Source of the DNA: Bacteroidota bacterium
Lineage (GTDB): Bacteria; Bacteroidota; Rhodothermia; Rhodothermales; UBA10348
NCBI GenBank assembly: GCA_027622005.1
Contig: JAQBZH010000005.1
Span: 19,623-83,622 of the forward strand
Direction: 5' to 3'
DNA length: 64,000 bases
Each line of letters begins with the position of its first letter. The stretch's first letter is position 1. The translations under genes and the position numbers were made by a program. The notes under the pieces are model-generated. The model did no database searches. It was given only the letters and a program-made list of their open reading frames with translations, and had not been told where the DNA came from. Positions 1 to 64,000 of this stretch are shown in pieces.

Positions 1-124
1 TAGAACCACGCACCGCAACGCCCACGACAAACAGATCGTCGCGAGAGATTACTTCGCTTGCTAATGCCTGTATTTTGGCATCCAGCGAAATCGGGTGGTT
101 AGTTTCTAAAAGGACTGATTCCAG
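1..124 (-). CDS. rimP: Ribosome maturation factor RimP, 5' part (runs off the window start)
   Basis: Manual minus-strand translation (L)ESVLLETNHPISLDAKIQALASEVISRDDLFVVGVAVRGS resembles RimP N-termini. GGAG lies 8 nt before a CTG at 124-122, and a rimP-leader-like hairpin is upstream. Not in the ORF track; only about 41 codons visible. Confidence 0.65.
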   Translation of the reverse strand, partial: MESVLLETNHPISLDAKIQALASEVISRDDLFVVGVAVRGS

Positions 125-177
125 AACCGTATCTCCGTTCGTTCAATAACTTTTGTTCGAATCAAAAGTGCTTTTGT

Positions 178-209
178 AAAAAACGCCCGGTCCGAAGCTC
201 GGACGGGCG
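178..209 (-). terminator. Intrinsic terminator-like hairpin in the rimP leader
   Basis: Minus strand CGCCCG-TCCGA-gct-TCGGA-c-CGGGCG followed by TTTTTT. Confidence 0.65.
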
Positions 210-266
210 CCAACAAAATCCACCTCCAATTCTCTGATCTCCAGAAAATCTAGAGACTCAGCGAAC

Positions 267-294
267 AAAAAAGGGCGGCCGATAGCCCCCCTTT
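267..294 (-). promoter_or_regulatory. rimP-leader-like hairpin, or nadB terminator
   Basis: Minus strand AAAGGGGGGCTATCGGCCGCCCTTTTTT: a short GC hairpin plus U-tract, like the GGGC...GCCC leader known upstream of rimP-nusA-infB operons. Confidence 0.5.
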
Positions 295-349
295 CATCCG
301 CGACCAATAATATACACTCGATTCAAGGGAATAATCAATCCCTGAATCT

Positions 350-1945
350 TCATATTAAAGTCATTCTACGCTCATTTTCGACCAATTCAGGAAAATCAGG
401 GATATAATGCAATCCACGGCTTTCCCTTCTAATTGAGGCACTTCGGATAACTAAGTGAGCGACCGCAATCATATTTCTGAGCTCACACAGACCTATCGAC
501 ACCCGAGATCGACGATAAAAGACTTCTGTTTCTTCATGCAATAGGTCTATTCGTCTACGTGCTCTTTCTAATCGCAAGGTACTTCTAACGATACCTACGT
601 AATCCCACATAATCCGACGGAGTTCGTCTTTGTTGTGGGAAATCAAGATCCATTCCACGGGGTGAATGGTACCACTATCATCCCAGTCTGGAATCTCGTG
701 CCTCCACCCAGACGTTTTCGAAAGTTCAACGGCGCGAACGGCTGATCGATGCCCAACAACCAACGCTTCTAGGAGGGAATTGCTGGCGAGTCGATTCGCG
801 CCGTGCAATCCTGTATACGCCACTTCTCCGCACGCTAATAGATGCTCTATGGACGTTTGCCCGTTTACATCGGTAAAAACGCCGCCACACATATAGTGCG
901 CGGCCGGAACGACGGGAATTTTTTCTTTGGTGATGTCTATACCAAACTCCAAACAGCGGCTATAAATACGGGGAAAGTGAGTCTGCACGAACGCCGAAGG
1001 CTTATGAGAGATGTCAAGCCAAACGTGGTCGTCACCTCGTGTTTTGAGCTCATTGTCAATCGCCCTGGCTACGATGTCCCGAGGGGCAAGCTCTCCTCTG
1101 GGGTCATAGTCCGCCATAAACCGATTACCCCCTTTGTTAAGAAGGATTGCGCCCTCACCTCGAACCGCTTCGGATATTAAAAACGACTTGGCTTCGTCAT
1201 GGAAGAGGGTGGTTGGGTGGAACTGGACAAATTCCATGTTCGCGACTCTCGCTTTTGCCCGGTAGGCCATGGCCACCCCATCGCCCGTTGCTACCGACGG
1301 ATTAGTGGTGTGCAGGTACACCTGCCCTGCCCCACCGGTGGCCAACATCGTAATTTTGGCCAACCAGGTTTCTACGGCATCAGCCCCCTCGTTATAAACG
1401 TAGGCTCCAAAACATTTGATATCGGGTCTGACCTTGGACACGTGCTGCCCCAGATGATGGTCAGTAATAAGTTCTAAAGCGAAGTGATGCTCAAGCATCT
1501 GAATATTCGGATGCTTTTTGACCCTTTCCAGAAGGGATTCTTCGACCACCTCCCCCGTTGAATCCGCAGCGTGAACGATGCGACTCTTTCCGTGGCCGCC
1601 CTCTCTTCCCAGGTGCAAACTGCCATTGCTGCTGGAAAAAACAGCGCCCTCATCGATAAGGCGTTTGATTTCGGTAGGTCCATCTCCGACAATGGTCCTG
1701 ACTACTTTTTCGTCGCACAGTCCTGCGCCGGCGGTCAATGTATCCCGTACGTGATTTTCAATGCTATCCGCCGCATCCATCACCGCCGCAATACCGCCCT
1801 GAGCATATTGCGTGTTGCTTTCCGAGGCCGAATCCTTAGTGACTACCGCCACGCTTCCAAAATCCGCCACTTGAATGGCGAACGAAAGTCCAGCCGCGCC
1901 ACTTCCAAGGACTAAAAAATCAACCTGTTGTCGAGTTTTTGACAT
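350..1945 (-). CDS. nadB: L-aspartate oxidase
   Basis: GSGAAG FAD motif, AQGGIAA, EGGHGKSRIVH, MEFVQFHPT, LAPRDIVARAI, GLHGANRLASNSLLEALV, RRESRGLHY. Confidence 0.95.
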   Translation of the reverse strand: MSKTRQQVDFLVLGSGAAGLSFAIQVADFGSVAVVTKDSASESNTQYAQGGIAAVMDAADSIENHVRDTLTAGAGLCDEKVVRTIVGDGPTEIKRLIDEGAVFSSSNGSLHLGREGGHGKSRIVHAADSTGEVVEESLLERVKKHPNIQMLEHHFALELITDHHLGQHVSKVRPDIKCFGAYVYNEGADAVETWLAKITMLATGGAGQVYLHTTNPSVATGDGVAMAYRAKARVANMEFVQFHPTTLFHDEAKSFLISEAVRGEGAILLNKGGNRFMADYDPRGELAPRDIVARAIDNELKTRGDDHVWLDISHKPSAFVQTHFPRIYSRCLEFGIDITKEKIPVVPAAHYMCGGVFTDVNGQTSIEHLLACGEVAYTGLHGANRLASNSLLEALVVGHRSAVRAVELSKTSGWRHEIPDWDDSGTIHPVEWILISHNKDELRRIMWDYVGIVRSTLRLERARRRIDLLHEETEVFYRRSRVSIGLCELRNMIAVAHLVIRSASIRRESRGLHYIPDFPELVENERRMTLI

Positions 1946-1953
1946 ACCGAGCG

Positions 1954-3055
1954 CTATTGCGTGAGGTACGCTTTAATAAAGATTTCCAGATCGCCATCCA
2001 TGACTGATTGAACGTCCGTCAACTTCGTTTCCGTCCGGTGGTCATTGACCATGGTGTAGGGCTGAAACACGTAAGATCGAATTTGTGAACCCCATTCAAT
2101 CTTTTTCTTGCTCCCTTCCACGGCGTTTTTAACGGCTTCCTGAATGTCCTTTTCCAGTTGATATATCCGACTTTTAATCATGGTCAGAGCGCGTTCCTTA
2201 TTTTGGAGCTGACTTCTTTCTTCTGTGCATTCAGCCACCACTCGGGCCTTTTCACCATTTGAAAGGTCACCCGTCCAGATAAATCGAACCCCCGTCTCCA
2301 CTTTATTCACGTTCTGACCACCAGCACCACCAGAGCGAAAGGTCTGTAGTTCCAGATTGTCCTGCTTGATCTCTATCTCAATTGTATCATCAATCTCTGG
2401 GTAAACAAAGACCGAAGAAAACGAAGTGTGTCTCCTGCCACTCGAGTCGAACGGACTAATACGAACCAACCGGTGAACCCCGGATTCTGATTTTAAATAG
2501 CCATAGGCAAAAGGGCCCCGCAGTGCCAAAGTGGCACTTTTTATACCGGCCACATCCCCGTCCTGATGCTCTAAAAGCTGCATGGTATAGCCATGGCGCT
2601 CACCCCAACGGGTGTACATTCGCAATAGCATGTCTGCCCAATCGTTGCTTTCCGTGCCACCGGCACCTGGATGGATGGTTAGAATAGCATCGCGATGGTC
2701 GTCGGGGTCGCTCAGTAAACTTTTCAGTTCGAGATCATCAACCAATGTCGCTAATTCAGCACATTCCGCAATAATTTCGGCTTCCAGGTCTTCTCCTTCT
2801 TCAGAGGCCATCTCGATTAAAGTCTGAACGTCTTCCCCTTTTGAATTGACCGTAGACCACGCTTCAATCCATCCTTTTTCGACCGAAATTTCCTTTTCAA
2901 CCTTTTGAGCGTCCTCAGGATAATCCCAAAATGAGGGATCCAGCCGCTTCTCTTCTAATTCTTTCTTCTTGACGATCCTGGTTTCAACGTCAAAGATACC
3001 TCCCGAGCGTGGCCACACGCTCTAACAAGCTTCGTAATTGTTCTTTATCCATCAT
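1954..3055 (-). CDS. prfB: Peptide chain release factor 2, with programmed +1 frameshift at 2995-2989
   Basis: GGQ motif (RSGGAGGQNVNK), SPF motif (RISPFD), WGSQIRSY. A 21-codon first frame MMDKEQLRSLLERVATLGRYL ends in GGG AGG TAT CTT TGA C, the classic internal SD plus CTT TGA shift site. Confidence 0.96.
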
Positions 3056-3088
3056 AATCTGATCGTATAAGTGGCAAATCCCACTTCT

Positions 3089-3433
3089 CTATTGTTGTTT
3101 TTTCTTTAAAGGAACCGAGCCTAACCAACCACCGACGCCGCCGATCAAGGCTGCTACCCCGATAGTGATTAAGACGGTCATTATCGGGGGTAAATCACCA
3201 AAAATCGCAGCCACTACAATGGCCATGGCCGTGGTTTCTTCGGGGGCAACAGTATAACTGTAAATAACGAGACCGCCCCACGTTGCTACTAGGGTTAATA
3301 TTCCTGCCATGATAGGATGTTCTTTAAACGTGACACCTGCAATGACCGAGCCCACGATGGCATATTGCCAGCCAACCAACAGGTGCAAGGCGAGTGCAAT
3401 TCCAATAGATAATAATATGTATAGCTTAGTCAC
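3089..3433 (-). CDS. Hypothetical small membrane protein
   Basis: 114 aa with 3-4 hydrophobic segments and a Lys-rich C-terminus; tightly spaced between the aminotransferase and prfB. Confidence 0.7.
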   Translation of the reverse strand: MTKLYILLSIGIALALHLLVGWQYAIVGSVIAGVTFKEHPIMAGILTLVATWGGLVIYSYTVAPEETTAMAIVVAAIFGDLPPIMTVLITIGVAALIGGVGGWLGSVPLKKKQQ

Positions 3434-3447
3434 GGGTTTTGCCTCAC

Positions 3448-4644
3448 TCAGACGGTTATTTCGGCCTGTTTATGTTGTGCAAATCGAACAATTCGACGTA
3501 CGGCTTCTTCAATGTTTTCCATTGAATTAGCATAGGAACACCGAATATATCCGGTTCCTGAAGGGCCAAATGCGTCCCCTGGAACGACGGCTACGTGTTC
3601 TGCCTGGAGCAACTCTTGAGCAAATTCTTCGGACGATAGCCCCGTCGAAGTAATGTCCGGGAAGCAATAGAAGGCCCCTTCTGGTTCAAATGTGGGCATT
3701 CCGGCCGATCGAAACCCGTCAACGATTTTCCTGCGACGAGCATCATATGCCTGACGCATCCTTTCTACGTCCGGTTGACATTCTTTGAGTCCAGCCAAAG
3801 CTCCCCATTGACTCGCAGTGGGTGCCGACATGATGATATACTGATGCAGCTTATACATCGCATCATAAATCGGTTTAGGGGCGCAAGCATAACCAACCCG
3901 CCAGCCCGTCATTGCATACGCCTTCGAAAACCCGCCGAGAAGAATCGTTCGTTCTCTTAAACTGTCAATAGATGGAAGGCACGTGTGTCCTGATTCGTAG
4001 GCTGATCCGTAAACCAACCGGTCATAAATTTCATCCGAAAGAACCAATAGATCGTACTTCTCCACCACCTGCGCGATTTCCTCTAACGTCTCTCTCCTCA
4101 AAACAGCACCCGTAGGGTTGCTCGGATAAGCCAAGAACAGCAATTTGGTTCGAGGGGTGATTCGTGCTTCAATGTCCGCAGCGGTCACTTGAAAATCGTT
4201 TTCGACCGAGGTAGGGACATATTTTACGGTAGCCCCGGCAAAAATGGCCGTAGGACCATACGAAACGAAACAGGGTTCTGGGATGAGCACTTCATCGCCA
4301 GGATTGAGCAGGGCCAACATAGCCAACTGAATCGCTTCACTGGCACCAACGGTGACCAGGATTTCGTTTGCAGGATTGTATTTCACGCCATACAAACGGT
4401 CAATTTCCTCGGAAATGGCGTCTCTTAGCGGCGCGATACCCGCATTTGACGTATAGCCAGTTAGTCCCTTAGTAATTGATTCGCGAGCGCCTTTCAAAAT
4501 GGGCTCCGGAGAAACGAAATCAGGTTCACCGATTCCGAGCGTAATGACATCCTGCATGGTAGCAGCGATTTCAAAAAATCGTCGAATGCCCGAAGGTGGA
4601 ACAATTTTTACTCGGTCAGAAAGTCTACTAGACAGGTTCAGCAT
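3448..4644 (-). CDS. PLP-dependent aminotransferase class I/II
   Basis: GEPDF, YPSNPTG, SDEIY, PLP-lysine motif GFSKAYAMTGWRVG, EGAFY. Confidence 0.93.
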   Translation of the reverse strand: MLNLSSRLSDRVKIVPPSGIRRFFEIAATMQDVITLGIGEPDFVSPEPILKGARESITKGLTGYTSNAGIAPLRDAISEEIDRLYGVKYNPANEILVTVGASEAIQLAMLALLNPGDEVLIPEPCFVSYGPTAIFAGATVKYVPTSVENDFQVTAADIEARITPRTKLLFLAYPSNPTGAVLRRETLEEIAQVVEKYDLLVLSDEIYDRLVYGSAYESGHTCLPSIDSLRERTILLGGFSKAYAMTGWRVGYACAPKPIYDAMYKLHQYIIMSAPTASQWGALAGLKECQPDVERMRQAYDARRRKIVDGFRSAGMPTFEPEGAFYCFPDITSTGLSSEEFAQELLQAEHVAVVPGDAFGPSGTGYIRCSYANSMENIEEAVRRIVRFAQHKQAEITV

Positions 4645-4849
4645 GGTGAATATGTTAAATCAGACAAAGTTTACTTACGCATTTCAGGTGGATAACCCAA
4701 CCTCAGAGGTCCCTTGGAGACTCAGCTCCTAAATATACAATCTCTTTTTAAGACCAAAGTTGATTTTCCGCGCAGAATCTTTGCTTGAACGGCCTCCTTC
4801 GACTACCTAATTTGAACCAAAATCAATCTCAAACTTGAATTCCACTCCC

Positions 4850-6343
4850 ATGACGGCCGTTTTAAATAAGAATTTCATTGCCGGTGTTTGGCAAGACGGG
4901 GCAACTGGCGCCACCTTTAAGAACATCAATCCTGCTGTAAACAGCGATGTCATTGGTTTATTTCCGGAATCTGGCGTGGAAGATGTAGACGACGCCGTCC
5001 GAGCAGCCAGATCAGCCTTCAAGTCTTGGAGCAGCATGCCCGCCCCAGCCCGCGGCGATATTTTGCGTCGAATCGGCGATATTTTGACGGCGCGTAAGAG
5101 CGAACTGGCTTTCCAGATGACCCGTGAAATGGGAAAACCATTTTTCGAAACCAAAGGAGATGTCCAAGAGGCTATTGACACGGCCTACTACGCGGCTTCT
5201 GAGACACGTCGCTTGTTTGGCCATACGGTTCCATCCGAAATGCCCAACAAATTTAACATGTCGATTCGTCGTCCGATCGGCGTCTGCGGCATCATTTCGG
5301 CATGGAATTTCCCCGTTGCGGTACCGACCTGGAAAATATTCCCGGCCATAGCCTGCGGCAACACGGTTGTCTTTAAGCCGAGTGAAGAAGCCCCTCATTC
5401 GGGAGCGCTTTTGGTAAAGGTGTTTGAAGATGCGGGGCTTCCGGCTGGAGTTGTGAACCTCGTTCAGGGTAGTGGCATGACGGGGCGAGCCTTGGTTGAG
5501 CATCCAGACGTCAACGCAGTCTCTTTCACGGGCTCTACCGAGACCGGATCAAAGATTGGTGAAACCTGTGGACGCATGCACAAACGGTTTTCGCTCGAAA
5601 TGGGTGGGAAAAATCCGATGATTGTATTGGCAGATGCTAATCTCAACCTCGTGATTGATGGCCTTCTTTGGGGCGCGTTCGGGACCACGGGACAGCGTTG
5701 TACGGCAACCTCTCGCTTAATAGTCCACGAAAGTGTGCATGATGAACTTGTAGGACGGCTTGCCGAGAGAGCGAAAGCGATTCGGATAGGCTACGGCAAT
5801 GAGGAATCGACTGAAATGGGTCCTGTCATCAACAAAAAAGGCCTTGATAAGATCGAATATTACGTCGGGGTAGGCCAGGAAGAAGGCGCTACGCTACTAA
5901 TAGGAGGAAAACGCCCAACCGGAAAAAATGTCGAAAACGGGACGTTTTTTGAACCCACTATCTTTACGAATGTCACCCCCAATATGCGGATCGCAAAAGA
6001 GGAAATCTTTGGCCCCGTATTGTCAGTGATCAAAATTTCTTCGTACGAAGAAGCTATTCGGGTTGCTAATAACATTGAATACGGACTTTCTTCAGCCATC
6101 TATACCAACGACGTCGCTACAGCCTTTCGAGCCATGCACGATATCGAAGCAGGTATTACATACATCAATGGCCCTACGATTGGCGCCGAGGCTCACATGC
6201 CTTTTGGTGGTGTTAAAGGAACCGGCAACGGGCACCGTGAAGGCGGATGGGAAGTGTTTGAGTTCTACACAGAAACGAAATCTGTTTACGTGGACTATAG
6301 CGGCAAGCTACAAAAGGCCCAGATTGACAACGTTCAGGATTAG
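4850..6343 (+). CDS. Aldehyde dehydrogenase family protein
   Basis: AWNFP, FTGSTETG, LEMGGKNP (catalytic Glu), GQRCTA (catalytic Cys), EEIFGP, PFGG. ATG at 4850 preferred over TTG at 4835. Confidence 0.92.
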   Translation: MTAVLNKNFIAGVWQDGATGATFKNINPAVNSDVIGLFPESGVEDVDDAVRAARSAFKSWSSMPAPARGDILRRIGDILTARKSELAFQMTREMGKPFFETKGDVQEAIDTAYYAASETRRLFGHTVPSEMPNKFNMSIRRPIGVCGIISAWNFPVAVPTWKIFPAIACGNTVVFKPSEEAPHSGALLVKVFEDAGLPAGVVNLVQGSGMTGRALVEHPDVNAVSFTGSTETGSKIGETCGRMHKRFSLEMGGKNPMIVLADANLNLVIDGLLWGAFGTTGQRCTATSRLIVHESVHDELVGRLAERAKAIRIGYGNEESTEMGPVINKKGLDKIEYYVGVGQEEGATLLIGGKRPTGKNVENGTFFEPTIFTNVTPNMRIAKEEIFGPVLSVIKISSYEEAIRVANNIEYGLSSAIYTNDVATAFRAMHDIEAGITYINGPTIGAEAHMPFGGVKGTGNGHREGGWEVFEFYTETKSVYVDYSGKLQKAQIDNVQD

Positions 6344-6386
6344 TTGATTGTTTGTTCATAGAACTTCCTTAATTGCGCTCGGACTG

Positions 6387-6405
6387 GTAACAATAGCATA
6401 ACATT
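6387..6405 (+). promoter_or_regulatory. Candidate Pho box
   Basis: TAACAAT at 6388 and TAACATT at 6399, an 11-bp-spaced direct repeat of the OmpR/PhoB type, about 130 bp upstream of the porin-pst operon. Confidence 0.45.
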
Positions 6406-6536
6406 GGGTATGTACTATTGGAAATCTTTTGCTCGTGATAGCGAAAGAACACCTATTGAATAACACGTTTTTCCTTCAGGAATTGTGTGTGCTCAAGTAA
6501 AAGGATAGTCACCCTCATTTTACTATTGAGTCTCTA

Positions 6537-7526
6537 ATGAAAAAGTCCTCACTGTGGATTTGTACAGCCCTAGTCGTTACCCTCTCGGCCGCCAATGTTG
6601 CTCGTGCCCAGGTCACGGTCAAACTAAGTGGCGCCATTTTTTCGGATTACGCCTATACGTTTTCTTCTCCCGAGGGAGCCAAAGATGGCGATAACGGATT
6701 CGACTTTCGCCGCGTCAACTTTACATCTGATTTTAAACTGTCAGACGCGTTCGATGCCAGAATTCGATTGGAAGCCAACGACGACGGTACTATTTCCAAC
6801 GGAAAACCGGGTACATTCATCAAAGACTTGTATATCCGCTGGAAAAACGCCGTGGGCGAAGGCCACAATGTCGTTTTCGGAGTAAGTCCTCCTCCCATGT
6901 GGCTCGTTTCTGAACAGCAATGGGGCTACCGAGGTCTCGAAGCAACCCTCATGGACCGTGCTAAAATTGCTACCTCAAGAGATATGGGACTGGCTTTGAG
7001 TGGTCCAGTTACCAAGGACGGCCGAGTAAAATACGGGCTCATGTTTGCGAATAATTCGGGTGGAAAAGCGGAATCCGATAAATTCAAACGACTATATGGT
7101 CAACTGGAATTCTACCCTAACGAAAGCCTGAATCTGACGCTCGGTGGAGACTATTACCATTTTGACGGCGGTAGCTCCTTGGCCGGCAACGTCTTCTTAG
7201 GATACTCTTTTGAAAGCCTAAAACTGGGTGTCGAAGGATTTGTAAATCCAAAAGAGATCGATGCTTCCAGCGACCGAGACACGAGACTTGGGGCTTCCCT
7301 TTTTGGCAGGTACCGTGTCAGCGAAACACAACAATTTATCGCCCGCTTCGACTTGTCCGGTCGAGACAATCTGGGCGCTGAAACTCAGAACAGCTGGCTC
7401 ATTTTAGGCTATAGTTTTATGCCCGAAAAAGGGATCGAAATTGTGCCAAACCTCCTATTCGACAAAGACGATTTTAACGACGATGCGACGCTTACCGGTC
7501 GAGTGACCGTAATCGCGAGTTTCTAA
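6537..7526 (+). CDS. Outer-membrane porin, probably phosphate-related (OprO/OprP-like)
   Basis: Signal peptide ending ARA-Q, FDFRR motif, SRDMG motif, alternating beta-strand pattern, C-terminal Phe; first gene of the pst operon. Confidence 0.7.
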   Translation: MKKSSLWICTALVVTLSAANVARAQVTVKLSGAIFSDYAYTFSSPEGAKDGDNGFDFRRVNFTSDFKLSDAFDARIRLEANDDGTISNGKPGTFIKDLYIRWKNAVGEGHNVVFGVSPPPMWLVSEQQWGYRGLEATLMDRAKIATSRDMGLALSGPVTKDGRVKYGLMFANNSGGKAESDKFKRLYGQLEFYPNESLNLTLGGDYYHFDGGSSLAGNVFLGYSFESLKLGVEGFVNPKEIDASSDRDTRLGASLFGRYRVSETQQFIARFDLSGRDNLGAETQNSWLILGYSFMPEKGIEIVPNLLFDKDDFNDDATLTGRVTVIASF

Positions 7527-7554
7527 AGCAGGAAAACATCTTTTATCACCTACT

Positions 7555-8466
7555 ATGACAACAACGAATATGCAATCCAAACACTCTCTCCTACTCGTCC
7601 TGATGATTGCCTTAGTTAGTTTTGGCTGCGGACGCCCTGAGGCGGGTTCTTCAAGGTCCGTTATTCAAAATAAAGGCTCTGATACCTTGGTAAACGTTGC
7701 TCAGGCTTGGGCGGAAGCGTATCAGACGGTCAATTCCGAAGTTGCTGTTGCGGTAACGGGCGGTGGTTCTGGAACTGGAATTGCTGCATTGCTCAACGGA
7801 ACGGTCGATATCGCAAACTCTTCCCGTCAAATTAAAGAGTCGGAAACCGCATCTCTTAAAGAGGGTGGCCATTCGCCGGTGGAATTTGTGGTTGGATACG
7901 ACGCGTTAGCCATTTTCATCCATCCAGACAATCCGCTCAATGAGATTTCGATCGAACAAATAAAGAACATATACGCAGAAGGCGGACCTTTTGAGAAATG
8001 GTCGCAGCTAGGCGTAACTGTTCCTGGTTGTGACAGCGACGAAATCATTCGCGTCAGTCGCCAGAATAATTCAGGTACGTACGAATATTTTCGCGAAGCC
8101 GTGTTGGGTAGCGGAGATTTCAAGCACGGATCGCGTGATATGCACGGATCGAAGGATGTGGTTGATTTGGTGATGAATACGGCTTGTGCCATTGGCTATA
8201 GCGGCTTGGCCTATGCGACACACGAGGTTAAAATGCCTTGCGTAACGTCAGTGGCTGAAGGTGCTTGCGTGGTTCCCACCATAGAATCTTCTATCGACGG
8301 ATCCTATCCTATTGCGCGCCCGTTATTCATGTATACGGCCGATCAGCCTGAAGGAGCCGTAAAAAGCTACCTCGATTGGATTCTTAGCGATGCCGGGCAA
8401 TGTATCATTCAAGAAATCGGGTATGCTCCGGTCTCAACGCCTGACTGCGCGGCATCGGTTCAATAA
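7555..8466 (+). CDS. pstS: Phosphate ABC transporter substrate-binding lipoprotein
   Basis: Lipobox-like SFGC, KGSDT, GGGSGTG, NSSR, RQNNSGT, YPIARPLFMY. Confidence 0.93.
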   Translation: MTTTNMQSKHSLLLVLMIALVSFGCGRPEAGSSRSVIQNKGSDTLVNVAQAWAEAYQTVNSEVAVAVTGGGSGTGIAALLNGTVDIANSSRQIKESETASLKEGGHSPVEFVVGYDALAIFIHPDNPLNEISIEQIKNIYAEGGPFEKWSQLGVTVPGCDSDEIIRVSRQNNSGTYEYFREAVLGSGDFKHGSRDMHGSKDVVDLVMNTACAIGYSGLAYATHEVKMPCVTSVAEGACVVPTIESSIDGSYPIARPLFMYTADQPEGAVKSYLDWILSDAGQCIIQEIGYAPVSTPDCAASVQ

Positions 8467-8515
8467 AGAGCTTCCTCGAGTAAACCGCTCGTGTCCCAAG
8501 AAAAAGCTTAAACTT

Positions 8516-9589
8516 ATGTCTCACTACGAACAACGTCTTCAATCTGACCTTGACTCGATTCGGACGGGAATTTCCCAGCTCGGTAAAGACGTTCATGCGG
8601 CACTAACCAACGCTGTAAAAGCGCTCCTCGATCGAAATGATGAGCTCTCGTATGCAACGATATTGGGAGATCATCCGGTCAACCGATCGGTGGATCGGTT
8701 AAATCTGGAGTGCCATCGTTTTATTGCCAAGCACCTCCCCTCTGCGGGGCATTTGCGGTTTATTTCGTCCTCTCTACGCACCATCATATTGATGGAACGA
8801 TTGGGTGATTACGCATCTACGATTGCGAAGGAATCCGTTCATCTGGAAGCGGAACCACGTGGAGCCTTTCGAAATGATCTACAATCATTGGCGTACGACG
8901 CTCTTGATATGCTAGCCAGCGCAATCAGAGCTTATGAAGCTCAAGACGCTGATCTCGCAACCCAAACAAGCTCAATTGCTCAACGAGTTGACCGGGAGTT
9001 TATTACCGCTTTAGGAGATCTTGTCGCGATTGACAAAGCAGATATTGATAGGAAAGATCTTTTCGCAAACCTAAACATCATCAACTTGATTGAACGGGTC
9101 AGCGATCAGGCCAAAAACGTGTGTGAAGAGGTCGTTTTTACAATGACGGGCCAGACCAAGCAACGGCGTCCTTTCCGATTGTTGTTTTTGGATGAGACCG
9201 ACGCCGGAGTCACGCAAATTGCGGTAGCCCTATCCCGAAAGTTCTATACTGATCGGATCATATCACAAAGCGCCGGAAGTCAGCCGTCATCTGGCCTTCA
9301 ACCCGAAATTAGTGTTATGTGCCAGGCAAAAGGACTGGACTTAAGTGGTCTTGATCCTAGCCTTTTGCTGGTGGATGGAACGGACTGGAGAAGCGCTGAC
9401 GTTATTGTCTGCATTGATGATGACGTTTCAAAGTTCATGCCCAAGGTTCCTTACGGACGTGCTGTTGTTCGCTGGAATACCCCAAAAGGAAGCGACACCG
9501 AAGGCCTTTTCCGATTTATATCCGAACAATTGGAAGCCCTCGTTCTATTGGTCCGGGGTCCTGGAACAAATTCAGAGCGAAACGCATGA
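8516..9589 (+). CDS. phoU: PhoU fused to a C-terminal LMW-PTP/ArsC-like domain
   Basis: Two PhoU repeats (HLRFISS...MERLGDYA; IERVSDQAKNVCE), then about 140 aa with RLLFL...SAG.QP...GLDLSG...ADVIVCI...RW. ATG at 8516 chosen because the track start overlaps pstS. Confidence 0.85.
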   Translation: MSHYEQRLQSDLDSIRTGISQLGKDVHAALTNAVKALLDRNDELSYATILGDHPVNRSVDRLNLECHRFIAKHLPSAGHLRFISSSLRTIILMERLGDYASTIAKESVHLEAEPRGAFRNDLQSLAYDALDMLASAIRAYEAQDADLATQTSSIAQRVDREFITALGDLVAIDKADIDRKDLFANLNIINLIERVSDQAKNVCEEVVFTMTGQTKQRRPFRLLFLDETDAGVTQIAVALSRKFYTDRIISQSAGSQPSSGLQPEISVMCQAKGLDLSGLDPSLLLVDGTDWRSADVIVCIDDDVSKFMPKVPYGRAVVRWNTPKGSDTEGLFRFISEQLEALVLLVRGPGTNSERNA

Positions 9590-10509
9590 GCTCTAAATCG
9601 TCCAAATCTGGGGAAGTTTTAGATAAGCGGGACCTGTCTTGGTATGTTGACCGATTAGCACAGGCGCTGATGTTTGTTGGTGGTATTTCGGCCATCATAT
9701 TCATTGTTGGCATTTTTGTATTCGTCTTTAAAGAAGGCTTTGCTTTTATCCTTGATCGATTTGACATAGTCGAATTCTTTACTTCGATCAACTGGCGCCC
9801 CACATCCGTAGCCAAAGAGACCTATGGAGCACTCGCCCTAATTGTCGGAACAGCCAGCATAACGGGGATGGCCATGCTCATCGCCATTCCGTTTTCGCTA
9901 GGTGCCGCCATATATATTGGTGAGTTTGCGACGGGGAAAACCCGGGAAACGCTTAAAGTTATGGTTGAGTTGTTAGCGGCAATTCCTTCCGTTGTATGGG
10001 GTTTTATCGGCCTCACTATAATGAATGGCGTTATCATTGAACTGTTTAATGTGCCGATCGGATTGAATGTGCTAAACGCCGGAGTCATTTTGGGGCTAAT
10101 GGCCGCTCCTATTATGACCACCATTGCCGAAGATGCCTTGAAAGCCGTGCCCGACAAGTATCGCGAAGCCGCAGAGGCCATGGGCGCTACCAAATGGCAG
10201 GTCATTCGAAAAGTAGTACTGCCCGCAGCCAAAAATGGGCTCGTTTCAGCTGTTCTTCTGGGAATAGGTCGCGGTTTTGGGGAGACAATGGCCGTATTGA
10301 TGGCAAGTGGGCACTCCATTAACATTCCTGGGAGTCCCTTTGACTCTGTCCGGGCACTGACCGCGACCATTGCTGCGGAATTGGGCGAAACGGCCGTAGG
10401 ATCGAATCATTACGGCGCTCTCTTCACGTTGGGAATTTTTCTGTTTTTGATCACGTTTGTTATCAATCTAACGGCGGATCGAGTAGTCCGCGGCATTCGT
10501 AGGTCATAA
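9586..10509 (+). CDS. pstC: Phosphate ABC transporter permease PstC
   Basis: ELLAAIPSVVWG, EAA motif (REAAEAMGATKWQ), GRGFGETMAV. Confidence 0.94.
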   Translation: MSSKSSKSGEVLDKRDLSWYVDRLAQALMFVGGISAIIFIVGIFVFVFKEGFAFILDRFDIVEFFTSINWRPTSVAKETYGALALIVGTASITGMAMLIAIPFSLGAAIYIGEFATGKTRETLKVMVELLAAIPSVVWGFIGLTIMNGVIIELFNVPIGLNVLNAGVILGLMAAPIMTTIAEDALKAVPDKYREAAEAMGATKWQVIRKVVLPAAKNGLVSAVLLGIGRGFGETMAVLMASGHSINIPGSPFDSVRALTATIAAELGETAVGSNHYGALFTLGIFLFLITFVINLTADRVVRGIRRS

Positions 10510-10511
10510 AT

Positions 10512-11381
10512 ATGTTTTCAAAAACCAGTCAAAACGTACGCAATGACCGGATCGAAGGACGATGGCGCACCTTATTTCTGGTGATGACTGCCCTTTTGAT
10601 TCTTCCGGTCGTCATTATTTTAACCCTTCTCATTATTCGCGGCGGACCGGCCATTACCTGGGAGTTTATAAGCGGCTTTCCGATTAAAGGGATGACTCAG
10701 GGTGGAATTTTCCCGGCCTTAATGGGGACCATTTTTTTGGTTTCGCTGGGACTCGTTTTTTCCGTCCCACTGGGCATAGCTGCAGCCATTTATTTGAGCG
10801 AATACGCCAGCGACAATAAATTGACCCGGATCATCAATTTGGCGATAATCAACCTAGCTGGGGTGCCTTCGATTGTTCACGCGCTATTTGGACTCGGCGC
10901 TTTTGTTCTATTCATGGAGTTTGGGACTAGTATTTTGGCTGCAAGCCTCACGTTAGCCATTATGGCCTTGCCGGTCGTCATAGTAGCCACAAAGGAAAGC
11001 CTGGAGGCCGTTCCCTATGCGTTTCGAGAGGCTTGCTGGAGTCTGGGGGCCACTAAATGGCAAACCATTCGAAAAATTGTGCTCCCGAATGCGGTATCCG
11101 GAATATTGACGGGAGTCATCTTGGAGGTGTCGCGCACAGCCGGCGAAACCGCTCCGATTATGTTTACAGGAGCTGCGTTCTTTCTCCCTTTTTTACCGGA
11201 AAGTGTTTACGATCAGACGATGGCGCTTTCGCTTCATTTGTTCGTAGTAGCGACCCAGGTGCCAAATGTGCCTGAAAGCCTGCCGTATGGGGTAGCTCTG
11301 TTGTTGATCATGTTGGTTCTCTTGATGAACGCTTTGTCCATCGGGTTTAGGGTTCGCTTTCGTAGCAAGAAAAAGTGGTAA
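10512..11381 (+). CDS. pstA: Phosphate ABC transporter permease PstA
   Basis: AIYLSEY, NLAGVPSIV, REACWSLGATKWQT, RTAGETAP. Confidence 0.94.
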   Translation: MFSKTSQNVRNDRIEGRWRTLFLVMTALLILPVVIILTLLIIRGGPAITWEFISGFPIKGMTQGGIFPALMGTIFLVSLGLVFSVPLGIAAAIYLSEYASDNKLTRIINLAIINLAGVPSIVHALFGLGAFVLFMEFGTSILAASLTLAIMALPVVIVATKESLEAVPYAFREACWSLGATKWQTIRKIVLPNAVSGILTGVILEVSRTAGETAPIMFTGAAFFLPFLPESVYDQTMALSLHLFVVATQVPNVPESLPYGVALLLIMLVLLMNALSIGFRVRFRSKKKW

Positions 11382-11382
11382 T

Positions 11383-12168
11383 ATGAACGGAACGCTCCAA
11401 GGGTCAGCACAAGACTCACTTATTCTTGACGTCTCCGATCTCAGCGTCGCCTATGGCGGAAAAACCGCTTTGCGTAACGTGACGCTCAATGTGGTCAAAA
11501 ATGAGATCTTCGGCATCATTGGACCTTCGGGCAGCGGAAAAACGTCGTTTCTCAAGGCGATAAACCGAATGGATGCCATGACGCCGGGTATGTCGACCAC
11601 CGGAAATATCCGTTTCCAAGGGTACGATACTGCGAAATGGCGAAATCTGTATTCCTTGCGTAGGCGAATTGGGGTTGTTTTCCCCCTTCCAACTGGGCTG
11701 CCCTTGTCCATTTACGAAAATGTGGCATTTACGCCCAAAATTGCAGGTATACACCGAAAGCTAGAACTCGACGCTATTGTAGAGAAGAGTTTGCGTCGTG
11801 CCGCGTTGTGGGATGAAGTCAAGGATCGCCTTTCGTCATTGGGATCACTCCTTTCCGGAGGGCAACAGCAGCGCCTCACCATCGCGAGGGCACTATCTCA
11901 AGATCCTGATCTTTTGATGTTGGATGAGTTCTCAATTGCCGTCGATCCCGTTACGACTATGCGGATTGAGGAAGTGCTAAGGGAGCTCAAAAACGAAATA
12001 ACCATTATTTTGGTGACAAATTTGGTTCAACAAGCCGAACGTTTGGCAGACCGGACGAGCTTTTTCCTGAATGGTGAAATGGTAGAAGTCGGGCGCACCG
12101 TTGATATTTTTAATGGGAAAGCTTCCGATTCCCGAACCACAGATTATGTGGAGGGTCGCTTTGGTTGA
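11383..12168 (+). CDS. pstB: Phosphate ABC transporter ATP-binding subunit 1 (degenerate Q-loop and H-loop)
   Basis: Walker A GPSGSGKT, signature LSGGQQQR, ALWDEVKDRL, DYVEGRFG. Q-loop reads VFPLP and the switch His is Asn (LVTN). Confidence 0.9.
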   Translation: MNGTLQGSAQDSLILDVSDLSVAYGGKTALRNVTLNVVKNEIFGIIGPSGSGKTSFLKAINRMDAMTPGMSTTGNIRFQGYDTAKWRNLYSLRRRIGVVFPLPTGLPLSIYENVAFTPKIAGIHRKLELDAIVEKSLRRAALWDEVKDRLSSLGSLLSGGQQQRLTIARALSQDPDLLMLDEFSIAVDPVTTMRIEEVLRELKNEITIILVTNLVQQAERLADRTSFFLNGEMVEVGRTVDIFNGKASDSRTTDYVEGRFG

Positions 12169-13009
12169 TAACTCTAAAAATGAAAATCCGTTTGGTGAAG
12201 TAATCTCAATGGAACATCATATAGACGATCCTTCAAACGATTCAACACCGAAAAATGCGGTTGAGACCACTGACCTGAGCCTTTGGTACGGGTCTTTCCA
12301 GGCGCTTTTCAACGTCAATTTCAAGGTCAAACAAGGTCTAGTCACCTCCCTTATTGGACCTTCCGGCTGCGGTAAATCCACTCTTTTAAGAAGTGTAAAC
12401 CGTATCAACGAGCGTTTTGGATACGTTCGTACCGAAGGACAAGTCCACGTATTGGGGCAAGATATTTATGCGCCTACCGTGGATAAAACGCAGGTAAGAA
12501 GCCAAATCGGGATGGTTTTCCAGCGTCCAAATCCGCTGCCTGTTACGATTCGAAAGAACATTTTATTCGGATATCATCTCAAAAATCCGGGCCGAGTTGC
12601 TGCTTCCGTCGAAGATGAGTTGGTCGAAAAGTCGCTGCGAGAAGTGCTTTTATGGGATGACCTAAAGGATAAATTAAATCATTCGGCCCTGAGCCTTTCC
12701 TTGGAGCAGCAGCAGAAGCTCTGTATTGCGCGATTGCTTCCAGTCAAACCAAAAGTGATTTTGATGGACGAACCCTGTTCTGCACTCGATCCCGAAGCTA
12801 CAGCAGCAATCGAAGACTTGATTTGGGATCTCAGAGGCGAATACACGATCCTAATCGTTACCCATAACATGGCTCAAGCGCGTCGGGCTTCTGACGAATG
12901 CGCCTTTATGTTGATGGGGAAAATGGTCGAGCACGGTAAGACGGAGGATATCTTCGTGACGCCTGACCACCAACAAACAGCCGACTATATCGAAGGTAAG
13001 TTTGGGTGA
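12161..13009 (+). CDS. pstB: Phosphate ABC transporter ATP-binding subunit 2 (degenerate signature)
   Basis: Walker [43 protein letters not shown]; signature reads LSLEQQQK. Start is either TTG 12161 (GGAGGG upstream) or ATG 12209. Confidence 0.9.
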   Translation: MVDNSKNENPFGEVISMEHHIDDPSNDSTPKNAVETTDLSLWYGSFQALFNVNFKVKQGLVTSLIGPSGCGKSTLLRSVNRINERFGYVRTEGQVHVLGQDIYAPTVDKTQVRSQIGMVFQRPNPLPVTIRKNILFGYHLKNPGRVAASVEDELVEKSLREVLLWDDLKDKLNHSALSLSLEQQQKLCIARLLPVKPKVILMDEPCSALDPEATAAIEDLIWDLRGEYTILIVTHNMAQARRASDECAFMLMGKMVEHGKTEDIFVTPDHQQTADYIEGKFG

Positions 13010-13061
13010 TGCCCTCATTGCAGCACGCCTCAAAGGAGTCTTCGAACCCATTCGCGTGAGC

Positions 13062-14225
13062 CTACGCTTCTGCCGATTCCAACTTCTCCGAGATCAGTAA
13101 CATAATCTGACGAATCGTCTCATCCTCATCCTCATTGTTGATGATTGAAACCTTGTATTCGTCAGCATGAGAAACCAAATAGGTCTGCAAATCCCATATT
13201 TTATTGAAGTTTTCCAGGTAACGCGACGATCGACGCGACGAAATGACCTGTCCCCTTCCTACCAGTCTCTTTTGAAGGCTTTTAGGCCTCAAAACGGCCA
13301 GTAAAACAGGCACAACCAAAGCATTGGTCTCTCTTACAATCTGATCCATTATCTGCGGGTGAAGATGAACGCCTTCGATAATCAGCGACACTTGTTCGTT
13401 GCAGGTTCGGTTCAAAACCCCTTCCACTCCTACGGCTACTTGATTGGATTGGGTTAAATATCCGTGGATCATTTCTTCCGCTTTGTAGGTCTCGCTGACC
13501 GATGGCATTTGGAGATAGGCATCGAAAGAAGACGTATGAAGCGTAGGCACTAAGCGGATCGGGGCTAGGAGCCTCATCACTTCCCTTAACATATCCGTGG
13601 ACTGCGTCCGGACGATGTCGAGACGATGGGCCAGTTCCGAACTGATTGAGCTTTTTCCGCTGCCATTCGTCCCCCCAACCAATACGATGAGAGGGCGGCC
13701 GGTGTGAGAAAATTTCACCCATCTCCGATAGGCCTCAGAAACACCCAATCCGGCATAGATCTCTAAGAGTTCAAAAACTCGTTCGGTGATTTCTCGCGAC
13801 GTTATTTCCTCGCGCTCCGCGGCCACAAGCTCGGCTTCAATAGCCGTCGCGACTTGATAAATTTCCTCTCGCGGTAGAGCACATATCTCGAGCGAATCGG
13901 CCAATTGGCCCTTTGAAAACGGAGATTCTGATCCATCTCCAGTTATCACTTTTATTTGTGGATATTCAGTGGTCTGACTGATATAGTTTTCAACAAACTG
14001 ATCAAAATCATTTTCTTCCAAATACAGGCAAACCGTAGAACGAAGGTCGGTATTGGAAATCTCTTGAACATCCGCCAAACTATTCCTAATGCTAGAAGCT
14101 ACAGCATATGCTTTCTCGAACGGCAAGCCGGCTTTCTGCAGGGACCTGGTTAAGATGCCGCGCAAAAACGGAACCTTAGATCCTTCAGCAAAATTGATAA
14201 TGTGCAATTTGTCGTTCTTTTCCAT
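13062..14225 (-). CDS. Two ATP-cone-like domains plus a 2-phosphoglycerate-kinase-like P-loop kinase
   Basis: Repeats PFLRGILTRSL...AYAVASSI and PFSKGQLADSL...IYQVATAI; kinase motifs GGTNGSGKSS, STDMLREVMR, LHTSSF, IIEGVHL as in the archaeal 2PGK family. Confidence 0.8.
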   Translation of the reverse strand: MEKNDKLHIINFAEGSKVPFLRGILTRSLQKAGLPFEKAYAVASSIRNSLADVQEISNTDLRSTVCLYLEENDFDQFVENYISQTTEYPQIKVITGDGSESPFSKGQLADSLEICALPREEIYQVATAIEAELVAAEREEITSREITERVFELLEIYAGLGVSEAYRRWVKFSHTGRPLIVLVGGTNGSGKSSISSELAHRLDIVRTQSTDMLREVMRLLAPIRLVPTLHTSSFDAYLQMPSVSETYKAEEMIHGYLTQSNQVAVGVEGVLNRTCNEQVSLIIEGVHLHPQIMDQIVRETNALVVPVLLAVLRPKSLQKRLVGRGQVISSRRSSRYLENFNKIWDLQTYLVSHADEYKVSIINNEDEDETIRQIMLLISEKLESAEA

Positions 14226-14344
14226 TATGAGCGGATCATGCGCCTTCAAAATGTGGTTTAGTTATCTTCATTGTAGGATACTACAATTCTCTTCCCGCGT
14301 TTCATTGGAATAATTCTCCACCGCAAATTAGTACGGAAATACCC

Positions 14345-15283
14345 ATGGTCTTCCTTTCCAAGGTCCAAATAACCGAGCATCTGCCTTACTCAGACTTGGT
14401 CTCGGCGCTCAGGAAGGCCTTTGCCGAAAATCCAGATGTGCCTGCCCGGCAGCACCTCAGGGTTCAGCAATCATCCGGAAAAGACGCTACGCTGTTATTA
14501 ATGCCAGCCTGGAATGAGCACTTTGTGGGCGTGAAAATTGCTTCGGTGTTTCCAGGAAACGTTGATTTAGGCAAGCCAGTCGTGGATGCTTCTTATATTT
14601 TGAAGAACGGTGTTACGGGTGAAATATTAGCCATGCTAGATGGCTCAGCGCTGACAACCATTCGGACGGCTGCCACGTCGGCACTGGCCTCTTCGTACTT
14701 GTCCCGGACCGATTCAAAGACCCTTTTGATGGTGGGTGCGGGCGCTTTGGCTGCCCCTCTTATACGGTCACACACTGCCGTTCGGAGCTTTGACAAAGTC
14801 ATTGTTTGGAACCGATCTTCGGATCGGGTTGAAGGGCTTCGACAGGAGTTAGCTGGTAAATGTGATTTTGAGTACACTTCTAACTTGAATGTAGCAGTTG
14901 AAAAAGCCGACGTAATCTCTTGCGCCACACTATCCTACGAGTCTTTGGTGAAGGGTCGTCACGTTTCTCCTGGAACGCATGTGGATCTAGTCGGAGCTTA
15001 TCTTTCGACGATGCGAGAAACAGATGCCGAGCTGATTGAACGGGCAAATGTCCACGTAGACACTCGGATTGGTGCCCGCCTTGAAGCCGGAGATCTGATT
15101 CAAGCCGAAAAGGAAGGTCCATGGACGTTCGACCTTGTAAAATCTGAATTAAGTGAACTATGCGCTGGCGTTAAGCCAGGACGAACGACCCCCGATGAAA
15201 TAACCGTCTTTAAATCTGTAGGATACAGTTTGGAAGATCTTGTAGCCGCTGTTTTGGCCTACACCAACTACACGAAATCATGA
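14345..15283 (+). CDS. Ornithine cyclodeaminase/mu-crystallin family protein (pyrroline-2-carboxylate reductase-like)
   Basis: LLLMPAW, GVKI, LTTIRTAATSALA, VGAGALA, GTHVDLVGAY, FKSVG.SLED. Confidence 0.88.
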   Translation: MVFLSKVQITEHLPYSDLVSALRKAFAENPDVPARQHLRVQQSSGKDATLLLMPAWNEHFVGVKIASVFPGNVDLGKPVVDASYILKNGVTGEILAMLDGSALTTIRTAATSALASSYLSRTDSKTLLMVGAGALAAPLIRSHTAVRSFDKVIVWNRSSDRVEGLRQELAGKCDFEYTSNLNVAVEKADVISCATLSYESLVKGRHVSPGTHVDLVGAYLSTMRETDAELIERANVHVDTRIGARLEAGDLIQAEKEGPWTFDLVKSELSELCAGVKPGRTTPDEITVFKSVGYSLEDLVAAVLAYTNYTKS

Positions 15284-16410
15284 ACGTGACCGTTGTAGGA
15301 GCAGGTATTTATGGACTTTGCACTGCCGTTCAACTCCTTGCTAGGGGACATCGGGTCGAAGTCTTCGATCGAAGCTCGATCCCGAATCCGCTAGCGTCTA
15401 GCTATGATTATCATCGATTAATCCGACATGCCTACGGGCCCCAAGTGGGATATTCCCAATTGATTCCTGGGGCGCTGCAGGCCTGGGAACGCCTTTGGGA
15501 GCTTCTTGGTGAATCGTTTTACATCGAAACGGGCGCTTTGGCACTTGGACCTAAACACGATCCATGGATTTCTCAATCACGAAAAACGCTCGCTCGATTA
15601 CGGGTTGAAACGGAAGATTGGTCGGTGGAAAGGGCTAAGGAGCGTCTTCCCTGGCTCCGAGTTGGGGACCAAGAGGAGCTTTTGTATTGCAAATCAGGAG
15701 GCGTTCTTCGATCCGGATTAATCTTAGAGGCTTTGGGACAATATTTGCGTTCCAAAGGCGTCGTATTACGGGAAAACATTAATATAACCTCAGTTAGCAA
15801 AGGTCATATCACCGATCGAGCGGGGAAACAGTACAGCTCGGACCACGTGGTATGTGCGCTAGGAGCGGGCCATGGGTACCTTTTTCCGGGTGAGATCCGG
15901 GCCTTTCGGCAGGTATATGCCCTTTATGACGCCGTTTCGGGTACCGCGTCTATTGAACAGGGGTGCCCGATGATCTTAGATATTGGAGACAACGCAGGAT
16001 TTTATTATGTCCCAGGATCGAATCTTTTTCCTGCCAAGGTCGGAGATCACATCAGTCGATTAGAGGGTCATCCGTATGAAGCTAGAACGATTCATCCCGA
16101 AGAAATCGCGTCATTGAAGGGTGTAATCGAAACCCGTTTACATGGCAATTTTGGATCCCTAATCGGTAGCAATGGCACTTCCCAAGCAAACGATAGTCAT
16201 CCAACGCGTTTCGGTCTTTGCTTCTACGAGAGTACCAAGGACCACATCATCCAATTGCAATCAGGTAAAGGTGGCACGCAGATCTTTGGCGGATCTGGTC
16301 ACGGGTTCAAATTTGGGGCCCTTTTTGGGGAAACGGTTGCGGAGTACCTAGCTGGAAATCGATCGTTTCAATCCGCACAAGAAATTGTACAGGGTAAAGG
16401 CATGCCCTAA
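15280..16410 (+). CDS. FAD-dependent amine/amino-acid oxidase (sarcosine/pipecolate oxidase-like)
   Basis: VVGAGIYG, SSYDYHRLIRHAYG, LCFYE (position of the flavinylation Cys), GSGHGFKFG; ATGA overlap with the upstream gene. Confidence 0.82.
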   Translation: MNVTVVGAGIYGLCTAVQLLARGHRVEVFDRSSIPNPLASSYDYHRLIRHAYGPQVGYSQLIPGALQAWERLWELLGESFYIETGALALGPKHDPWISQSRKTLARLRVETEDWSVERAKERLPWLRVGDQEELLYCKSGGVLRSGLILEALGQYLRSKGVVLRENINITSVSKGHITDRAGKQYSSDHVVCALGAGHGYLFPGEIRAFRQVYALYDAVSGTASIEQGCPMILDIGDNAGFYYVPGSNLFPAKVGDHISRLEGHPYEARTIHPEEIASLKGVIETRLHGNFGSLIGSNGTSQANDSHPTRFGLCFYESTKDHIIQLQSGKGGTQIFGGSGHGFKFGALFGETVAEYLAGNRSFQSAQEIVQGKGMP

Positions 16411-16501
16411 TCGACCCTTTTGATGACCTGCTGTAAATGACGCGCCTCTCTCTTGGGCCTCCGCTTTTTGGCCGGTAGGTATAACACGATTGTCGAAAAG
16501 C

Positions 16502-17347
16502 CTATTTCAAATACATTCTGGGTTCTTGATTGTCTATTTTGGCCTCGATTTCAAGGTGTTTCATGATGGGAGAGGCTTTTACTTTAGTCATCAAGACCTC
16601 TTCTATTTGAAATAGGCCGGTGGCGTTGTCCATTTGAATGGAAATCCTAACCGGCTTGTTCTCGCCTTTGACAATCTCAACACGCGAAATGGTATTGGCC
16701 GAATACCGATGCATATCCCCCACTTCTGGGTCTAATTGCAGGGTGAACGGAATAAGGGACCGTCCTTTAGTCATGTCCGTTCCGTCGGCTACTAACACCG
16801 TTCCAGCTTCAATCGAATGAATGCGTGTATGGGCCATGTGCCCAACAATGATTTCGTGCACTAGTGAACGAACAACAACTCGAGCAGCCATATCCTTGGG
16901 ATAAAGCCATTCCAAATAGCGCACAACGATCGGGTCAATCAAGTTGATTGAATGCCATTCATGCTGCTCTCTGGCAACCCCCATCCCTGTGTCATGCAAG
17001 AAGCAGCCTAACGCAACCGCGACCTGCGATTGTTCAAAGTCACTGACCTCTTCTTTTTCGAGGCTCGTCTCAACTCCACCTTCGTGCAATAACTTCAATA
17101 TTTTCAACGCATTATACGTAGTGATGCGCGCGTGAACCGGGCCATGATCGTTGTATCCAAGCCTTCGAACGGACACGACGTTCGCGTAGCTATGATATAA
17201 ATTGATCTCCTCGTCAGCCAGCAAGCGTTCTAGGAGCATATGCGTCTTGCCCGAAGTTCTCTCGAGAAGCACTCGATTTAACTGCTCTTCTTTAGGCGTT
17301 GGTGCTTTCCAATCGGGTACTATCGAACTCATTTCTCTTTTTTCCAT
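16502..17347 (-). CDS. HD-superfamily metal-dependent phosphohydrolase
   Basis: RLGYNDHGPVHA, FLHDTG, HEWHS, VADGTDMTKGRS. ATG at 17347 preferred. Confidence 0.85.
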   Translation of the reverse strand: MEKREMSSIVPDWKAPTPKEEQLNRVLLERTSGKTHMLLERLLADEEINLYHSYANVVSVRRLGYNDHGPVHARITTYNALKILKLLHEGGVETSLEKEEVSDFEQSQVAVALGCFLHDTGMGVAREQHEWHSINLIDPIVVRYLEWLYPKDMAARVVVRSLVHEIIVGHMAHTRIHSIEAGTVLVADGTDMTKGRSLIPFTLQLDPEVGDMHRYSANTISRVEIVKGENKPVRISIQMDNATGLFQIEEVLMTKVKASPIMKHLEIEAKIDNQEPRMYLK

Positions 17348-17501
17348 TTTCTTCTTTTCCTCCTCTTTGCAACGAACGCATTGATTCGTGATCAATCTTC
17401 CTTTCTATTCCTGATTCACTCAATTCCGCTTTTCTGGGAGTTAATCAACTCATTCCGTTTGAGCAATCAGTAGCGCTTTACCCAGATACCTGCTGTATAT
17501 G

Positions 17502-17536
17502 AAAAGAGGGGCGACATGTTCACATGTCGCCCCTCT
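17502..17536 (-). terminator. rpsA intrinsic terminator
   Basis: Perfect inverted repeat AGAGGGGCGACATGT/ACATGTCGCCCCTCT with a T-run on the minus strand, about 22 bp after the rpsA stop. Confidence 0.85.
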
Positions 17537-17558
17537 CAAAAACCATTCGAAAATAGTT

Positions 17559-20000
17559 TTAGTCTTCTTTGACTTCGGATTCAGCGGCGTCGGCCTCAGT
17601 AGGAGCTTCCTTTTGGGCAACGTCTTCATCGGCTTTCGCCTTTGCTTTAGTCGCTTTCTTCGGCTTTTCTTCCGCAACAACCTCTGCTTCCGCTTCAGCT
17701 TCGGCTTTCGCTTTTGCCTTTGCCTTTGCCTTTGCTGGAGTGGCGGCTTCCTGCTCTTCCATCTGAGCGTTGAGCGCAGCTAATCCCGAAAGTTCTCCGA
17801 GGGTAGTTGGACCACTGGTAGAAGATTCTGCTTCGATGAACTCACGAATTTCGCGTGCTTCTTGCTTACGAGATTCGGTTTGCTCACGCTTTTCAGCTTG
17901 ACGTTCTGCGCGCTCCTGGGTGCGTGCATGTTCTGTCGCGCTAAGCACAATTTCCTTCTGATTGGCGTCAAAGCGAATAACAAAGAGATTCTCTATGGCT
18001 GCTCCTTCTTTGAAATCAGCCAGATTCGTCCCAGCAGGTAACTCCCGTTCAGGTACGAATGCTTCTACTTCCATCGGAAGTTCAACTACCATACCCTTGT
18101 CTTCGACACGAACAACTTTGGCACTGGTAACAGATCCTTCTGAATAGACCTGAGCAAACGTATTCCAAGGATTGGTTTCAACCTGCTTGTGGCCCAAGGA
18201 GATACGACGATCTTTGGTGTCGATGTTCAGAACGACGACATCCAATTCCTGTCCTTTCTTGACCATATCGGAGGGGTGACGAATCCGTTTTGTCCAGGAT
18301 AGGTCACTAATGTGTACCAATCCGTCGATACCCGGCTCAATCTCAACAAACACACCAAAGTTGGTGATATTGCGAACTTTGCCGCGCATAACTGTTCCGG
18401 GGGGGTAACGCTCCGCAATGTTTTCCCATGGATCGGGCTCAAGCTGCTTCATTCCAAGCGAAATCTTTTTGCCTTCTGAATCCACATTCAAAATCTTGAC
18501 TTGCACAATCTGGCCAAGCGAGACCATTTGCGAAGGATGACGGATATGCTCTGTCCAGCTCATTTCTGAGATATGAACAAGTCCCTCGATCCCTTTTTCC
18601 AACTCGACAAATGCGCCGTAGTCCGTAATGGAAACGACTTTGCCCTCGACGAGCTGGTTGCCAGCCACTTTTGCTTCGATGTCTTCCCAAGGATGTTTTT
18701 GCAACTGCTTGAGACCCAACGAAATACGCTGACGGTCTTTGTCGTAATCCAGGACTACAACATTGAGTTTCTGATCTAACGTGACGAGTTCTGATGGGTG
18801 CGAAACGCGGCCCCATGACAAGTCCGTAATGTGCAGAAGTCCATCAACACCACCCAAATCAATAAACACACCGAAATCGGTGATGTTTTTGACAATGCCT
18901 TCCAGAATCTGACCTGGCTCCATTGTCAACAAAATCTTCTCGCGCTGCGCCATAAGATCTTTTTCGATCAGCGCTTTGTGAGATACGACGATGTTTTCGT
19001 TGGTTGGATTGAGCTTAACAATCTTAAACTCCATGCGTTTTTCGAGATACGCATCGAAATCGCGTACTGGACGCACGTCGATCTGAGATCCTGGAAGGAA
19101 TGCTTCCATTCCGTCTAGAAGCTCGACAATCATACCGCCTTTGATACGACGAACAATCAAACCTTCCAGGACTTCTTCATTATTGAAGGCGTCCTCGATA
19201 CGGCGCCAGCGGCGAACCGTATCTGCCTTGGTCTTCGAAAGAACGAGCTGACCGTGATAGTCTTCAATTCTTTCGAGGTAAACTTCAACTTCTTGACCGG
19301 CTTCTAGATCAGCACCGAACTCACTACGAGATACGATACCGTCCGATTTAAAGCCGATATCAATTACAACGTCCTTTTCACCAACGCTAACCACCTTTCC
19401 TGATACGATTTCGTGTTCAGAAACATTGGTCAAGGTTTTTTCGACTAGTTTGCGGAGATCATCCAATCCCACATTCCAGTCTTCAGGATCTATGACTTTG
19501 TCTAGATCTTCTAATTTGTATACCTGACCGGTTATTTCCCCGGTGAATCCAAGCATGCCAGACCGAGGTGGAGAAGGAAGTTGTTTTTCAAACTCAGCAA
19601 CTTCTTCCTCTTCGTCATCGGCATCTTCATCACCATCGTCTTCAGACGCTTCTGCGTTGACAACGGTATCGGATTCGTCCACATCATCTCCAACAACATC
19701 CATATTGGAATCGTCAGAGATCACTTCAGGTTCGGTTTCCGCCACTTCAAGTTCAGCCGGCATTTCGGCCAAAACTTCAGCCGATTCCTCGACTTCAGGG
19801 GTACTTTCCACTTCCGCACTCGGGGCGGCTTCTTCTACTACAGGCTCTTCGACAACGGATTCCACTTTTGTTTCTGCCGTGGCTTCAACAGGGGCATCCG
19901 AAAGAGATTCTGTAGCAACCGCTTCAGGGGACTCAGAAACATCGATATTACCGACAATCTCTTCGTTTTCCTGAGCATCTTTCTGCTGATCATCAGCCAT
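17559..20000 (-). CDS. rpsA: 30S ribosomal protein S1 with long acidic N-terminal and Ala/Lys/Glu C-terminal extensions
   Basis: Six S1 domains (DIGFKSDG, AFLPGSQID, DFGVFIDLGGVDGLLHITD, YGAFVELEKGIEGLVHISE, FGVFVEIEPGIDGLVHISD); directly downstream of cmk. Confidence 0.96.
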   Translation of the reverse strand: MADDQQKDAQENEEIVGNIDVSESPEAVATESLSDAPVEATAETKVESVVEEPVVEEAAPSAEVESTPEVEESAEVLAEMPAELEVAETEPEVISDDSNMDVVGDDVDESDTVVNAEASEDDGDEDADDEEEEVAEFEKQLPSPPRSGMLGFTGEITGQVYKLEDLDKVIDPEDWNVGLDDLRKLVEKTLTNVSEHEIVSGKVVSVGEKDVVIDIGFKSDGIVSRSEFGADLEAGQEVEVYLERIEDYHGQLVLSKTKADTVRRWRRIEDAFNNEEVLEGLIVRRIKGGMIVELLDGMEAFLPGSQIDVRPVRDFDAYLEKRMEFKIVKLNPTNENIVVSHKALIEKDLMAQREKILLTMEPGQILEGIVKNITDFGVFIDLGGVDGLLHITDLSWGRVSHPSELVTLDQKLNVVVLDYDKDRQRISLGLKQLQKHPWEDIEAKVAGNQLVEGKVVSITDYGAFVELEKGIEGLVHISEMSWTEHIRHPSQMVSLGQIVQVKILNVDSEGKKISLGMKQLEPDPWENIAERYPPGTVMRGKVRNITNFGVFVEIEPGIDGLVHISDLSWTKRIRHPSDMVKKGQELDVVVLNIDTKDRRISLGHKQVETNPWNTFAQVYSEGSVTSAKVVRVEDKGMVVELPMEVEAFVPERELPAGTNLADFKEGAAIENLFVIRFDANQKEIVLSATEHARTQERAERQAEKREQTESRKQEAREIREFIEAESSTSGPTTLGELSGLAALNAQMEEQEAATPAKAKAKAKAKAEAEAEAEVVAEEKPKKATKAKAKADEDVAQKEAPTEADAAESEVKED

Positions 20001-20148
20001 ATTGCTACACGAAAGCCAACAACCGAACCGCTAGAGATGGGAATCGTTCGGCGGGCTTGGGTTTAATTCATCGAAATCCCAGATTGCTTCCCATGTGCAA
20101 ATTGGGCTGAGCCATTTTGGCCCAGAATCGATAAAACACCCTTAAAGC

Positions 20149-20820
20149 CTATCCGTTCCCATTAATTACCCGGATTATATTATCCACCTGTTCTTCAAAT
20201 GACAGCTGCGAAGTATCAATTTCAACGGCCAATTCAGCTTTTTTCAGCGGCGACAATGCTCGAGATTCATCCCTTCCATCTCGATCTATAATCTCCTGGT
20301 ACAACTCGGATTCATTGGCTTCCACACCCTTTTCCCGAAGCTGAGCAGCTCGTCGTTGGGCTCTTATTTTCGGATCGGCGACCAGAAAAAACTTGAAATT
20401 CGCGTCCGGAAACACGACTGTTCCAATATCGCGTCCCTCCATTACAACTGACCCACCTCCTTCCACGCATTTTCGGGCCATTTCGCGCTGAAGCGAGACC
20501 ATTTTATTTCGCACATCTGAATTTCTGCTAACGACCGAACTGAGCTCACTCACCGCAGAGCTACGTATTTTTTCGTTTACGTTAGTACCATTTAAAAAAA
20601 CGTTTACCCCTTTATCCGACGCTTCCAGGCGTACCAATACGTCTGCCAAAATCCCGCCTATATCGCCCGTTTCGATTTGGAGGCCATTTTCCAGAAAAAA
20701 TAAGGCGACCGCCCGGTACATCGCTCCGGTGTCGATATACAGCGAATTCGTCCTCCGGGCTACTTCGCGAGCGGTTGTACTTTTTCCTGACCCGGCAGGA
20801 CCGTCAATGGCAATAATCAC
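20149..20820 (-). CDS. cmk: Cytidylate kinase
   Basis: IAIDGPAGSGKST, IDTGAMYR, MEGRDIGTVVFP, RDGRDESR. GTG at 20820 has GAGG upstream; the longer track ORF is an over-extension. Confidence 0.95.
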   Translation of the reverse strand: MIIAIDGPAGSGKSTTAREVARRTNSLYIDTGAMYRAVALFFLENGLQIETGDIGGILADVLVRLEASDKGVNVFLNGTNVNEKIRSSAVSELSSVVSRNSDVRNKMVSLQREMARKCVEGGGSVVMEGRDIGTVVFPDANFKFFLVADPKIRAQRRAAQLREKGVEANESELYQEIIDRDGRDESRALSPLKKAELAVEIDTSQLSFEEQVDNIIRVINGNG

Positions 20821-20961
20821 GCTTCGGATATCCTCTCTTTCATTGAAGAAATTTGTGCTATTTGGGAAATTAGAAGCAATATCCACCCCATCCAATAAAT
20901 TTTCAGGTCGTATTCTGTGAATTGAATCTGCCTTCAAGGAATCCAACGGCTCCACTTTTAC

Positions 20962-21498
20962 ATGGCTATCAGAAAACTCCAACATCTTGAAATTGAGCGA
21001 CTGAGCCCCGGGGACCTTCCGGATGCCAAAAGACACCCCATCTCACTATTGCTACATGATATTCGCTCGGCACACAATGTAGGCTCAGCTTTGCGTTCAG
21101 CTGATGGGGCGCGTATTGCAGACGTTTTGGTGTCAGGATACACACCGACGCCGGAAAACAAATCCGTTTACAAAACTTCTTTGGGAGCCGAACAATTTGT
21201 GCCTTGGAGACAGGTATCAAATCCTTATGAGACCATTTCAGCGTTAAAGAACAAAGGATATACGGTTGCGGCGCTTGAGCTTACAGACAGTCCTTCAAAG
21301 GTAGAATTGTTGAAACCTCAGGACTTCCCCCTTTGCCTCATTGCGGGCAACGAAGTGGATGGGGTTGATGACCAATTGCTTAGTCTGTGTGATTTAGCCT
21401 TCGAGATTCCGCAGTACGGGGCGAAGCAATCACTGAATGTATCTGTGGCGATTGGGATTGTCCTTTTCGATCTCGTCCGACAGTTTCGTAGTTTCTAA
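20962..21498 (+). CDS. SpoU/TrmH family RNA methyltransferase
   Basis: DIRSAHNVGSALRSAD, KTSLGAE, GNEVDG, IPQYGAKQSLNVSVA. Confidence 0.92.
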   Translation: MAIRKLQHLEIERLSPGDLPDAKRHPISLLLHDIRSAHNVGSALRSADGARIADVLVSGYTPTPENKSVYKTSLGAEQFVPWRQVSNPYETISALKNKGYTVAALELTDSPSKVELLKPQDFPLCLIAGNEVDGVDDQLLSLCDLAFEIPQYGAKQSLNVSVAIGIVLFDLVRQFRSF

Positions 21499-21532
21499 AA
21501 CCTGATTTTTATTCTAGACGCTACAGAGGCCT

Positions 21533-22690
21533 ATGTGGGGAGATCTTGTCCGAACCGAATCCGGGGGAAAACTTGAGGCCCAAGATCTAATCTGGTTTCC
21601 AGATGCTTTGGTTGCTATGGAGGCTTATTCCGAGTCTTCCAAGCACCTGATGGCCTGTAAAAAAGACGCTGAGATCGGCTATTTGAATATGGTCGAGTCG
21701 GGAGTGGATGGCCTCCTGTATTTAACCGGCAATGCAGGCCGCTTGACTTGGGTCTCCCCCTTCACTTCTTCCCTCCCCACTGCATCGGACGTCCATCTAC
21801 TCTACGACGAAACAGCTGCTCGGATAATAGGAACTCATACCCATCTGGATGCCCATACACCCGCGGAAGATGGGCCCAATTCCAATGGGGGCGCTCTTTC
21901 ATTCACGCTTGAAGCACTTTCTCCCACAGTCGATGTGTTCTGTTGGGACGCGTTGCGAGCCGGAGCTACCACGCAACTAGCGCTTGCGCTTTATTCGGCA
22001 ATGCGGATTTTTGAGTCCGGAGCGTTCCCTCAGCACATACTGGTTGCCGTTCGAACGGATATTTTAACGGAGGCCTCTAAACTTCGCGCTCTTCGCCACC
22101 TGCTCGATCATCTTTGGGCGCTCCACAGCGACAGCCCCCCTTCGTATCAATTGATGGCTGTGACCTCCGCTGTTACGCTGAGCGCTTTTGAACCTGAAAA
22201 TAACATGGTTCGAAATTCTCTGGCGGGGTTGGCGGGGATGCTTGGAACCGCTGATTTCCTTTCAATTCAGCCTTGGAATGTCTATCAAATGGGCCACAGC
22301 GACCCCAAAGCTGCTGAACTCTCCAGAAATCTATATCATTTATGGTGTCAGGAAAGTCATCTGGACAAGGTAGCCGATCCTTTGGCCGGTTCGTATTCCA
22401 TCGAAGATCTCACGGCTCGCCTAATCAAGTCTGGGTGGGACTTATTTTTAGAATTACGAGCGCACAGTCCGAACGGTGTTGCAACTCTTCTCGACGATCG
22501 TTTGCTACCTGCTGACCGCACCAATTTTGAACAGGGAGGCCGACACCAGAGGGGAAAAACGGAGCGCGTGCAGGTTGGAGTTACGCACTTTACGGAAAAT
22601 GGGAATCCAACGGCGAAAAATCTTGCCCCGGTCTTCCCAGTTCCGTCAACACTGGATGTAAATGGCCGGATTTCAAGAACAGGATCATGA
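21533..22690 (+). CDS. Methylmalonyl-CoA mutase small-subunit-like protein, short and divergent
   Basis: [41 protein letters not shown]; overlaps the large-subunit start. Confidence 0.7.
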
Positions 22691-24834
22691 AAAAGCCCGA
22701 CTATAGCATTTATCCTATTCTAAACGAACACTCGCGTCTCGCCGGATTGCCGCCGGCTCCAAGCACGATTGGCTACAAAAGTCAGGAGGATTTTTACGTT
22801 CCAAAACACGTCGATTACGCCCCGTTTCGGCATCTCGGGTCAACGGCTGGATCCTCCCCGTACACCAGAGGAATTTATGCGAGTATGTATACCGCACGAC
22901 CTTGGACGATTCGGCAATACGCCGGCTTCTCTACGGCAGCGGAATCCAACGCATTTTATCGACGAAATTTAGCTTTAGGTCAAAAAGGCCTTTCGGTGGC
23001 GTTCGATCTGGCTACTCACAGAGGGTATGATTCCGACCATATGCGAGTTATGGGTGATGTCGGAATGGCCGGGGTAGCGATCGACTCTGTCGAGGATATG
23101 AAAGTGCTATTTGAAGGCATTCCGCTGGATAAAATGAGTGTTTCGATGACCATGAACGGGGCGGTTCTACCGATCATGGCCTTTTATGTGGTAGCGGCCG
23201 AAGAACAAGGTGTTAGTCCGGAAAACTTGTCTGGAACGATTCAAAACGACATTTTGAAGGAGTTCATGGTTCGAAACACCTTCATTTACCCGCCAAGACC
23301 GTCGATGCGCATTGTCAGCGATATTATGCGTTTTGCGGCACGGCGAATGCCTCGATTTAATGCTATTAGCGTTAGTGGGTATCATATGTTGGAGGCGGGA
23401 GCTTCGGCTGACCTCGAATTAGCGTACACCTTGCTCGATGGACTCGAATACGTTCGGGCGGGACTCAAGGAAGGCCTAGATATCGACGATTTGGCGCCCC
23501 AGATTTCTTTCTTCTTTGGGATCGGAATGAACCTCTTTATGGAAGCCGCCAAATTGCGGGCGGCTCGAACTCTTTGGTCGGAGCTGATGGCTCCATTTCA
23601 CCCGAAGAATCCAAAATCTTTGATGCTTCGGACCCATTGCCAGACGTCAGGTTGGTCGCTGACAGCCCAGGATCCGTACAATAATGTCGGTCGAACGACC
23701 GTCGAGGCTTTAGCCGCCGTTCTCGGTCACACACAATCGTTGCATACCAACGCCCTCGACGAAGCGATTGCGCTTCCTACCGACGAATCGGCTAAAATCG
23801 CCAGGAATACGCAATTAATCCTCCAGCACGAGACAGATATCACAAACGTCGTTGATCCTCTCGGAGGGAGTTGGTACACCGAGTTTTTGACCGACCAATT
23901 GATTTCGAAGGCCAAAGCTCACATGGACGAAATTGAGAGCTTCGGGGGAATGTCCGCAGCAATCGAGAAAGGGATTCCAAAGCAGAGAATCGGGCAAGCG
24001 GCGGCCAGAAGACAAGCTCGAATTGATTCCGGAACGGACGTGATTGTAGGGATTAACGCTTACCGTGGGGCGGAGTCCATAAGGCTTAACGTCCGTGAAG
24101 TGGATAATACGGCTGTTCGAAACACTCAAATTGAAAACCTCACACGGCTTCGGACCACTCGAAACGAGGCCGCTGTTAAAAAGAGCCTCGAGGCGCTTTC
24201 ATTGGCTGCGGCCACGGATGGATTGCCGTTGATGGAGCCTTGTTTAGACGCAGCCCGAGCGAGAGCCACCTTGGGTGAAATTTCAAGCGCACTTGAGGCT
24301 TCTTTTGGTCGACATCAAGCTGAAACAACTCTATTTACCGGGGTATATTCCAAAGAGTTTTCGGATGATAACATGGTGAACGCTGTGACCTCGCTTTCAG
24401 AATCCTTTAAACGTGCAACCGGACGACAACCACGCATTTTGGTGGCGAAACTTGGCCAGGATGGTCACGATCGTGGGGCCAGGATTATAGCAACCGCATT
24501 CGCAGACATGGGCTTTGATGTAGACGTAGGCCCGCTTTTTCAAACGCCCGGGGAATGCGCTCTTCAGGCCATCGAAAACGACGTCCACGTGGTCGGAATT
24601 TCCAGTTTGGCCGGGGGTCACAAATCGTTGATTCCACTTCTCATTGCTGAATTGAAGGCGCTTGGAAGGCCGGATATCCTGGTGGTGGTGGGCGGCGTCA
24701 TCCCGGAAAATGATTACCCATTTTTAGTGGAAGCCGGGGTTTCCCACGTATTTGGACCAGGAACCGTAATCCCCGCTGCTGCAAACGAACTGTTAAGCAC
24801 TCTGCTAAGCCAAGTTGGGGGTCCGTTAAAATGA
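22687..24834 (+). CDS. scpA: Methylmalonyl-CoA mutase large subunit (B12-dependent)
   Basis: [45 protein letters not shown]12 motif GQDGHDRG. Confidence 0.96.
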
Positions 24835-25811
24835 CCCATCAAGCGCATCCACTCTTTGCTGCACTGACCATGGGCGATCGGGGAGCTCTGGGCCGGGCGA
24901 TTACGCTGATGGAAAGTGATCACCCGAAAGATCTGGAGCAAAAACTCTCCCTGTTGGCCAGTCAAAGCGCAGTCGACTCCAAATCCGTCCGAATCGCGAT
25001 TACCGGTGCACCTGGCGTGGGAAAGAGCTCCTTAATTGAGCTCTTGGGCCTGCATTTAATCGAAAAAGGCCACCGAGTGGCTGTTTTAGCCGTAGACCCA
25101 TCCAGCAATCGAACAGGCGGAAGCATTTTGGGTGATAAAACCCGGATGCCCAACTTAAGTCGTCATCCCGCAGCTTTTATCCGTCCTTCTCCTACTTCGG
25201 GCGTTTTAGGTGGGGTGGCCGAAATGACTAGGGAAACCATATTTCTGTGCGAGTCGGCCGGATACGACCGAATTATCGTAGAGACAGTTGGTATAGGGCA
25301 ATCAGAGACGCATGTTGCAACATTGACCGACATCGTCCTATTCGTTACGATGGTAGGCAGTGGGGATTCATTGCAGGGTATTAAACGCGGTATTTTGGAA
25401 GTGATTGACATCGTTGCGGTAAATAAATCGGATGGCCTGGCCGAACAGCCAAGCAAGCAATTTGCCTCAGAATTAGCTTCTGCGCTCCATCTGTTACATG
25501 GTTCGAATAGACCACCTTCGGTTTGGCCGATTTCAACTGTAACTCAGACCGGGCTGTCCGATCTTTGGACCGAATTGGACGAAATAATCGGGGCGAGAAT
25601 GGCTAGCGGAGCCATTTCGAAGAAGCGAATTCAGCAATTGGAAAGCTGGTTTGATCAAGCTACACAACACGCTTTGAATCAATTCTTGATTCGAGATTCG
25701 GACGGAGTCGAGGAAAAAAACGAATTCCTTGCACAAGCAAAAAAGGGACTGATCCACCCTTTTGTGGCGGCAAATCAATTGGTTCAAAGGCTGCTTCGAC
25801 GGGACGTGTAG
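24831..25811 (+). CDS. meaB: Methylmalonyl-CoA mutase-associated GTPase
   Basis: [44 protein letters not shown]. Confidence 0.95.
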
Positions 25812-25831
25812 ATGACCCGATCGACCGACAA

Positions 25832-27301
25832 TTAAACGCCGATGGAAGTCGAAGCGCGCAAAAGCCTTCTTTGAACTGAATCGACCCCTAAAAGAGCCAT
25901 CATGGCATATAGGTCGGGGCCCGAAGGGAGTCCTGAAAGGGCCATTCGAGCTGGGAACATGATCTCCCCGATGCCAATTCCATTTTCTTCAACAAATTCT
26001 TTAAGACAAACCTGTAAAGACTCTGCTGTCCAAGGGGAAATCGTGCCAAGTTTTTTGCTGAAAGAAGCACATAAAGGTCCGGAATTCTCCTTCCACCGCT
26101 TTGCAACAGCAGTTTCATCAAACGAATTTGGATCTTCAAATAGGTAGGCTGCATCTAGAACGTCCGACGCAAATGAAAGCCTTTCCAACATCAAAGAAAC
26201 GGCGCCTGCGACAAACTCCAAGGAAACGCCTGGATACCGATCCGCGGCTGCGGGATAGATGGTTTGGGCAATTGAAAGGGGGCTTCGCCCACGTAAGTAT
26301 TGTTCGTTGAACCAAGCTAACTTTTGAAGATCAAACTGAACTCCGGCCTGGCCAACCCGATCGAGACTGAACGCGGCGGCCATTTCGTCCACGGTCATCA
26401 ATTCTTGATCCGTTCCTGGATTCCAGCCCAATAAGGCTAAAAAATTGACGAGTGCTTCGGGCTCATATCCCTTGTCACGATATTGCTTAACCGAAACAGG
26501 AATGCCTTCACTTTCCGCGTTCCGTTTTGAAAGTTTTCCACCGGATGGGCTCAAAATCAATGGTAGATGCGCCATTTGCGGAGCGGTCCAGCCCAAAGCG
26601 TCGTACAACAAGATGTGCTTAGGCGTTGAAGAGAGCCATTCCTCACCGCGAATAACGTGAGTGATTTCCATATCGTGATCATCCACAATATTGGCCAAAT
26701 GGTAGGTCGGCAATCCGTCCGACTTGATCAGAACCTGATCGTCAACAGCGTCGCTTACAAACGTAACCTGGCCTCGAACGGCGTCGATAAACGAAACCTC
26801 TTTCCCGGGATGGACGAGAAGCCGAACGACGTACTCGTCCCCTCTCCCCATCCGCAGAACAGTCTCTTCTTTTGAAAGAGTTAGCGAGTTGGTCATCTCA
26901 GACCTTGTCGCGTAATCGTATCGAGGATTCGGATTTTCAAGCGAGGTAAGCTTTTCTTTTAGTGCTTCTATTTCACCCGAAGAATCAAACGCGACGTAAG
27001 CCTTGCCTAGCCCAATAAGCTGATCGGCGACATCTTTGTACCGCGCAGACCGTGCAGATTGATGGTAGGGTCCGAAAGAGCCTCCTTTTCCGGGGCCTTC
27101 ATCGAAAGAAATTCCGGCCCAAGTCAAGCTATCGAAAATATCTTGCTCTGCATCTTCGACAAATCGAGTCTGGTCGGTGTCCTCGATACGAAGTAAAAAC
27201 GTTCCGCCGTGCCTTTTTGCAAGTAAGAAATTGTAGAGAGCCGTGCGAAGACCGCCTATGTGAAGATATCCTGTCGGACTGGGTGCAAAGCGAACGCGCA
27301 T
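25832..27301 (-). CDS. gltX: Glutamate--tRNA ligase
   Basis: RFAPSPTGYLHIGG (HIGH), RIEDTD, HVIRGEEW, KLSKR. Confidence 0.96.
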   Translation of the reverse strand: MRVRFAPSPTGYLHIGGLRTALYNFLLAKRHGGTFLLRIEDTDQTRFVEDAEQDIFDSLTWAGISFDEGPGKGGSFGPYHQSARSARYKDVADQLIGLGKAYVAFDSSGEIEALKEKLTSLENPNPRYDYATRSEMTNSLTLSKEETVLRMGRGDEYVVRLLVHPGKEVSFIDAVRGQVTFVSDAVDDQVLIKSDGLPTYHLANIVDDHDMEITHVIRGEEWLSSTPKHILLYDALGWTAPQMAHLPLILSPSGGKLSKRNAESEGIPVSVKQYRDKGYEPEALVNFLALLGWNPGTDQELMTVDEMAAAFSLDRVGQAGVQFDLQKLAWFNEQYLRGRSPLSIAQTIYPAAADRYPGVSLEFVAGAVSLMLERLSFASDVLDAAYLFEDPNSFDETAVAKRWKENSGPLCASFSKKLGTISPWTAESLQVCLKEFVEENGIGIGEIMFPARMALSGLPSGPDLYAMMALLGVDSVQRRLLRASTSIGV

Positions 27302-27483
27302 GAAATTGATAATTGATCAGAAAACCGGAATCGAATCAAGATACCACAATGCGCGGGCTTCAAATGAGGATTTCCCTGTAATCCAATCAATAGCACGGTA
27401 ATCTGGTTAACGACTGCGTGTACAGCCTCAGCGTTGAGCTAATAACCCTTGTTTTTAGCCTGAAAAGCCTATCCCACTTTAGC

Positions 27484-28020
27484 TTACTCCGAAAGCTTTG
27501 CTTCGTCTTGCAATTCAGCCTCGATTGTCAAACCCGGTTCAAACACATAGATATAAGATTGCAAAACGCGCGTATTAGGAGAATCAAAAGCTACTTGTTC
27601 TTCTTCTTGAGCGATGAACCCGGTTGAAGAATTGCCAGACATCGGGAGCAACAAGCCGATCACAAATACGGCGGTGATTGCCGCAAGTGCCGAACGAACA
27701 GAAACAGAACTTCTGGCTCGCCAGAGTGGTTGCCGATCTTCAGCCCGATTCACTTTCTCCCCAATCTCTTTCAAATCCGACAAACGGCGGAAAAATCGAT
27801 CGTCGGCCGATGGCGGAAGCGAGATATATTCCATTCGACTCATGCGACGAAAGAGCATTACGGCCTCCATCTGACCCCGTAATTGGTGATCGTGAGCCAA
27901 ATGCTCAAACAAGGCAGCCTGTTTGGACAGAAGCAATTCCCCGTCCAAATAAAGGTTTAGGTCTTCTTCGAACGGATCAAAGTCCGATCGCTCGTGAGTT
28001 TTATTGGATGAAGTACTCAA
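27484..28020 (-). CDS. Putative single-pass anti-sigma factor
   Basis: N-terminal LYLDGEL...FEHL anti-sigma-like segment, one TM helix; overlaps the ECF sigma stop by 4 bp. Confidence 0.72.
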   Translation of the reverse strand: MSTSSNKTHERSDFDPFEEDLNLYLDGELLLSKQAALFEHLAHDHQLRGQMEAVMLFRRMSRMEYISLPPSADDRFFRRLSDLKEIGEKVNRAEDRQPLWRARSSVSVRSALAAITAVFVIGLLLPMSGNSSTGFIAQEEEQVAFDSPNTRVLQSYIYVFEPGLTIEAELQDEAKLSE

Positions 28021-28676
28021 TTTTTTATCCCCTTTCCCTTTTTGATCGCTTCACCGATCTTGAACGGATCCGCAGCCTCTGATTGCCGGGGCGCCGCTTC
28101 TGAAATCTTAAGTTTCTTCTGAACTATTGTAGTCTGCTCCTTTTCTAAAACGGACTCCATCAGACCGGCTAGTTTTTTCCGGGCCTTAAATAACCTTGAT
28201 TTAACAGCGCTTACGGAAGTACGGGTAATGGCACCTATTTCTTCATAGGTCAGATTCTGGTACTCTCTTAGAATCAGAATCTCTCGGTAATCCGGTTTTA
28301 GCGAGTTCAAAAAATGGGTAACAAACTCAACTTGATCAGACTTTTCCATTTCCGAAAACGGCGTATCGAGCGTCACGATATATTCAGCATTTTCGTCGCT
28401 AAAGCCTTCAAGCTTCCCATTTTTCCGAATGGAATTAAGGCATTGGTTGCGGGCAATCGTAAATAGCCACGATTTAAACGCGCTGGTCTTAATCAGACGG
28501 TCCCGATTCTCATATATCCTTAAAAACGTTTCCTGCATCACATCTTCGGCTGAATCCGAATCATGAAGCATTTTATAACAGAAGGAAAAAACAGGGCCTT
28601 TATAACGGTTATAGATACCTACAAAGGCAAATTCGTCACCAGCTTGAAACGATTCTATCAGCGTGTATTCGTTCAT
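28017..28676 (-). CDS. ECF-family RNA polymerase sigma factor
   Basis: AEDVMQETFL, FKSWLFTIARN (region 2), REILILRE...LTYEEIG...VKSRLFKARKKL (region 4). Confidence 0.93.
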   Translation of the reverse strand: MNEYTLIESFQAGDEFAFVGIYNRYKGPVFSFCYKMLHDSDSAEDVMQETFLRIYENRDRLIKTSAFKSWLFTIARNQCLNSIRKNGKLEGFSDENAEYIVTLDTPFSEMEKSDQVEFVTHFLNSLKPDYREILILREYQNLTYEEIGAITRTSVSAVKSRLFKARKKLAGLMESVLEKEQTTIVQKKLKISEAAPRQSEAADPFKIGEAIKKGKGIKN

Positions 28677-28757
28677 GAATGATGAAAATTAATAATCATA
28701 CCCTAGCGGCTCGACGAATTTTCTTGAAAACCGGGCCTTCCTTAGCTGTTACTTCAT

Positions 28758-28787
28758 ATATGACACACCTGCCGAGGTAAAGTTGCC
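28758..28787 (-). promoter_or_regulatory. Candidate autoregulatory ECF promoter
   Basis: Minus strand GGCAAC-N17-GTCATAT about 80 bp upstream of the ECF sigma start, fitting the general AAC-N16/17-GTC ECF pattern. Confidence 0.5.
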
Positions 28788-28941
28788 TGCTTACACTTTG
28801 AGTATTGGCGGTTTGTAAACGTATATCATCACCCAAATCAACCAATTTGGAACCATTTGATCTAGCTTTGCGTGGATGCGCCTCAATGAAAGCCCATTTT
28901 CAAAAATATTTGGTCTCTGACCGCCGCCATCCTCAAGAATA

Positions 28942-30978
28942 ATGATGTTATCTCGCACGGCCGCAGCCTCCCTTGTTTTTCTGACGCTAGGATTGACCTC
29001 CTGTTCAAGCTCTTCACACGTAACTTCTACGCAGAACAATAGTGGCGCCGGCCTTCCACTTGCCATGGTAAATGGTGAAGCCATCACGCCGGAAGAATTT
29101 GCTTACCAATTCGGTCGTACTTCAACCAGTATCGGAGGGGCCCCTTACGACTCGCTGGAAGCTTTAGAGGATTTTCTAACCCGATATGTCGATTTTAAAG
29201 TAAAGGTACTCGAGGCCAAAGAAGCCGGTTACGATAAATTGCCGGACCTTGAAGCAGAAATAGGTCAGTACCGCACGCAGTTAGCTCGCCCATTTTTACT
29301 AGAACGGAAAGTGATTGAGCCGCTCGTCGAGGAGATGTATGATCGCCGGAAGGAAGCGGTAGACGCTAGCCATATCCTGTTGACGGTTGCCGAAAATGCC
29401 TCCCCCACGGATACATTGGCAGCTTACACCATGATTTCGAGCCTTCGTGATTCGGTATTAGCTGGTGCGGATTTCGGACAGCTTGCCGTGAATTACTCTG
29501 ATGATCCGAGCGCTAAAGGTGCTCCTGGCACTCCTGGACACCAGGGAAGTTTGGGGTTTTTTGGTGGCGGTCGCATGGTTGAAGCATTCGAAAATCAAGC
29601 TTATTCCACACCAGTTGGCGGAGTTTCGCCCGTTTTCCGATCACAGTTCGGATATCACATTCTAAAGGTGAACGACCGGCGGGCCATGCCGGATGACCGG
29701 CTATTGGCACACATCATGTTGCGTCCAAGGGGCCCGGCCGCGGCCGATGCCGCTGATCTAGATCAAAGGCTGTCTCAGGTATCTTCCAAACTGGCGGCAG
29801 GTGAGACTTTTGAAAACCTAGCCAATGAGTTTTCGGACGATCGTCAGTCAGCAGAAAAACGGGGCGAATTGGGCGTAATCTCGTATGATGCCGGACTCCC
29901 TTTTTCATTTAGAGATGCAGCATTTGACATCCAAGTGGAAGGAGAAGTAGTTGGCCCCGTGCAAACTTCCTTTGGTTACCATTTCATCAAAGTAGTTAAA
30001 ATCGTAAAATTGGGCACTTTTCAAGAGGAATATGAAAGCTTAAAAAGTCAGGTCAGCCGATTGCCGAGGGCTGCGGCGGCGGAAAAAGCATATGCCGTCG
30101 AGTTGAGAAATGATCTAGGATTTTGGGTAGACTCGACTAGGCTAAATCTTTGGGGGACATCGTTTAGTGAGGATTCCCTGTTTAGGATGTTGGTTCAAAA
30201 GACCTATTCTTTAAACGATTCGTCTCATGTCTTGCTGAAGCTCGGCTCCAATGAATACACCATTGCGGACTTTTCAAATTTTATCGCTTCTGGCAAAATA
30301 CCTGAAGCCAGAAGGCCCCAGCCTCGCCTGTATACCATAGCAGAAGACTTTCTTGACGGCGAGGCCATCCAACACGAGATAGAGGTTTTAGAGGTTCGAG
30401 AACCCGAATTCGCCCGTACAATGCAGGATTTCCGAGACGGATTGGTTTTGTTTCGGTTGATGGAGGACTCGGTATGGACCGCAGCTTCGACTGATTCTAT
30501 CGGAATCAAAGCGTTTTATGAATCCAACAAGGCCAAATATTCGTTCCAGGATCGGATTCGAGTTCTAAGTTTTTCGGCGGTTTCTGATTCTTTGGTCAAT
30601 GGGGTTATCACCAGATACCGACAGGAGTCCGCGGCTGATGCGCTGACATGGGCCGAAGGGGTTTCAAATTTGGCGATTCGTATCGACACGACGTATGTCG
30701 AAGAGAAGTCGGGATCTATATACGACCAAGTATTTGACCTCCAACCGGGACAAATCACGAACTCAACGCCCTACAATCGAGGGTTCATAGCTCTGGCTCA
30801 TGCTGGAATTGACCCCGCTCATCCGATGAGTTTTGACGAAGCCCGGTCGGTGTTGCTCAATGAGTTTCAAAGTGAAATTGAACGCTTGCTACTAATTCGC
30901 CTACGATCGAAATACGAAGTTCAACTATTTCCCGAAAGATTGAAGGCTAATTTCCCAACTTCTGCCGTCACCAAATAG
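28942..30978 (+). CDS. Parvulin-type peptidyl-prolyl isomerase lipoprotein (two PpiC domains)
   Basis: Lipobox LTSC; ASHIL...FGQLAVNYSDD...FENQAY...QFGYHILKV; second domain AHIM...FSDD...FGYHFIK. Confidence 0.9.
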   Translation: MMLSRTAAASLVFLTLGLTSCSSSSHVTSTQNNSGAGLPLAMVNGEAITPEEFAYQFGRTSTSIGGAPYDSLEALEDFLTRYVDFKVKVLEAKEAGYDKLPDLEAEIGQYRTQLARPFLLERKVIEPLVEEMYDRRKEAVDASHILLTVAENASPTDTLAAYTMISSLRDSVLAGADFGQLAVNYSDDPSAKGAPGTPGHQGSLGFFGGGRMVEAFENQAYSTPVGGVSPVFRSQFGYHILKVNDRRAMPDDRLLAHIMLRPRGPAAADAADLDQRLSQVSSKLAAGETFENLANEFSDDRQSAEKRGELGVISYDAGLPFSFRDAAFDIQVEGEVVGPVQTSFGYHFIKVVKIVKLGTFQEEYESLKSQVSRLPRAAAAEKAYAVELRNDLGFWVDSTRLNLWGTSFSEDSLFRMLVQKTYSLNDSSHVLLKLGSNEYTIADFSNFIASGKIPEARRPQPRLYTIAEDFLDGEAIQHEIEVLEVREPEFARTMQDFRDGLVLFRLMEDSVWTAASTDSIGIKAFYESNKAKYSFQDRIRVLSFSAVSDSLVNGVITRYRQESAADALTWAEGVSNLAIRIDTTYVEEKSGSIYDQVFDLQPGQITNSTPYNRGFIALAHAGIDPAHPMSFDEARSVLLNEFQSEIERLLLIRLRSKYEVQLFPERLKANFPTSAVTK

Positions 30979-30981
30979 GCC

Positions 30982-31857
30982 ATGACCGTAGCCCCCTTCA
31001 TCCGAAACCTAGCAGGCTTGTTAGTTTTAACTGCTTTCATTGGTTGCTCCAGTGATTCGGGTCCGGAGGATTATATCGCAAAAGTCGGTTCTTCCTATCT
31101 GACCATGGCCGATATCGAACGGTCGCTCGAAAATCAATCGGCTTTTCTGGATTCTGCAGATGCCGTTTCCCAGATCGTAGAACGTTGGATTACAAATGAG
31201 TTGCTTTACCAAGAGGCGCTTAGTCAAGACCTCCGTAAAGATCCTGAAGTTCGGCGTTTGCTAGAGGATAATGAGCGCTCGGTGTTGATTAGCGCTTTGG
31301 TCAACAAAATGACAACCGAGGACCTCGAGGGTGGGCCGAGTGACGATGCCATCCGAACGTACTATGAGCAAAACCGGGATCAGTTGACCCTTCGAGAACC
31401 CTTTGTTCAAATTAGACATCTAGCTTTTTCCTCTCCCGACTCCGCCGCCATTTTCCGCCGCTCTGTCGCTGCAATGGGAACGGGTGCGCTCGGAAAGGCC
31501 CAATTTGCTCGTCTAGCGGCAATTTACGGGGAAGATGGCCCGAATCCTGAAACCTACTATCCTCAAAGTCAATTATTTTCGGCGATTCCGGGCTTGGTTG
31601 AGGCTATTTCCGAACTATCACCGGGACAAACGCTTCCCATAGTGAACGATGGCAGCCGCTATCACATATTTCAACTCATTCGCAGAATGGAGACTGGAAG
31701 TGTCCCCGCAATGGAGTTGATTGTTGATGATTTGCGGGCTAAAGTCTCTATTCAGCTCAGGAAACAGTTGTATGGACGACAGGTTCAACAGCTTCGTACT
31801 CGAGCCTTGGCGCGTGACGAATTGGAGGTCAAATTGACCCGAGAAACAAGCAATTGA
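30982..31857 (+). CDS. Peptidyl-prolyl isomerase-like lipoprotein (degenerate parvulin)
   Basis: Lipobox-like FIGC, IAKVGSSYLT, WITNELLYQEA, IRTYYEQN, YHIFQL; lies between two PPIase genes. Confidence 0.75.
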   Translation: MTVAPFIRNLAGLLVLTAFIGCSSDSGPEDYIAKVGSSYLTMADIERSLENQSAFLDSADAVSQIVERWITNELLYQEALSQDLRKDPEVRRLLEDNERSVLISALVNKMTTEDLEGGPSDDAIRTYYEQNRDQLTLREPFVQIRHLAFSSPDSAAIFRRSVAAMGTGALGKAQFARLAAIYGEDGPNPETYYPQSQLFSAIPGLVEAISELSPGQTLPIVNDGSRYHIFQLIRRMETGSVPAMELIVDDLRAKVSIQLRKQLYGRQVQQLRTRALARDELEVKLTRETSN

Positions 31858-31978
31858 AATACTTTTCGCGAACCTCATCCGTTAGTTCGTAAAATCCTTT
31901 CTTAGAAGTCGTAGAACCAGTCGGGATTAACGCCAGGCTTAATATTTTGCGCATTATCATCCGTTTTATCCCATTGGT

Positions 31979-33352
31979 ATGAATCTTTCCGCTCTGAAAA
32001 CTGGACTAATTTTACGTATTGCTGCATTTCTAATCCTTCTCGGAGCAACCCTGCCTAAAAATCAGGCAGCAGCGCAGGACCAGAAGATTCTGGATGAAAT
32101 TGTTGCCGTAGTTGGGAATAGCATTATCCTTCAGTCTGAAGTCGACGGATATGTTCTTGGATTGATCGCTAGACAACAGATGGTTTACTCTGACGAACTG
32201 TGGCAATCGGCCCTCGATCAGTTGATCAACGAAAAAGTGCTGGTCATCCACGCCAAAAGAGATACGAACTTAGTGGTCACCGATTTAGAGGTCGATCAAG
32301 GGCTGGATTCAAGGATTGATGCCATGAAAACCCAGGTCGGCGGTCAAGCAAGGCTGGAAGACCTGTATGGTAAAACAGTGATCGAAATTAAAGCCGAGCT
32401 TCGGGAGGATTACCGCGACCAAATTTTGGCTGAGAATTTTCGTCGGCAAAAAGTCAATGGAATTAAGGCCACTCCTACGGATGTGAGGGCTTGGTTTGAC
32501 TCTTTTCCTACGGATTCTTTGCCCACCCTGCCTCTCATGGTGCGTGTTTCCCATTTGGTTCGGATGCCCGTAGTGACCCAAGTAGCTCGGGATGAAGCGA
32601 CGGAGATTATTACGGCCATTCGCGACTCGGTGATTGCGGGCGTAATCGACATGGAAAACATGGCGGAGCTTTTCTCCGATGACCCAGGCTCTGCGGAGAA
32701 GGGAGGTCTTTACGAAGACATGTCGTTGTCAGAAGTGGTCCCCGAATTTGCAGCCGTTGCGGCTCGATCCCCCATTGGTGCTTATTCGAGAGTATTTGAA
32801 ACGCAATTTGGTCTTCATTTTCTTCGGGTGAATGCTCGGCGAGGTGAACGAATCGACTATAACCACATTTTGGTCGCTTTTGATGAGCGAAAAGTAGATT
32901 CGGGCCCCGCGATCTCTTTTTTAACCCAAATGAGAGATTCTGTCTTGACCGGCGGTGCTTCGTTCGCTGTTTTGGCTTCTCAAAATTCAGAAGAGGAATC
33001 TTCCAAAGCGACGGGTGGACGAGTGTCCGATCCCAAGTCAGGCGAGCGCAATTTATATCTGGAGGCTCTGGGAGCCTTATGGCAAAAAACGTTGTTAACG
33101 ATGGAGGTAGGTGATATTTCTGAGCCTTCTGAAGTACAGCTGATCGATGGGCGCCGAGCGTTTCACATCGTGAAACTTGAGGCGCGAATTCCCGAACACC
33201 GCGTAGATATTTCGACTGATTACAAATTGATCTCGCAACGAGCTCTGGAATTCAAACAATCAGATGTCATGCAAAAATGGCTCGCGGATCTCAAAGCTGA
33301 TGTTTATATCGACCTTAGGGGAAAAGCCCGCGATTCTCTGGCCAAGAACTAA
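31979..33352 (+). CDS. SurA-like chaperone/peptidyl-prolyl isomerase
   Basis: LDEIVAVVGNSIILQSEV (SurA N-terminus) and two parvulin domains (FSDDPGSAEKGG, TQFGLHF). Confidence 0.88.
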   Translation: MNLSALKTGLILRIAAFLILLGATLPKNQAAAQDQKILDEIVAVVGNSIILQSEVDGYVLGLIARQQMVYSDELWQSALDQLINEKVLVIHAKRDTNLVVTDLEVDQGLDSRIDAMKTQVGGQARLEDLYGKTVIEIKAELREDYRDQILAENFRRQKVNGIKATPTDVRAWFDSFPTDSLPTLPLMVRVSHLVRMPVVTQVARDEATEIITAIRDSVIAGVIDMENMAELFSDDPGSAEKGGLYEDMSLSEVVPEFAAVAARSPIGAYSRVFETQFGLHFLRVNARRGERIDYNHILVAFDERKVDSGPAISFLTQMRDSVLTGGASFAVLASQNSEEESSKATGGRVSDPKSGERNLYLEALGALWQKTLLTMEVGDISEPSEVQLIDGRRAFHIVKLEARIPEHRVDISTDYKLISQRALEFKQSDVMQKWLADLKADVYIDLRGKARDSLAKN

Positions 33353-33421
33353 TTTGTGATGGTCCTTCGGCCACACGTATGTTTGGGCCCCGACTTCTTA
33401 CTCTTAATCTTATTGTCCTAG

Positions 33422-34411
33422 ATGGAAATTAAAACATCCCCCGAAACGGTCGAAGAACTTCACGCCGGTTATAAAGCGCTTCGATCCGAAGTCGGAAAGG
33501 TAATTGTCGGACAGGAACACATCATTCTCCAGATATTTATCAGCATGATTTGCCGCGGTCATGCCTTGCTGGTCGGCGTACCTGGTCTCGCAAAAACGCT
33601 TTTAATTCACACGATTGCAGACGCTATCGACCTTCAATTTTCCCGTATCCAGTTTACCCCCGACTTGATGCCGAGCGACATTACGGGAACTGAACTCATT
33701 GAAGAAGACGCCACGACCGGACGTCGGCAGTTTAAATTTGTGAAAGGACCCGTATTTGCCAACGTGGTCCTAGCTGATGAAATCAATAGAACACCTCCCA
33801 AAACGCAGGCCGCGCTTCTTGAAGCTATGCAGGAGCATCGCGTAACGGCAGCAGGCCACACGTACACCTTACCTGAACCCTTCTTCGTGTTGGCTACGCA
33901 GAATCCCATCGAACAAGAAGGGACTTATCCTTTGCCAGAAGCACAATTGGACCGTTTTATGTTTAATTTGTGGCTGGACTATCCAACTTTCGCGGAAGAA
34001 ATGGACATTGTCCGCCAAACGACAAGTGCATCCAAACCTCAGCTCAGCACTGTGATGACCGCTTCAGATATTCAAAGGTATCAACAAGTGGTTCGGCAGA
34101 TTCCCGTTGCTGATAACGTGATTGAATACGCGGTCAAGTTGGTGACAAAAACACGTCCCAAAGGCGAAAACGCCCCTGCATTCGTAAAGGAATATCTGAA
34201 TTACGGAGCCGGCCCCCGAGCTTCTCAGTTTCTCATCTTGGGCGCCAAAGCCACAGCCGCACTTGAGGGACGCTTAACCCCTAGCATTAAGGACGTGAAT
34301 GATATTGCCGTCTCTGTGCTTCGCCACCGAATCGTGACCAATTTTACTGCAGAAGCCGAAGGCGTCAGTCCTGTAGATGTGATAAATCGGTTGATGAGCT
34401 CCGAAGCCTAA
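33422..34411 (+). CDS. MoxR-family AAA+ ATPase
   Basis: GVPGLAKT, RIQFTPDLMPSD, LADEINRTPPKTQAALLEAM, ATQNPIEQEGTYPLPEAQLDRF. Confidence 0.95.
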   Translation: MEIKTSPETVEELHAGYKALRSEVGKVIVGQEHIILQIFISMICRGHALLVGVPGLAKTLLIHTIADAIDLQFSRIQFTPDLMPSDITGTELIEEDATTGRRQFKFVKGPVFANVVLADEINRTPPKTQAALLEAMQEHRVTAAGHTYTLPEPFFVLATQNPIEQEGTYPLPEAQLDRFMFNLWLDYPTFAEEMDIVRQTTSASKPQLSTVMTASDIQRYQQVVRQIPVADNVIEYAVKLVTKTRPKGENAPAFVKEYLNYGAGPRASQFLILGAKATAALEGRLTPSIKDVNDIAVSVLRHRIVTNFTAEAEGVSPVDVINRLMSSEA

Positions 34412-34469
34412 GGGCAAAGATTTGGTTTACCTATATTGAGGCGTTGAACACCCTCAAGGACTTCTGGCG

Positions 34470-35798
34470 ATGACACTTTCACGTCCTGTAACTACCATCG
34501 GAACGAACTGGGCGTTGCTACCTGATGGCTGGCATCAACGCGTTGAAATCGGTATTGATGAAACGGGCTCCATTTGTTCACTCGGTCCCTGGACCGATGC
34601 CCAGGTTACCCACACCCTGAATGTGGCGATTCCGGGAATGATCAACATTCATTCTCACGCTTTTCAGCGAAAACTGGTTGGTAGAACGCAGCGATTTACC
34701 AAATCCGATGACGATTTCTGGTCATGGCGCTCGGGTATGTATAAGGATGTGGCGGAATTGACCCCAACTGGGCAGTTTGAGTGCGCAAACGCCTTATATC
34801 ATGAGTTGCTAGAAAACGGATACACAACAGTCGCTGAATTTCAATATGCACACGGTGCCGAGGACCGAGAAGATCTTGAGACCGCGACCTACATGTCAGA
34901 AGCCCTTATGCGGGCCAGTCGAAGCTCAGGCATCCGGATGCTCTTGCTCCCCGTGCTGTACCAACAGGCAGGATTCGGTGATCGTCCGGCTTCGCTCGAC
35001 CAACGTCCATTTGTGCTCGATACGTCGGTCTACCTTGAGTTGATGGATCATTTAATGGATGTATCAAGATCGGAACCGCTTGTTACGGTTGGTTATGCGC
35101 CTCATTCTCTTCGCGCTGTAGGTTATGATGCGCTCTCGGATTTACTAGATCATCGAGAGTCAAAAGCCCCTGGTTCCCCCTTACATATCCACGTGTCAGA
35201 ACAAGTCCGAGAAGTTACCGAATGTATGTTAGGTACCGGTATGAGGCCGATTGAGTGGCTATTTCGGAATTTCAATGTGGATTCAAACTGGTGCATGATC
35301 CACTCTACCCACGCTTCAAAAGCCGAATTAGATTCTATCATACAATCAGGAGTAACGGTAGGCCTGTGTCCCACGACAGAAGGAGATCTCGGGGACGGGG
35401 CGTTTCCTTTAGCTGATTTTGTAGGTAAAGGTGGCAATTTTGCTATTGGAACGGACAGTAATGTCTGTGTGTCGCCGGCCGAAGAGATTCGGTTTATCGA
35501 CTACCAAGCGCGAATACTCTCGCGGAAGCGCAATGCGTTCAAATTCGACGGCAGTTTGAGCGCCGCAACTCGCCTTTACCAAAAGGCTCTCGAAGGCGGA
35601 CGCGCCGCTACGGGCGTAAGGGTGGGTCGGATTGAAATAGGGTCCCAAGCGGATTTTGTTGAATTGCTCGAAGATCATCCGCTAAGCCAAAACAGATCCG
35701 CCGACGAAATCTTGAGCGCCTACGTTTACAGTGCTGGACGAGATCTCATTGGAAAAGTATTGGTGTCGGGGAAACCGGTGGTCGAGCACAAATCCTAG
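34470..35798 (+). CDS. hutF: Formimidoylglutamate deiminase
   Basis: NIHSHAFQR, DFWSWR, VAEFQY, APHSLRAV, HIHVSEQ, CPTTEGDLGDG, GTDSN. Confidence 0.9.
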   Translation: MTLSRPVTTIGTNWALLPDGWHQRVEIGIDETGSICSLGPWTDAQVTHTLNVAIPGMINIHSHAFQRKLVGRTQRFTKSDDDFWSWRSGMYKDVAELTPTGQFECANALYHELLENGYTTVAEFQYAHGAEDREDLETATYMSEALMRASRSSGIRMLLLPVLYQQAGFGDRPASLDQRPFVLDTSVYLELMDHLMDVSRSEPLVTVGYAPHSLRAVGYDALSDLLDHRESKAPGSPLHIHVSEQVREVTECMLGTGMRPIEWLFRNFNVDSNWCMIHSTHASKAELDSIIQSGVTVGLCPTTEGDLGDGAFPLADFVGKGGNFAIGTDSNVCVSPAEEIRFIDYQARILSRKRNAFKFDGSLSAATRLYQKALEGGRAATGVRVGRIEIGSQADFVELLEDHPLSQNRSADEILSAYVYSAGRDLIGKVLVSGKPVVEHKS

Positions 35799-35865
35799 AT
35801 TCAGACGAGCCTCGATCACGGTAAAATTCACTTGCAAATGATCCGCAATAACGGCTTAACGTTTT

Positions 35866-35965
35866 TGGCGGACGAGTAGCTCTATCCGTCGGCAACAATT
35901 CAGCCGCAAATGGCATTAAAAAACTTTCCAGCTGATGTGGAGTAACTGAGGTTACAAAACGGCTA
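35866..35965 (+). ncRNA. Structured intergenic RNA resembling the Acido-Lenti-1 motif
   Basis: 5' hairpin GGCGGA-CGAG-TAG-CTC-TA-TCCGTC, then GGCAACAAT, AGCCG...CGGCT closing stem, TGGCATTAAAAAACT loop and possible pseudoknot pairings. The match to the Rfam motif is from memory, not a search. TTGCAA/TAACGT promoter-like words lie upstream. Confidence 0.55.
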
Positions 35966-36026
35966 TTACTTTAAGGAAAACATTTTATAGGTTGCTATTT
36001 TGAGATTCCACTACCGTTTAATACCG

Positions 36027-37790
36027 ATGCAATTCCGATCCATTTTAGCCTGTGTCCTGGTGCTTCTTCTTTTAGGAAGCGCCAATCCGGATCCATATCC
36101 CGACAACTATTTTCGATCCCCGCTTGGAATTCCCTTGTACCTGTCCGGAGGTTTTGCAGAAATGCGAAACAATCATTTCCACGGTGGTCTGGATATAAAA
36201 ACCCAAGGAAAAACCGGATTTCGGGTATATAGCGCTGCAGACGGATGGATATCGAGGATTGTGATTTCCGGATCAGGTTATGGAAACGCGCTTTATGTTT
36301 CTCATCCGAATGGACACATGACCGTTTATGGTCACTTGAATGGTTTTAGAACAGATATTCAGGAGTATATGAAGGGCTTGCAGTATGAAAAGCAGTCCTT
36401 TGAAGCCGAGTATTTTCCCAACAAAGATCAGTTTCCTGTCTTGAAGGGAGACGATATTGCTTTATCGGGAAATACGGGCGGGTCGGCGGGACCACATCTG
36501 CATTTCGAAGTCCGAGATGAAACAAACGGCGCTCCCGTTAATCCCCTCTTGTGGGGTTTTGACGTTAAGGATTCTATCAGACCCCGAATCTTTAGAATAA
36601 AGGTGTATGCTCTAGGGAATAATTCGTTGGTGCGAGTGAGAGACCGAAAAACGGGTGGATGGAAAAAAATCACTTATGGCCAATCGACCACGATTGAAGC
36701 CTCGCTGGTTAACGGAAAACATGTTTTTACCGCTGCTGACAAAATTGAAGCTGCTGGCGACGTCGGATTTGCCATTCAAGGTCAAGATCAGCACGACGGC
36801 TCATCCAATCGTCTGGGATTTTACACGATTCAATTGACTGACAATGGTTCGACCGTTTTCAAGTCAACGATGGATCAGATTTTGTTCGATCAAATGCGCT
36901 ATATCAACGCACACCACGATTTTGCAGAACGGCGAAAATCAGGACGGTGGTTTGAGCGAAGCTTTATTCTGCCCGGCAATAATCTACCGATTTATCAAAG
37001 CGACCGTCGTGGCATACTTTCTCTAGTAAGCGGGGAAAAGCATGCTATGCAGTATCGCGTGACCGATGCACATGGCAACGAGTCGTCCCTTGATTTTATG
37101 GTGACCGGGATCGAGCCGACCCCAACGATCGTGACTGTTTCCAATTCGGAAGAAACGGCTTTTACCTTACCTTTCGATCAGGATTTTTCATATCGCGCAG
37201 AGGAAATTGCCGTAAATATCCCTACTGGGGCCCTGTACGAATCGGGTCGATTCTCCTATAGGGCTATTGAATCGACTAAAGCGACTAATATTTACTCCAA
37301 CATCCACGTCGTTCATTCGCCGGATGTACCCATTCAGTCTTGGGTAACGCTCGAAATCGTTCCAACTCGGCTCCCAGAAGATTTACAGAGCAAAGCAGGT
37401 ATTGTTAAAGTTGCAAGCAACGGCAGCATTTCGTGGATCGGCGGGACCTATGATCAGGGGGTAATTCGCGGGCGCATTCGCAATTTCGATCGGTTTGCCG
37501 TCGGCGCCGACAGCCAGCGACCAACCATTCGTCCATTGAACCTGGTTGCAAATCAGAATCTGTCACGCGTCGGCGAGATTCGCGTTCGAATTGCCGATAA
37601 TCTGAGCGGAATCGGGTCTTACTCTGGTACAATCGATGGACGCTGGGTCCTATTTGAATACGATGCCAAAAATGCAGTGATCGTGTACCGATTTGACGGA
37701 AGTGTGCCGTCTGGATCCCATCAACTCGAATTGGTAGTCAAAGACAACAAGGACAACCAAACGACCCTAACGATTCCATTCGTGCGATAA
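36027..37790 (+). CDS. M23-family metallopeptidase
   Basis: Signal peptide; HFHGGLD (HxxxD), YGHL, SGNTGGSAGPHLHFEVR (HxH). Confidence 0.92.
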   Translation: MQFRSILACVLVLLLLGSANPDPYPDNYFRSPLGIPLYLSGGFAEMRNNHFHGGLDIKTQGKTGFRVYSAADGWISRIVISGSGYGNALYVSHPNGHMTVYGHLNGFRTDIQEYMKGLQYEKQSFEAEYFPNKDQFPVLKGDDIALSGNTGGSAGPHLHFEVRDETNGAPVNPLLWGFDVKDSIRPRIFRIKVYALGNNSLVRVRDRKTGGWKKITYGQSTTIEASLVNGKHVFTAADKIEAAGDVGFAIQGQDQHDGSSNRLGFYTIQLTDNGSTVFKSTMDQILFDQMRYINAHHDFAERRKSGRWFERSFILPGNNLPIYQSDRRGILSLVSGEKHAMQYRVTDAHGNESSLDFMVTGIEPTPTIVTVSNSEETAFTLPFDQDFSYRAEEIAVNIPTGALYESGRFSYRAIESTKATNIYSNIHVVHSPDVPIQSWVTLEIVPTRLPEDLQSKAGIVKVASNGSISWIGGTYDQGVIRGRIRNFDRFAVGADSQRPTIRPLNLVANQNLSRVGEIRVRIADNLSGIGSYSGTIDGRWVLFEYDAKNAVIVYRFDGSVPSGSHQLELVVKDNKDNQTTLTIPFVR

Positions 37791-39128
37791 AACCGCGTCG
37801 GTTAATGCCTTTTGAGAAGGATCTAGATCGATGGCGAACGTCGGCCTCGTTTCCAGCTCTTTTAACTGCATTGGTTTTTCAACCGTTGATTTAGTTGCCA
37901 ACTCCACTGTTTCAGGAAATTTAGCTGGATGCGCGGTTGATAAGACAACGATTCTTGAAGGTGATCCCGCTTCTTCACGGAGTTTAAAGGCTGCAGCCAA
38001 TGCAATCGATGTATGCGGATCTGCCACGTACCCCGTTTCGGAATAGACTCTAGACATGGTCTCAAGCATTTTATCATCCGAAAAAGACATTCCTGTAATA
38101 AGCTCCCGCATTTCCACTGGGCTTAATAAGGCAAACAGCCGTTCATAATTTGAAGGCGAGCCTACATCCATTGCGTTTGACAAGGTCCGGATGGACGCAG
38201 TTTGTGAGGCATTTGGATCGGACAAATATCTCGAGAAGAAGTCGTTACTGTTGTGCGCCGTTACGAATTGAGATACCGGCATTCCAGACAAATGAGCCAT
38301 TACCCCAGCCGTTAAGTTTCCCAAGTTTCCAGATGGAACGACAAAGGAGATGTGAGGCGTCCCAAGCATTTTCGCGGCCCACACGTAGTACAGCATTTGT
38401 GGAATGAGCCGGCCAATATTGATCGAATTGGCCGTTGATAGATTCAAATCTTGCAATCGCTGGACTTCAAATGCCCCCTTGACCAACCGCTGGCAATCAT
38501 CAAAATTACCTTTTACCCTCAGCGGCAAGACGCCCGTCCGCTTGACGATCAGTTGTTGCTCCTGAATCCGGCTTGTCTGTGAAGCTGGAAATAACAGAAC
38601 AACGCGAACCCCTTCCATTCCGGAAAGGCCGTCCGCTACGGCGCTGCCGGTGTCACCTGAAGTAGCTACAAGAATGGTGACGCTTTTCCCCGTTTCTCTG
38701 ATGCGCTCCCCCAGCAAAAAAGCCATGGTTCGCGCGCCAAAGTCTTTGAACGAAAGCGTTGGGCCGTGGAAAAGTTCTAAAACGTGTATTTGCTCTTGGA
38801 ACGACTTGACTCCTTCCTGACCCTTTAGGGATGTGGGGATCAGTGGTTTTAGTGGGACCTCAAAGTTGAGCGCTTGTTCGACGAGTTCGACGACCTTTTT
38901 GGTCGAAAGGGCGCCTCCGAGCCATTGCTCCAAGAATGAAACGGAGCACGAATGAAACGAAGAGTTCGAAACGGCTGCCCAATTTATCCTGGGTACCTTT
39001 TTCGGGATATACAAACCTCCATCTTCAGCCAAGCCCTTTTCTACAGCGCTTAAAAGGCTTACAGCGACTCGCTCCTCGCTTAAATCAGGCGAGCGAGTAC
39101 TAACCAGTGAAAGAGGTGATTTGATCAT
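37767..39128 (-). CDS. thrC: Threonine synthase
   Basis: GLAEDGGLY, LELFHGPTLSFKDFG, ATSGDTG, ANSINIGRL, PSGNLGN, TAHPAKF. Confidence 0.95.
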   Translation of the reverse strand: MIKSPLSLVSTRSPDLSEERVAVSLLSAVEKGLAEDGGLYIPKKVPRINWAAVSNSSFHSCSVSFLEQWLGGALSTKKVVELVEQALNFEVPLKPLIPTSLKGQEGVKSFQEQIHVLELFHGPTLSFKDFGARTMAFLLGERIRETGKSVTILVATSGDTGSAVADGLSGMEGVRVVLLFPASQTSRIQEQQLIVKRTGVLPLRVKGNFDDCQRLVKGAFEVQRLQDLNLSTANSINIGRLIPQMLYYVWAAKMLGTPHISFVVPSGNLGNLTAGVMAHLSGMPVSQFVTAHNSNDFFSRYLSDPNASQTASIRTLSNAMDVGSPSNYERLFALLSPVEMRELITGMSFSDDKMLETMSRVYSETGYVADPHTSIALAAAFKLREEAGSPSRIVVLSTAHPAKFPETVELATKSTVEKPMQLKELETRPTFAIDLDPSQKALTDAVLSHEWNR

Positions 39129-39132
39129 CTGA

Positions 39133-40062
39133 CTATCCTAGGTAAGCTCCGTCACGATTTACGCTTCCCGATTGCGCGATACTACCGACCCCTTGCCCCG
39201 AACAGGCTTTCTTCATCGCTTTAGCTACTTTTGTTGCCGAACTTTTTGATGGACAGACCGCGAACATGGCTGGTCCGGACCCTGAGAGGGCGCATCCCAA
39301 AGCTCCTGCCTGAAGCGCCGCCAGCTTAATGTCGGTATAGGGCCCGATTAATCCGGCCCTGATCGGCTCGACGATCGAGTCTTGCATGATCAATTTCCCG
39401 ATTTGCTCAATCTCCCCTTTGGCAAAAGCAAGACCTAACCGAGCAAGTCGTGATGCCCAAACCGCGCCTTCTCGGAGTGTTATTTGATCCGGAAGCAACT
39501 CGCGAGCTTGTTGGGTGAATACCTCTAATTCGGGTAGAATCACCGCAAAATGCATATCCCTTGGGGTATTTAAACGAATAAAGTCGGAAGGACGATCCGG
39601 ATCCAAAAATATGATTCCGCCCATTAGGCTGGGTACTACGTTATCTCCATGAATCGCTCCTGAAGCGGCCGCTTCTCCAGCTAAACAAGATGGGATCAGT
39701 TCTTGTTTGGTAAAAGGATTTCCTAGCGCCGAGTTCATTGCCATGGCACCTGCCACGGCGCTTGCTGCAGAACTTCCAAGACCGCTACCAGCACCAAGAC
39801 CCTTGCAAATTAAGATGGACGCTCCCTGGTTGTAGCCGAATGCCTGCGCAACATGTTTTGCCGAAACGGAAGCCGTGTTCTTAAGGGGGTCGTTTGTCCC
39901 GACCCAGGCACTTTTAGCGTCGTAATGGACCTCATAAACAGGCTTCCTGGTCAACTTTATAGTCACCTGATCTTCCCATCTGCTTAAAGCAACCCCTACT
40001 GAATCAAAACCAGGACCCAGATTGGAAAGCGACGCTGGAGCGAAAGCCGTAAACGTACTCAT
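39133..40062 (-). CDS. thrB: Homoserine kinase
   Basis: PASLSNLGPGFD, GSGLGSSAAS (GHMP motif), HGDNV, LSGSGP. Confidence 0.94.
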   Translation of the reverse strand: MSTFTAFAPASLSNLGPGFDSVGVALSRWEDQVTIKLTRKPVYEVHYDAKSAWVGTNDPLKNTASVSAKHVAQAFGYNQGASILICKGLGAGSGLGSSAASAVAGAMAMNSALGNPFTKQELIPSCLAGEAAASGAIHGDNVVPSLMGGIIFLDPDRPSDFIRLNTPRDMHFAVILPELEVFTQQARELLPDQITLREGAVWASRLARLGLAFAKGEIEQIGKLIMQDSIVEPIRAGLIGPYTDIKLAALQAGALGCALSGSGPAMFAVCPSKSSATKVAKAMKKACSGQGVGSIAQSGSVNRDGAYLG

Positions 40063-40082
40063 AGGTTCACTCTTTCCAGGTA

Positions 40083-41123
40083 TTAACCAGCGCCGTTTTC
40101 TCTGGCCAAAAATTCCTCTGCGGTTCGAACCATTTCCTCGCTACCGATATAAACCGGAGTCCGCTGGTGCAACTTGTCTGGCACTACCTCCAGGATTCGA
40201 CTTGTTCCTGTAGAAGCTGCTCCGCCGGCCTGCTCGGCGATGTAGGCCAATGGATTAGCCTCATACATCAAACGCAATTTACCCGTTGGGCTTTTATGCG
40301 TGGCAGGATAAATATACAGGCCACCTTTAAGTAGGTTACGGTGAAAATCAGCGACGAATGAGCCAATATAGCGCGTACTAAACGGCCGCCCTTCTTCTCC
40401 ATTCTCTTGCTGCATCCACTTTATATGCTTCTTTAGCCCCCGATCAAAACTTTCATAGTTGCCCTCATTGACCGAATACATGGCTCCATTTTTGGGAGTC
40501 CGAATATTGGGGTGAGACAATAAGAATTCTCCGATAGATGGATCGAGCGTGAATCCGTTGACCCCTTGACCTGTCGTATAGACTAAGATCGTTGAACTTC
40601 CATAGACCACATACCCTGCTGCTATTTGTTTAATTCCGGGCTGCAAAGGAGATTCAAGTGTTGCCTCTTTGACACCTTCTGGCAACCGATAAATGCTAAA
40701 AATGGTACCTACGGAAACGCTTACCTCAATGTTGGATGAACCATCCAGCGGATCGAGCAACACAATGTATTTTCCTTCGCTTTCGTTTGCGGTACGAATG
40801 GGAATGGCTTCAGAATGCTCTTCTGAACCTATCAAACAACATTCGCCACCCCTTCTCAAGGCGCGAACGAACTCTTTGTGCGCCAACAAATCCATTATTT
40901 GTTGAACTTCGCCCTGGACGTTCACTTCGCCCGTATTTCCGAACACGTCTACAATTCCAGCTCGACGCATGTGCCAATTCACCAGCTTCGCCGCTACACT
41001 GATATCACGCAACAATCTGGAAAAAGCACCTGATGAATGATCAAACGTACCCTGCTGCTCAATGATAAATTGTTCTAACGTTTTGAAGGCACCGATTTCT
41101 TCTTGCTGTAGGTCCGAATGCAT
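40083..41123 (-). CDS. fbp: Class 1 fructose-1,6-bisphosphatase
   Basis: NVQGEVQ, SEE, DPLDGSSN, RYIGSFVADFHR, GKLRLMYE. Confidence 0.95.
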   Translation of the reverse strand: MHSDLQQEEIGAFKTLEQFIIEQQGTFDHSSGAFSRLLRDISVAAKLVNWHMRRAGIVDVFGNTGEVNVQGEVQQIMDLLAHKEFVRALRRGGECCLIGSEEHSEAIPIRTANESEGKYIVLLDPLDGSSNIEVSVSVGTIFSIYRLPEGVKEATLESPLQPGIKQIAAGYVVYGSSTILVYTTGQGVNGFTLDPSIGEFLLSHPNIRTPKNGAMYSVNEGNYESFDRGLKKHIKWMQQENGEEGRPFSTRYIGSFVADFHRNLLKGGLYIYPATHKSPTGKLRLMYEANPLAYIAEQAGGAASTGTSRILEVVPDKLHQRTPVYIGSEEMVRTAEEFLARENGAG

Positions 41124-41271
41124 AGATGTCTAAATGGTCGCTTAGCCGTAAGAGGAATTTGATCGATGCCAAGATATTCCCTTCTGTGAGGGCTTCCAAC
41201 CCCAGATCTTGTCATTTCACGGAAAAGCGGAATAAACTGAAGGGAATTGATCGAGCTCGAAGTTTCTCAGA

Positions 41272-42441
41272 CTACGCTTTAACTTTGAGCATTCGGTCAA
41301 CGGTTTGGCCGATTCGGACCACAGCCTCTTCGATTTCTATTAGCGTAGTGCGACTGCAAATGGAAACTCGAATGGCTCCTTTTGCCACTTTTTCGCTCAT
41401 TCCAAGCGTCGTCAGCACTTTACTCGCTTTCAAGGTCCCCGACGAACACGCTGAGCCGGCAGAGACAAAGACGCCATTCATATCCAAACCCAAAATGAGC
41501 ATCTCCCCATCAAGGCCCTCTCCGTCCTCATCTAGACAAACAAAATTGATGATATGGGGTGAAGACAAGGAGCCCAAGGGCGAGTTGAATCGAATGTTAT
41601 CAGGAAGTAGCTGTGTTAAACCATCCACTAAGACAGAGCGGAGGACTTGCATTTTAGAGGTGGCTTCCGCCCTTTCCTGAACCGTTCGTTCTAACGCGCG
41701 CGTAAAACCAACAATGGCTGCCACGTTTTCCGTTCCAGCCCGCCTTTCTTGTTCTTGACTTCCCCCTGCCAAATACGATGTAAATGGGGTACCTGCCTTA
41801 ATCATCAACACTCCCACGCCTTTAGGGCCACCCATTTTGTGCCCAGAAAGCGTCATGAAGTCCACAAAAGGTGTCAATTCCGCCAAATTTAGAACTCCAG
41901 CAGCTTGAACTGCATCTGTGTGAAACAGATAATCCCGTGCTTTAAGAACCGTCGAAAGCTCTGCAATAGGATTAAACGTACCCAGTTCATTATTTACGGC
42001 CATGAAGCTAGCCAGCGGAGTTAGCTCCGAATGACGGCTGTGGTTCCGGAGAATTTTTTCAACCTCAGCTACTGAAATCGCGCCCGTTGATTCTGGAGTC
42101 GCAAGCAAGACGGGGATTGATCCGGGCAATCTTTTGACGCATTCCCGTACTGATTCGTGTTCTATTGGACTCGTGAGCACGCTGGAAGCCGGCTGATGAA
42201 AGACGGCGTTGTTTGATTCGCTTCCTCCCGAAGTAAATACGATTTCTCCAGGACCTACCCCCAGTAATTCAGCTACCTCCCCCCTGCACTTTTCTACCTG
42301 GTGACGAGCCTTTCTTCCCGGACCATATACGGCCGAAGGATTGCCATATTCGGATGTCAAATAGGGCATCATAGCGTCGAGTACCTCTGGCCACATGGGA
42401 GAGGTCGCAGCATGGTCTAAATAGACAGGCTCATAGCGCAT
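41272..42441 (-). CDS. Cysteine desulfurase (IscS/NifS type)
   Basis: YLDHAATSP, FTSGGSESNN, HTDAVQ, SGHKMGGPKG, SAGSACSSG. Confidence 0.93.
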   Translation of the reverse strand: MRYEPVYLDHAATSPMWPEVLDAMMPYLTSEYGNPSAVYGPGRKARHQVEKCRGEVAELLGVGPGEIVFTSGGSESNNAVFHQPASSVLTSPIEHESVRECVKRLPGSIPVLLATPESTGAISVAEVEKILRNHSRHSELTPLASFMAVNNELGTFNPIAELSTVLKARDYLFHTDAVQAAGVLNLAELTPFVDFMTLSGHKMGGPKGVGVLMIKAGTPFTSYLAGGSQEQERRAGTENVAAIVGFTRALERTVQERAEATSKMQVLRSVLVDGLTQLLPDNIRFNSPLGSLSSPHIINFVCLDEDGEGLDGEMLILGLDMNGVFVSAGSACSSGTLKASKVLTTLGMSEKVAKGAIRVSICSRTTLIEIEEAVVRIGQTVDRMLKVKA

Positions 42442-42571
42442 TAATGCTCGATCGACTAATTGGAGAATATTCTGATTTTGTTGAGCGTTTAACCAAACGC
42501 CGAAGCGGTTTGCCTGATCCTTTCCTACCTTAAGGCCGGCACAATTCTGCTAATCATTTAATTATTTGGGA

Positions 42572-43870
42572 ATGGACAAGCTCGTCGTTCGCGGAGGTCA
42601 GCCGTTAATCGGTGATTTACACGTGAGTGGTTCTAAAAACACCGCATTGCCGCTGATGGCTATTGGTCTTTTGACAGACGGACCGGTGACCATCAACCAT
42701 ATCCCGGATTTGAAGGATATATCAACCTTCAGAAAAGTAATCGAAGTGACCGGAACAACTGTTATAGGCAGTCCCGAAGAGCACCGTTTGGTTATCAATG
42801 CTGCGAGTTTAGACCGGCCTGAAGCGCCCTACGAGCTAGTAAAGCGAATGAGGGCGTCTTTTTACATGCTCGGCGCGCTACTTGGAAGGACCGGCCAAGC
42901 ACGTGTTTCACTTCCAGGAGGATGTGACTGGGGCCCTAGACCCGTTGATTTGCATATTGAGGGGATGAAATCGTTGGGCGCTACGGTTGAGCTGGACGCC
43001 GGATATGTCGTTGCCCGTGCCAACGGCGGACGACTTTCAGGTGGTCGAGTAAGGTTTGAACCCTCTTCAGTTGGTGCCACAATCAATGTCCTTTTGGGAG
43101 CCGTTCTCGCTAAGGGAGAGTCCGTCTTAGAAAACGCTGCTATTGAGCCCGATGTGGTAGAGTGTTGCCAGATGCTGCGGCTGATGGGAGCACAGATAGA
43201 TGGTATTGGAACTCGCACCCTGCACGTACAGGGCGTAGATCGATTGGAGCCCGTTACCTATACAAATTGCCCAGATCGCATTGAATTGGGTACTTTTATG
43301 ATCGCAGCGGCCATTTCAGGAGTGCCAGGAAAGCCGATCACCATCCATCATGCGAATCCAGAGCATCTCGGGACAGCGTTTTTAGAATCGTTTACGAGAA
43401 CCGGTGCTGGATTAATCATTAATGGAGATAAGATTCAGGTAACCGCACCAGAAGAATTGCGGCCTGTTAGTATCCGCACGGATGTGTATCCAGGCTTTCC
43501 AACCGACCTTCAGGCGCAATGGACGGTGCTTCTTGCCAAAGCAGTCGGGAATTCTAAAGTCCACGAAACGATCTATCCAGACCGTTTTAAGCACATTCCG
43601 GAGCTCCACCGCATGGGCGTGAATGCTATTGTGGTTGGAGATGAAGCCGTTATTGAAGGTGGAAAGCGAATTCAAGGCACGTCAGTGATGAGTACTGACC
43701 TTCGCGCCAGTGTGTCTCTCGTTCTGGCTGGCATGATAGCAGAAGGGGAAACTCAAGTTTTAAGGGTCTATCACCTGGACCGTGGATATGAGCGAGTAGA
43801 AGAAAAGTTAGCGAACGCTGGAATTGATATAAAACGGGTTCGATACGATGAGTGGGCTGATCCTGATTAA
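42572..43870 (+). CDS. murA: UDP-N-acetylglucosamine 1-carboxyvinyltransferase
   Basis: SGSKN, MRASF, LPGGCDWGPRPVDLH, SVGAT, YPGFPTDLQAQ, DLRAS, HLDRGYE. Confidence 0.96.
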   Translation: MDKLVVRGGQPLIGDLHVSGSKNTALPLMAIGLLTDGPVTINHIPDLKDISTFRKVIEVTGTTVIGSPEEHRLVINAASLDRPEAPYELVKRMRASFYMLGALLGRTGQARVSLPGGCDWGPRPVDLHIEGMKSLGATVELDAGYVVARANGGRLSGGRVRFEPSSVGATINVLLGAVLAKGESVLENAAIEPDVVECCQMLRLMGAQIDGIGTRTLHVQGVDRLEPVTYTNCPDRIELGTFMIAAAISGVPGKPITIHHANPEHLGTAFLESFTRTGAGLIINGDKIQVTAPEELRPVSIRTDVYPGFPTDLQAQWTVLLAKAVGNSKVHETIYPDRFKHIPELHRMGVNAIVVGDEAVIEGGKRIQGTSVMSTDLRASVSLVLAGMIAEGETQVLRVYHLDRGYERVEEKLANAGIDIKRVRYDEWADPD

Positions 43871-43898
43871 GTTCTGAATTGGCCGTCGGGATAAGGAC

Positions 43899-46800
43899 TT
43901 AAAATCGCGCGGTAAATTGAACCCGCCCGGTATGAATGGTCTCACTCTTATTTGGAGCCCGGCCATCATACCCAAAAGTAGCCGTCAGCACATCCGTCAG
44001 GCGTGCGTTAAAGGTTAGGCCCCAAAGCCAGGAGGCCCCTGCGCCGCGTCCTTCCGTCAGGTGAAAGGTTTGAAGTCCTTTCGAGGTCCCTGTTATCCGT
44101 ACGTTTGCCATTTCTATGCGAGCTCTGGCCGTCCATTTTGCGCCATTTTGATATTGAATAGTCCATGGTATTTGAACGGCAAACGCTTTCGTTCCTTCAT
44201 TTCTCTCTCTTCGATTGGCCAGTTCGGCTCCAAGGATGATGGACCATTCACGTTTTGGTCGAAAAGAAAGGCTTGGACTAAACTCTAAGCCTTCGATATC
44301 ATAGTTTCTAGACGCAAAACCGGCTTTTGAATAATCGATACGACGAGCTATTCGGCCGGTAAGCACCCATTCAGGTCTTGGGCGAAATACAAACTGCGCA
44401 TCCACTTCACTTGTTTTGGTCCGTTGTTCGCCCGAAGCCAAATCGGTGTAAGCCCATATTTCCGAACCAGACACGTCCAAATCAAAACGAGTATTAGAAG
44501 GCAAAAAGCGAATCTCCTGCCCCGCTCGCAACCTCCCGTTGACCGTAAAATCCCTGGAACGAAAAGTATCTAGTTGCAAAAAATAAACGTTGCTTCTGTC
44601 CGGATCACGGGTCTTTTCCAAAACCTCTACCACCGAGCTTAAACCAATACGAGACAAGCGATTACCTGACCCTCCTCCCGCTCTGCTGAAACGTGCATTG
44701 GCCGTTAAAGAAGTGACAAATTCCAGGGAATCGGAGGGGAAATAGGTCACAGAATATTCTCCTTCGTTAGGCGTGGTCTCCGGAATAAATTCTTCGATCT
44801 GAATCACACCATCGTCATTTAAATCCTCCCACACATACTCACCACGCTCTTGTCCGGTCCGAATGTAGATTTCCTGTAACCGCGAAGTCTGTTCTGATTG
44901 AACCTGATAGAGCCAGGACAATCGATTTTGGGCACTCATTTGCCAGTCCCCGTCAGTTCCCAACAATAACGCCGTCTGATTGGGAGAGGAATTCGCAAAT
45001 CGACCCGAATTTTGCCGCGCTCGCCGTAAGCCCACGCTAGCACTCGCTCTCAAGTCAGCGTCTTTTTGAAATGCCCATTTGGATTGAAGGGTTTGAATCG
45101 AATTTTCTCTCGCGGCCTCTTCTTCATTCTCGAATCGCTGTTCAAAAAACAGGGTTACTCGGTTGTTCGCTCGCCCAAGTTGGCTTCCTAATCTTATTTC
45201 GTCAAAATCGAGCCTCAAACGGGGTTCGGTCAACTCCATTTGGTCCCCCGAAAACCGTTCGGATTCCCACTCCAGATAGGTAGAAATAAGCGAACCCAAT
45301 CGCCCCTTCAATACTTTGGAGACGATATTATGCCAGTCGCCGCGTGCCGATAACCGGTTATTTTCACTCGATACCTGACGAGCATTCACCCGAAATTCAG
45401 GCCATTTCTTTTCGGATACGAGCAGTGACAAGCGCTTTCGACTCGCGCTAAGTACGTTTCCCAGCGATAAAACGTCGTATCCCAAACTGAGCTTACTGGA
45501 ATCGACTCTAATAATTGCTAACTCTGCTCCATATTCGCTTTCGGAAGTGCCAATTAACACGCTTTGAAGTGGGTCTAAATTGGTGGAAGACAAATTCCAA
45601 TCCCGTTCAAACTCAATACTTCGGGTCCGGTCAAACGTAGAAAAGTTGGCACTTCGCCGAGTAAAATCGGCCTTACCGACTGCCGAATAATTCCCAAACG
45701 CAACGGAAGTGGACGCAAACCGAAATGATGAGGCCGTTCCTTCGTCGTCCGCCGAGTCTATGGAGGACAATGTGTTATAGTCATTTCGTGAAGTAGCCCA
45801 TTCGGCTCTGAACTCGCCAAACGGGAGTGCTTTTGATTGCAAACGAAGGTCAAGTATTTCCTTTGAGCTTGGCGGAGTAAGAGGACGAACTGCGTCATAC
45901 TCTCCGAGCCCCAATCCCACATAAGTGTAGACGATGCCGTTGGTCTTCGAAATGCTCGAACTAGACCCCAAACGCTTGTATGAGCCTTTTCCCTCCCCAA
46001 TGCGGGTAAAAGTCACCCGATATACCTTTTCATCATTTTCGGGTGTTCTCTCCACGGGGACAAAGGCCAATTGACCGTCAAAACCGGTTGATAAGAAATA
46101 CTGGACGTAAAACGCTTCCGTGTCAAAAATTACCTCGGTAGCACCTGTTGCAAAGATAATCTGATCCCCTGCCCCCCTTATAATCAACGAATCCTGTGAA
46201 GTGAAACCCAGTTCTTCGGCGAAACTATCTCCGTCAGCTTCGCGGATGGCCGAGACTCCGAAGTTGAAGTTGGATTTCTCCTTTCGACCTCCAATCGTAG
46301 CAGACGCCTCGGCAGCAAGAAAACTGCGGGAGAATTGGTTGGTTGTATACTCAAATTCAACACGGACGCGGTCATTTGGAGCAATCAATCTGGTCGGCAT
46401 GAAGGTGATCTCAGCCGTAGTGTAGTCAACGATATAATCCGAAGCGATGCCGCGTTCTAACAACTGTCCGTCAACGTAGACCCGCTCGGTGCCCGGTAAA
46501 ACCAATATAAATCGTTCAGAAGTCTCGCCTTCGAGGCGATAGGGTCCCTGAACTCCTTCTATTATGGTAACAAATTGTGATCTGAATTTGCCTTTGGAAG
46601 TCGCTCCTGAAACCTGAAAGGAGGTTTTTGGGACCAACAGCGAGGAAAACGAAACTGCATTGGATAAGACGTTGACTCCTTGAACTCGTCGTTTAACCCG
46701 GCTGAACTCTCCCTCCTGCATCGAGACATCGAGATCGCCAAGTGCAATTTTTCCTTTAGGGGAAGCAAATTCGATAAAAATCTGATCGAATTGTTCGAGT

Positions 46801-47513
46801 TTGCTGGTCGTTCCTTCGGGAAGAATGGGTGTGTCTTCATCTGTCAAAACGGCCCGTACGGAAATACTGTCAGTTATCTCCCCCTCAACTTCCAAACGAA
46901 GACCAGACTCAACCGAGGCATCGCGACCCGTTCCCGAAAGAACGCCCCGGGTAATAGATCCGCTGCTTTGAAGTCTACTCAGCGGATTGGGGGCGGCACT
47001 TTTACCTGGATCTGATTTATTTTCCGATGGGTCTACCATTTCCCACAAATGGTATTCGGATTGAAGCTCGACTGGTACGAATTGATAACTCGCTACAAAA
47101 ACGAATGCCGAATCGGGATGAACGTTCGAAAAAGTGACAAATCCCTGAGCAAAATCGAGTGAGTATTCTTCAGGGGGAACCACGCTTCCCCTGACCCGGA
47201 TTTGTAACGTTTCTGCGATGATATAAGGCCGAACTAGGAACGGCCCGCTTCCTGTTACCACCAGCGTATCAATGGCCGAGGGCAAAGGCCACTTCTTCGA
47301 TTCAAATTCGGATTCTTTTGGTTTGATATCCTGTGCTTTGACCCACGGCGCCAACCCTAGGCTAAGGGTCAATAGAAGTACAAAATGGCAGGCGCAAGCG
47401 AGCCAAAAGCGACTAATACGCCTCCGAGAAAAGCGATTTTCGAGGTTGTTGCAATTGGATTGACTCAACGAAGCGCGGCCTTTTTCCCACGGATTGGATA
47501 ATGGTATGGGCAC
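43899..47513 (-). CDS. Large uncharacterised outer-membrane beta-barrel-like protein
   Basis: About 1200 aa; signal-peptide-like segment ending VKA-QD, extensive alternating beta-strand pattern, C-terminal GRVQFTARF. Start uncertain. Confidence 0.7.
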   Translation of the reverse strand: MPIPLSNPWEKGRASLSQSNCNNLENRFSRRRISRFWLACACHFVLLLTLSLGLAPWVKAQDIKPKESEFESKKWPLPSAIDTLVVTGSGPFLVRPYIIAETLQIRVRGSVVPPEEYSLDFAQGFVTFSNVHPDSAFVFVASYQFVPVELQSEYHLWEMVDPSENKSDPGKSAAPNPLSRLQSSGSITRGVLSGTGRDASVESGLRLEVEGEITDSISVRAVLTDEDTPILPEGTTSKLEQFDQIFIEFASPKGKIALGDLDVSMQEGEFSRVKRRVQGVNVLSNAVSFSSLLVPKTSFQVSGATSKGKFRSQFVTIIEGVQGPYRLEGETSERFILVLPGTERVYVDGQLLERGIASDYIVDYTTAEITFMPTRLIAPNDRVRVEFEYTTNQFSRSFLAAEASATIGGRKEKSNFNFGVSAIREADGDSFAEELGFTSQDSLIIRGAGDQIIFATGATEVIFDTEAFYVQYFLSTGFDGQLAFVPVERTPENDEKVYRVTFTRIGEGKGSYKRLGSSSSISKTNGIVYTYVGLGLGEYDAVRPLTPPSSKEILDLRLQSKALPFGEFRAEWATSRNDYNTLSSIDSADDEGTASSFRFASTSVAFGNYSAVGKADFTRRSANFSTFDRTRSIEFERDWNLSSTNLDPLQSVLIGTSESEYGAELAIIRVDSSKLSLGYDVLSLGNVLSASRKRLSLLVSEKKWPEFRVNARQVSSENNRLSARGDWHNIVSKVLKGRLGSLISTYLEWESERFSGDQMELTEPRLRLDFDEIRLGSQLGRANNRVTLFFEQRFENEEEAARENSIQTLQSKWAFQKDADLRASASVGLRRARQNSGRFANSSPNQTALLLGTDGDWQMSAQNRLSWLYQVQSEQTSRLQEIYIRTGQERGEYVWEDLNDDGVIQIEEFIPETTPNEGEYSVTYFPSDSLEFVTSLTANARFSRAGGGSGNRLSRIGLSSVVEVLEKTRDPDRSNVYFLQLDTFRSRDFTVNGRLRAGQEIRFLPSNTRFDLDVSGSEIWAYTDLASGEQRTKTSEVDAQFVFRPRPEWVLTGRIARRIDYSKAGFASRNYDIEGLEFSPSLSFRPKREWSIILGAELANRRERNEGTKAFAVQIPWTIQYQNGAKWTARARIEMANVRITGTSKGLQTFHLTEGRGAGASWLWGLTFNARLTDVLTATFGYDGRAPNKSETIHTGRVQFTARF

Positions 47514-47623
47514 TACCCCTCAAAGTAGATCACTGTTTCCTTTTCTCCATCATCTTCTGCGAATGCTTGATGCCTCAGTCCCCCAACGCTACATTTGGTC
47601 ATAATTTATCGAACCCCATTAGT

Positions 47624-49012
47624 ATGTCAGCATTAGGAACCGAGCAAAATCCTTGGCGCATCGCCATAATTGGAGCAGGACCTGCCGGCTTTTACGCGGC
47701 TGAGCACTTTTTTAAACAACTCGATTGCATCGCACACGTTGATGTTTTTGATCGGTTACCGACCCCTCACGGCTTGGTCCGCTCGGGCGTAGCCCCCGAC
47801 CACGAAAAAATAAAAACCGTGACGCGCGTGTTTGATAAGACCGCTAGCAACCCGCGCTTTCGTTTTTTTGGCAATGTCGAATTTGGAAAGCATCTTCAAC
47901 TCGCCGATCTCCAAAAGTATTACCATCAGATCTACTTTTCCACGGGTTCGTTAGTAGATCGAAAATTGGATATACCCGGTGAAGATCTCCCCAGAAGTCA
48001 TTCGGCTACCGAATTTGTAGCTTGGTACAATGGACACCCTGACTTCCGACATTTGTCTTTTGATTTGTCCCAGGAACGCGTGGCCGTAGTTGGGGTCGGT
48101 AATGTGGCCGTTGATGTGGCGCGTATTCTTTGTAAAACGGTCGATGAATTAAAGACTACAGACATCGCAGACTACGCGCTGGAAGCTCTTGCTAACAGCA
48201 AAGTTAAAGATGTCATTCTGATGGGTCGTCGTGGACCCTCTCAAGCCGCATTTTCTCTCAAGGAAATCAAGGAGATGGGCGAGCTGGAAAATGCCTCGTC
48301 CGTTACTTTGCCGGAAGAAATGGCTCTAGACGAATACAGCGCGAAAGCACTTGAAGAGAACCCGGACCGGATGACTGAAAAAACCATCGAAGTCCTAAAG
48401 GAAATGATTGGCGGCTCAAAGCCCGGAGCTTCCCGCACTTGTCACATCCGTTTTTTGGTTTCACCTACGGCATTGCACCCCGGAGAGGACGGTGGGGTCA
48501 GTTCCATGAGTGTGGTTAGAAATAAAATTGAGCGGTCGGCGTCGGGCCGCCTATCATCCTCCATGACGGATGAAAAGTTCGAATGGCCTGTTGGATTGGT
48601 CTTTAGAAGTGTCGGTTACCGCGGCGAAGCGCTACCGGGTATTCCTTTTCGGGAGGATTGGGGTGTTATTCGCAATGAAAATGGCAGGGTGATCTCAGAA
48701 TCCGGTGATCCCTTACTTGGTTGCTATACTGGAGGATGGATTAAAAGAGGACCTTCAGGGGTGATAGGGACCAATAAGCCGGACGCTGTCGAATCTGTTT
48801 CCTGTATGTTGCAGGATCTAGCGGCCGGCAAGCACTTTTCGCCCACTGAAAGTGATATTCAATCCCTAATCAAAAGTCGTCAGCCAGCCTCTTTTTCCTA
48901 TGCAGATTGGCTAGAACTGGATCGGATTGAATCGGAAAAAGGTGAAGCAACAGGGCGGCCCCGAATTAAATTCACTTCGAGTGAGGAAATGTCAGCGGCG
49001 CTTGGAAAGTAA
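47624..49012 (+). CDS. Ferredoxin--NADP reductase (FprA/adrenodoxin reductase type)
   Basis: IIGAGPAGFY, GLVRSGVAPDH, FVAWYNGHPD, GVGNVAVDVAR, GRRGP, GWIKRGPSGVIG. ATG at 47624. Confidence 0.92.
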   Translation: MSALGTEQNPWRIAIIGAGPAGFYAAEHFFKQLDCIAHVDVFDRLPTPHGLVRSGVAPDHEKIKTVTRVFDKTASNPRFRFFGNVEFGKHLQLADLQKYYHQIYFSTGSLVDRKLDIPGEDLPRSHSATEFVAWYNGHPDFRHLSFDLSQERVAVVGVGNVAVDVARILCKTVDELKTTDIADYALEALANSKVKDVILMGRRGPSQAAFSLKEIKEMGELENASSVTLPEEMALDEYSAKALEENPDRMTEKTIEVLKEMIGGSKPGASRTCHIRFLVSPTALHPGEDGGVSSMSVVRNKIERSASGRLSSSMTDEKFEWPVGLVFRSVGYRGEALPGIPFREDWGVIRNENGRVISESGDPLLGCYTGGWIKRGPSGVIGTNKPDAVESVSCMLQDLAAGKHFSPTESDIQSLIKSRQPASFSYADWLELDRIESEKGEATGRPRIKFTSSEEMSAALGK

Positions 49013-49082
49013 GCACTTAAGCAACTAGGTACCCGGGCTAGCAAGTACGTAGACTGGGGTCTTGACGGTGCCTTCCGCCAAA

Positions 49083-49304
49083 TTAAGCGGCTTTCACCTC
49101 GGTGACGGGGTATCCCTCTTCTTCCAGTTTGGCTTTCACTTCTGTTTCAATTTTCGCAAAATCTGAGGCTTCCACGACAGCCCTGCCAATTTCAACCGAA
49201 GCGACTTCGAGATCAATGATAGATTCCAAGGTTTCTCGGACACTTTTTACGCAGTGTCCGCAGTTCATTCCTTGAAGGATTAATTCGTGTTTCATTGGTT
49301 TCAT
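49083..49304 (-). CDS. copZ: Copper chaperone (HMA domain)
   Basis: GMNCGHC motif and C-terminal EEGY; starts just after the copA stop. Confidence 0.88.
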   Translation of the reverse strand: MKPMKHELILQGMNCGHCVKSVRETLESIIDLEVASVEIGRAVVEASDFAKIETEVKAKLEEEGYPVTEVKAA

Positions 49305-49312
49305 AGAGCGTC

Positions 49313-51742
49313 CTACGCCGCTTTGAGTCTTAAACTGTTGCTCACAACCGAAACGCTTGAAAGCGCCATCGCAGCGGAAGCCATAATGGGGCTCAACACG
49401 ATTCCGAAAAAAGGAAACAGTGCACCGGCAGCCACAGGAATGCAAATTACGTTGTAAACAAACGCAAAAAAGAGGTTTTGTTTGATGGTGCGCATGGTTT
49501 TGTGAGAAAGTCGGATCGCGTCCGCAATCAACGACAAATCGCTGGACATAAGGGTTACATCGGCCGATTCGATGGCAATATCCGATCCACTCCGAACCGC
49601 AAAACCGACATACGCATGAGCCAACGCGGGAGCGTCGTTTATGCCGTCCCCAACCATGGCCACTTTGGCTCCGCTTTTTTGGAGTTCGCTGATGATTCGC
49701 ACCTTGTCGGCGGGCAACAATCCCGCGTGATATTCAGAAATCCCTACTTGTGACGCTATTTTACTAGCTGCTTCCTTCGAATCCCCCGTTAACATGACCA
49801 CCCGTATTCCACTTTTCTGAAGTCCTTGAATGGCTGTGATCGAGGTCGACCTGAGTGCATCTCCAACTTGAATCGCGCCCAAATACTGCCCGTTTTTCGC
49901 CACATAAAAAACGGATGTTGCGGCGCCTTCAAACGACGTTTCAGGAACCAAAATGCCTCCTTCAGTCAAATATGCCACACTTCCCACGAGAACCGGTTGG
50001 CCAGCGAGGATTCCTGAAGCACCTTTTCCAACGACTGCGATAAAATCGGAGGCCGGTTTTACGATAATAGCTTCGTCCTTCGCTTTGACTACGACAGCCA
50101 AGGCCAACGGGTGCTCTGAATGCATTTCAACCGACGCGGCAGTCGCTAGTACTTCGGCAACGGATGAGCCCACAGCAGCTATAACAGACGTTACTTCCGG
50201 TTTTCCACGTGTAATCGTACCTGTTTTATCCAGGCACAAAACATCAACCAGGCCAGCCTTTTGAAGAGCTTCAGCATTTTTAATCAAAATACCTTTTTTA
50301 GCTGCTTTTCCAGTCGCAACCACGATGGCGGTTGGGGTGGCTAATCCGAGTGCACATGGACATGCGATGATCAAAACGGTGACAAACCGGACCAGGGCGT
50401 AGTTTAACGCGGGCTCTGGTCCGACAATGAACCAAATCAAACCGCTAACTAGAGCTAACACCAGCACCACGGGGACGAAAACGGCCGATATGCGGTCCGC
50501 TAAATTCTGAATGGGCGCCTTTGAAGCTGCCGATCGACGCACCAGAGCTATTATTTGATTGAGAATCGTGTCATTCCCAACGCGCGTAACTTCGACTATG
50601 AGCCCTCCTGTCGTATTCATGGTGCCCGAAGAGACCCTTGAGCCCGATTCTTTCTTAACGGGAAGCGGCTCACCGGATAACATACTTTCGTCAACGTCAC
50701 TGCTCCCGGTAACTACCCGTCCATCGACCGGAATACGCTCGCCAGGTCGAACCCGAACCAACATTCCCAGAACCACTTTGGAAGCCTCTAGCGAGTATTC
50801 AGATTCCTTATCAACCACTGTAACGGTGTCTGGTTGGAGCTTGATCAGCGCTCGGATGGCTTCCCCTGTCTTCCCTTTGGCTCGTTCCTCCAATAATCTC
50901 CCTAACAAAATGAGAGCTACAATAAGCGCAGCAGCCTCAAAGTAAACTTCGGGCATTCCGTTGCTAAATGGCTGAATAACATCCGGAAAAAGGACGGAGG
51001 CAAGTGAATACCCATAGGCAGAACCGACCCCAAGGGCGACCAGACTGTTCATGTCGGTCGCTCCATGTCGAAGAGCCTTCCACGCACCGACGAAAAACGG
51101 ACGTCCCGAATAGAGCACGACCGGAGTGGCTAACAGAAGCTGAATAAGGTGTTCGTTGGGTACGTGAAAATACCCATGACTCATGGCCAAGACAGCTAGT
51201 GGAAGTCCGAGTACAGTGGCAAAAATGAATTGCCTTCGTGTCTTTCGATACCGATCCGTCGGACCTTCATCTGAACGATCGGACGCGGCCAATTCCAGCT
51301 TCGAATCCGAAAACTCCTCCAACAGTTTCTGAAGGTCAGTACCGGAAATCATACCCGAAACATACGTTACCGTTAGGTTAACCTCCCCTCCTGCTGAAAC
51401 GGATTCTACGTCGACTATCCCGTTGGTGGTCAACAACTTAGCACTCAGTGATGCAGCCTTTTCTTCGGCGTCCGATCCTGATAAACGTGTTTCTGCCACC
51501 GATTTCCGAACACCATATCCGGTTCGTTCGATCACCCTGATCAGGTCGGCTGCGGTTAAGGTTGTGAGGTCGGCCTCTACTATTGCCTCTTCGGTTGTGT
51601 AGCTGACAGTCGCCGAAGATACTCCCTCTACCTTCTGTAGCTTTCTCTCAATTCTCAATGCGCAAGCGACACACGTCATCCCTTCAATCGGAATGGCTAA
51701 TTCCGTTTTGCTTCCTGGTCTCGGTTCGTGTGGGGTAATCAT
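49313..51742 (-). CDS. copA: Cu(I)-translocating P1B-type ATPase
   Basis: [38 protein letters not shown] and MALSS Cu(I) signature. ATG at 51742. Confidence 0.95.
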
Positions 51743-51860
51743 GGTCAATGACTTATTGTACCGGTTTTGCCTGACGCCTTCCTGTCTCCGTGGTGTTCGG
51801 GACAACCATCTCAGTTTAGATTTTAGCGCGGAGATTTGAGTAGCGCAAGCCGTCCAACTG

Positions 51861-52991
51861 TTACGATTTCGCCAGAAACAGACGCTTATCTGTTACCGAG
51901 TCAAATATCGAAATGCGGTCCTCCAAAAACCGCGCGAAAACTCTAGACCCAATAAGGGGAACGTTATGAGAAAGGGTCCTTACGACCAACATGACTCCTT
52001 TTCGATTAAGATGTAGGATTACTTCATTCCCGAGTAGTTCGACCAGTTCAACGACACATTCGATGGCCATGGTGTAGTGTCGATTGGTATCCGTATCAAA
52101 GTTTTCGGCTACCTGAATGTCTTCTGGTCGAATACCTAGCTTGACTTTGGAAGTTAAAGGCTCGGAACCAACTCCAAAACAGCCCTGACTGCTGAGGTCG
52201 ATTCGGAGTTCGAGATCAACGATTTGAAAGGTGCTCTTACCTCTTACTTCAATTTCGGCGGCAAACAAGTTCATCGGAGGACTCCCGATGAATGTGGCAA
52301 CGAAAGTAGTCGCAGGTTCATTATAAACGTTAAGTGGTGTGTCGAGCTGCAACACTTCTCCTCTGTTCATCACCACAATCCGGTCTCCCATCGTCATTGC
52401 CTCGACCTGATCGTGGGTCACATACACCATCGTAGTACCTACGTTCTTGTGCAGTTTCATAATCTCCAAACGGACGGAAGATCTCAGGCGAGCGTCTAGA
52501 TTGCTTAGTGGCTCATCAAACAAAAACACCTCTGGATTCCGAACAATTGCCCTTCCAAGGGCCACTCGTTGTCTCTGACCTCCTGACAATTCTCCAGGCC
52601 GCCGGTCAAGTTCTGACTCCAATCCTAACAGTCTGGCCGTATCCTCAACAATAACGGCTGCTTTCTTCTTACTCACGCCCCTTAGCTTTAGGCCAAACCC
52701 AATGTTTTGGGCTACCGTCATGTGAGGGTACAAGGCGTAATTTTGAAACACCATGGCCACATTTCGATCCTTTGGGGCCCATTCAGTTACGTCCTTTTCT
52801 CCAATTAGTACTTCCCCGGTGGAAAGGTCTTCCAAGCCCGCAATCATCCGTAAAATAGTACTCTTCCCACATCCGGACGGTCCGACTAAAACCAAGAACT
52901 CGCCGTCTCGAACTGAAAGCGACACGTTCTTGACAGCTTCGATGCCCCCAGGGTACGTTTTTGAAATGGATTTAAGTTCGAGCGCTGACAT
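51861..52991 (-). CDS. Carbohydrate ABC transporter ATP-binding protein (MalK/UgpC/MsmK type)
   Basis: [53 protein letters not shown]-terminal TOBE region. Confidence 0.94.
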
Positions 52992-53103
52992 TCGGAGTTC
53001 TGTTTTGACAAAATATACACCAACCGCGTCAAGCCGTGGCGCCTTGTGACGCTATTTTTAAGGCGGACGTTCCTATCTTAGGACTGATCAATTCCCGATA
53101 ATT

Positions 53104-54123
53104 ATGTCCCGCCGTGAATCAACCTCTGTGACCATATACGATGTAGCGCGTCGTGCCGGAGTAGCTATTTCCACCGTTTCGCGCGTGATCAACGACTCGA
53201 TTGACGTTTCAGACAGAACCAGGTCGGAAGTACTCCAAGCTATTGAACACTTAAAGTTTCACCCGAGTCGAACGGCAAGATCTCTTGCGCAACAAGAATA
53301 TCATTCGTTTGCGGTAGCTATGCCCTCCTTTACCGCACCGTTTCAAAATGAATTACTTAAGGGCGTCCGCGCCTACATTCGTGAGCCGGGGCTGGATTTG
53401 TTGATCTGCGATCTTGGGTCCAAAGATATGGTTGGTGCCCTTAAATCCTTTTTAGATCGCGGAGCTGTACGGGGCCTACTCGTATGCGGGCCGTCAGGTG
53501 GCTTGGAACTGTACGAGGAATTAGAAAATATTCAGACGCCCATCGTTTTGGTAGGTCATGCTTATCCGACGTTTGATTCATTTTACTGGGATGAGGTCCA
53601 AGGCGTTCAAATGGCTGTGGCGCATCTACTTAGTAAAGGGCATACCGAAATTTGTTTAATTCGCTCTGCTGTAGACAGCGAAACACAATCCCAACGTATT
53701 GAAGGATATAAACGGGCGCTGGCAGCAGCCGCGGTGGCATTCGATCCGGAAAAAGTGGTTTCGGGGAAACCAACTTATCATGCGGGATTTAGCGAAGAAG
53801 ATGGATTTGATGCCATGAATATCATCTTGCAAAATCATCCCAAGTGCACCGCAGTCATGGCTAGCAGCGATGTACAAGCCATCGGAGCGCTGGCTGCCGT
53901 TAAGGAAGCCGGCCTAAGCGTTCCATCTGACATCGCGATTATGGGTAACGGAGATATTAAGACCAGCCGGTACATCGGATTGTCTAGCGTTCATCAAAGC
54001 GTACAGCACATGGGCTTTTCAGCCGCTAAAAGGCTCCATGATAGAATCTTGGGATCACACATTGGTCCTCCGGAACGGCTCTTAGTCGAACCAAAACTCG
54101 AAATACGGGCATCTACCCTCTAA
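53104..54123 (+). CDS. LacI-family transcriptional regulator
   Basis: TIYDVARRAGVAISTVSRVIN helix-turn-helix plus a periplasmic-binding-type effector domain. Confidence 0.94.
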   Translation: MSRRESTSVTIYDVARRAGVAISTVSRVINDSIDVSDRTRSEVLQAIEHLKFHPSRTARSLAQQEYHSFAVAMPSFTAPFQNELLKGVRAYIREPGLDLLICDLGSKDMVGALKSFLDRGAVRGLLVCGPSGGLELYEELENIQTPIVLVGHAYPTFDSFYWDEVQGVQMAVAHLLSKGHTEICLIRSAVDSETQSQRIEGYKRALAAAAVAFDPEKVVSGKPTYHAGFSEEDGFDAMNIILQNHPKCTAVMASSDVQAIGALAAVKEAGLSVPSDIAIMGNGDIKTSRYIGLSSVHQSVQHMGFSAAKRLHDRILGSHIGPPERLLVEPKLEIRASTL

Positions 54124-54132
54124 TTACTTAGC

Positions 54133-55095
54133 ATGAATAAACGAATTATTGAATCACAGCTAGGCGCAACGGTCGCGGTTACTCACTTCGATCACTTGGG
54201 AGCGCGCTACGGAGGAAAGGTCAGGGACACGTATAGCATCGGCGATCGCCTAGTTCTCGTCACGTCCGATCGTATTTCGGCTTTTGATCATATTCTGCGC
54301 CAAACCATTCCTTTCAAGGGTCAGGTGCTCAATGGAGTTGCCCATTATTTCTTCGATCAGACAAAAGACATCGTCCAAAATCATGTCCTTGCTATTCCAG
54401 ATCCTAACGTAACGATTGCGCGAAAATGCACTTCATTTCCTGTTGAGTTCGTTGTACGGGGATACCTAGCCGGTCATGCCTGGAGGACTTACAAAAGCGG
54501 ACTTCGCACGCTCTGCGGAAAGAATTTGCCAGATGGTTTGCAACAGAACTCCAAGCTCCCGATGCCCATATTAACGCCGGCTACAAAAGCGGTGGAAGGT
54601 CACGACGAGGACATTTCGAGGGAGGATATTATTCGGCGAGGAATCTTGACGGAGCGCCAGTTTGATGAATTAGAGTCCTATTCATTGGCCCTTTTTAAAC
54701 GCGGATCGGAATGTGCGGCGCGTCAGGGACTTATTTTGGTTGATACCAAGTATGAATTTGGTCTAGATGCTCAGGGCGTAATTACTCTAATCGATGAGAT
54801 TCATACACCCGACTCCTCTCGCTACTTCTATGCAGATTCGTATGAGGAATTGCTTTCCAGGAATGAACCCCAAAGGCAATTATCCAAAGAATTTGTCAGG
54901 GAATGGTTGATGGATCATGATTTTCAAGGGCTTGAAAATCAAGTGCTTCCTGACCTAGATGACGCGTTTAGAGTGGAAATTGCTTCTCGTTATGTCGAAT
55001 TGTACGAAAAGGTAACAGGAAAATCCTTCGCACCTAATACGGATCAGAAGCCGATCGAGCGCATCTTAAAAGCGGTTGAGGCCGCATTAATCTAA
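54133..55095 (+). CDS. purC: SAICAR synthetase
   Basis: GKVRDTY, SDRISAFD, KGQVL, VVRGY, TPATKA, LVDTKYEFG, DEIHTPDSSRY. Confidence 0.95.
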   Translation: MNKRIIESQLGATVAVTHFDHLGARYGGKVRDTYSIGDRLVLVTSDRISAFDHILRQTIPFKGQVLNGVAHYFFDQTKDIVQNHVLAIPDPNVTIARKCTSFPVEFVVRGYLAGHAWRTYKSGLRTLCGKNLPDGLQQNSKLPMPILTPATKAVEGHDEDISREDIIRRGILTERQFDELESYSLALFKRGSECAARQGLILVDTKYEFGLDAQGVITLIDEIHTPDSSRYFYADSYEELLSRNEPQRQLSKEFVREWLMDHDFQGLENQVLPDLDDAFRVEIASRYVELYEKVTGKSFAPNTDQKPIERILKAVEAALI

Positions 55096-55538
55096 TCCGT
55101 CTTTTTTTCGTCCGACCAAGTAGTCGAAACCCATTCCGACGTTCCGTCCTGAAACCCCTCCTTTTTCCAAATTTGAACGCTTTTTTTAAGCTCGTCAATT
55201 AAAAACTCGGACGCTTCAAAGGAAGGGCCTCTGTGAGCGGTGGCCACTCCAATATAGACGCTCGCTTCTCCAACGCGGACGCTTCCCGTCCGATGAAGCA
55301 TTACCAATCTGAGGACGGGCCATTTTGAAGAGGCCACTTCGGCCAATCGCTTCATCTCCTTGAGCGCCATGGTTTTATGGGCGTCATAGCTAAGGGTTTC
55401 CGTTGTTCGGCCATTGGTTTCGAGTCGAGTGATTCCCGAAAACACGCACACTGCGCCGCCTTGACTCGCGTTCAGAAACGAATACACTTCGACAATTGAA
55501 GGCAACTCCTCAGCAATATCGATCCAAAAGGGTTCCAT
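55092..55538 (-). CDS. moaE: Molybdopterin synthase catalytic subunit
   Basis: GAVCVFSGITR, HRTG, AHR, IDELK..VQIWKKE. Confidence 0.93.
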   Translation of the reverse strand: MEPFWIDIAEELPSIVEVYSFLNASQGGAVCVFSGITRLETNGRTTETLSYDAHKTMALKEMKRLAEVASSKWPVLRLVMLHRTGSVRVGEASVYIGVATAHRGPSFEASEFLIDELKKSVQIWKKEGFQDGTSEWVSTTWSDEKKTD

Positions 55539-55543
55539 CGAAA

Positions 55544-55792
55544 TTATCCACCTGATACTGGGGTAATGAAGGAGATATCATCCTTATCAGCGAGGATGGT
55601 GCCAAGTTCGACGTATTCATCATTAACCGCAAGGCGCACAACGGATTGCAAAGCAGAAAAGTCGTCATTGTTGGCAGCCAAAAGCTCTATTAGCTCAGCA
55701 CCCGTAGTGCCGGCGTCCAATTCAACTTCGACGATTCCGGCTCCGAAGGCCTCTCGTAATACAGCGAAAAAACGTAAAGTAACAATAATCAT
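55544..55792 (-). CDS. moaD: Molybdopterin synthase sulfur carrier subunit
   Basis: FFAVLRE, LAVNDEY, C-terminal PVSGG; adjacent to moaE. Confidence 0.93.
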   Translation of the reverse strand: MIIVTLRFFAVLREAFGAGIVEVELDAGTTGAELIELLAANNDDFSALQSVVRLAVNDEYVELGTILADKDDISFITPVSGG

Positions 55793-56277
55793 AAGGCACT
55801 CAATACGGCTTTAATGGCTACTAAATTTGGAACGTGAGAGGCGTTTTCGAGAACTTCAGCGTACCGAATAATTCCGGACTGATCGACTACAAAAGCGGAT
55901 CTCTTGGCAATGCGATCAAGCTTCATCCCGGTGAATCCGTGGTCGTATTTACTACCGTATGCCTTGCAGACTTCTGCATCGTGATCGCTTAAAAGTGAAT
56001 AGGTAAACCCGTTGACCTTTTTATACTCTGTCAACGTAAAGGGCGCATCCGTGGATATCCCTACAACTGTTGCAGGCGAATAAGACTCCAGATCGTTGTT
56101 GACCTCGTTAAGTTCCGTCGTACAGGTACCTGTAAAAGCAGCGGGGAAAAACAATAAGACGACAGGTGAACCTGCAATCGCTTTTGAAAGCTCAAAAGTC
56201 GATCTGGAATCCGTGAAAAGAGTAAAATCTGGGGCCTTATCCCCTACGATCAAGGTTTTAAGCGTCTTTTCCGTCAT
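55789..56277 (-). CDS. Peroxiredoxin (AhpC/TSA family)
   Basis: GDKAPDFTL, FFPAAFTGTCTTE (PxxxTxxC), GISTD, LLSD, RSAFVVD. Confidence 0.9.
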   Translation of the reverse strand: MTEKTLKTLIVGDKAPDFTLFTDSRSTFELSKAIAGSPVVLLFFPAAFTGTCTTELNEVNNDLESYSPATVVGISTDAPFTLTEYKKVNGFTYSLLSDHDAEVCKAYGSKYDHGFTGMKLDRIAKRSAFVVDQSGIIRYAEVLENASHVPNLVAIKAVLSAL

Positions 56278-56311
56278 TTAATTGGTTTTTAGAGTCATTT
56301 TAAGTCCTTCG

Positions 56312-57553
56312 TTATCTCGAACGAATAGCTTGTAGCGGTTCGATTCGCGCGGCATACCGTGCTGGGATGTACGAAGAAAGAGCACACAGGATCGTGGTTG
56401 CAACGGCTACCATCACGAAATCAACAATACTTAACTCAATCGGAGCGTATTTCATGTAGTAGGCTTCGGCTGGTAACGGGATCACATTGAACTTGAGTTG
56501 GATGATGGCAAACATTAAGGCCAGGATCTCCCCCATTAAGACACCAGTCACCCCCACATATAGACCCAAATGCACAAAAATGCTTCGACGTGTTTTAGCA
56601 GTGGCACCTAAACTGGCTAAAACGCCCATTTCTGAATTTTTTTCAAGGATGATCATCAAAAGAGTGCCGATAATGTTGATGGAGGCAACAAAAACGATAA
56701 TCGAAATAACCAGCGGGATAATCGATTCCTGCAACTTGACCCAGGCAAAAAGGCTGCGGTAGACGTCTGTTATCGGACGTGCAATGGACGGAAAAGTAAG
56801 CGATTGATCAATTTTATTGGCTGCTTCGGTATAATCCACGCCTTCGCGTACCCGCACGTCGAGTCGTGTGATCTGATCCGGGTTGTAGTCTAATAATTGA
56901 ATCGCGCGATCTAGAGCGACAAATACATAGAGCTCGTCGAAATTCGCGAGAGAAGTTTCATAAATGCCTCGCACCACGAATTGACTGACTCTAGGTGGCG
57001 ATAACGTAGAGGATTCGGAATCATGATTGACCGAAAAGGCTGTCATCGTCGAACCAATGGTCGCGGACATGAGTCGAGAGAGCTTCATCCCAATAACAAT
57101 TCCTGGTCTTCCGAGTGAATCTGGGCCCAAACTGGAATCACCCGAAACAATGGACGTCGAAACGAAGCTTGGAACCTCGGTAGTCCCCCAAATCGAGACC
57201 CCTTCCACGTCGGTCGAACTCTTGCGAAGCAACACAAATTCCTGAATGACGGGCGAAACGCTTTCTACCTCATCCATGCTTTGAACCAGCGAAACGAGCT
57301 CCGAAGAATCGTCGAGAGGGGCATCTTGCATGCTTTCGACCTGAACGTGCGCCCCGAATCCGATCACTTTTGAACGTATTTCTTGACTGAATCCCCGGAC
57401 AATGGATAGCGCCAGAATCAAAGTGGCTACACCTACAGCCACTCCTCCAATGGAGATATAGGTCACCAATTTGAGAAATTGACGTCCTTCTGAACGCCCT
57501 TCAGCACCTCTCAGGTAACGACGGGCTATAAATGACTCAATTTTAAATGACAA
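56312..57553 (-). CDS. LolC/E-type lipoprotein-releasing ABC transporter permease
   Basis: FIARRYL N-terminus, TM1 followed by a large periplasmic domain and three further TMs, YIPARYAARIEP. Confidence 0.88.
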   Translation of the reverse strand: MSFKIESFIARRYLRGAEGRSEGRQFLKLVTYISIGGVAVGVATLILALSIVRGFSQEIRSKVIGFGAHVQVESMQDAPLDDSSELVSLVQSMDEVESVSPVIQEFVLLRKSSTDVEGVSIWGTTEVPSFVSTSIVSGDSSLGPDSLGRPGIVIGMKLSRLMSATIGSTMTAFSVNHDSESSTLSPPRVSQFVVRGIYETSLANFDELYVFVALDRAIQLLDYNPDQITRLDVRVREGVDYTEAANKIDQSLTFPSIARPITDVYRSLFAWVKLQESIIPLVISIIVFVASINIIGTLLMIILEKNSEMGVLASLGATAKTRRSIFVHLGLYVGVTGVLMGEILALMFAIIQLKFNVIPLPAEAYYMKYAPIELSIVDFVMVAVATTILCALSSYIPARYAARIEPLQAIRSR

Positions 57554-57623
57554 GTCGATTTACATGAAATGTTGAGTGCCTTCCTACCCCCGTGAATGCG
57601 CAATAGATCCGACAAAAACAAAC

Positions 57624-57660
57624 ACGCTGGGCCTTCGGACAAAGTCCGAAGGCCCAGCGT
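57624..57660 (-). terminator. Terminator downstream of the giant GvpL/F-domain gene
   Basis: Perfect 17-bp stem ACGCTGGGCCTTCGGAC/GTCCGAAGGCCCAGCGT with a 3-nt loop, followed on the minus strand by GTTTGTTTTTG. Confidence 0.82.
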
Positions 57661-57691
57661 TGAACAAACCCTGTTTTCGATTCTTACGAAT

Positions 57692-60600
57692 CTATGCAGG
57701 AATTTCTGACATGAAATATTCCTCGGAGCCTCCCATATCAACATCAACGAAGTGATACGGTGGCCAAGGACCACTTACTTCTATCGTAACCCCGAAATTC
57801 CGCATTTCCTGAGCTAGAGTGGTGACGCGGGCTCTGAAATTCTTTTCGCCTACCACGGGCACCAAGTAGGTTGAATTCAAAGCTACGATCATATTCTCAG
57901 CGGTTTGAGCGGCTGGAACTCCTTTCGAAACGGCCTCAGAGGCCATGTCATTGAGAGGAGCGTGGATACGTCGGGCAACATTGGCCATGATCGCGTCAAG
58001 CGAAAAGCCACCATCTTTTGAATATTTCTGTTGATCGACGATTCCCTTGAACTCGGCGCTTGAGAGCAGACGCTCTGCATCACAAACGACGCGAATTCCA
58101 AACTCACTCTTATCCTGGAGCCGCGAAAGCGTATCCAGCATTTTGGATCGTTGGGTTTCAACGAAGCGGCGAATACCATTTTCCGAACTAAAGACCGTCC
58201 CGAAGCGAAGCGGAATGATGGTCATCAATCCTTTTGCCTCAGAGAGGACACCAGCGTGGTGACGAACCTGATCCTTCAACCATCCGTTGTCCCGCATGGA
58301 CTTGCGGATCACGTAAGGAGAAAAAGCTGTATCAGTTAACTTGCTGACAATAGCCGTCAAATTTCCACAAGGCAATGAGTACACTACCGAACGTTCTTGA
58401 AGGCCTTCGATACCAGCAAACATCGAGTCCACGACCTGATTCGTCGAAACGATTCCGTACATATAAAATGTAGGTTCATTGAGGTTCTTTCTGATTTCGG
58501 CGATTTCTGGAGCCAGACCATTGGATCCATCTCCAGCCGGGGTTTTTACGGTAGAAGGACTGTTGACCGTAAATTCTGAAACTGACCACAATTTCGGCGT
58601 AGGTGTCGAGTCTGAAGGCGCCACGTCAACATTATCAGATTCGTCGAGCGAAGACTGATCTTGATTGTTATCAACCGAACTTGATTCATTCCTTGGCGAC
58701 TCTTGGATATCCGAAAGCAAGGTCCAGTCATTTGGATTTCTTTCTGGAGCTACGTCTGCGCTCACGGGCTGATCGGACTCGGCACTTTCTGGTGCCGAGG
58801 GCTCAGGCTCGATCGAAACCAAGAGCTCAGGGGCTATCGATGCGACTGTTTCCTGCGTTGGCGATACCGAGGGCTCTGCGTTTACCGCTGAAACTTCTGG
58901 TTCACTTACCGATGGCTCGCTAACTAAAGGTTCACTTACCAATGGCTGGTTCATATTGGAAGGCGCGACGGGTTCTGCAAAAACCTTGAGACTGCTTTTG
59001 AAAAACGCCTTTTCGGCTTCGTGAGAACCATCAGACACTTTGTCTTTAATTTCTTGCAGCGCATGGGCTAGCAGTCTTTCGATCATTTGATCATGAACGA
59101 TTTCCTGGACGCGGCTAATTACCTCTGTTTCTTCTTGAACACGACTCAGCACGATTTCTGCCGTTTTGTCGGATTCTGAAACGGATGCCAGGGATTTATC
59201 TGCTACATCTTGAATCAGCATATCGTAAACCTTATTGGTAGCACCAATAATGCTTGCATGAGTAGCTGGGATCAACGCCCGGGACTCAGTGACGACGGAG
59301 GCAACATCCGAAATTCTGGATGATGCTGATTCCGCAATGCTGGCCACTAATTGGTCCCGCACTTGATCAATCGCTTTAACAACGGCGACTGTTTCCATAT
59401 CCACTTTGTGGAATGCACGCTTGGCAACGGCATTCGTATCGGCAAGATCAGCAGTCGAATCGCTAGCAATTGCTTCAAGAATCTTATTCGAGAGCGCTTT
59501 TCTAACGGCTTCTATTTCTTTGTCAGCTTTCAGGAAAGCCGAAGCTTTTTCAGAAGCTAATCCGACTTCGTATAGACGCTTGGTGGCATAAGCGGCTACT
59601 TCAGAAAGCAGCATATTTTCTAATACGTCCGCGGCTTGAACTACAGTCGGGATGTCCTTCGGCATTCGGCCTCGGGCTTCTTCTGAAATTCGGTCCGTGC
59701 AGTGTAAACGCGTCTCAGTAAGGCTAATAATTTCGTCAACCATTTTAGAAACGGTCAGCCTAACGGCCTTTTGAACAGCCTCATGATCGTCCATTATTTG
59801 GGCTGAAGAATCTTGGGCTACTTTATCCGTGTCTTCGAGCTCTGTTTTTACAAAGTCGGTAATACGGGAGACCAGTTCTTGTCTGCTTGCTTTGACGGCA
59901 TTTCTAATCTGTATCGTATCCGCCGTAAACTCTGGAGCGATTTTGCGAACAACGGATTCTGTATCTGACATCTGTTGATGGACCAGCACAGAAATGACCT
60001 GGTTTGCCGTTTTGACTACTTCGGCAACCGCCAGCTGAATGAATGAGTCTCCTTCATTCACCCATTTACGGGCATCTTCCTGAATACTTTCGGCATCGCC
60101 AAAAGTGACCAGGGTCCGGTTAGCAACATCTTTAAGCACATTGGTCCGCAGAATTCCGATCGCGGATATCAATGAGTCGTGTTCGAAAGCGAAGTGATCC
60201 GTCGCCGCTTTAGCTGTTTGATCAGCATCGGAAAGCTGCGCGAGCGTACGTTCAGCGATTTGTTCGACGACCCGGCCCTTGACGTTTTCTACTAAGGAAG
60301 CAATCAATTCGAAATCTTGATATACGTGGTTGGCTGCGTCAGAGATCGTTTCAGTAGACTGTTCGATGGACGTTTTAGCAACTGTTCCCAGCCTTTGAGC
60401 AAGCTCAGCCGTAACTCGGTTCTTGGCAGTCTCAATCCATTTTTCATCTTGGACAACCGCTTTTGATGCGTTTTCAACGACAACTTCAACTGTTGGAGCA
60501 TCTTTGATCAATGCATCGGCAACATACTGACTCAATTGCTTGGTCAATTCTGTTGATTCCGATTTACTGACGGCAGCTAGCTTCTTATTAAAGCTCGATT

Positions 60601-62350
60601 TGATCGACTTGATCAAACTGCTGGTAATCGATTCTGCTTTTGCTTTCAGCGATTGGTCTGTTTCAGAAACGACCTTAGCTCTGTTGGATTCGATGATCTC
60701 ATCAAAATCCACTGCCTGAATTCTTTCATTGATCAGCTCGTAGACTTTTTGGTCTAATTCTTTTTGAATACCAGAAACGTCGAAGCTTGAAATCTGCTCG
60801 CTTACGATAGCATCAGCTTCCATTCGAACCTGGGAATTCAAGTCATTCGCGACTGTTTCCAACAATTTCGCTTTGTGTTCAGATACGCTATTCGCGATAT
60901 CTACAGTTTCGAAGTTCTTTTTGAACTCGTCAGAAATAATCTGTGTAATTTCGGATTGAAGACCTGAACTGTCTTTCTTTATGATTTTTTCGGTCCGAGA
61001 TACAACTTCCTTACGAGCACGGTCCAAGCCAGACTCGAGTTTAGTAACACTCAATTCATTCCATTGCTGCTCGACCTGGGTTACCCTGGTTTCAAGTTGT
61101 GCTATAACCGAATCCGAAGCTTTTTTAGTTGCCGATTCGAACAGGTTCTCAACTTCTTTCTGAAACGAAGCAATCATCTCCGAAGAAGTGGCTACTGCTT
61201 TTGCTTTCAGTGATTGGTCAACTTCGGAAACGACCTTAGCTCTGTTGGATTCGACGATCTCATCAAAATCCACTGCCTGAATTCTTTCATTGACCAATTC
61301 GTAGACCTTTTGGTCTAAATCTTTTTGAATACCAGAAACATCGAAGCTTGAAATCTGCTCGGTTACGATAGCATCAGCTTCCATTCGAACCTGGGAGTTC
61401 AAGTCATTTGCGACTGTTTCCAGTAATTTCGCCTTGTGTTCAGATACGCTTTTCGCGATATCTACAGTCTCGAAGTTCTTTTTGAACTCGTCAGAAATAA
61501 TCTGTGTAATTTCGGATTGAAGACCTGAACTGTCTTTCTTTATGATTTTTTCGGTCCGAGATACAACTTCCTTACGAGCACGGTCCAAGCCAGACTCGAG
61601 TCTAGTAGCACTCAATTCATTCCATTGCTGCTCGACCTCGGTTACCCTGGTTTCAAGTTGTGCTAAAACCGAATCCGAGGCTTTTTTAGTTTCCGATTCG
61701 AACAGGTTCTCAACTTCTTTCTGAAACGAAGCAATCATCTCCGAAGAAGTGGCTGCTGTTTGTTGCTCGATGTTTGCAGCGACTCGCGCGAATTGATTGT
61801 TGAGGTTGGACTGAAAGTCGTGGACAACTCCTTCTGAAATTTCAGCTGTCTTCTTCTGAAGGGATGCTTCAATATCTGCCAGCAACGCGTCCTTATTGAC
61901 CTCAACTATATTGTCTAGGTCGATCGTAGACAGTTTCTCTTCGAGAACCTGCCTCGTTTGCGACTCTAAATCTTGCTGGAGGGTGTGAAGATTGATATCA
62001 GCCAAACGCACCTTAACCATGTCAGATGCCAACGATCCAACCCGTTCATCAAGGAGCTCTTGAACCGAAAGGGACAATCTGTCCTCCGTTTCACCAATAC
62101 GAGCATCCAAATTAAGATCTTGTAAGCTTTTTTCAAACTTAGATTCGATCTGGTTCTCTACGCGAGCGCGCAAAGAGCTTGTATCGACGTCTGCAACGAC
62201 GGACTGTACCATTTCATTGAACGATGCTTCGTCCAGTTTTGACACTTCGTCGACAACCTGTTGCATCAAGGATCGCAACAGTTGCTTTTTAACGGCTTCA
62301 CGGGCGTCGACGGAATTTTGTTGGTTCGGTTGATTCTGCTTAGAAAACAT
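57692..62350 (-). CDS. Giant helical-repeat protein with C-terminal GvpL/GvpF (gas vesicle protein) domain
   Basis: Last ~250 aa carry FYMYGIV, GNLTAIVS, HHAGVL, TIIPLRFGTVF, LSRLQDKSEFGIRV, LNSTYLV, EVSGPWPPYHFV, all typical of GvpL/GvpF. Upstream are a P/S/E-rich linker and about 1100 aa of amphipathic helical repeats. No signal peptide or TM seen. Confidence 0.88.
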   Translation of the reverse strand: MFSKQNQPNQQNSVDAREAVKKQLLRSLMQQVVDEVSKLDEASFNEMVQSVVADVDTSSLRARVENQIESKFEKSLQDLNLDARIGETEDRLSLSVQELLDERVGSLASDMVKVRLADINLHTLQQDLESQTRQVLEEKLSTIDLDNIVEVNKDALLADIEASLQKKTAEISEGVVHDFQSNLNNQFARVAANIEQQTAATSSEMIASFQKEVENLFESETKKASDSVLAQLETRVTEVEQQWNELSATRLESGLDRARKEVVSRTEKIIKKDSSGLQSEITQIISDEFKKNFETVDIAKSVSEHKAKLLETVANDLNSQVRMEADAIVTEQISSFDVSGIQKDLDQKVYELVNERIQAVDFDEIVESNRAKVVSEVDQSLKAKAVATSSEMIASFQKEVENLFESATKKASDSVIAQLETRVTQVEQQWNELSVTKLESGLDRARKEVVSRTEKIIKKDSSGLQSEITQIISDEFKKNFETVDIANSVSEHKAKLLETVANDLNSQVRMEADAIVSEQISSFDVSGIQKELDQKVYELINERIQAVDFDEIIESNRAKVVSETDQSLKAKAESITSSLIKSIKSSFNKKLAAVSKSESTELTKQLSQYVADALIKDAPTVEVVVENASKAVVQDEKWIETAKNRVTAELAQRLGTVAKTSIEQSTETISDAANHVYQDFELIASLVENVKGRVVEQIAERTLAQLSDADQTAKAATDHFAFEHDSLISAIGILRTNVLKDVANRTLVTFGDAESIQEDARKWVNEGDSFIQLAVAEVVKTANQVISVLVHQQMSDTESVVRKIAPEFTADTIQIRNAVKASRQELVSRITDFVKTELEDTDKVAQDSSAQIMDDHEAVQKAVRLTVSKMVDEIISLTETRLHCTDRISEEARGRMPKDIPTVVQAADVLENMLLSEVAAYATKRLYEVGLASEKASAFLKADKEIEAVRKALSNKILEAIASDSTADLADTNAVAKRAFHKVDMETVAVVKAIDQVRDQLVASIAESASSRISDVASVVTESRALIPATHASIIGATNKVYDMLIQDVADKSLASVSESDKTAEIVLSRVQEETEVISRVQEIVHDQMIERLLAHALQEIKDKVSDGSHEAEKAFFKSSLKVFAEPVAPSNMNQPLVSEPLVSEPSVSEPEVSAVNAEPSVSPTQETVASIAPELLVSIEPEPSAPESAESDQPVSADVAPERNPNDWTLLSDIQESPRNESSSVDNNQDQSSLDESDNVDVAPSDSTPTPKLWSVSEFTVNSPSTVKTPAGDGSNGLAPEIAEIRKNLNEPTFYMYGIVSTNQVVDSMFAGIEGLQERSVVYSLPCGNLTAIVSKLTDTAFSPYVIRKSMRDNGWLKDQVRHHAGVLSEAKGLMTIIPLRFGTVFSSENGIRRFVETQRSKMLDTLSRLQDKSEFGIRVVCDAERLLSSAEFKGIVDQQKYSKDGGFSLDAIMANVARRIHAPLNDMASEAVSKGVPAAQTAENMIVALNSTYLVPVVGEKNFRARVTTLAQEMRNFGVTIEVSGPWPPYHFVDVDMGGSEEYFMSEIPA
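59075..60391 (-). repeat. Ten tandem 44-aa protein repeats (aa 654-1092)
   Basis: Manual alignment gives nine 44-aa units and one 43-aa unit, 439 aa or 1317 bp in total, e.g. IAERTLAQLSDADQTAKAA..., VANRTLVTFGDAESIQEDA..., IAESASSRISDVASVVTES... Confidence 0.8.
60634..61755. repeat. 561-bp in-frame tandem duplication (187 aa, two copies)
   Basis: Copies 60634-61194 and 61195-61755; about 27 mismatches by hand count (roughly 95% identity) and no indels. Confidence 0.95.
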
Positions 62351-62406
62351 AACAGTGGTCCCGGCATAACCGGGGTAATCGAAAAGGTTTGTTCATGGAT
62401 TCTTTA

Positions 62407-62422
62407 GGCGAACTTCGTGCCT
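62407..62422 (-). promoter_or_regulatory. Candidate sigma-54 (-24/-12) promoter for the giant gene
   Basis: Minus strand AGGCACGAAGTTCGCC versus consensus TGGCACGRNNNTTGCW; exact GG-N10-GC spacing; about 57 bp upstream of the ATG. Confidence 0.35.
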
Positions 62423-62734
62423 GAAACCGATGGAACGGTCTACTAGACCCCAAAAAGCCGTTTTCACGGGCATAAATGGCCTTTATTCGCATTTAAAATG
62501 CTATTCTTGAGCCAAAACGGACCGTCTTTGAAGCGGCTCTGGACTGGAAAACAAAGGAATTGCTTTCTGAATTCCGGAAAATTGTGCCGAATTCGAACTG
62601 GAATAGAAGTTTTGGAGAACGGGTTTGGGACACCTTTTCTGGTGCGTAAATTCCAATACCCATTCGGCGAAATTCAGCCGATTTAAAGCCTTTAACGACG
62701 CTGTCCGGGCGGTAATCATTCAACCTTTTCTGCC

Positions 62735-64000
62735 ATGAACAATCTGTTCTCAAAAACTCCGAACCCCGTAAACGAACCTGTTCGCTCGTACGCACCGGGT
62801 TCACCCGAACGGTCTTCTCTCCGTTCCATGATCAAAAAAATGAAGGGAGAACAGATTGATATCCCAGCATTTATCGGTGGGAATGAGGTCCGCACAGGGG
62901 ACACGATTAAGGTATTGGCTCCTCATGAGCACGCACGCGTCCTAGGTGTAGCTCACCAGTGTAGCGCTCCTCAATTAGATTCGGCTATCTCGGCGGCAGT
63001 ATCCGCTAGACACGACTGGATGCACATGCATTGGTCAGACCGCGCATCCATTTTCCTGAAGGCGGCTGAACTATTGGCCGGCCCGTACCGGGATGTGATT
63101 AACGCATCCACCATGCTCGGTCAGAGTAAAAATCCTTATCAAGCTGAAATTGATTCGGCCTGTGAGTTGATTGATTTTTTCCGTTTCAATGTTCGGTTTA
63201 TGGAGCAGATTTACAGCGATCAGCCCATTTCGTCTCCAGGCGTTTGGAATCGCGTGCAATACCGGGCTCTTGAAGGATTTGTGTTTGCGGTTACTCCATT
63301 CAACTTTACGTCGATCGCAGGCAACCTTCCGACTGCCCCCGCTCTGATGGGTAACACGGTTTTGTGGAAGCCATCATCGACCCAACTCTTATCGGCCTAT
63401 TATCTGTATAAGATGTTTGAGGAAGCCGGTCTTCCGAAAGGCGTCATCAACATGATTCCGGGTAAAGGCTCCACGGTCGGAAATTCGGTTTTTTCATCCG
63501 AACACTTCACGGGGCTTCATTTTACGGGATCGACGGGTACGTTTAATCATATGTGGGCTACCATTGGCAACAATATGAATACCTATAAGACGTATCCAAG
63601 AGTGGTAGGAGAAACGGGCGGAAAAGACTTTATCATGGCCCATCCGAGTGCGGATGCCATTGCAGTCGCCACGGCCATTGTTCGGGGTGGTTTTGAATAT
63701 CAAGGCCAGAAATGTTCAGCAGCTTCGAGAGTGTATGTACCTAAATCGTTGTGGCCCATCATTCGGGACTCGGTTGTTGCGCAGCTGGACGAGATCAAAA
63801 TGGGCCCGATCGAAGACTTCACCAACTTCGTGAACGCTGTAATAGACAGGCCCGCCTACGACAGCATCACTTCGTACATCAAACACGCCCGAACATCACC
63901 CGACGTCGAAATTCTGCATGGCGGTGGTTTTTCGGATGATGTAGGATACTTCATAGAGCCGACCGTCTTGGTATCTAAAGACCCGGCCTACCGCACCATG
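62735..64000 (+). CDS. pruA: L-glutamate gamma-semialdehyde (P5C) dehydrogenase, runs off the window end
   Basis: Manual translation MNNLFSKTPNPVNEPVRSYAPGSPER...TMLGQSKNPYQAEIDSACELIDF...PFNFTSIAGN...HFTGST...GETGGKDF...FEYQGQKCSAASR. Missing from the ORF track because no stop lies in the window. Confidence 0.94.
   Translation, partial: MNNLFSKTPNPVNEPVRSYAPGSPERSSLRSMIKKMKGEQIDIPAFIGGNEVRTGDTIKVLAPHEHARVLGVAHQCSAPQLDSAISAAVSARHDWMHMHWSDRASIFLKAAELLAGPYRDVINASTMLGQSKNPYQAEIDSACELIDFFRFNVRFMEQIYSDQPISSPGVWNRVQYRALEGFVFAVTPFNFTSIAGNLPTAPALMGNTVLWKPSSTQLLSAYYLYKMFEEAGLPKGVINMIPGKGSTVGNSVFSSEHFTGLHFTGSTGTFNHMWATIGNNMNTYKTYPRVVGETGGKDFIMAHPSADAIAVATAIVRGGFEYQGQKCSAASRVYVPKSLWPIIRDSVVAQLDEIKMGPIEDFTNFVNAVIDRPAYDSITSYIKHARTSPDVEILHGGGFSDDVGYFIEPTVLVSKDPAYRTM

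Follow-up and report, generated by a model that had tools for sequence, protein, structure and literature searches.

The 1552-aa protein encoded on the minus strand of the window (the whole 64-kb stretch of DNA analysed) is best explained, with a probability of roughly 0.58, as this genome's ortholog in an order-restricted family of cytoplasmic scaffolds or tethers that do not depend on gas vesicles. Across an order that lacks gas-vesicle genes the gene has stayed at one chromosomal site, so that a role beyond gas vesicles is probable for its GvpF/L domain. The protein consists of two conserved ends, an N-terminal helix and the GvpF/L domain, placed around a fast-evolving spacer made of long helices, 0–11 detectable 44-aa repeats and a disordered acidic linker. 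No description of this architecture was found in the literature (supplements aside), in agreement with the preliminary description of this DNA, though the protein turns out to be a member of a family of at least 37.

The Gene and Its Surroundings

The ORF at 57692..62350 (minus strand) is intact, with an ATG start and 0 internal stops. The composite product claimed earlier, a GvpL/GvpF domain joined to helical repeats, is thus a real one, its domain giving a Pfam match and its repeats being detectable. The protein has a pI of 4.72 and a net charge of -89. Acidity was considered as a special trait and rejected, because the window median is pI 5.75 and 7 of 42 large ORFs lie below pI 5, meaning that the protein is acidic without being unique. 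Over its whole length no hydrophobic stretch could span a membrane (the highest Kyte-Doolittle mean over 19 residues is 1.24), and inspection of the protein sequence revealed no signal-peptide-like N-terminus; from these two features a cytoplasmic location is inferred as part of the best explanation.

The gene lies between a permease gene with the Pfam domains MacB_PCD and FtsX, located downstream (56312..57553, minus strand), and an upstream gene of the aldehyde dehydrogenase family, pruA-like, that starts at 62735 on the plus strand, which corresponds to the lolC/E-type and pruA neighbours initially proposed. The terminator claimed for the gene was also recovered, as an intrinsic-terminator-like hairpin (57624..57660, minus strand) that begins 32 nt past the stop codon, with a 17-bp stem containing 12 GC pairs followed by the T-run GTTTGTTTTT. 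A sigma-70 promoter scan of the upstream region gave no minus-strand site, with a consensus that may not apply to this phylum. The PADLOC and PHROGs scans returned 0 families, and hence no pointer to a defence or phage origin.

The C-Terminal GvpL/GvpF Domain

The domain occupies aa 1295–1536 (57743..58468, minus strand) and matches Pfam GvpL_GvpF (PF06386) with 127.4 bits against a cut-off of 23.6 (E 1.2e-36), covering profile positions 2–245 of 245; in a six-frame search of the genome with the GvpL/GvpF profile the gene scored 133.3 bits. All five motifs on which the original assignment was based could be located, namely YMYGIV (aa 1296–1301), PLRFGTVF (aa 1380–1387), LSRLQDKSEFGIRV (aa 1408–1421), NSTYLV (aa 1492–1497) and SGPWPPYHFV (aa 1526–1535). 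Structure prediction modelled the domain with a pLDDT of about 88–96, and Foldseek recovered the GvpF fold, with 6l5d_A at E 3e-11 and TM 0.77 and 4qsg at E 2.3e-10 and TM 0.72. By sequence, a PDB search returned only 4qsg (E 0.74), and the ESM Atlas search with the whole protein gave a single lead, a GvpL/GvpF cluster with a score of 0.87. A DUF445 match in the Pfam scan (E 5e-4) was rejected, since its 20.4 bits fall below the cut-off of 33.8.

Domain residues are nearly invariant over 34 aligned relatives. When the core columns are defined as those at least 80% conserved among 21 gvp-cluster-borne GvpF/L copies, the 23 forms of the order that lie outside such clusters (orphan forms) carry the same residue at 12 of 19; they depart from the canonical H-E..(I)E..M motif. 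In the domain tree, the order's 23 orphan forms all fall in a 24-row clade (SH-aLRT 97) whose remaining member is one copy from the gvp cluster of a genome of the same order, here called G029. This tree is the product of a quick search, and the nodes tying the G029 copy to its nearest clade neighbours are weak (SH-aLRT 80–82). The same copy carries the D..W insertion of the clade as well as an N-terminal helix, and the conserved-Trp insertion is also found in one paralog type of canonical gvp clusters. That one clade member lies within a true gvp cluster suggests a GvpL-like paralog as the origin of the clade.

The N-Terminal Helix, the Helical Repeats and the Linker

The other conserved end is an N-terminal amphipathic helix at aa ~14–40 (AREAVKKQLLRSLMQQVVDEV; 62231..62311, minus strand). 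It is common to the orthologs, with looser versions in short forms and in the cluster-borne copy of G029; a strict regular expression matched 12 of 24 clade ORFs, and the looser versions in the rest were read by eye. Complex prediction of the N-terminal 60 aa with aa 1283–1552 gave scores of 0.24 and 0.01 against a mark of 0.32, which speaks neither for nor against head-to-tail binding.

The region that follows had been described as three tiers of helical repeats. The repeats are real, and the tier count is only rough, as what is present is a weak segment, a tandem pair of 187-aa units and eleven 44-mers, all on the minus strand. The first helical segment (aa 56–200; 61751..62185) is weakly similar to the duplicated unit, aa 56–187 showing 23% identity to the next unit. 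The two copies of the 187-aa unit lie within about 600 aa of long helices; they span aa 201–387 (61190..61750), for which very long helices are predicted, and aa 388–574 (60629..61189), and share 174 of their 187 residues and 532 of 561 nt (94.8% DNA identity). The duplication is recent; differing codons comprise 13 synonymous and 13 non-synonymous cases, and the closest relative, P0003, has a single unit without the 561-nt duplication. TRF reported 0 rows on this DNA with its period limit of 500 nt, being blind to a period of 561 nt. Autocorrelation, an HMM and the structural model then define eleven 44-aa repeats at aa 612–1095 (59066..60517), in exact register (autocorrelation peaks at 44, 88, 132 and 176), with the HMM consensus RTLTTLEDAEQVAEDARARVAEDHEIIRAAVAVLRQLLVSEVA and each modelled as a helix of ~26 aa plus one of ~11 aa. 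The model of the helical part is of low confidence for three-dimensional shape (pLDDT 62, pTM 0.23), so that the lack of Foldseek matches for aa 1–1130 in the PDB (0 at E <= 10) is no proof of a new fold; the ESM Atlas yielded no usable match for the N-terminal part.

Between repeats and domain lies a 165-aa linker (aa 1126–1290; 58481..58975, minus strand), which has the P/S/E-rich composition and length anticipated. It is acidic (D+E 18%, K+R 3.6%, pI 4.05), with 13 and 10 prolines per 100 aa, and is predicted to be disordered (model pLDDT ~31–35). It contains the short motifs WTLLSD (aa 1209–1214), WSVSEF (aa 1255–1260) and GDG (aa 1273–1275). The Trp motifs were considered as universal partner sites and rejected as such, since only 11/24 (W..LS[DE]) and 7/24 (W.V.EF) clade ORFs carry them; any use as a lead is confined to the close subgroup.

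Gas-Vesicle Genes in the Genome and Its Relatives

The gvp genes reported as lacking from the 64 kb were sought in the whole genome (97.53% complete, 96 contigs), where GvpA, GvpK, GvpO and GvpG gave 0 matches and GvpN only a generic AAA match (21.5 bits; cut-off 266.8). As a positive control, the same searches detect GvpA and GvpK in G029. Among 41 related genomes GvpA was found in 2. The co-occurrence of the fusion with gvpA, proposed earlier as a check, was not seen within the family, where GvpA was found in 0 of 25 genomes, 23 of them matching the 1552-aa protein; the GvpA-negative genomes include the near-closed G010 (3 contigs) and G022 (2 contigs). One of the two GvpA-positive relatives, G029, has a clear gvp cluster, and every GvpF/L form in that genome is short. 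The other, G039, reaches 25.9 bits, barely above the 25-bit cut-off, and matches the 1552-aa protein weakly, through a 528-aa frame on a contig other than that of the GvpA match.

In a sample of 251 genomes of the phylum, GvpL/F was found in 39, GvpA in 26, both in 25 and GvpL/F only in 14, and all 8 GvpL/F-positive genomes of the order fall among these 14. Cluster-borne GvpF/L frames in this sample measure 231–373 aa. The 1552-aa protein departs from the single-domain size of ~200–350 aa, and its gene lies next to pruA-like and MacB/FtsX permease genes instead of in a gvp cluster.

A Family Restricted to One Order

The protein had been called an orphan, a term that stands in the sense of being outside any gvp cluster and fails in the sense of being without relatives. 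Of 41 related genomes, 33 carry relatives, with matches in 11 of 17 families of the order searched, and a search with aa 1–1130 against 1.84 billion representatives gave 37 hits, which sets the lower bound of the family at 37. PF06386 is carried by 35 of 42 related proteins scanned (the 37 hits, other homology-search hits and the query). The family, defined by an N-terminal helix, 44-aa repeats, an acidic linker and a GvpL/F domain, is confined to one order (MAGs labelled Rhodothermales), and the 1552-aa protein belongs to it by its domain order, its place in the 24-row clade and its pruA–permease locus. The 44-aa repeat count ranges from 0 to 11 in 17 long forms, none being detected in the other 35 of 52 ORFs, and among relatives the repeat part shows low identity and very fast length change.

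Orthologs measure 958–1917 aa. Ten of the 12 same-family loci have intact frames; at the other two a single in-frame stop interrupts the gene (TGA in G010, TAG in G004). The order of a divergent pruA, the gene and then the permease is found in 12 of 12 same-family loci, and the trio is also present in four other families (f18, f12, f5 and f11). Within the family the neighbourhood of about 20 kb (about 14 genes) is collinear as a whole, and the fixed locus may thus reflect vertical descent only. Both genomes of one genus (g7) have cleanly lost the gene from the interval that separates pruA from the permease gene, indicating that it is dispensable there.

Proposed Role and Alternative Explanations

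Of the two readings offered at the outset, a repurposed GvpF/L fold, with a filament or an inclusion coat as candidate forms, agrees with how the family is distributed, with its fixed locus outside gvp clusters and with the domain tree. The scaffold or tether protein could have arisen when a GvpL-like paralog outlived the loss of its gvp cluster. Its C-terminal domain may keep the GvpF/L activity of gripping a partner protein by a helix or a hydrophobic segment; this partner would now come from outside the GvpA family, while the N-terminal helix would provide a second contact and the repeat rod and linker would set the distance or reach between both contacts. A bolder and rather doubtful version makes the protein the building block of a new intracellular structure, in which the GvpL-like head would capture the N-terminal helix of the next molecule, or that of a small partner, giving head-to-tail filaments or a lattice with a spacing fixed by the number of 44-aa repeats.

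The constant position of the gene raises the idea of a cytoplasmic accessory of the downstream MacB/FtsX-type (LolC/E-like) permease, for example a tether from the ABC-type machine to another structure. In each of the 12 same-family loci the permease, with its two Pfam domains, is indeed the next co-oriented gene, 12–160 nt away, and the arrangement recurs in the four other families. However, a strong terminator-like hairpin separates both genes in the window, the collinearity of the ~14-gene block renders their adjacency unspecific, genus g7 retained the permease while losing the gene, and the short forms in families f3 and f13 adjoin sdhA/sdhB-like and LysM-SLT genes instead, which leaves an accessory role unlikely. 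That same loss in g7, together with the in-frame stops in G010 and G004, the rapid length change and low identity of the repeat part and the equal numbers of synonymous and non-synonymous differences between the duplicated units, would be expected of a relic with no maintained function, a remnant GvpL-like gene that slippage-type repeat expansion has enlarged and that is on its way to being lost. Such decay is distinctly unlikely for a gene with uninterrupted frames of 958–1917 aa at 10 of 12 same-family loci and matches in 11 of 17 families, whose domain residues are near-invariant across 34 relatives and whose N-terminal helix is conserved at the far end of the protein.

A gas-vesicle scaffold or ruler with shell genes encoded elsewhere, the other initial reading, would require these genes to lie in the unassembled 2–3% of the genome or to be too divergent for detection. 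The domain is a bona fide GvpF/L one, a clade member sits in the real gvp cluster of G029 and the genome is in 96 contigs; nevertheless, this reading is highly improbable given the absence of GvpA matches from all 25 same-family genomes, near-closed ones included, and of GvpK, GvpO and GvpG matches from this genome, the restriction of G029 to short forms and the marginal GvpA score of G039, whose weak protein match is on another contig. Practically negligible is the suspicion, also raised earlier, of an assembly chimera between a gvpF/L gene and an unrelated repeat gene. Contigs of the likely source run do break within the gene, at 60724–61725, and no single run-contig piece spans the 561-nt duplication, yet the break coincides exactly with this duplication, the pieces there have single-copy (11–17) or double (32) depth with no joints or loose ends, the repeat–linker–domain junction (57600–60724) is on one 70-kb contig, and the same architecture occurs independently in many genomes. 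The contigs checked come from two DNA runs of one study, one of which may be the source of the assembly, and do not count as independent support.

In practical terms, the label "gas vesicle protein" on a gene of these genomes is no sign of buoyancy, which matters for trait inference from metagenomes. A fold long retained without its shell protein, and tied to an adjustable rod, offers a natural experiment on the activity of the fold itself. Should the rod act as a spacer, the family would represent a new bacterial scaffold of naturally varying length, and should the head-to-tail version be true, helix capture would be a generic activity of the GvpF/L fold, freed from gas vesicles.

Comparison with Known Systems

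The polar hub proteins HubP and FimV have conserved end modules separated by long acidic repeat arrays, which act as spacers or as landing pads, and carry a LysM domain and a membrane span. The 1552-aa protein may be likened to them, by analogy and with no sequence relation, in its acidic repeat spacer between conserved ends; unlike them, it lacks a hydrophobic span and has no LysM or FimV family among its Pfam hits. GvpC is a gas-vesicle coat protein of helical 33-aa repeats, with which the protein shares its acidity, the tandem helical repeats and the gas-vesicle link, but the repeat period is 44 aa instead of 33 and there is no vesicle to coat. The Pfam scan contained no GvpC family at E <= 1, the matches besides GvpL_GvpF being weak and sub-threshold.

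Closer relationships are found with GvpF and GvpL, both essential in gas-vesicle assembly by a mechanism considered unclear despite crystal structures (PMC11445434). GvpF is described there as chaperone-like and as the primary partner of the shell protein GvpA, which it binds, and as a single domain of ~240 aa encoded in a gvp operon (PMC11445434). With cyanobacterial GvpF (4QSG from Microcystis, 6L5D from Anabaena) the C-terminal 240 aa share the two-lobed alpha/beta fold and the core motifs Y.YG, P.RFGT and GPWPPY.F at a sequence identity of only 17–18%, whereas the protein as a whole adds 1290 aa and is encoded outside a gvp cluster in a genome without gvpA. For GvpL, binding is reported to depend on GvpS/K/J (PMC11445434) and all accessory Gvp proteins are reported to be attracted by it (PMC7688916), a scaffold role being proposed in both. 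None of its partners GvpJ/K/M(S) turned up in this genome, and the GvpL equivalog (NF045778) is a weak hit that does not reach its cut-off (34.9 against 200 bits). It is nonetheless the best NCBIfam match, and the protein further resembles the GvpL of haloarchaeal and Bacillus assembly in the shared Trp insertion and, if the proposed role is correct, in acting as a scaffold.

Gene Integrity and Protein Architecture

The gene under study is an intact ORF on the minus strand (window positions 57692-62350), and its 1552-aa product is a real, conserved and new variant within a known domain family, for which we infer a function below. The preliminary description had named a misassembled chimera as a reading that would count against it, and this is very unlikely: the region where repeats, linker and domain meet lies inside one 70-kb contig (covering 57600-60724) of the likely source run, which is not independent of the assembly, and other genomes carrying the same architecture give independent support against an artefact. 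A 12-kb contig of that run covers 61725-62450, and small pieces are limited to the stretch containing a 561-nt duplication, with depths of 11-17 for copy-specific and 32 for shared pieces and with zero joints or loose ends. This fragment pattern and these depths have the appearance expected of a real two-copy repeat in unitigs.

From the N- to the C-terminus the protein comprises five parts, namely an N-terminal helix, long helices, 44-aa repeats, a linker and the GvpL/F domain. The N-terminal helix (aa ~14-40, AREAVKKQLLRSLMQQVVDEV) is amphipathic and conserved. The long helices (aa ~56-600), some of them very long (e.g., aa 205-293 and 362-482), are predicted with low confidence (mean pLDDT 62 and pTM 0.23 in the model covering this part). 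They include a 187-aa unit present in two tandem copies (aa 201-387 and aa 388-574). Identity between the copies is 174 of 187 at the residue level and 532 of 561 at the nucleotide level, and of the codons that differ, 13 do so synonymously and 13 non-synonymously; the alignment of the closest relative (database protein P0003) implies a single copy. Eleven 44-aa repeats follow with zero indels (aa 612-1095), each formed in the AlphaFold2 model by a ~26-aa and a ~11-aa helix, and they precede a 165-aa linker (aa 1126-1290) that is rich in P, S and E, has a pI of 4.05 and is disordered in the model. The helical part returned no above-threshold Pfam match, no fold match in the PDB and no match in the Atlas, and the 19-residue Kyte-Doolittle mean (maximum 1.24) revealed no hydrophobic span in the protein. 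The whole protein (pI 4.72, net charge -89) is more acidic than most of its neighbours, though not uniquely so (window median pI 5.75; pI <5 in 7 of 42 large ORFs).

A 386-aa database protein (P0041) keeps the N-terminal helix motif and the 44-aa-type repeats and ends in a response-regulator receiver domain. Because this domain stands in place of GvpL/F, P0041 suggests that the repeat stalk is a module able to bear different heads.

Identity of the C-Terminal Domain

Both sequence and fold place the 1552-aa protein in the GvpL/GvpF superfamily. The five motifs on which this assignment was originally proposed are all found at the positions claimed, and the HMM search recovered a complete Pfam GvpL_GvpF domain (PF06386) at aa 1295-1536, aligned to positions 2-245 of the 245-position profile. 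Its score of 127.4 bits (E 1.2e-36) clears the cut-off of 23.6. With the NCBIfam GvpL equivalog model the score was only 34.9 bits (cut-off 200), which together with the Pfam match indicates a superfamily member and not a standard GvpL. In an AlphaFold2 model of aa 600-1552, built with 33 homologs as input, the domain reached a pLDDT of ~88-96, and Foldseek placed it closest to the two solved GvpF structures (6l5d_A, E 3e-11, TM 0.77; 4qsg, E 2.3e-10, TM 0.72), with ACT-like tandem domains ranking next (E 8.5e-4 or poorer).

Distribution and Gas-Vesicle Genes

It had been proposed that the protein could serve gas vesicles encoded elsewhere in the genome, a reading that the genome-wide search does not support. 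In the 97.53%-complete window genome (2.79 Mb, 96 contigs) the 1552-aa gene is the single GvpL/F match; no match was obtained there for GvpA, GvpK, GvpO or GvpG, and GvpN gave a generic AAA match only (21.5 bits, cut-off 266.8). GvpA and GvpK served as positive controls: another genome of this order, G029, gave three GvpA matches and a GvpK match at 118.8 bits. Among the 41 related genomes, GvpA was found in two, namely G029 and, with a weak match, G039; the 25 same-family genomes gave none. Relatives of the 1552-aa protein are present in 33 of the 41, including 22 of 24 other same-family genomes and 10 of 16 from the order's other families. The match in the same-genus genome G001 covers the last 27 aa only, because the contig stops there.

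Across a phylum sample of 251 genomes, GvpL/F was present in 39 and GvpA in 26, with 25 genomes having both, one having GvpA without GvpL/F and 14 having GvpL/F without GvpA; all eight GvpL/F-positive genomes of the window's order fall among these 14. It is very likely that the 1552-aa protein is independent of gas vesicles.

When aa 1-1130 were searched against 1.84 billion representative proteins, only 37 matches (E <= 1e-3) were found. PF06386 was present in 35 of 42 related proteins (these matches, other homolog-search hits and the query); four of the seven lacking it were read, three being short pieces and the other P0041. Applied to 52 ORFs, the 44-aa repeat model detected between 1 and 11 copies in 17, all of them long forms from the order, and no copy in the remaining 35. 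One genome of the order (G038) carries several long-form paralogs on separate contigs (L048, L049/L054 and contig C68), and also side-by-side GvpL/F genes of 756 and 277 aa on one contig. The claim that no protein of this architecture had been described agrees with a full-text literature search, in which no description was found.

Chromosomal Locus and Gene Loss

In all 12 same-family loci a pruA-like gene is followed by the divergent large gene and then, on the latter's strand and 12-160 nt away, by a MacB_PCD/FtsX permease gene, with collinearity extending over the whole ~20-kb block. Among nine loci from other families, the trio is kept in four (f18, f12, f5, f11) and pruA alone in one (f8); one is a paralog elsewhere (G038), and the other three carry shorter versions, of 312-319 aa in f3 and with a frame of 572-581 aa in f13, which adjoin sdhA/sdhB-like and LysM-SLT genes. 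In both genomes of g7, a genus of the same family, the permease gene lies immediately beside the pruA-like gene (L065 10235-13318; L066 9849-12912), revealing a clean natural loss of the large gene.

A strong terminator-like hairpin lies 3' of the stop codon, upstream of the permease gene (window 57624-57660, minus strand); it is unusually long and perfect, with 17 pairs. Since the gap to the permease gene is merely 12-40 nt in some relatives, transcription units at the locus may differ among genomes. Two orthologs appear as two ORFs separated by one in-frame stop codon, TGA in G010 (L016 7915-13394) and TAG in G004 (L017 7950-11759), which could reflect a genuine split, an error in sequencing or decay to a pseudogene.

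Origin of the Domain

A quick maximum-likelihood tree was built from 52 GvpL/F domains (all domain hits with E < 1e-10 from the window and loci L016-L050, leaving out database proteins and duplicate loci L051-L058). One clade of 24 rows (SH-aLRT 97) takes in every one of the order's 23 orphan forms, encoded outside gvp clusters, plus a 366-aa copy from the gvp cluster of G029, a genome with no long form. This copy neighbours a GvpA-family gene and another GvpF/L copy, with GvpK downstream, in a complete gas-vesicle cluster (L028, G029:C7:10000-29999) holding three GvpA-family genes, four GvpF/L copies, GvpK, and GvpN-like AAA_5, GvpH/Hsp20-like and CDC48-like double AAA ATPase genes; a GAF-domain protein gene adjoins the cluster. 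The 366-aa copy and the orphan forms have in common an N-terminal helix and a 12-aa insertion that contains a conserved Trp, the insertion being present too in one paralog type of canonical clusters. A separate long-branch clade (SH-aLRT 100) groups single GvpL/F-domain proteins from other families of the phylum (L036-L040 in G264, G091, G181, G233 and G169; frames of 410-584 aa), encoded in genomes without gvpA and bearing different N-terminal extensions.

Possible Mode of Action and Comparison with Gas-Vesicle Proteins

Conservation concentrates at both ends of the protein, in the N-terminal helix and the GvpL/F domain, and the spacer between them ranges from roughly 10 aa, in the 312-aa forms, to >1500 aa; the GvpF core is retained, and GvpA-family partners are absent. 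The C-terminal head may still capture a partner protein from outside the GvpA family, by one of its helices or by a hydrophobic segment; the N-terminal helix would then provide a second contact, with the rod and linker setting the reach between the two.

In gas-vesicle systems, the shell protein has GvpF as its primary, chaperone-like partner, which binds to the shell protein's N-terminal helix; GvpL, proposed as a scaffold, needs GvpS/K/J for its binding (PMC11445434), and it attracts all accessory proteins (PMC7688916). In the phylum sample, genomes with gvp clusters encode 2-6 short GvpL/F copies each (frames of ~230-370 aa, scores up to 238 bits). The 1552-aa protein differs from functional gas-vesicle GvpF/L in both genomic context and size.
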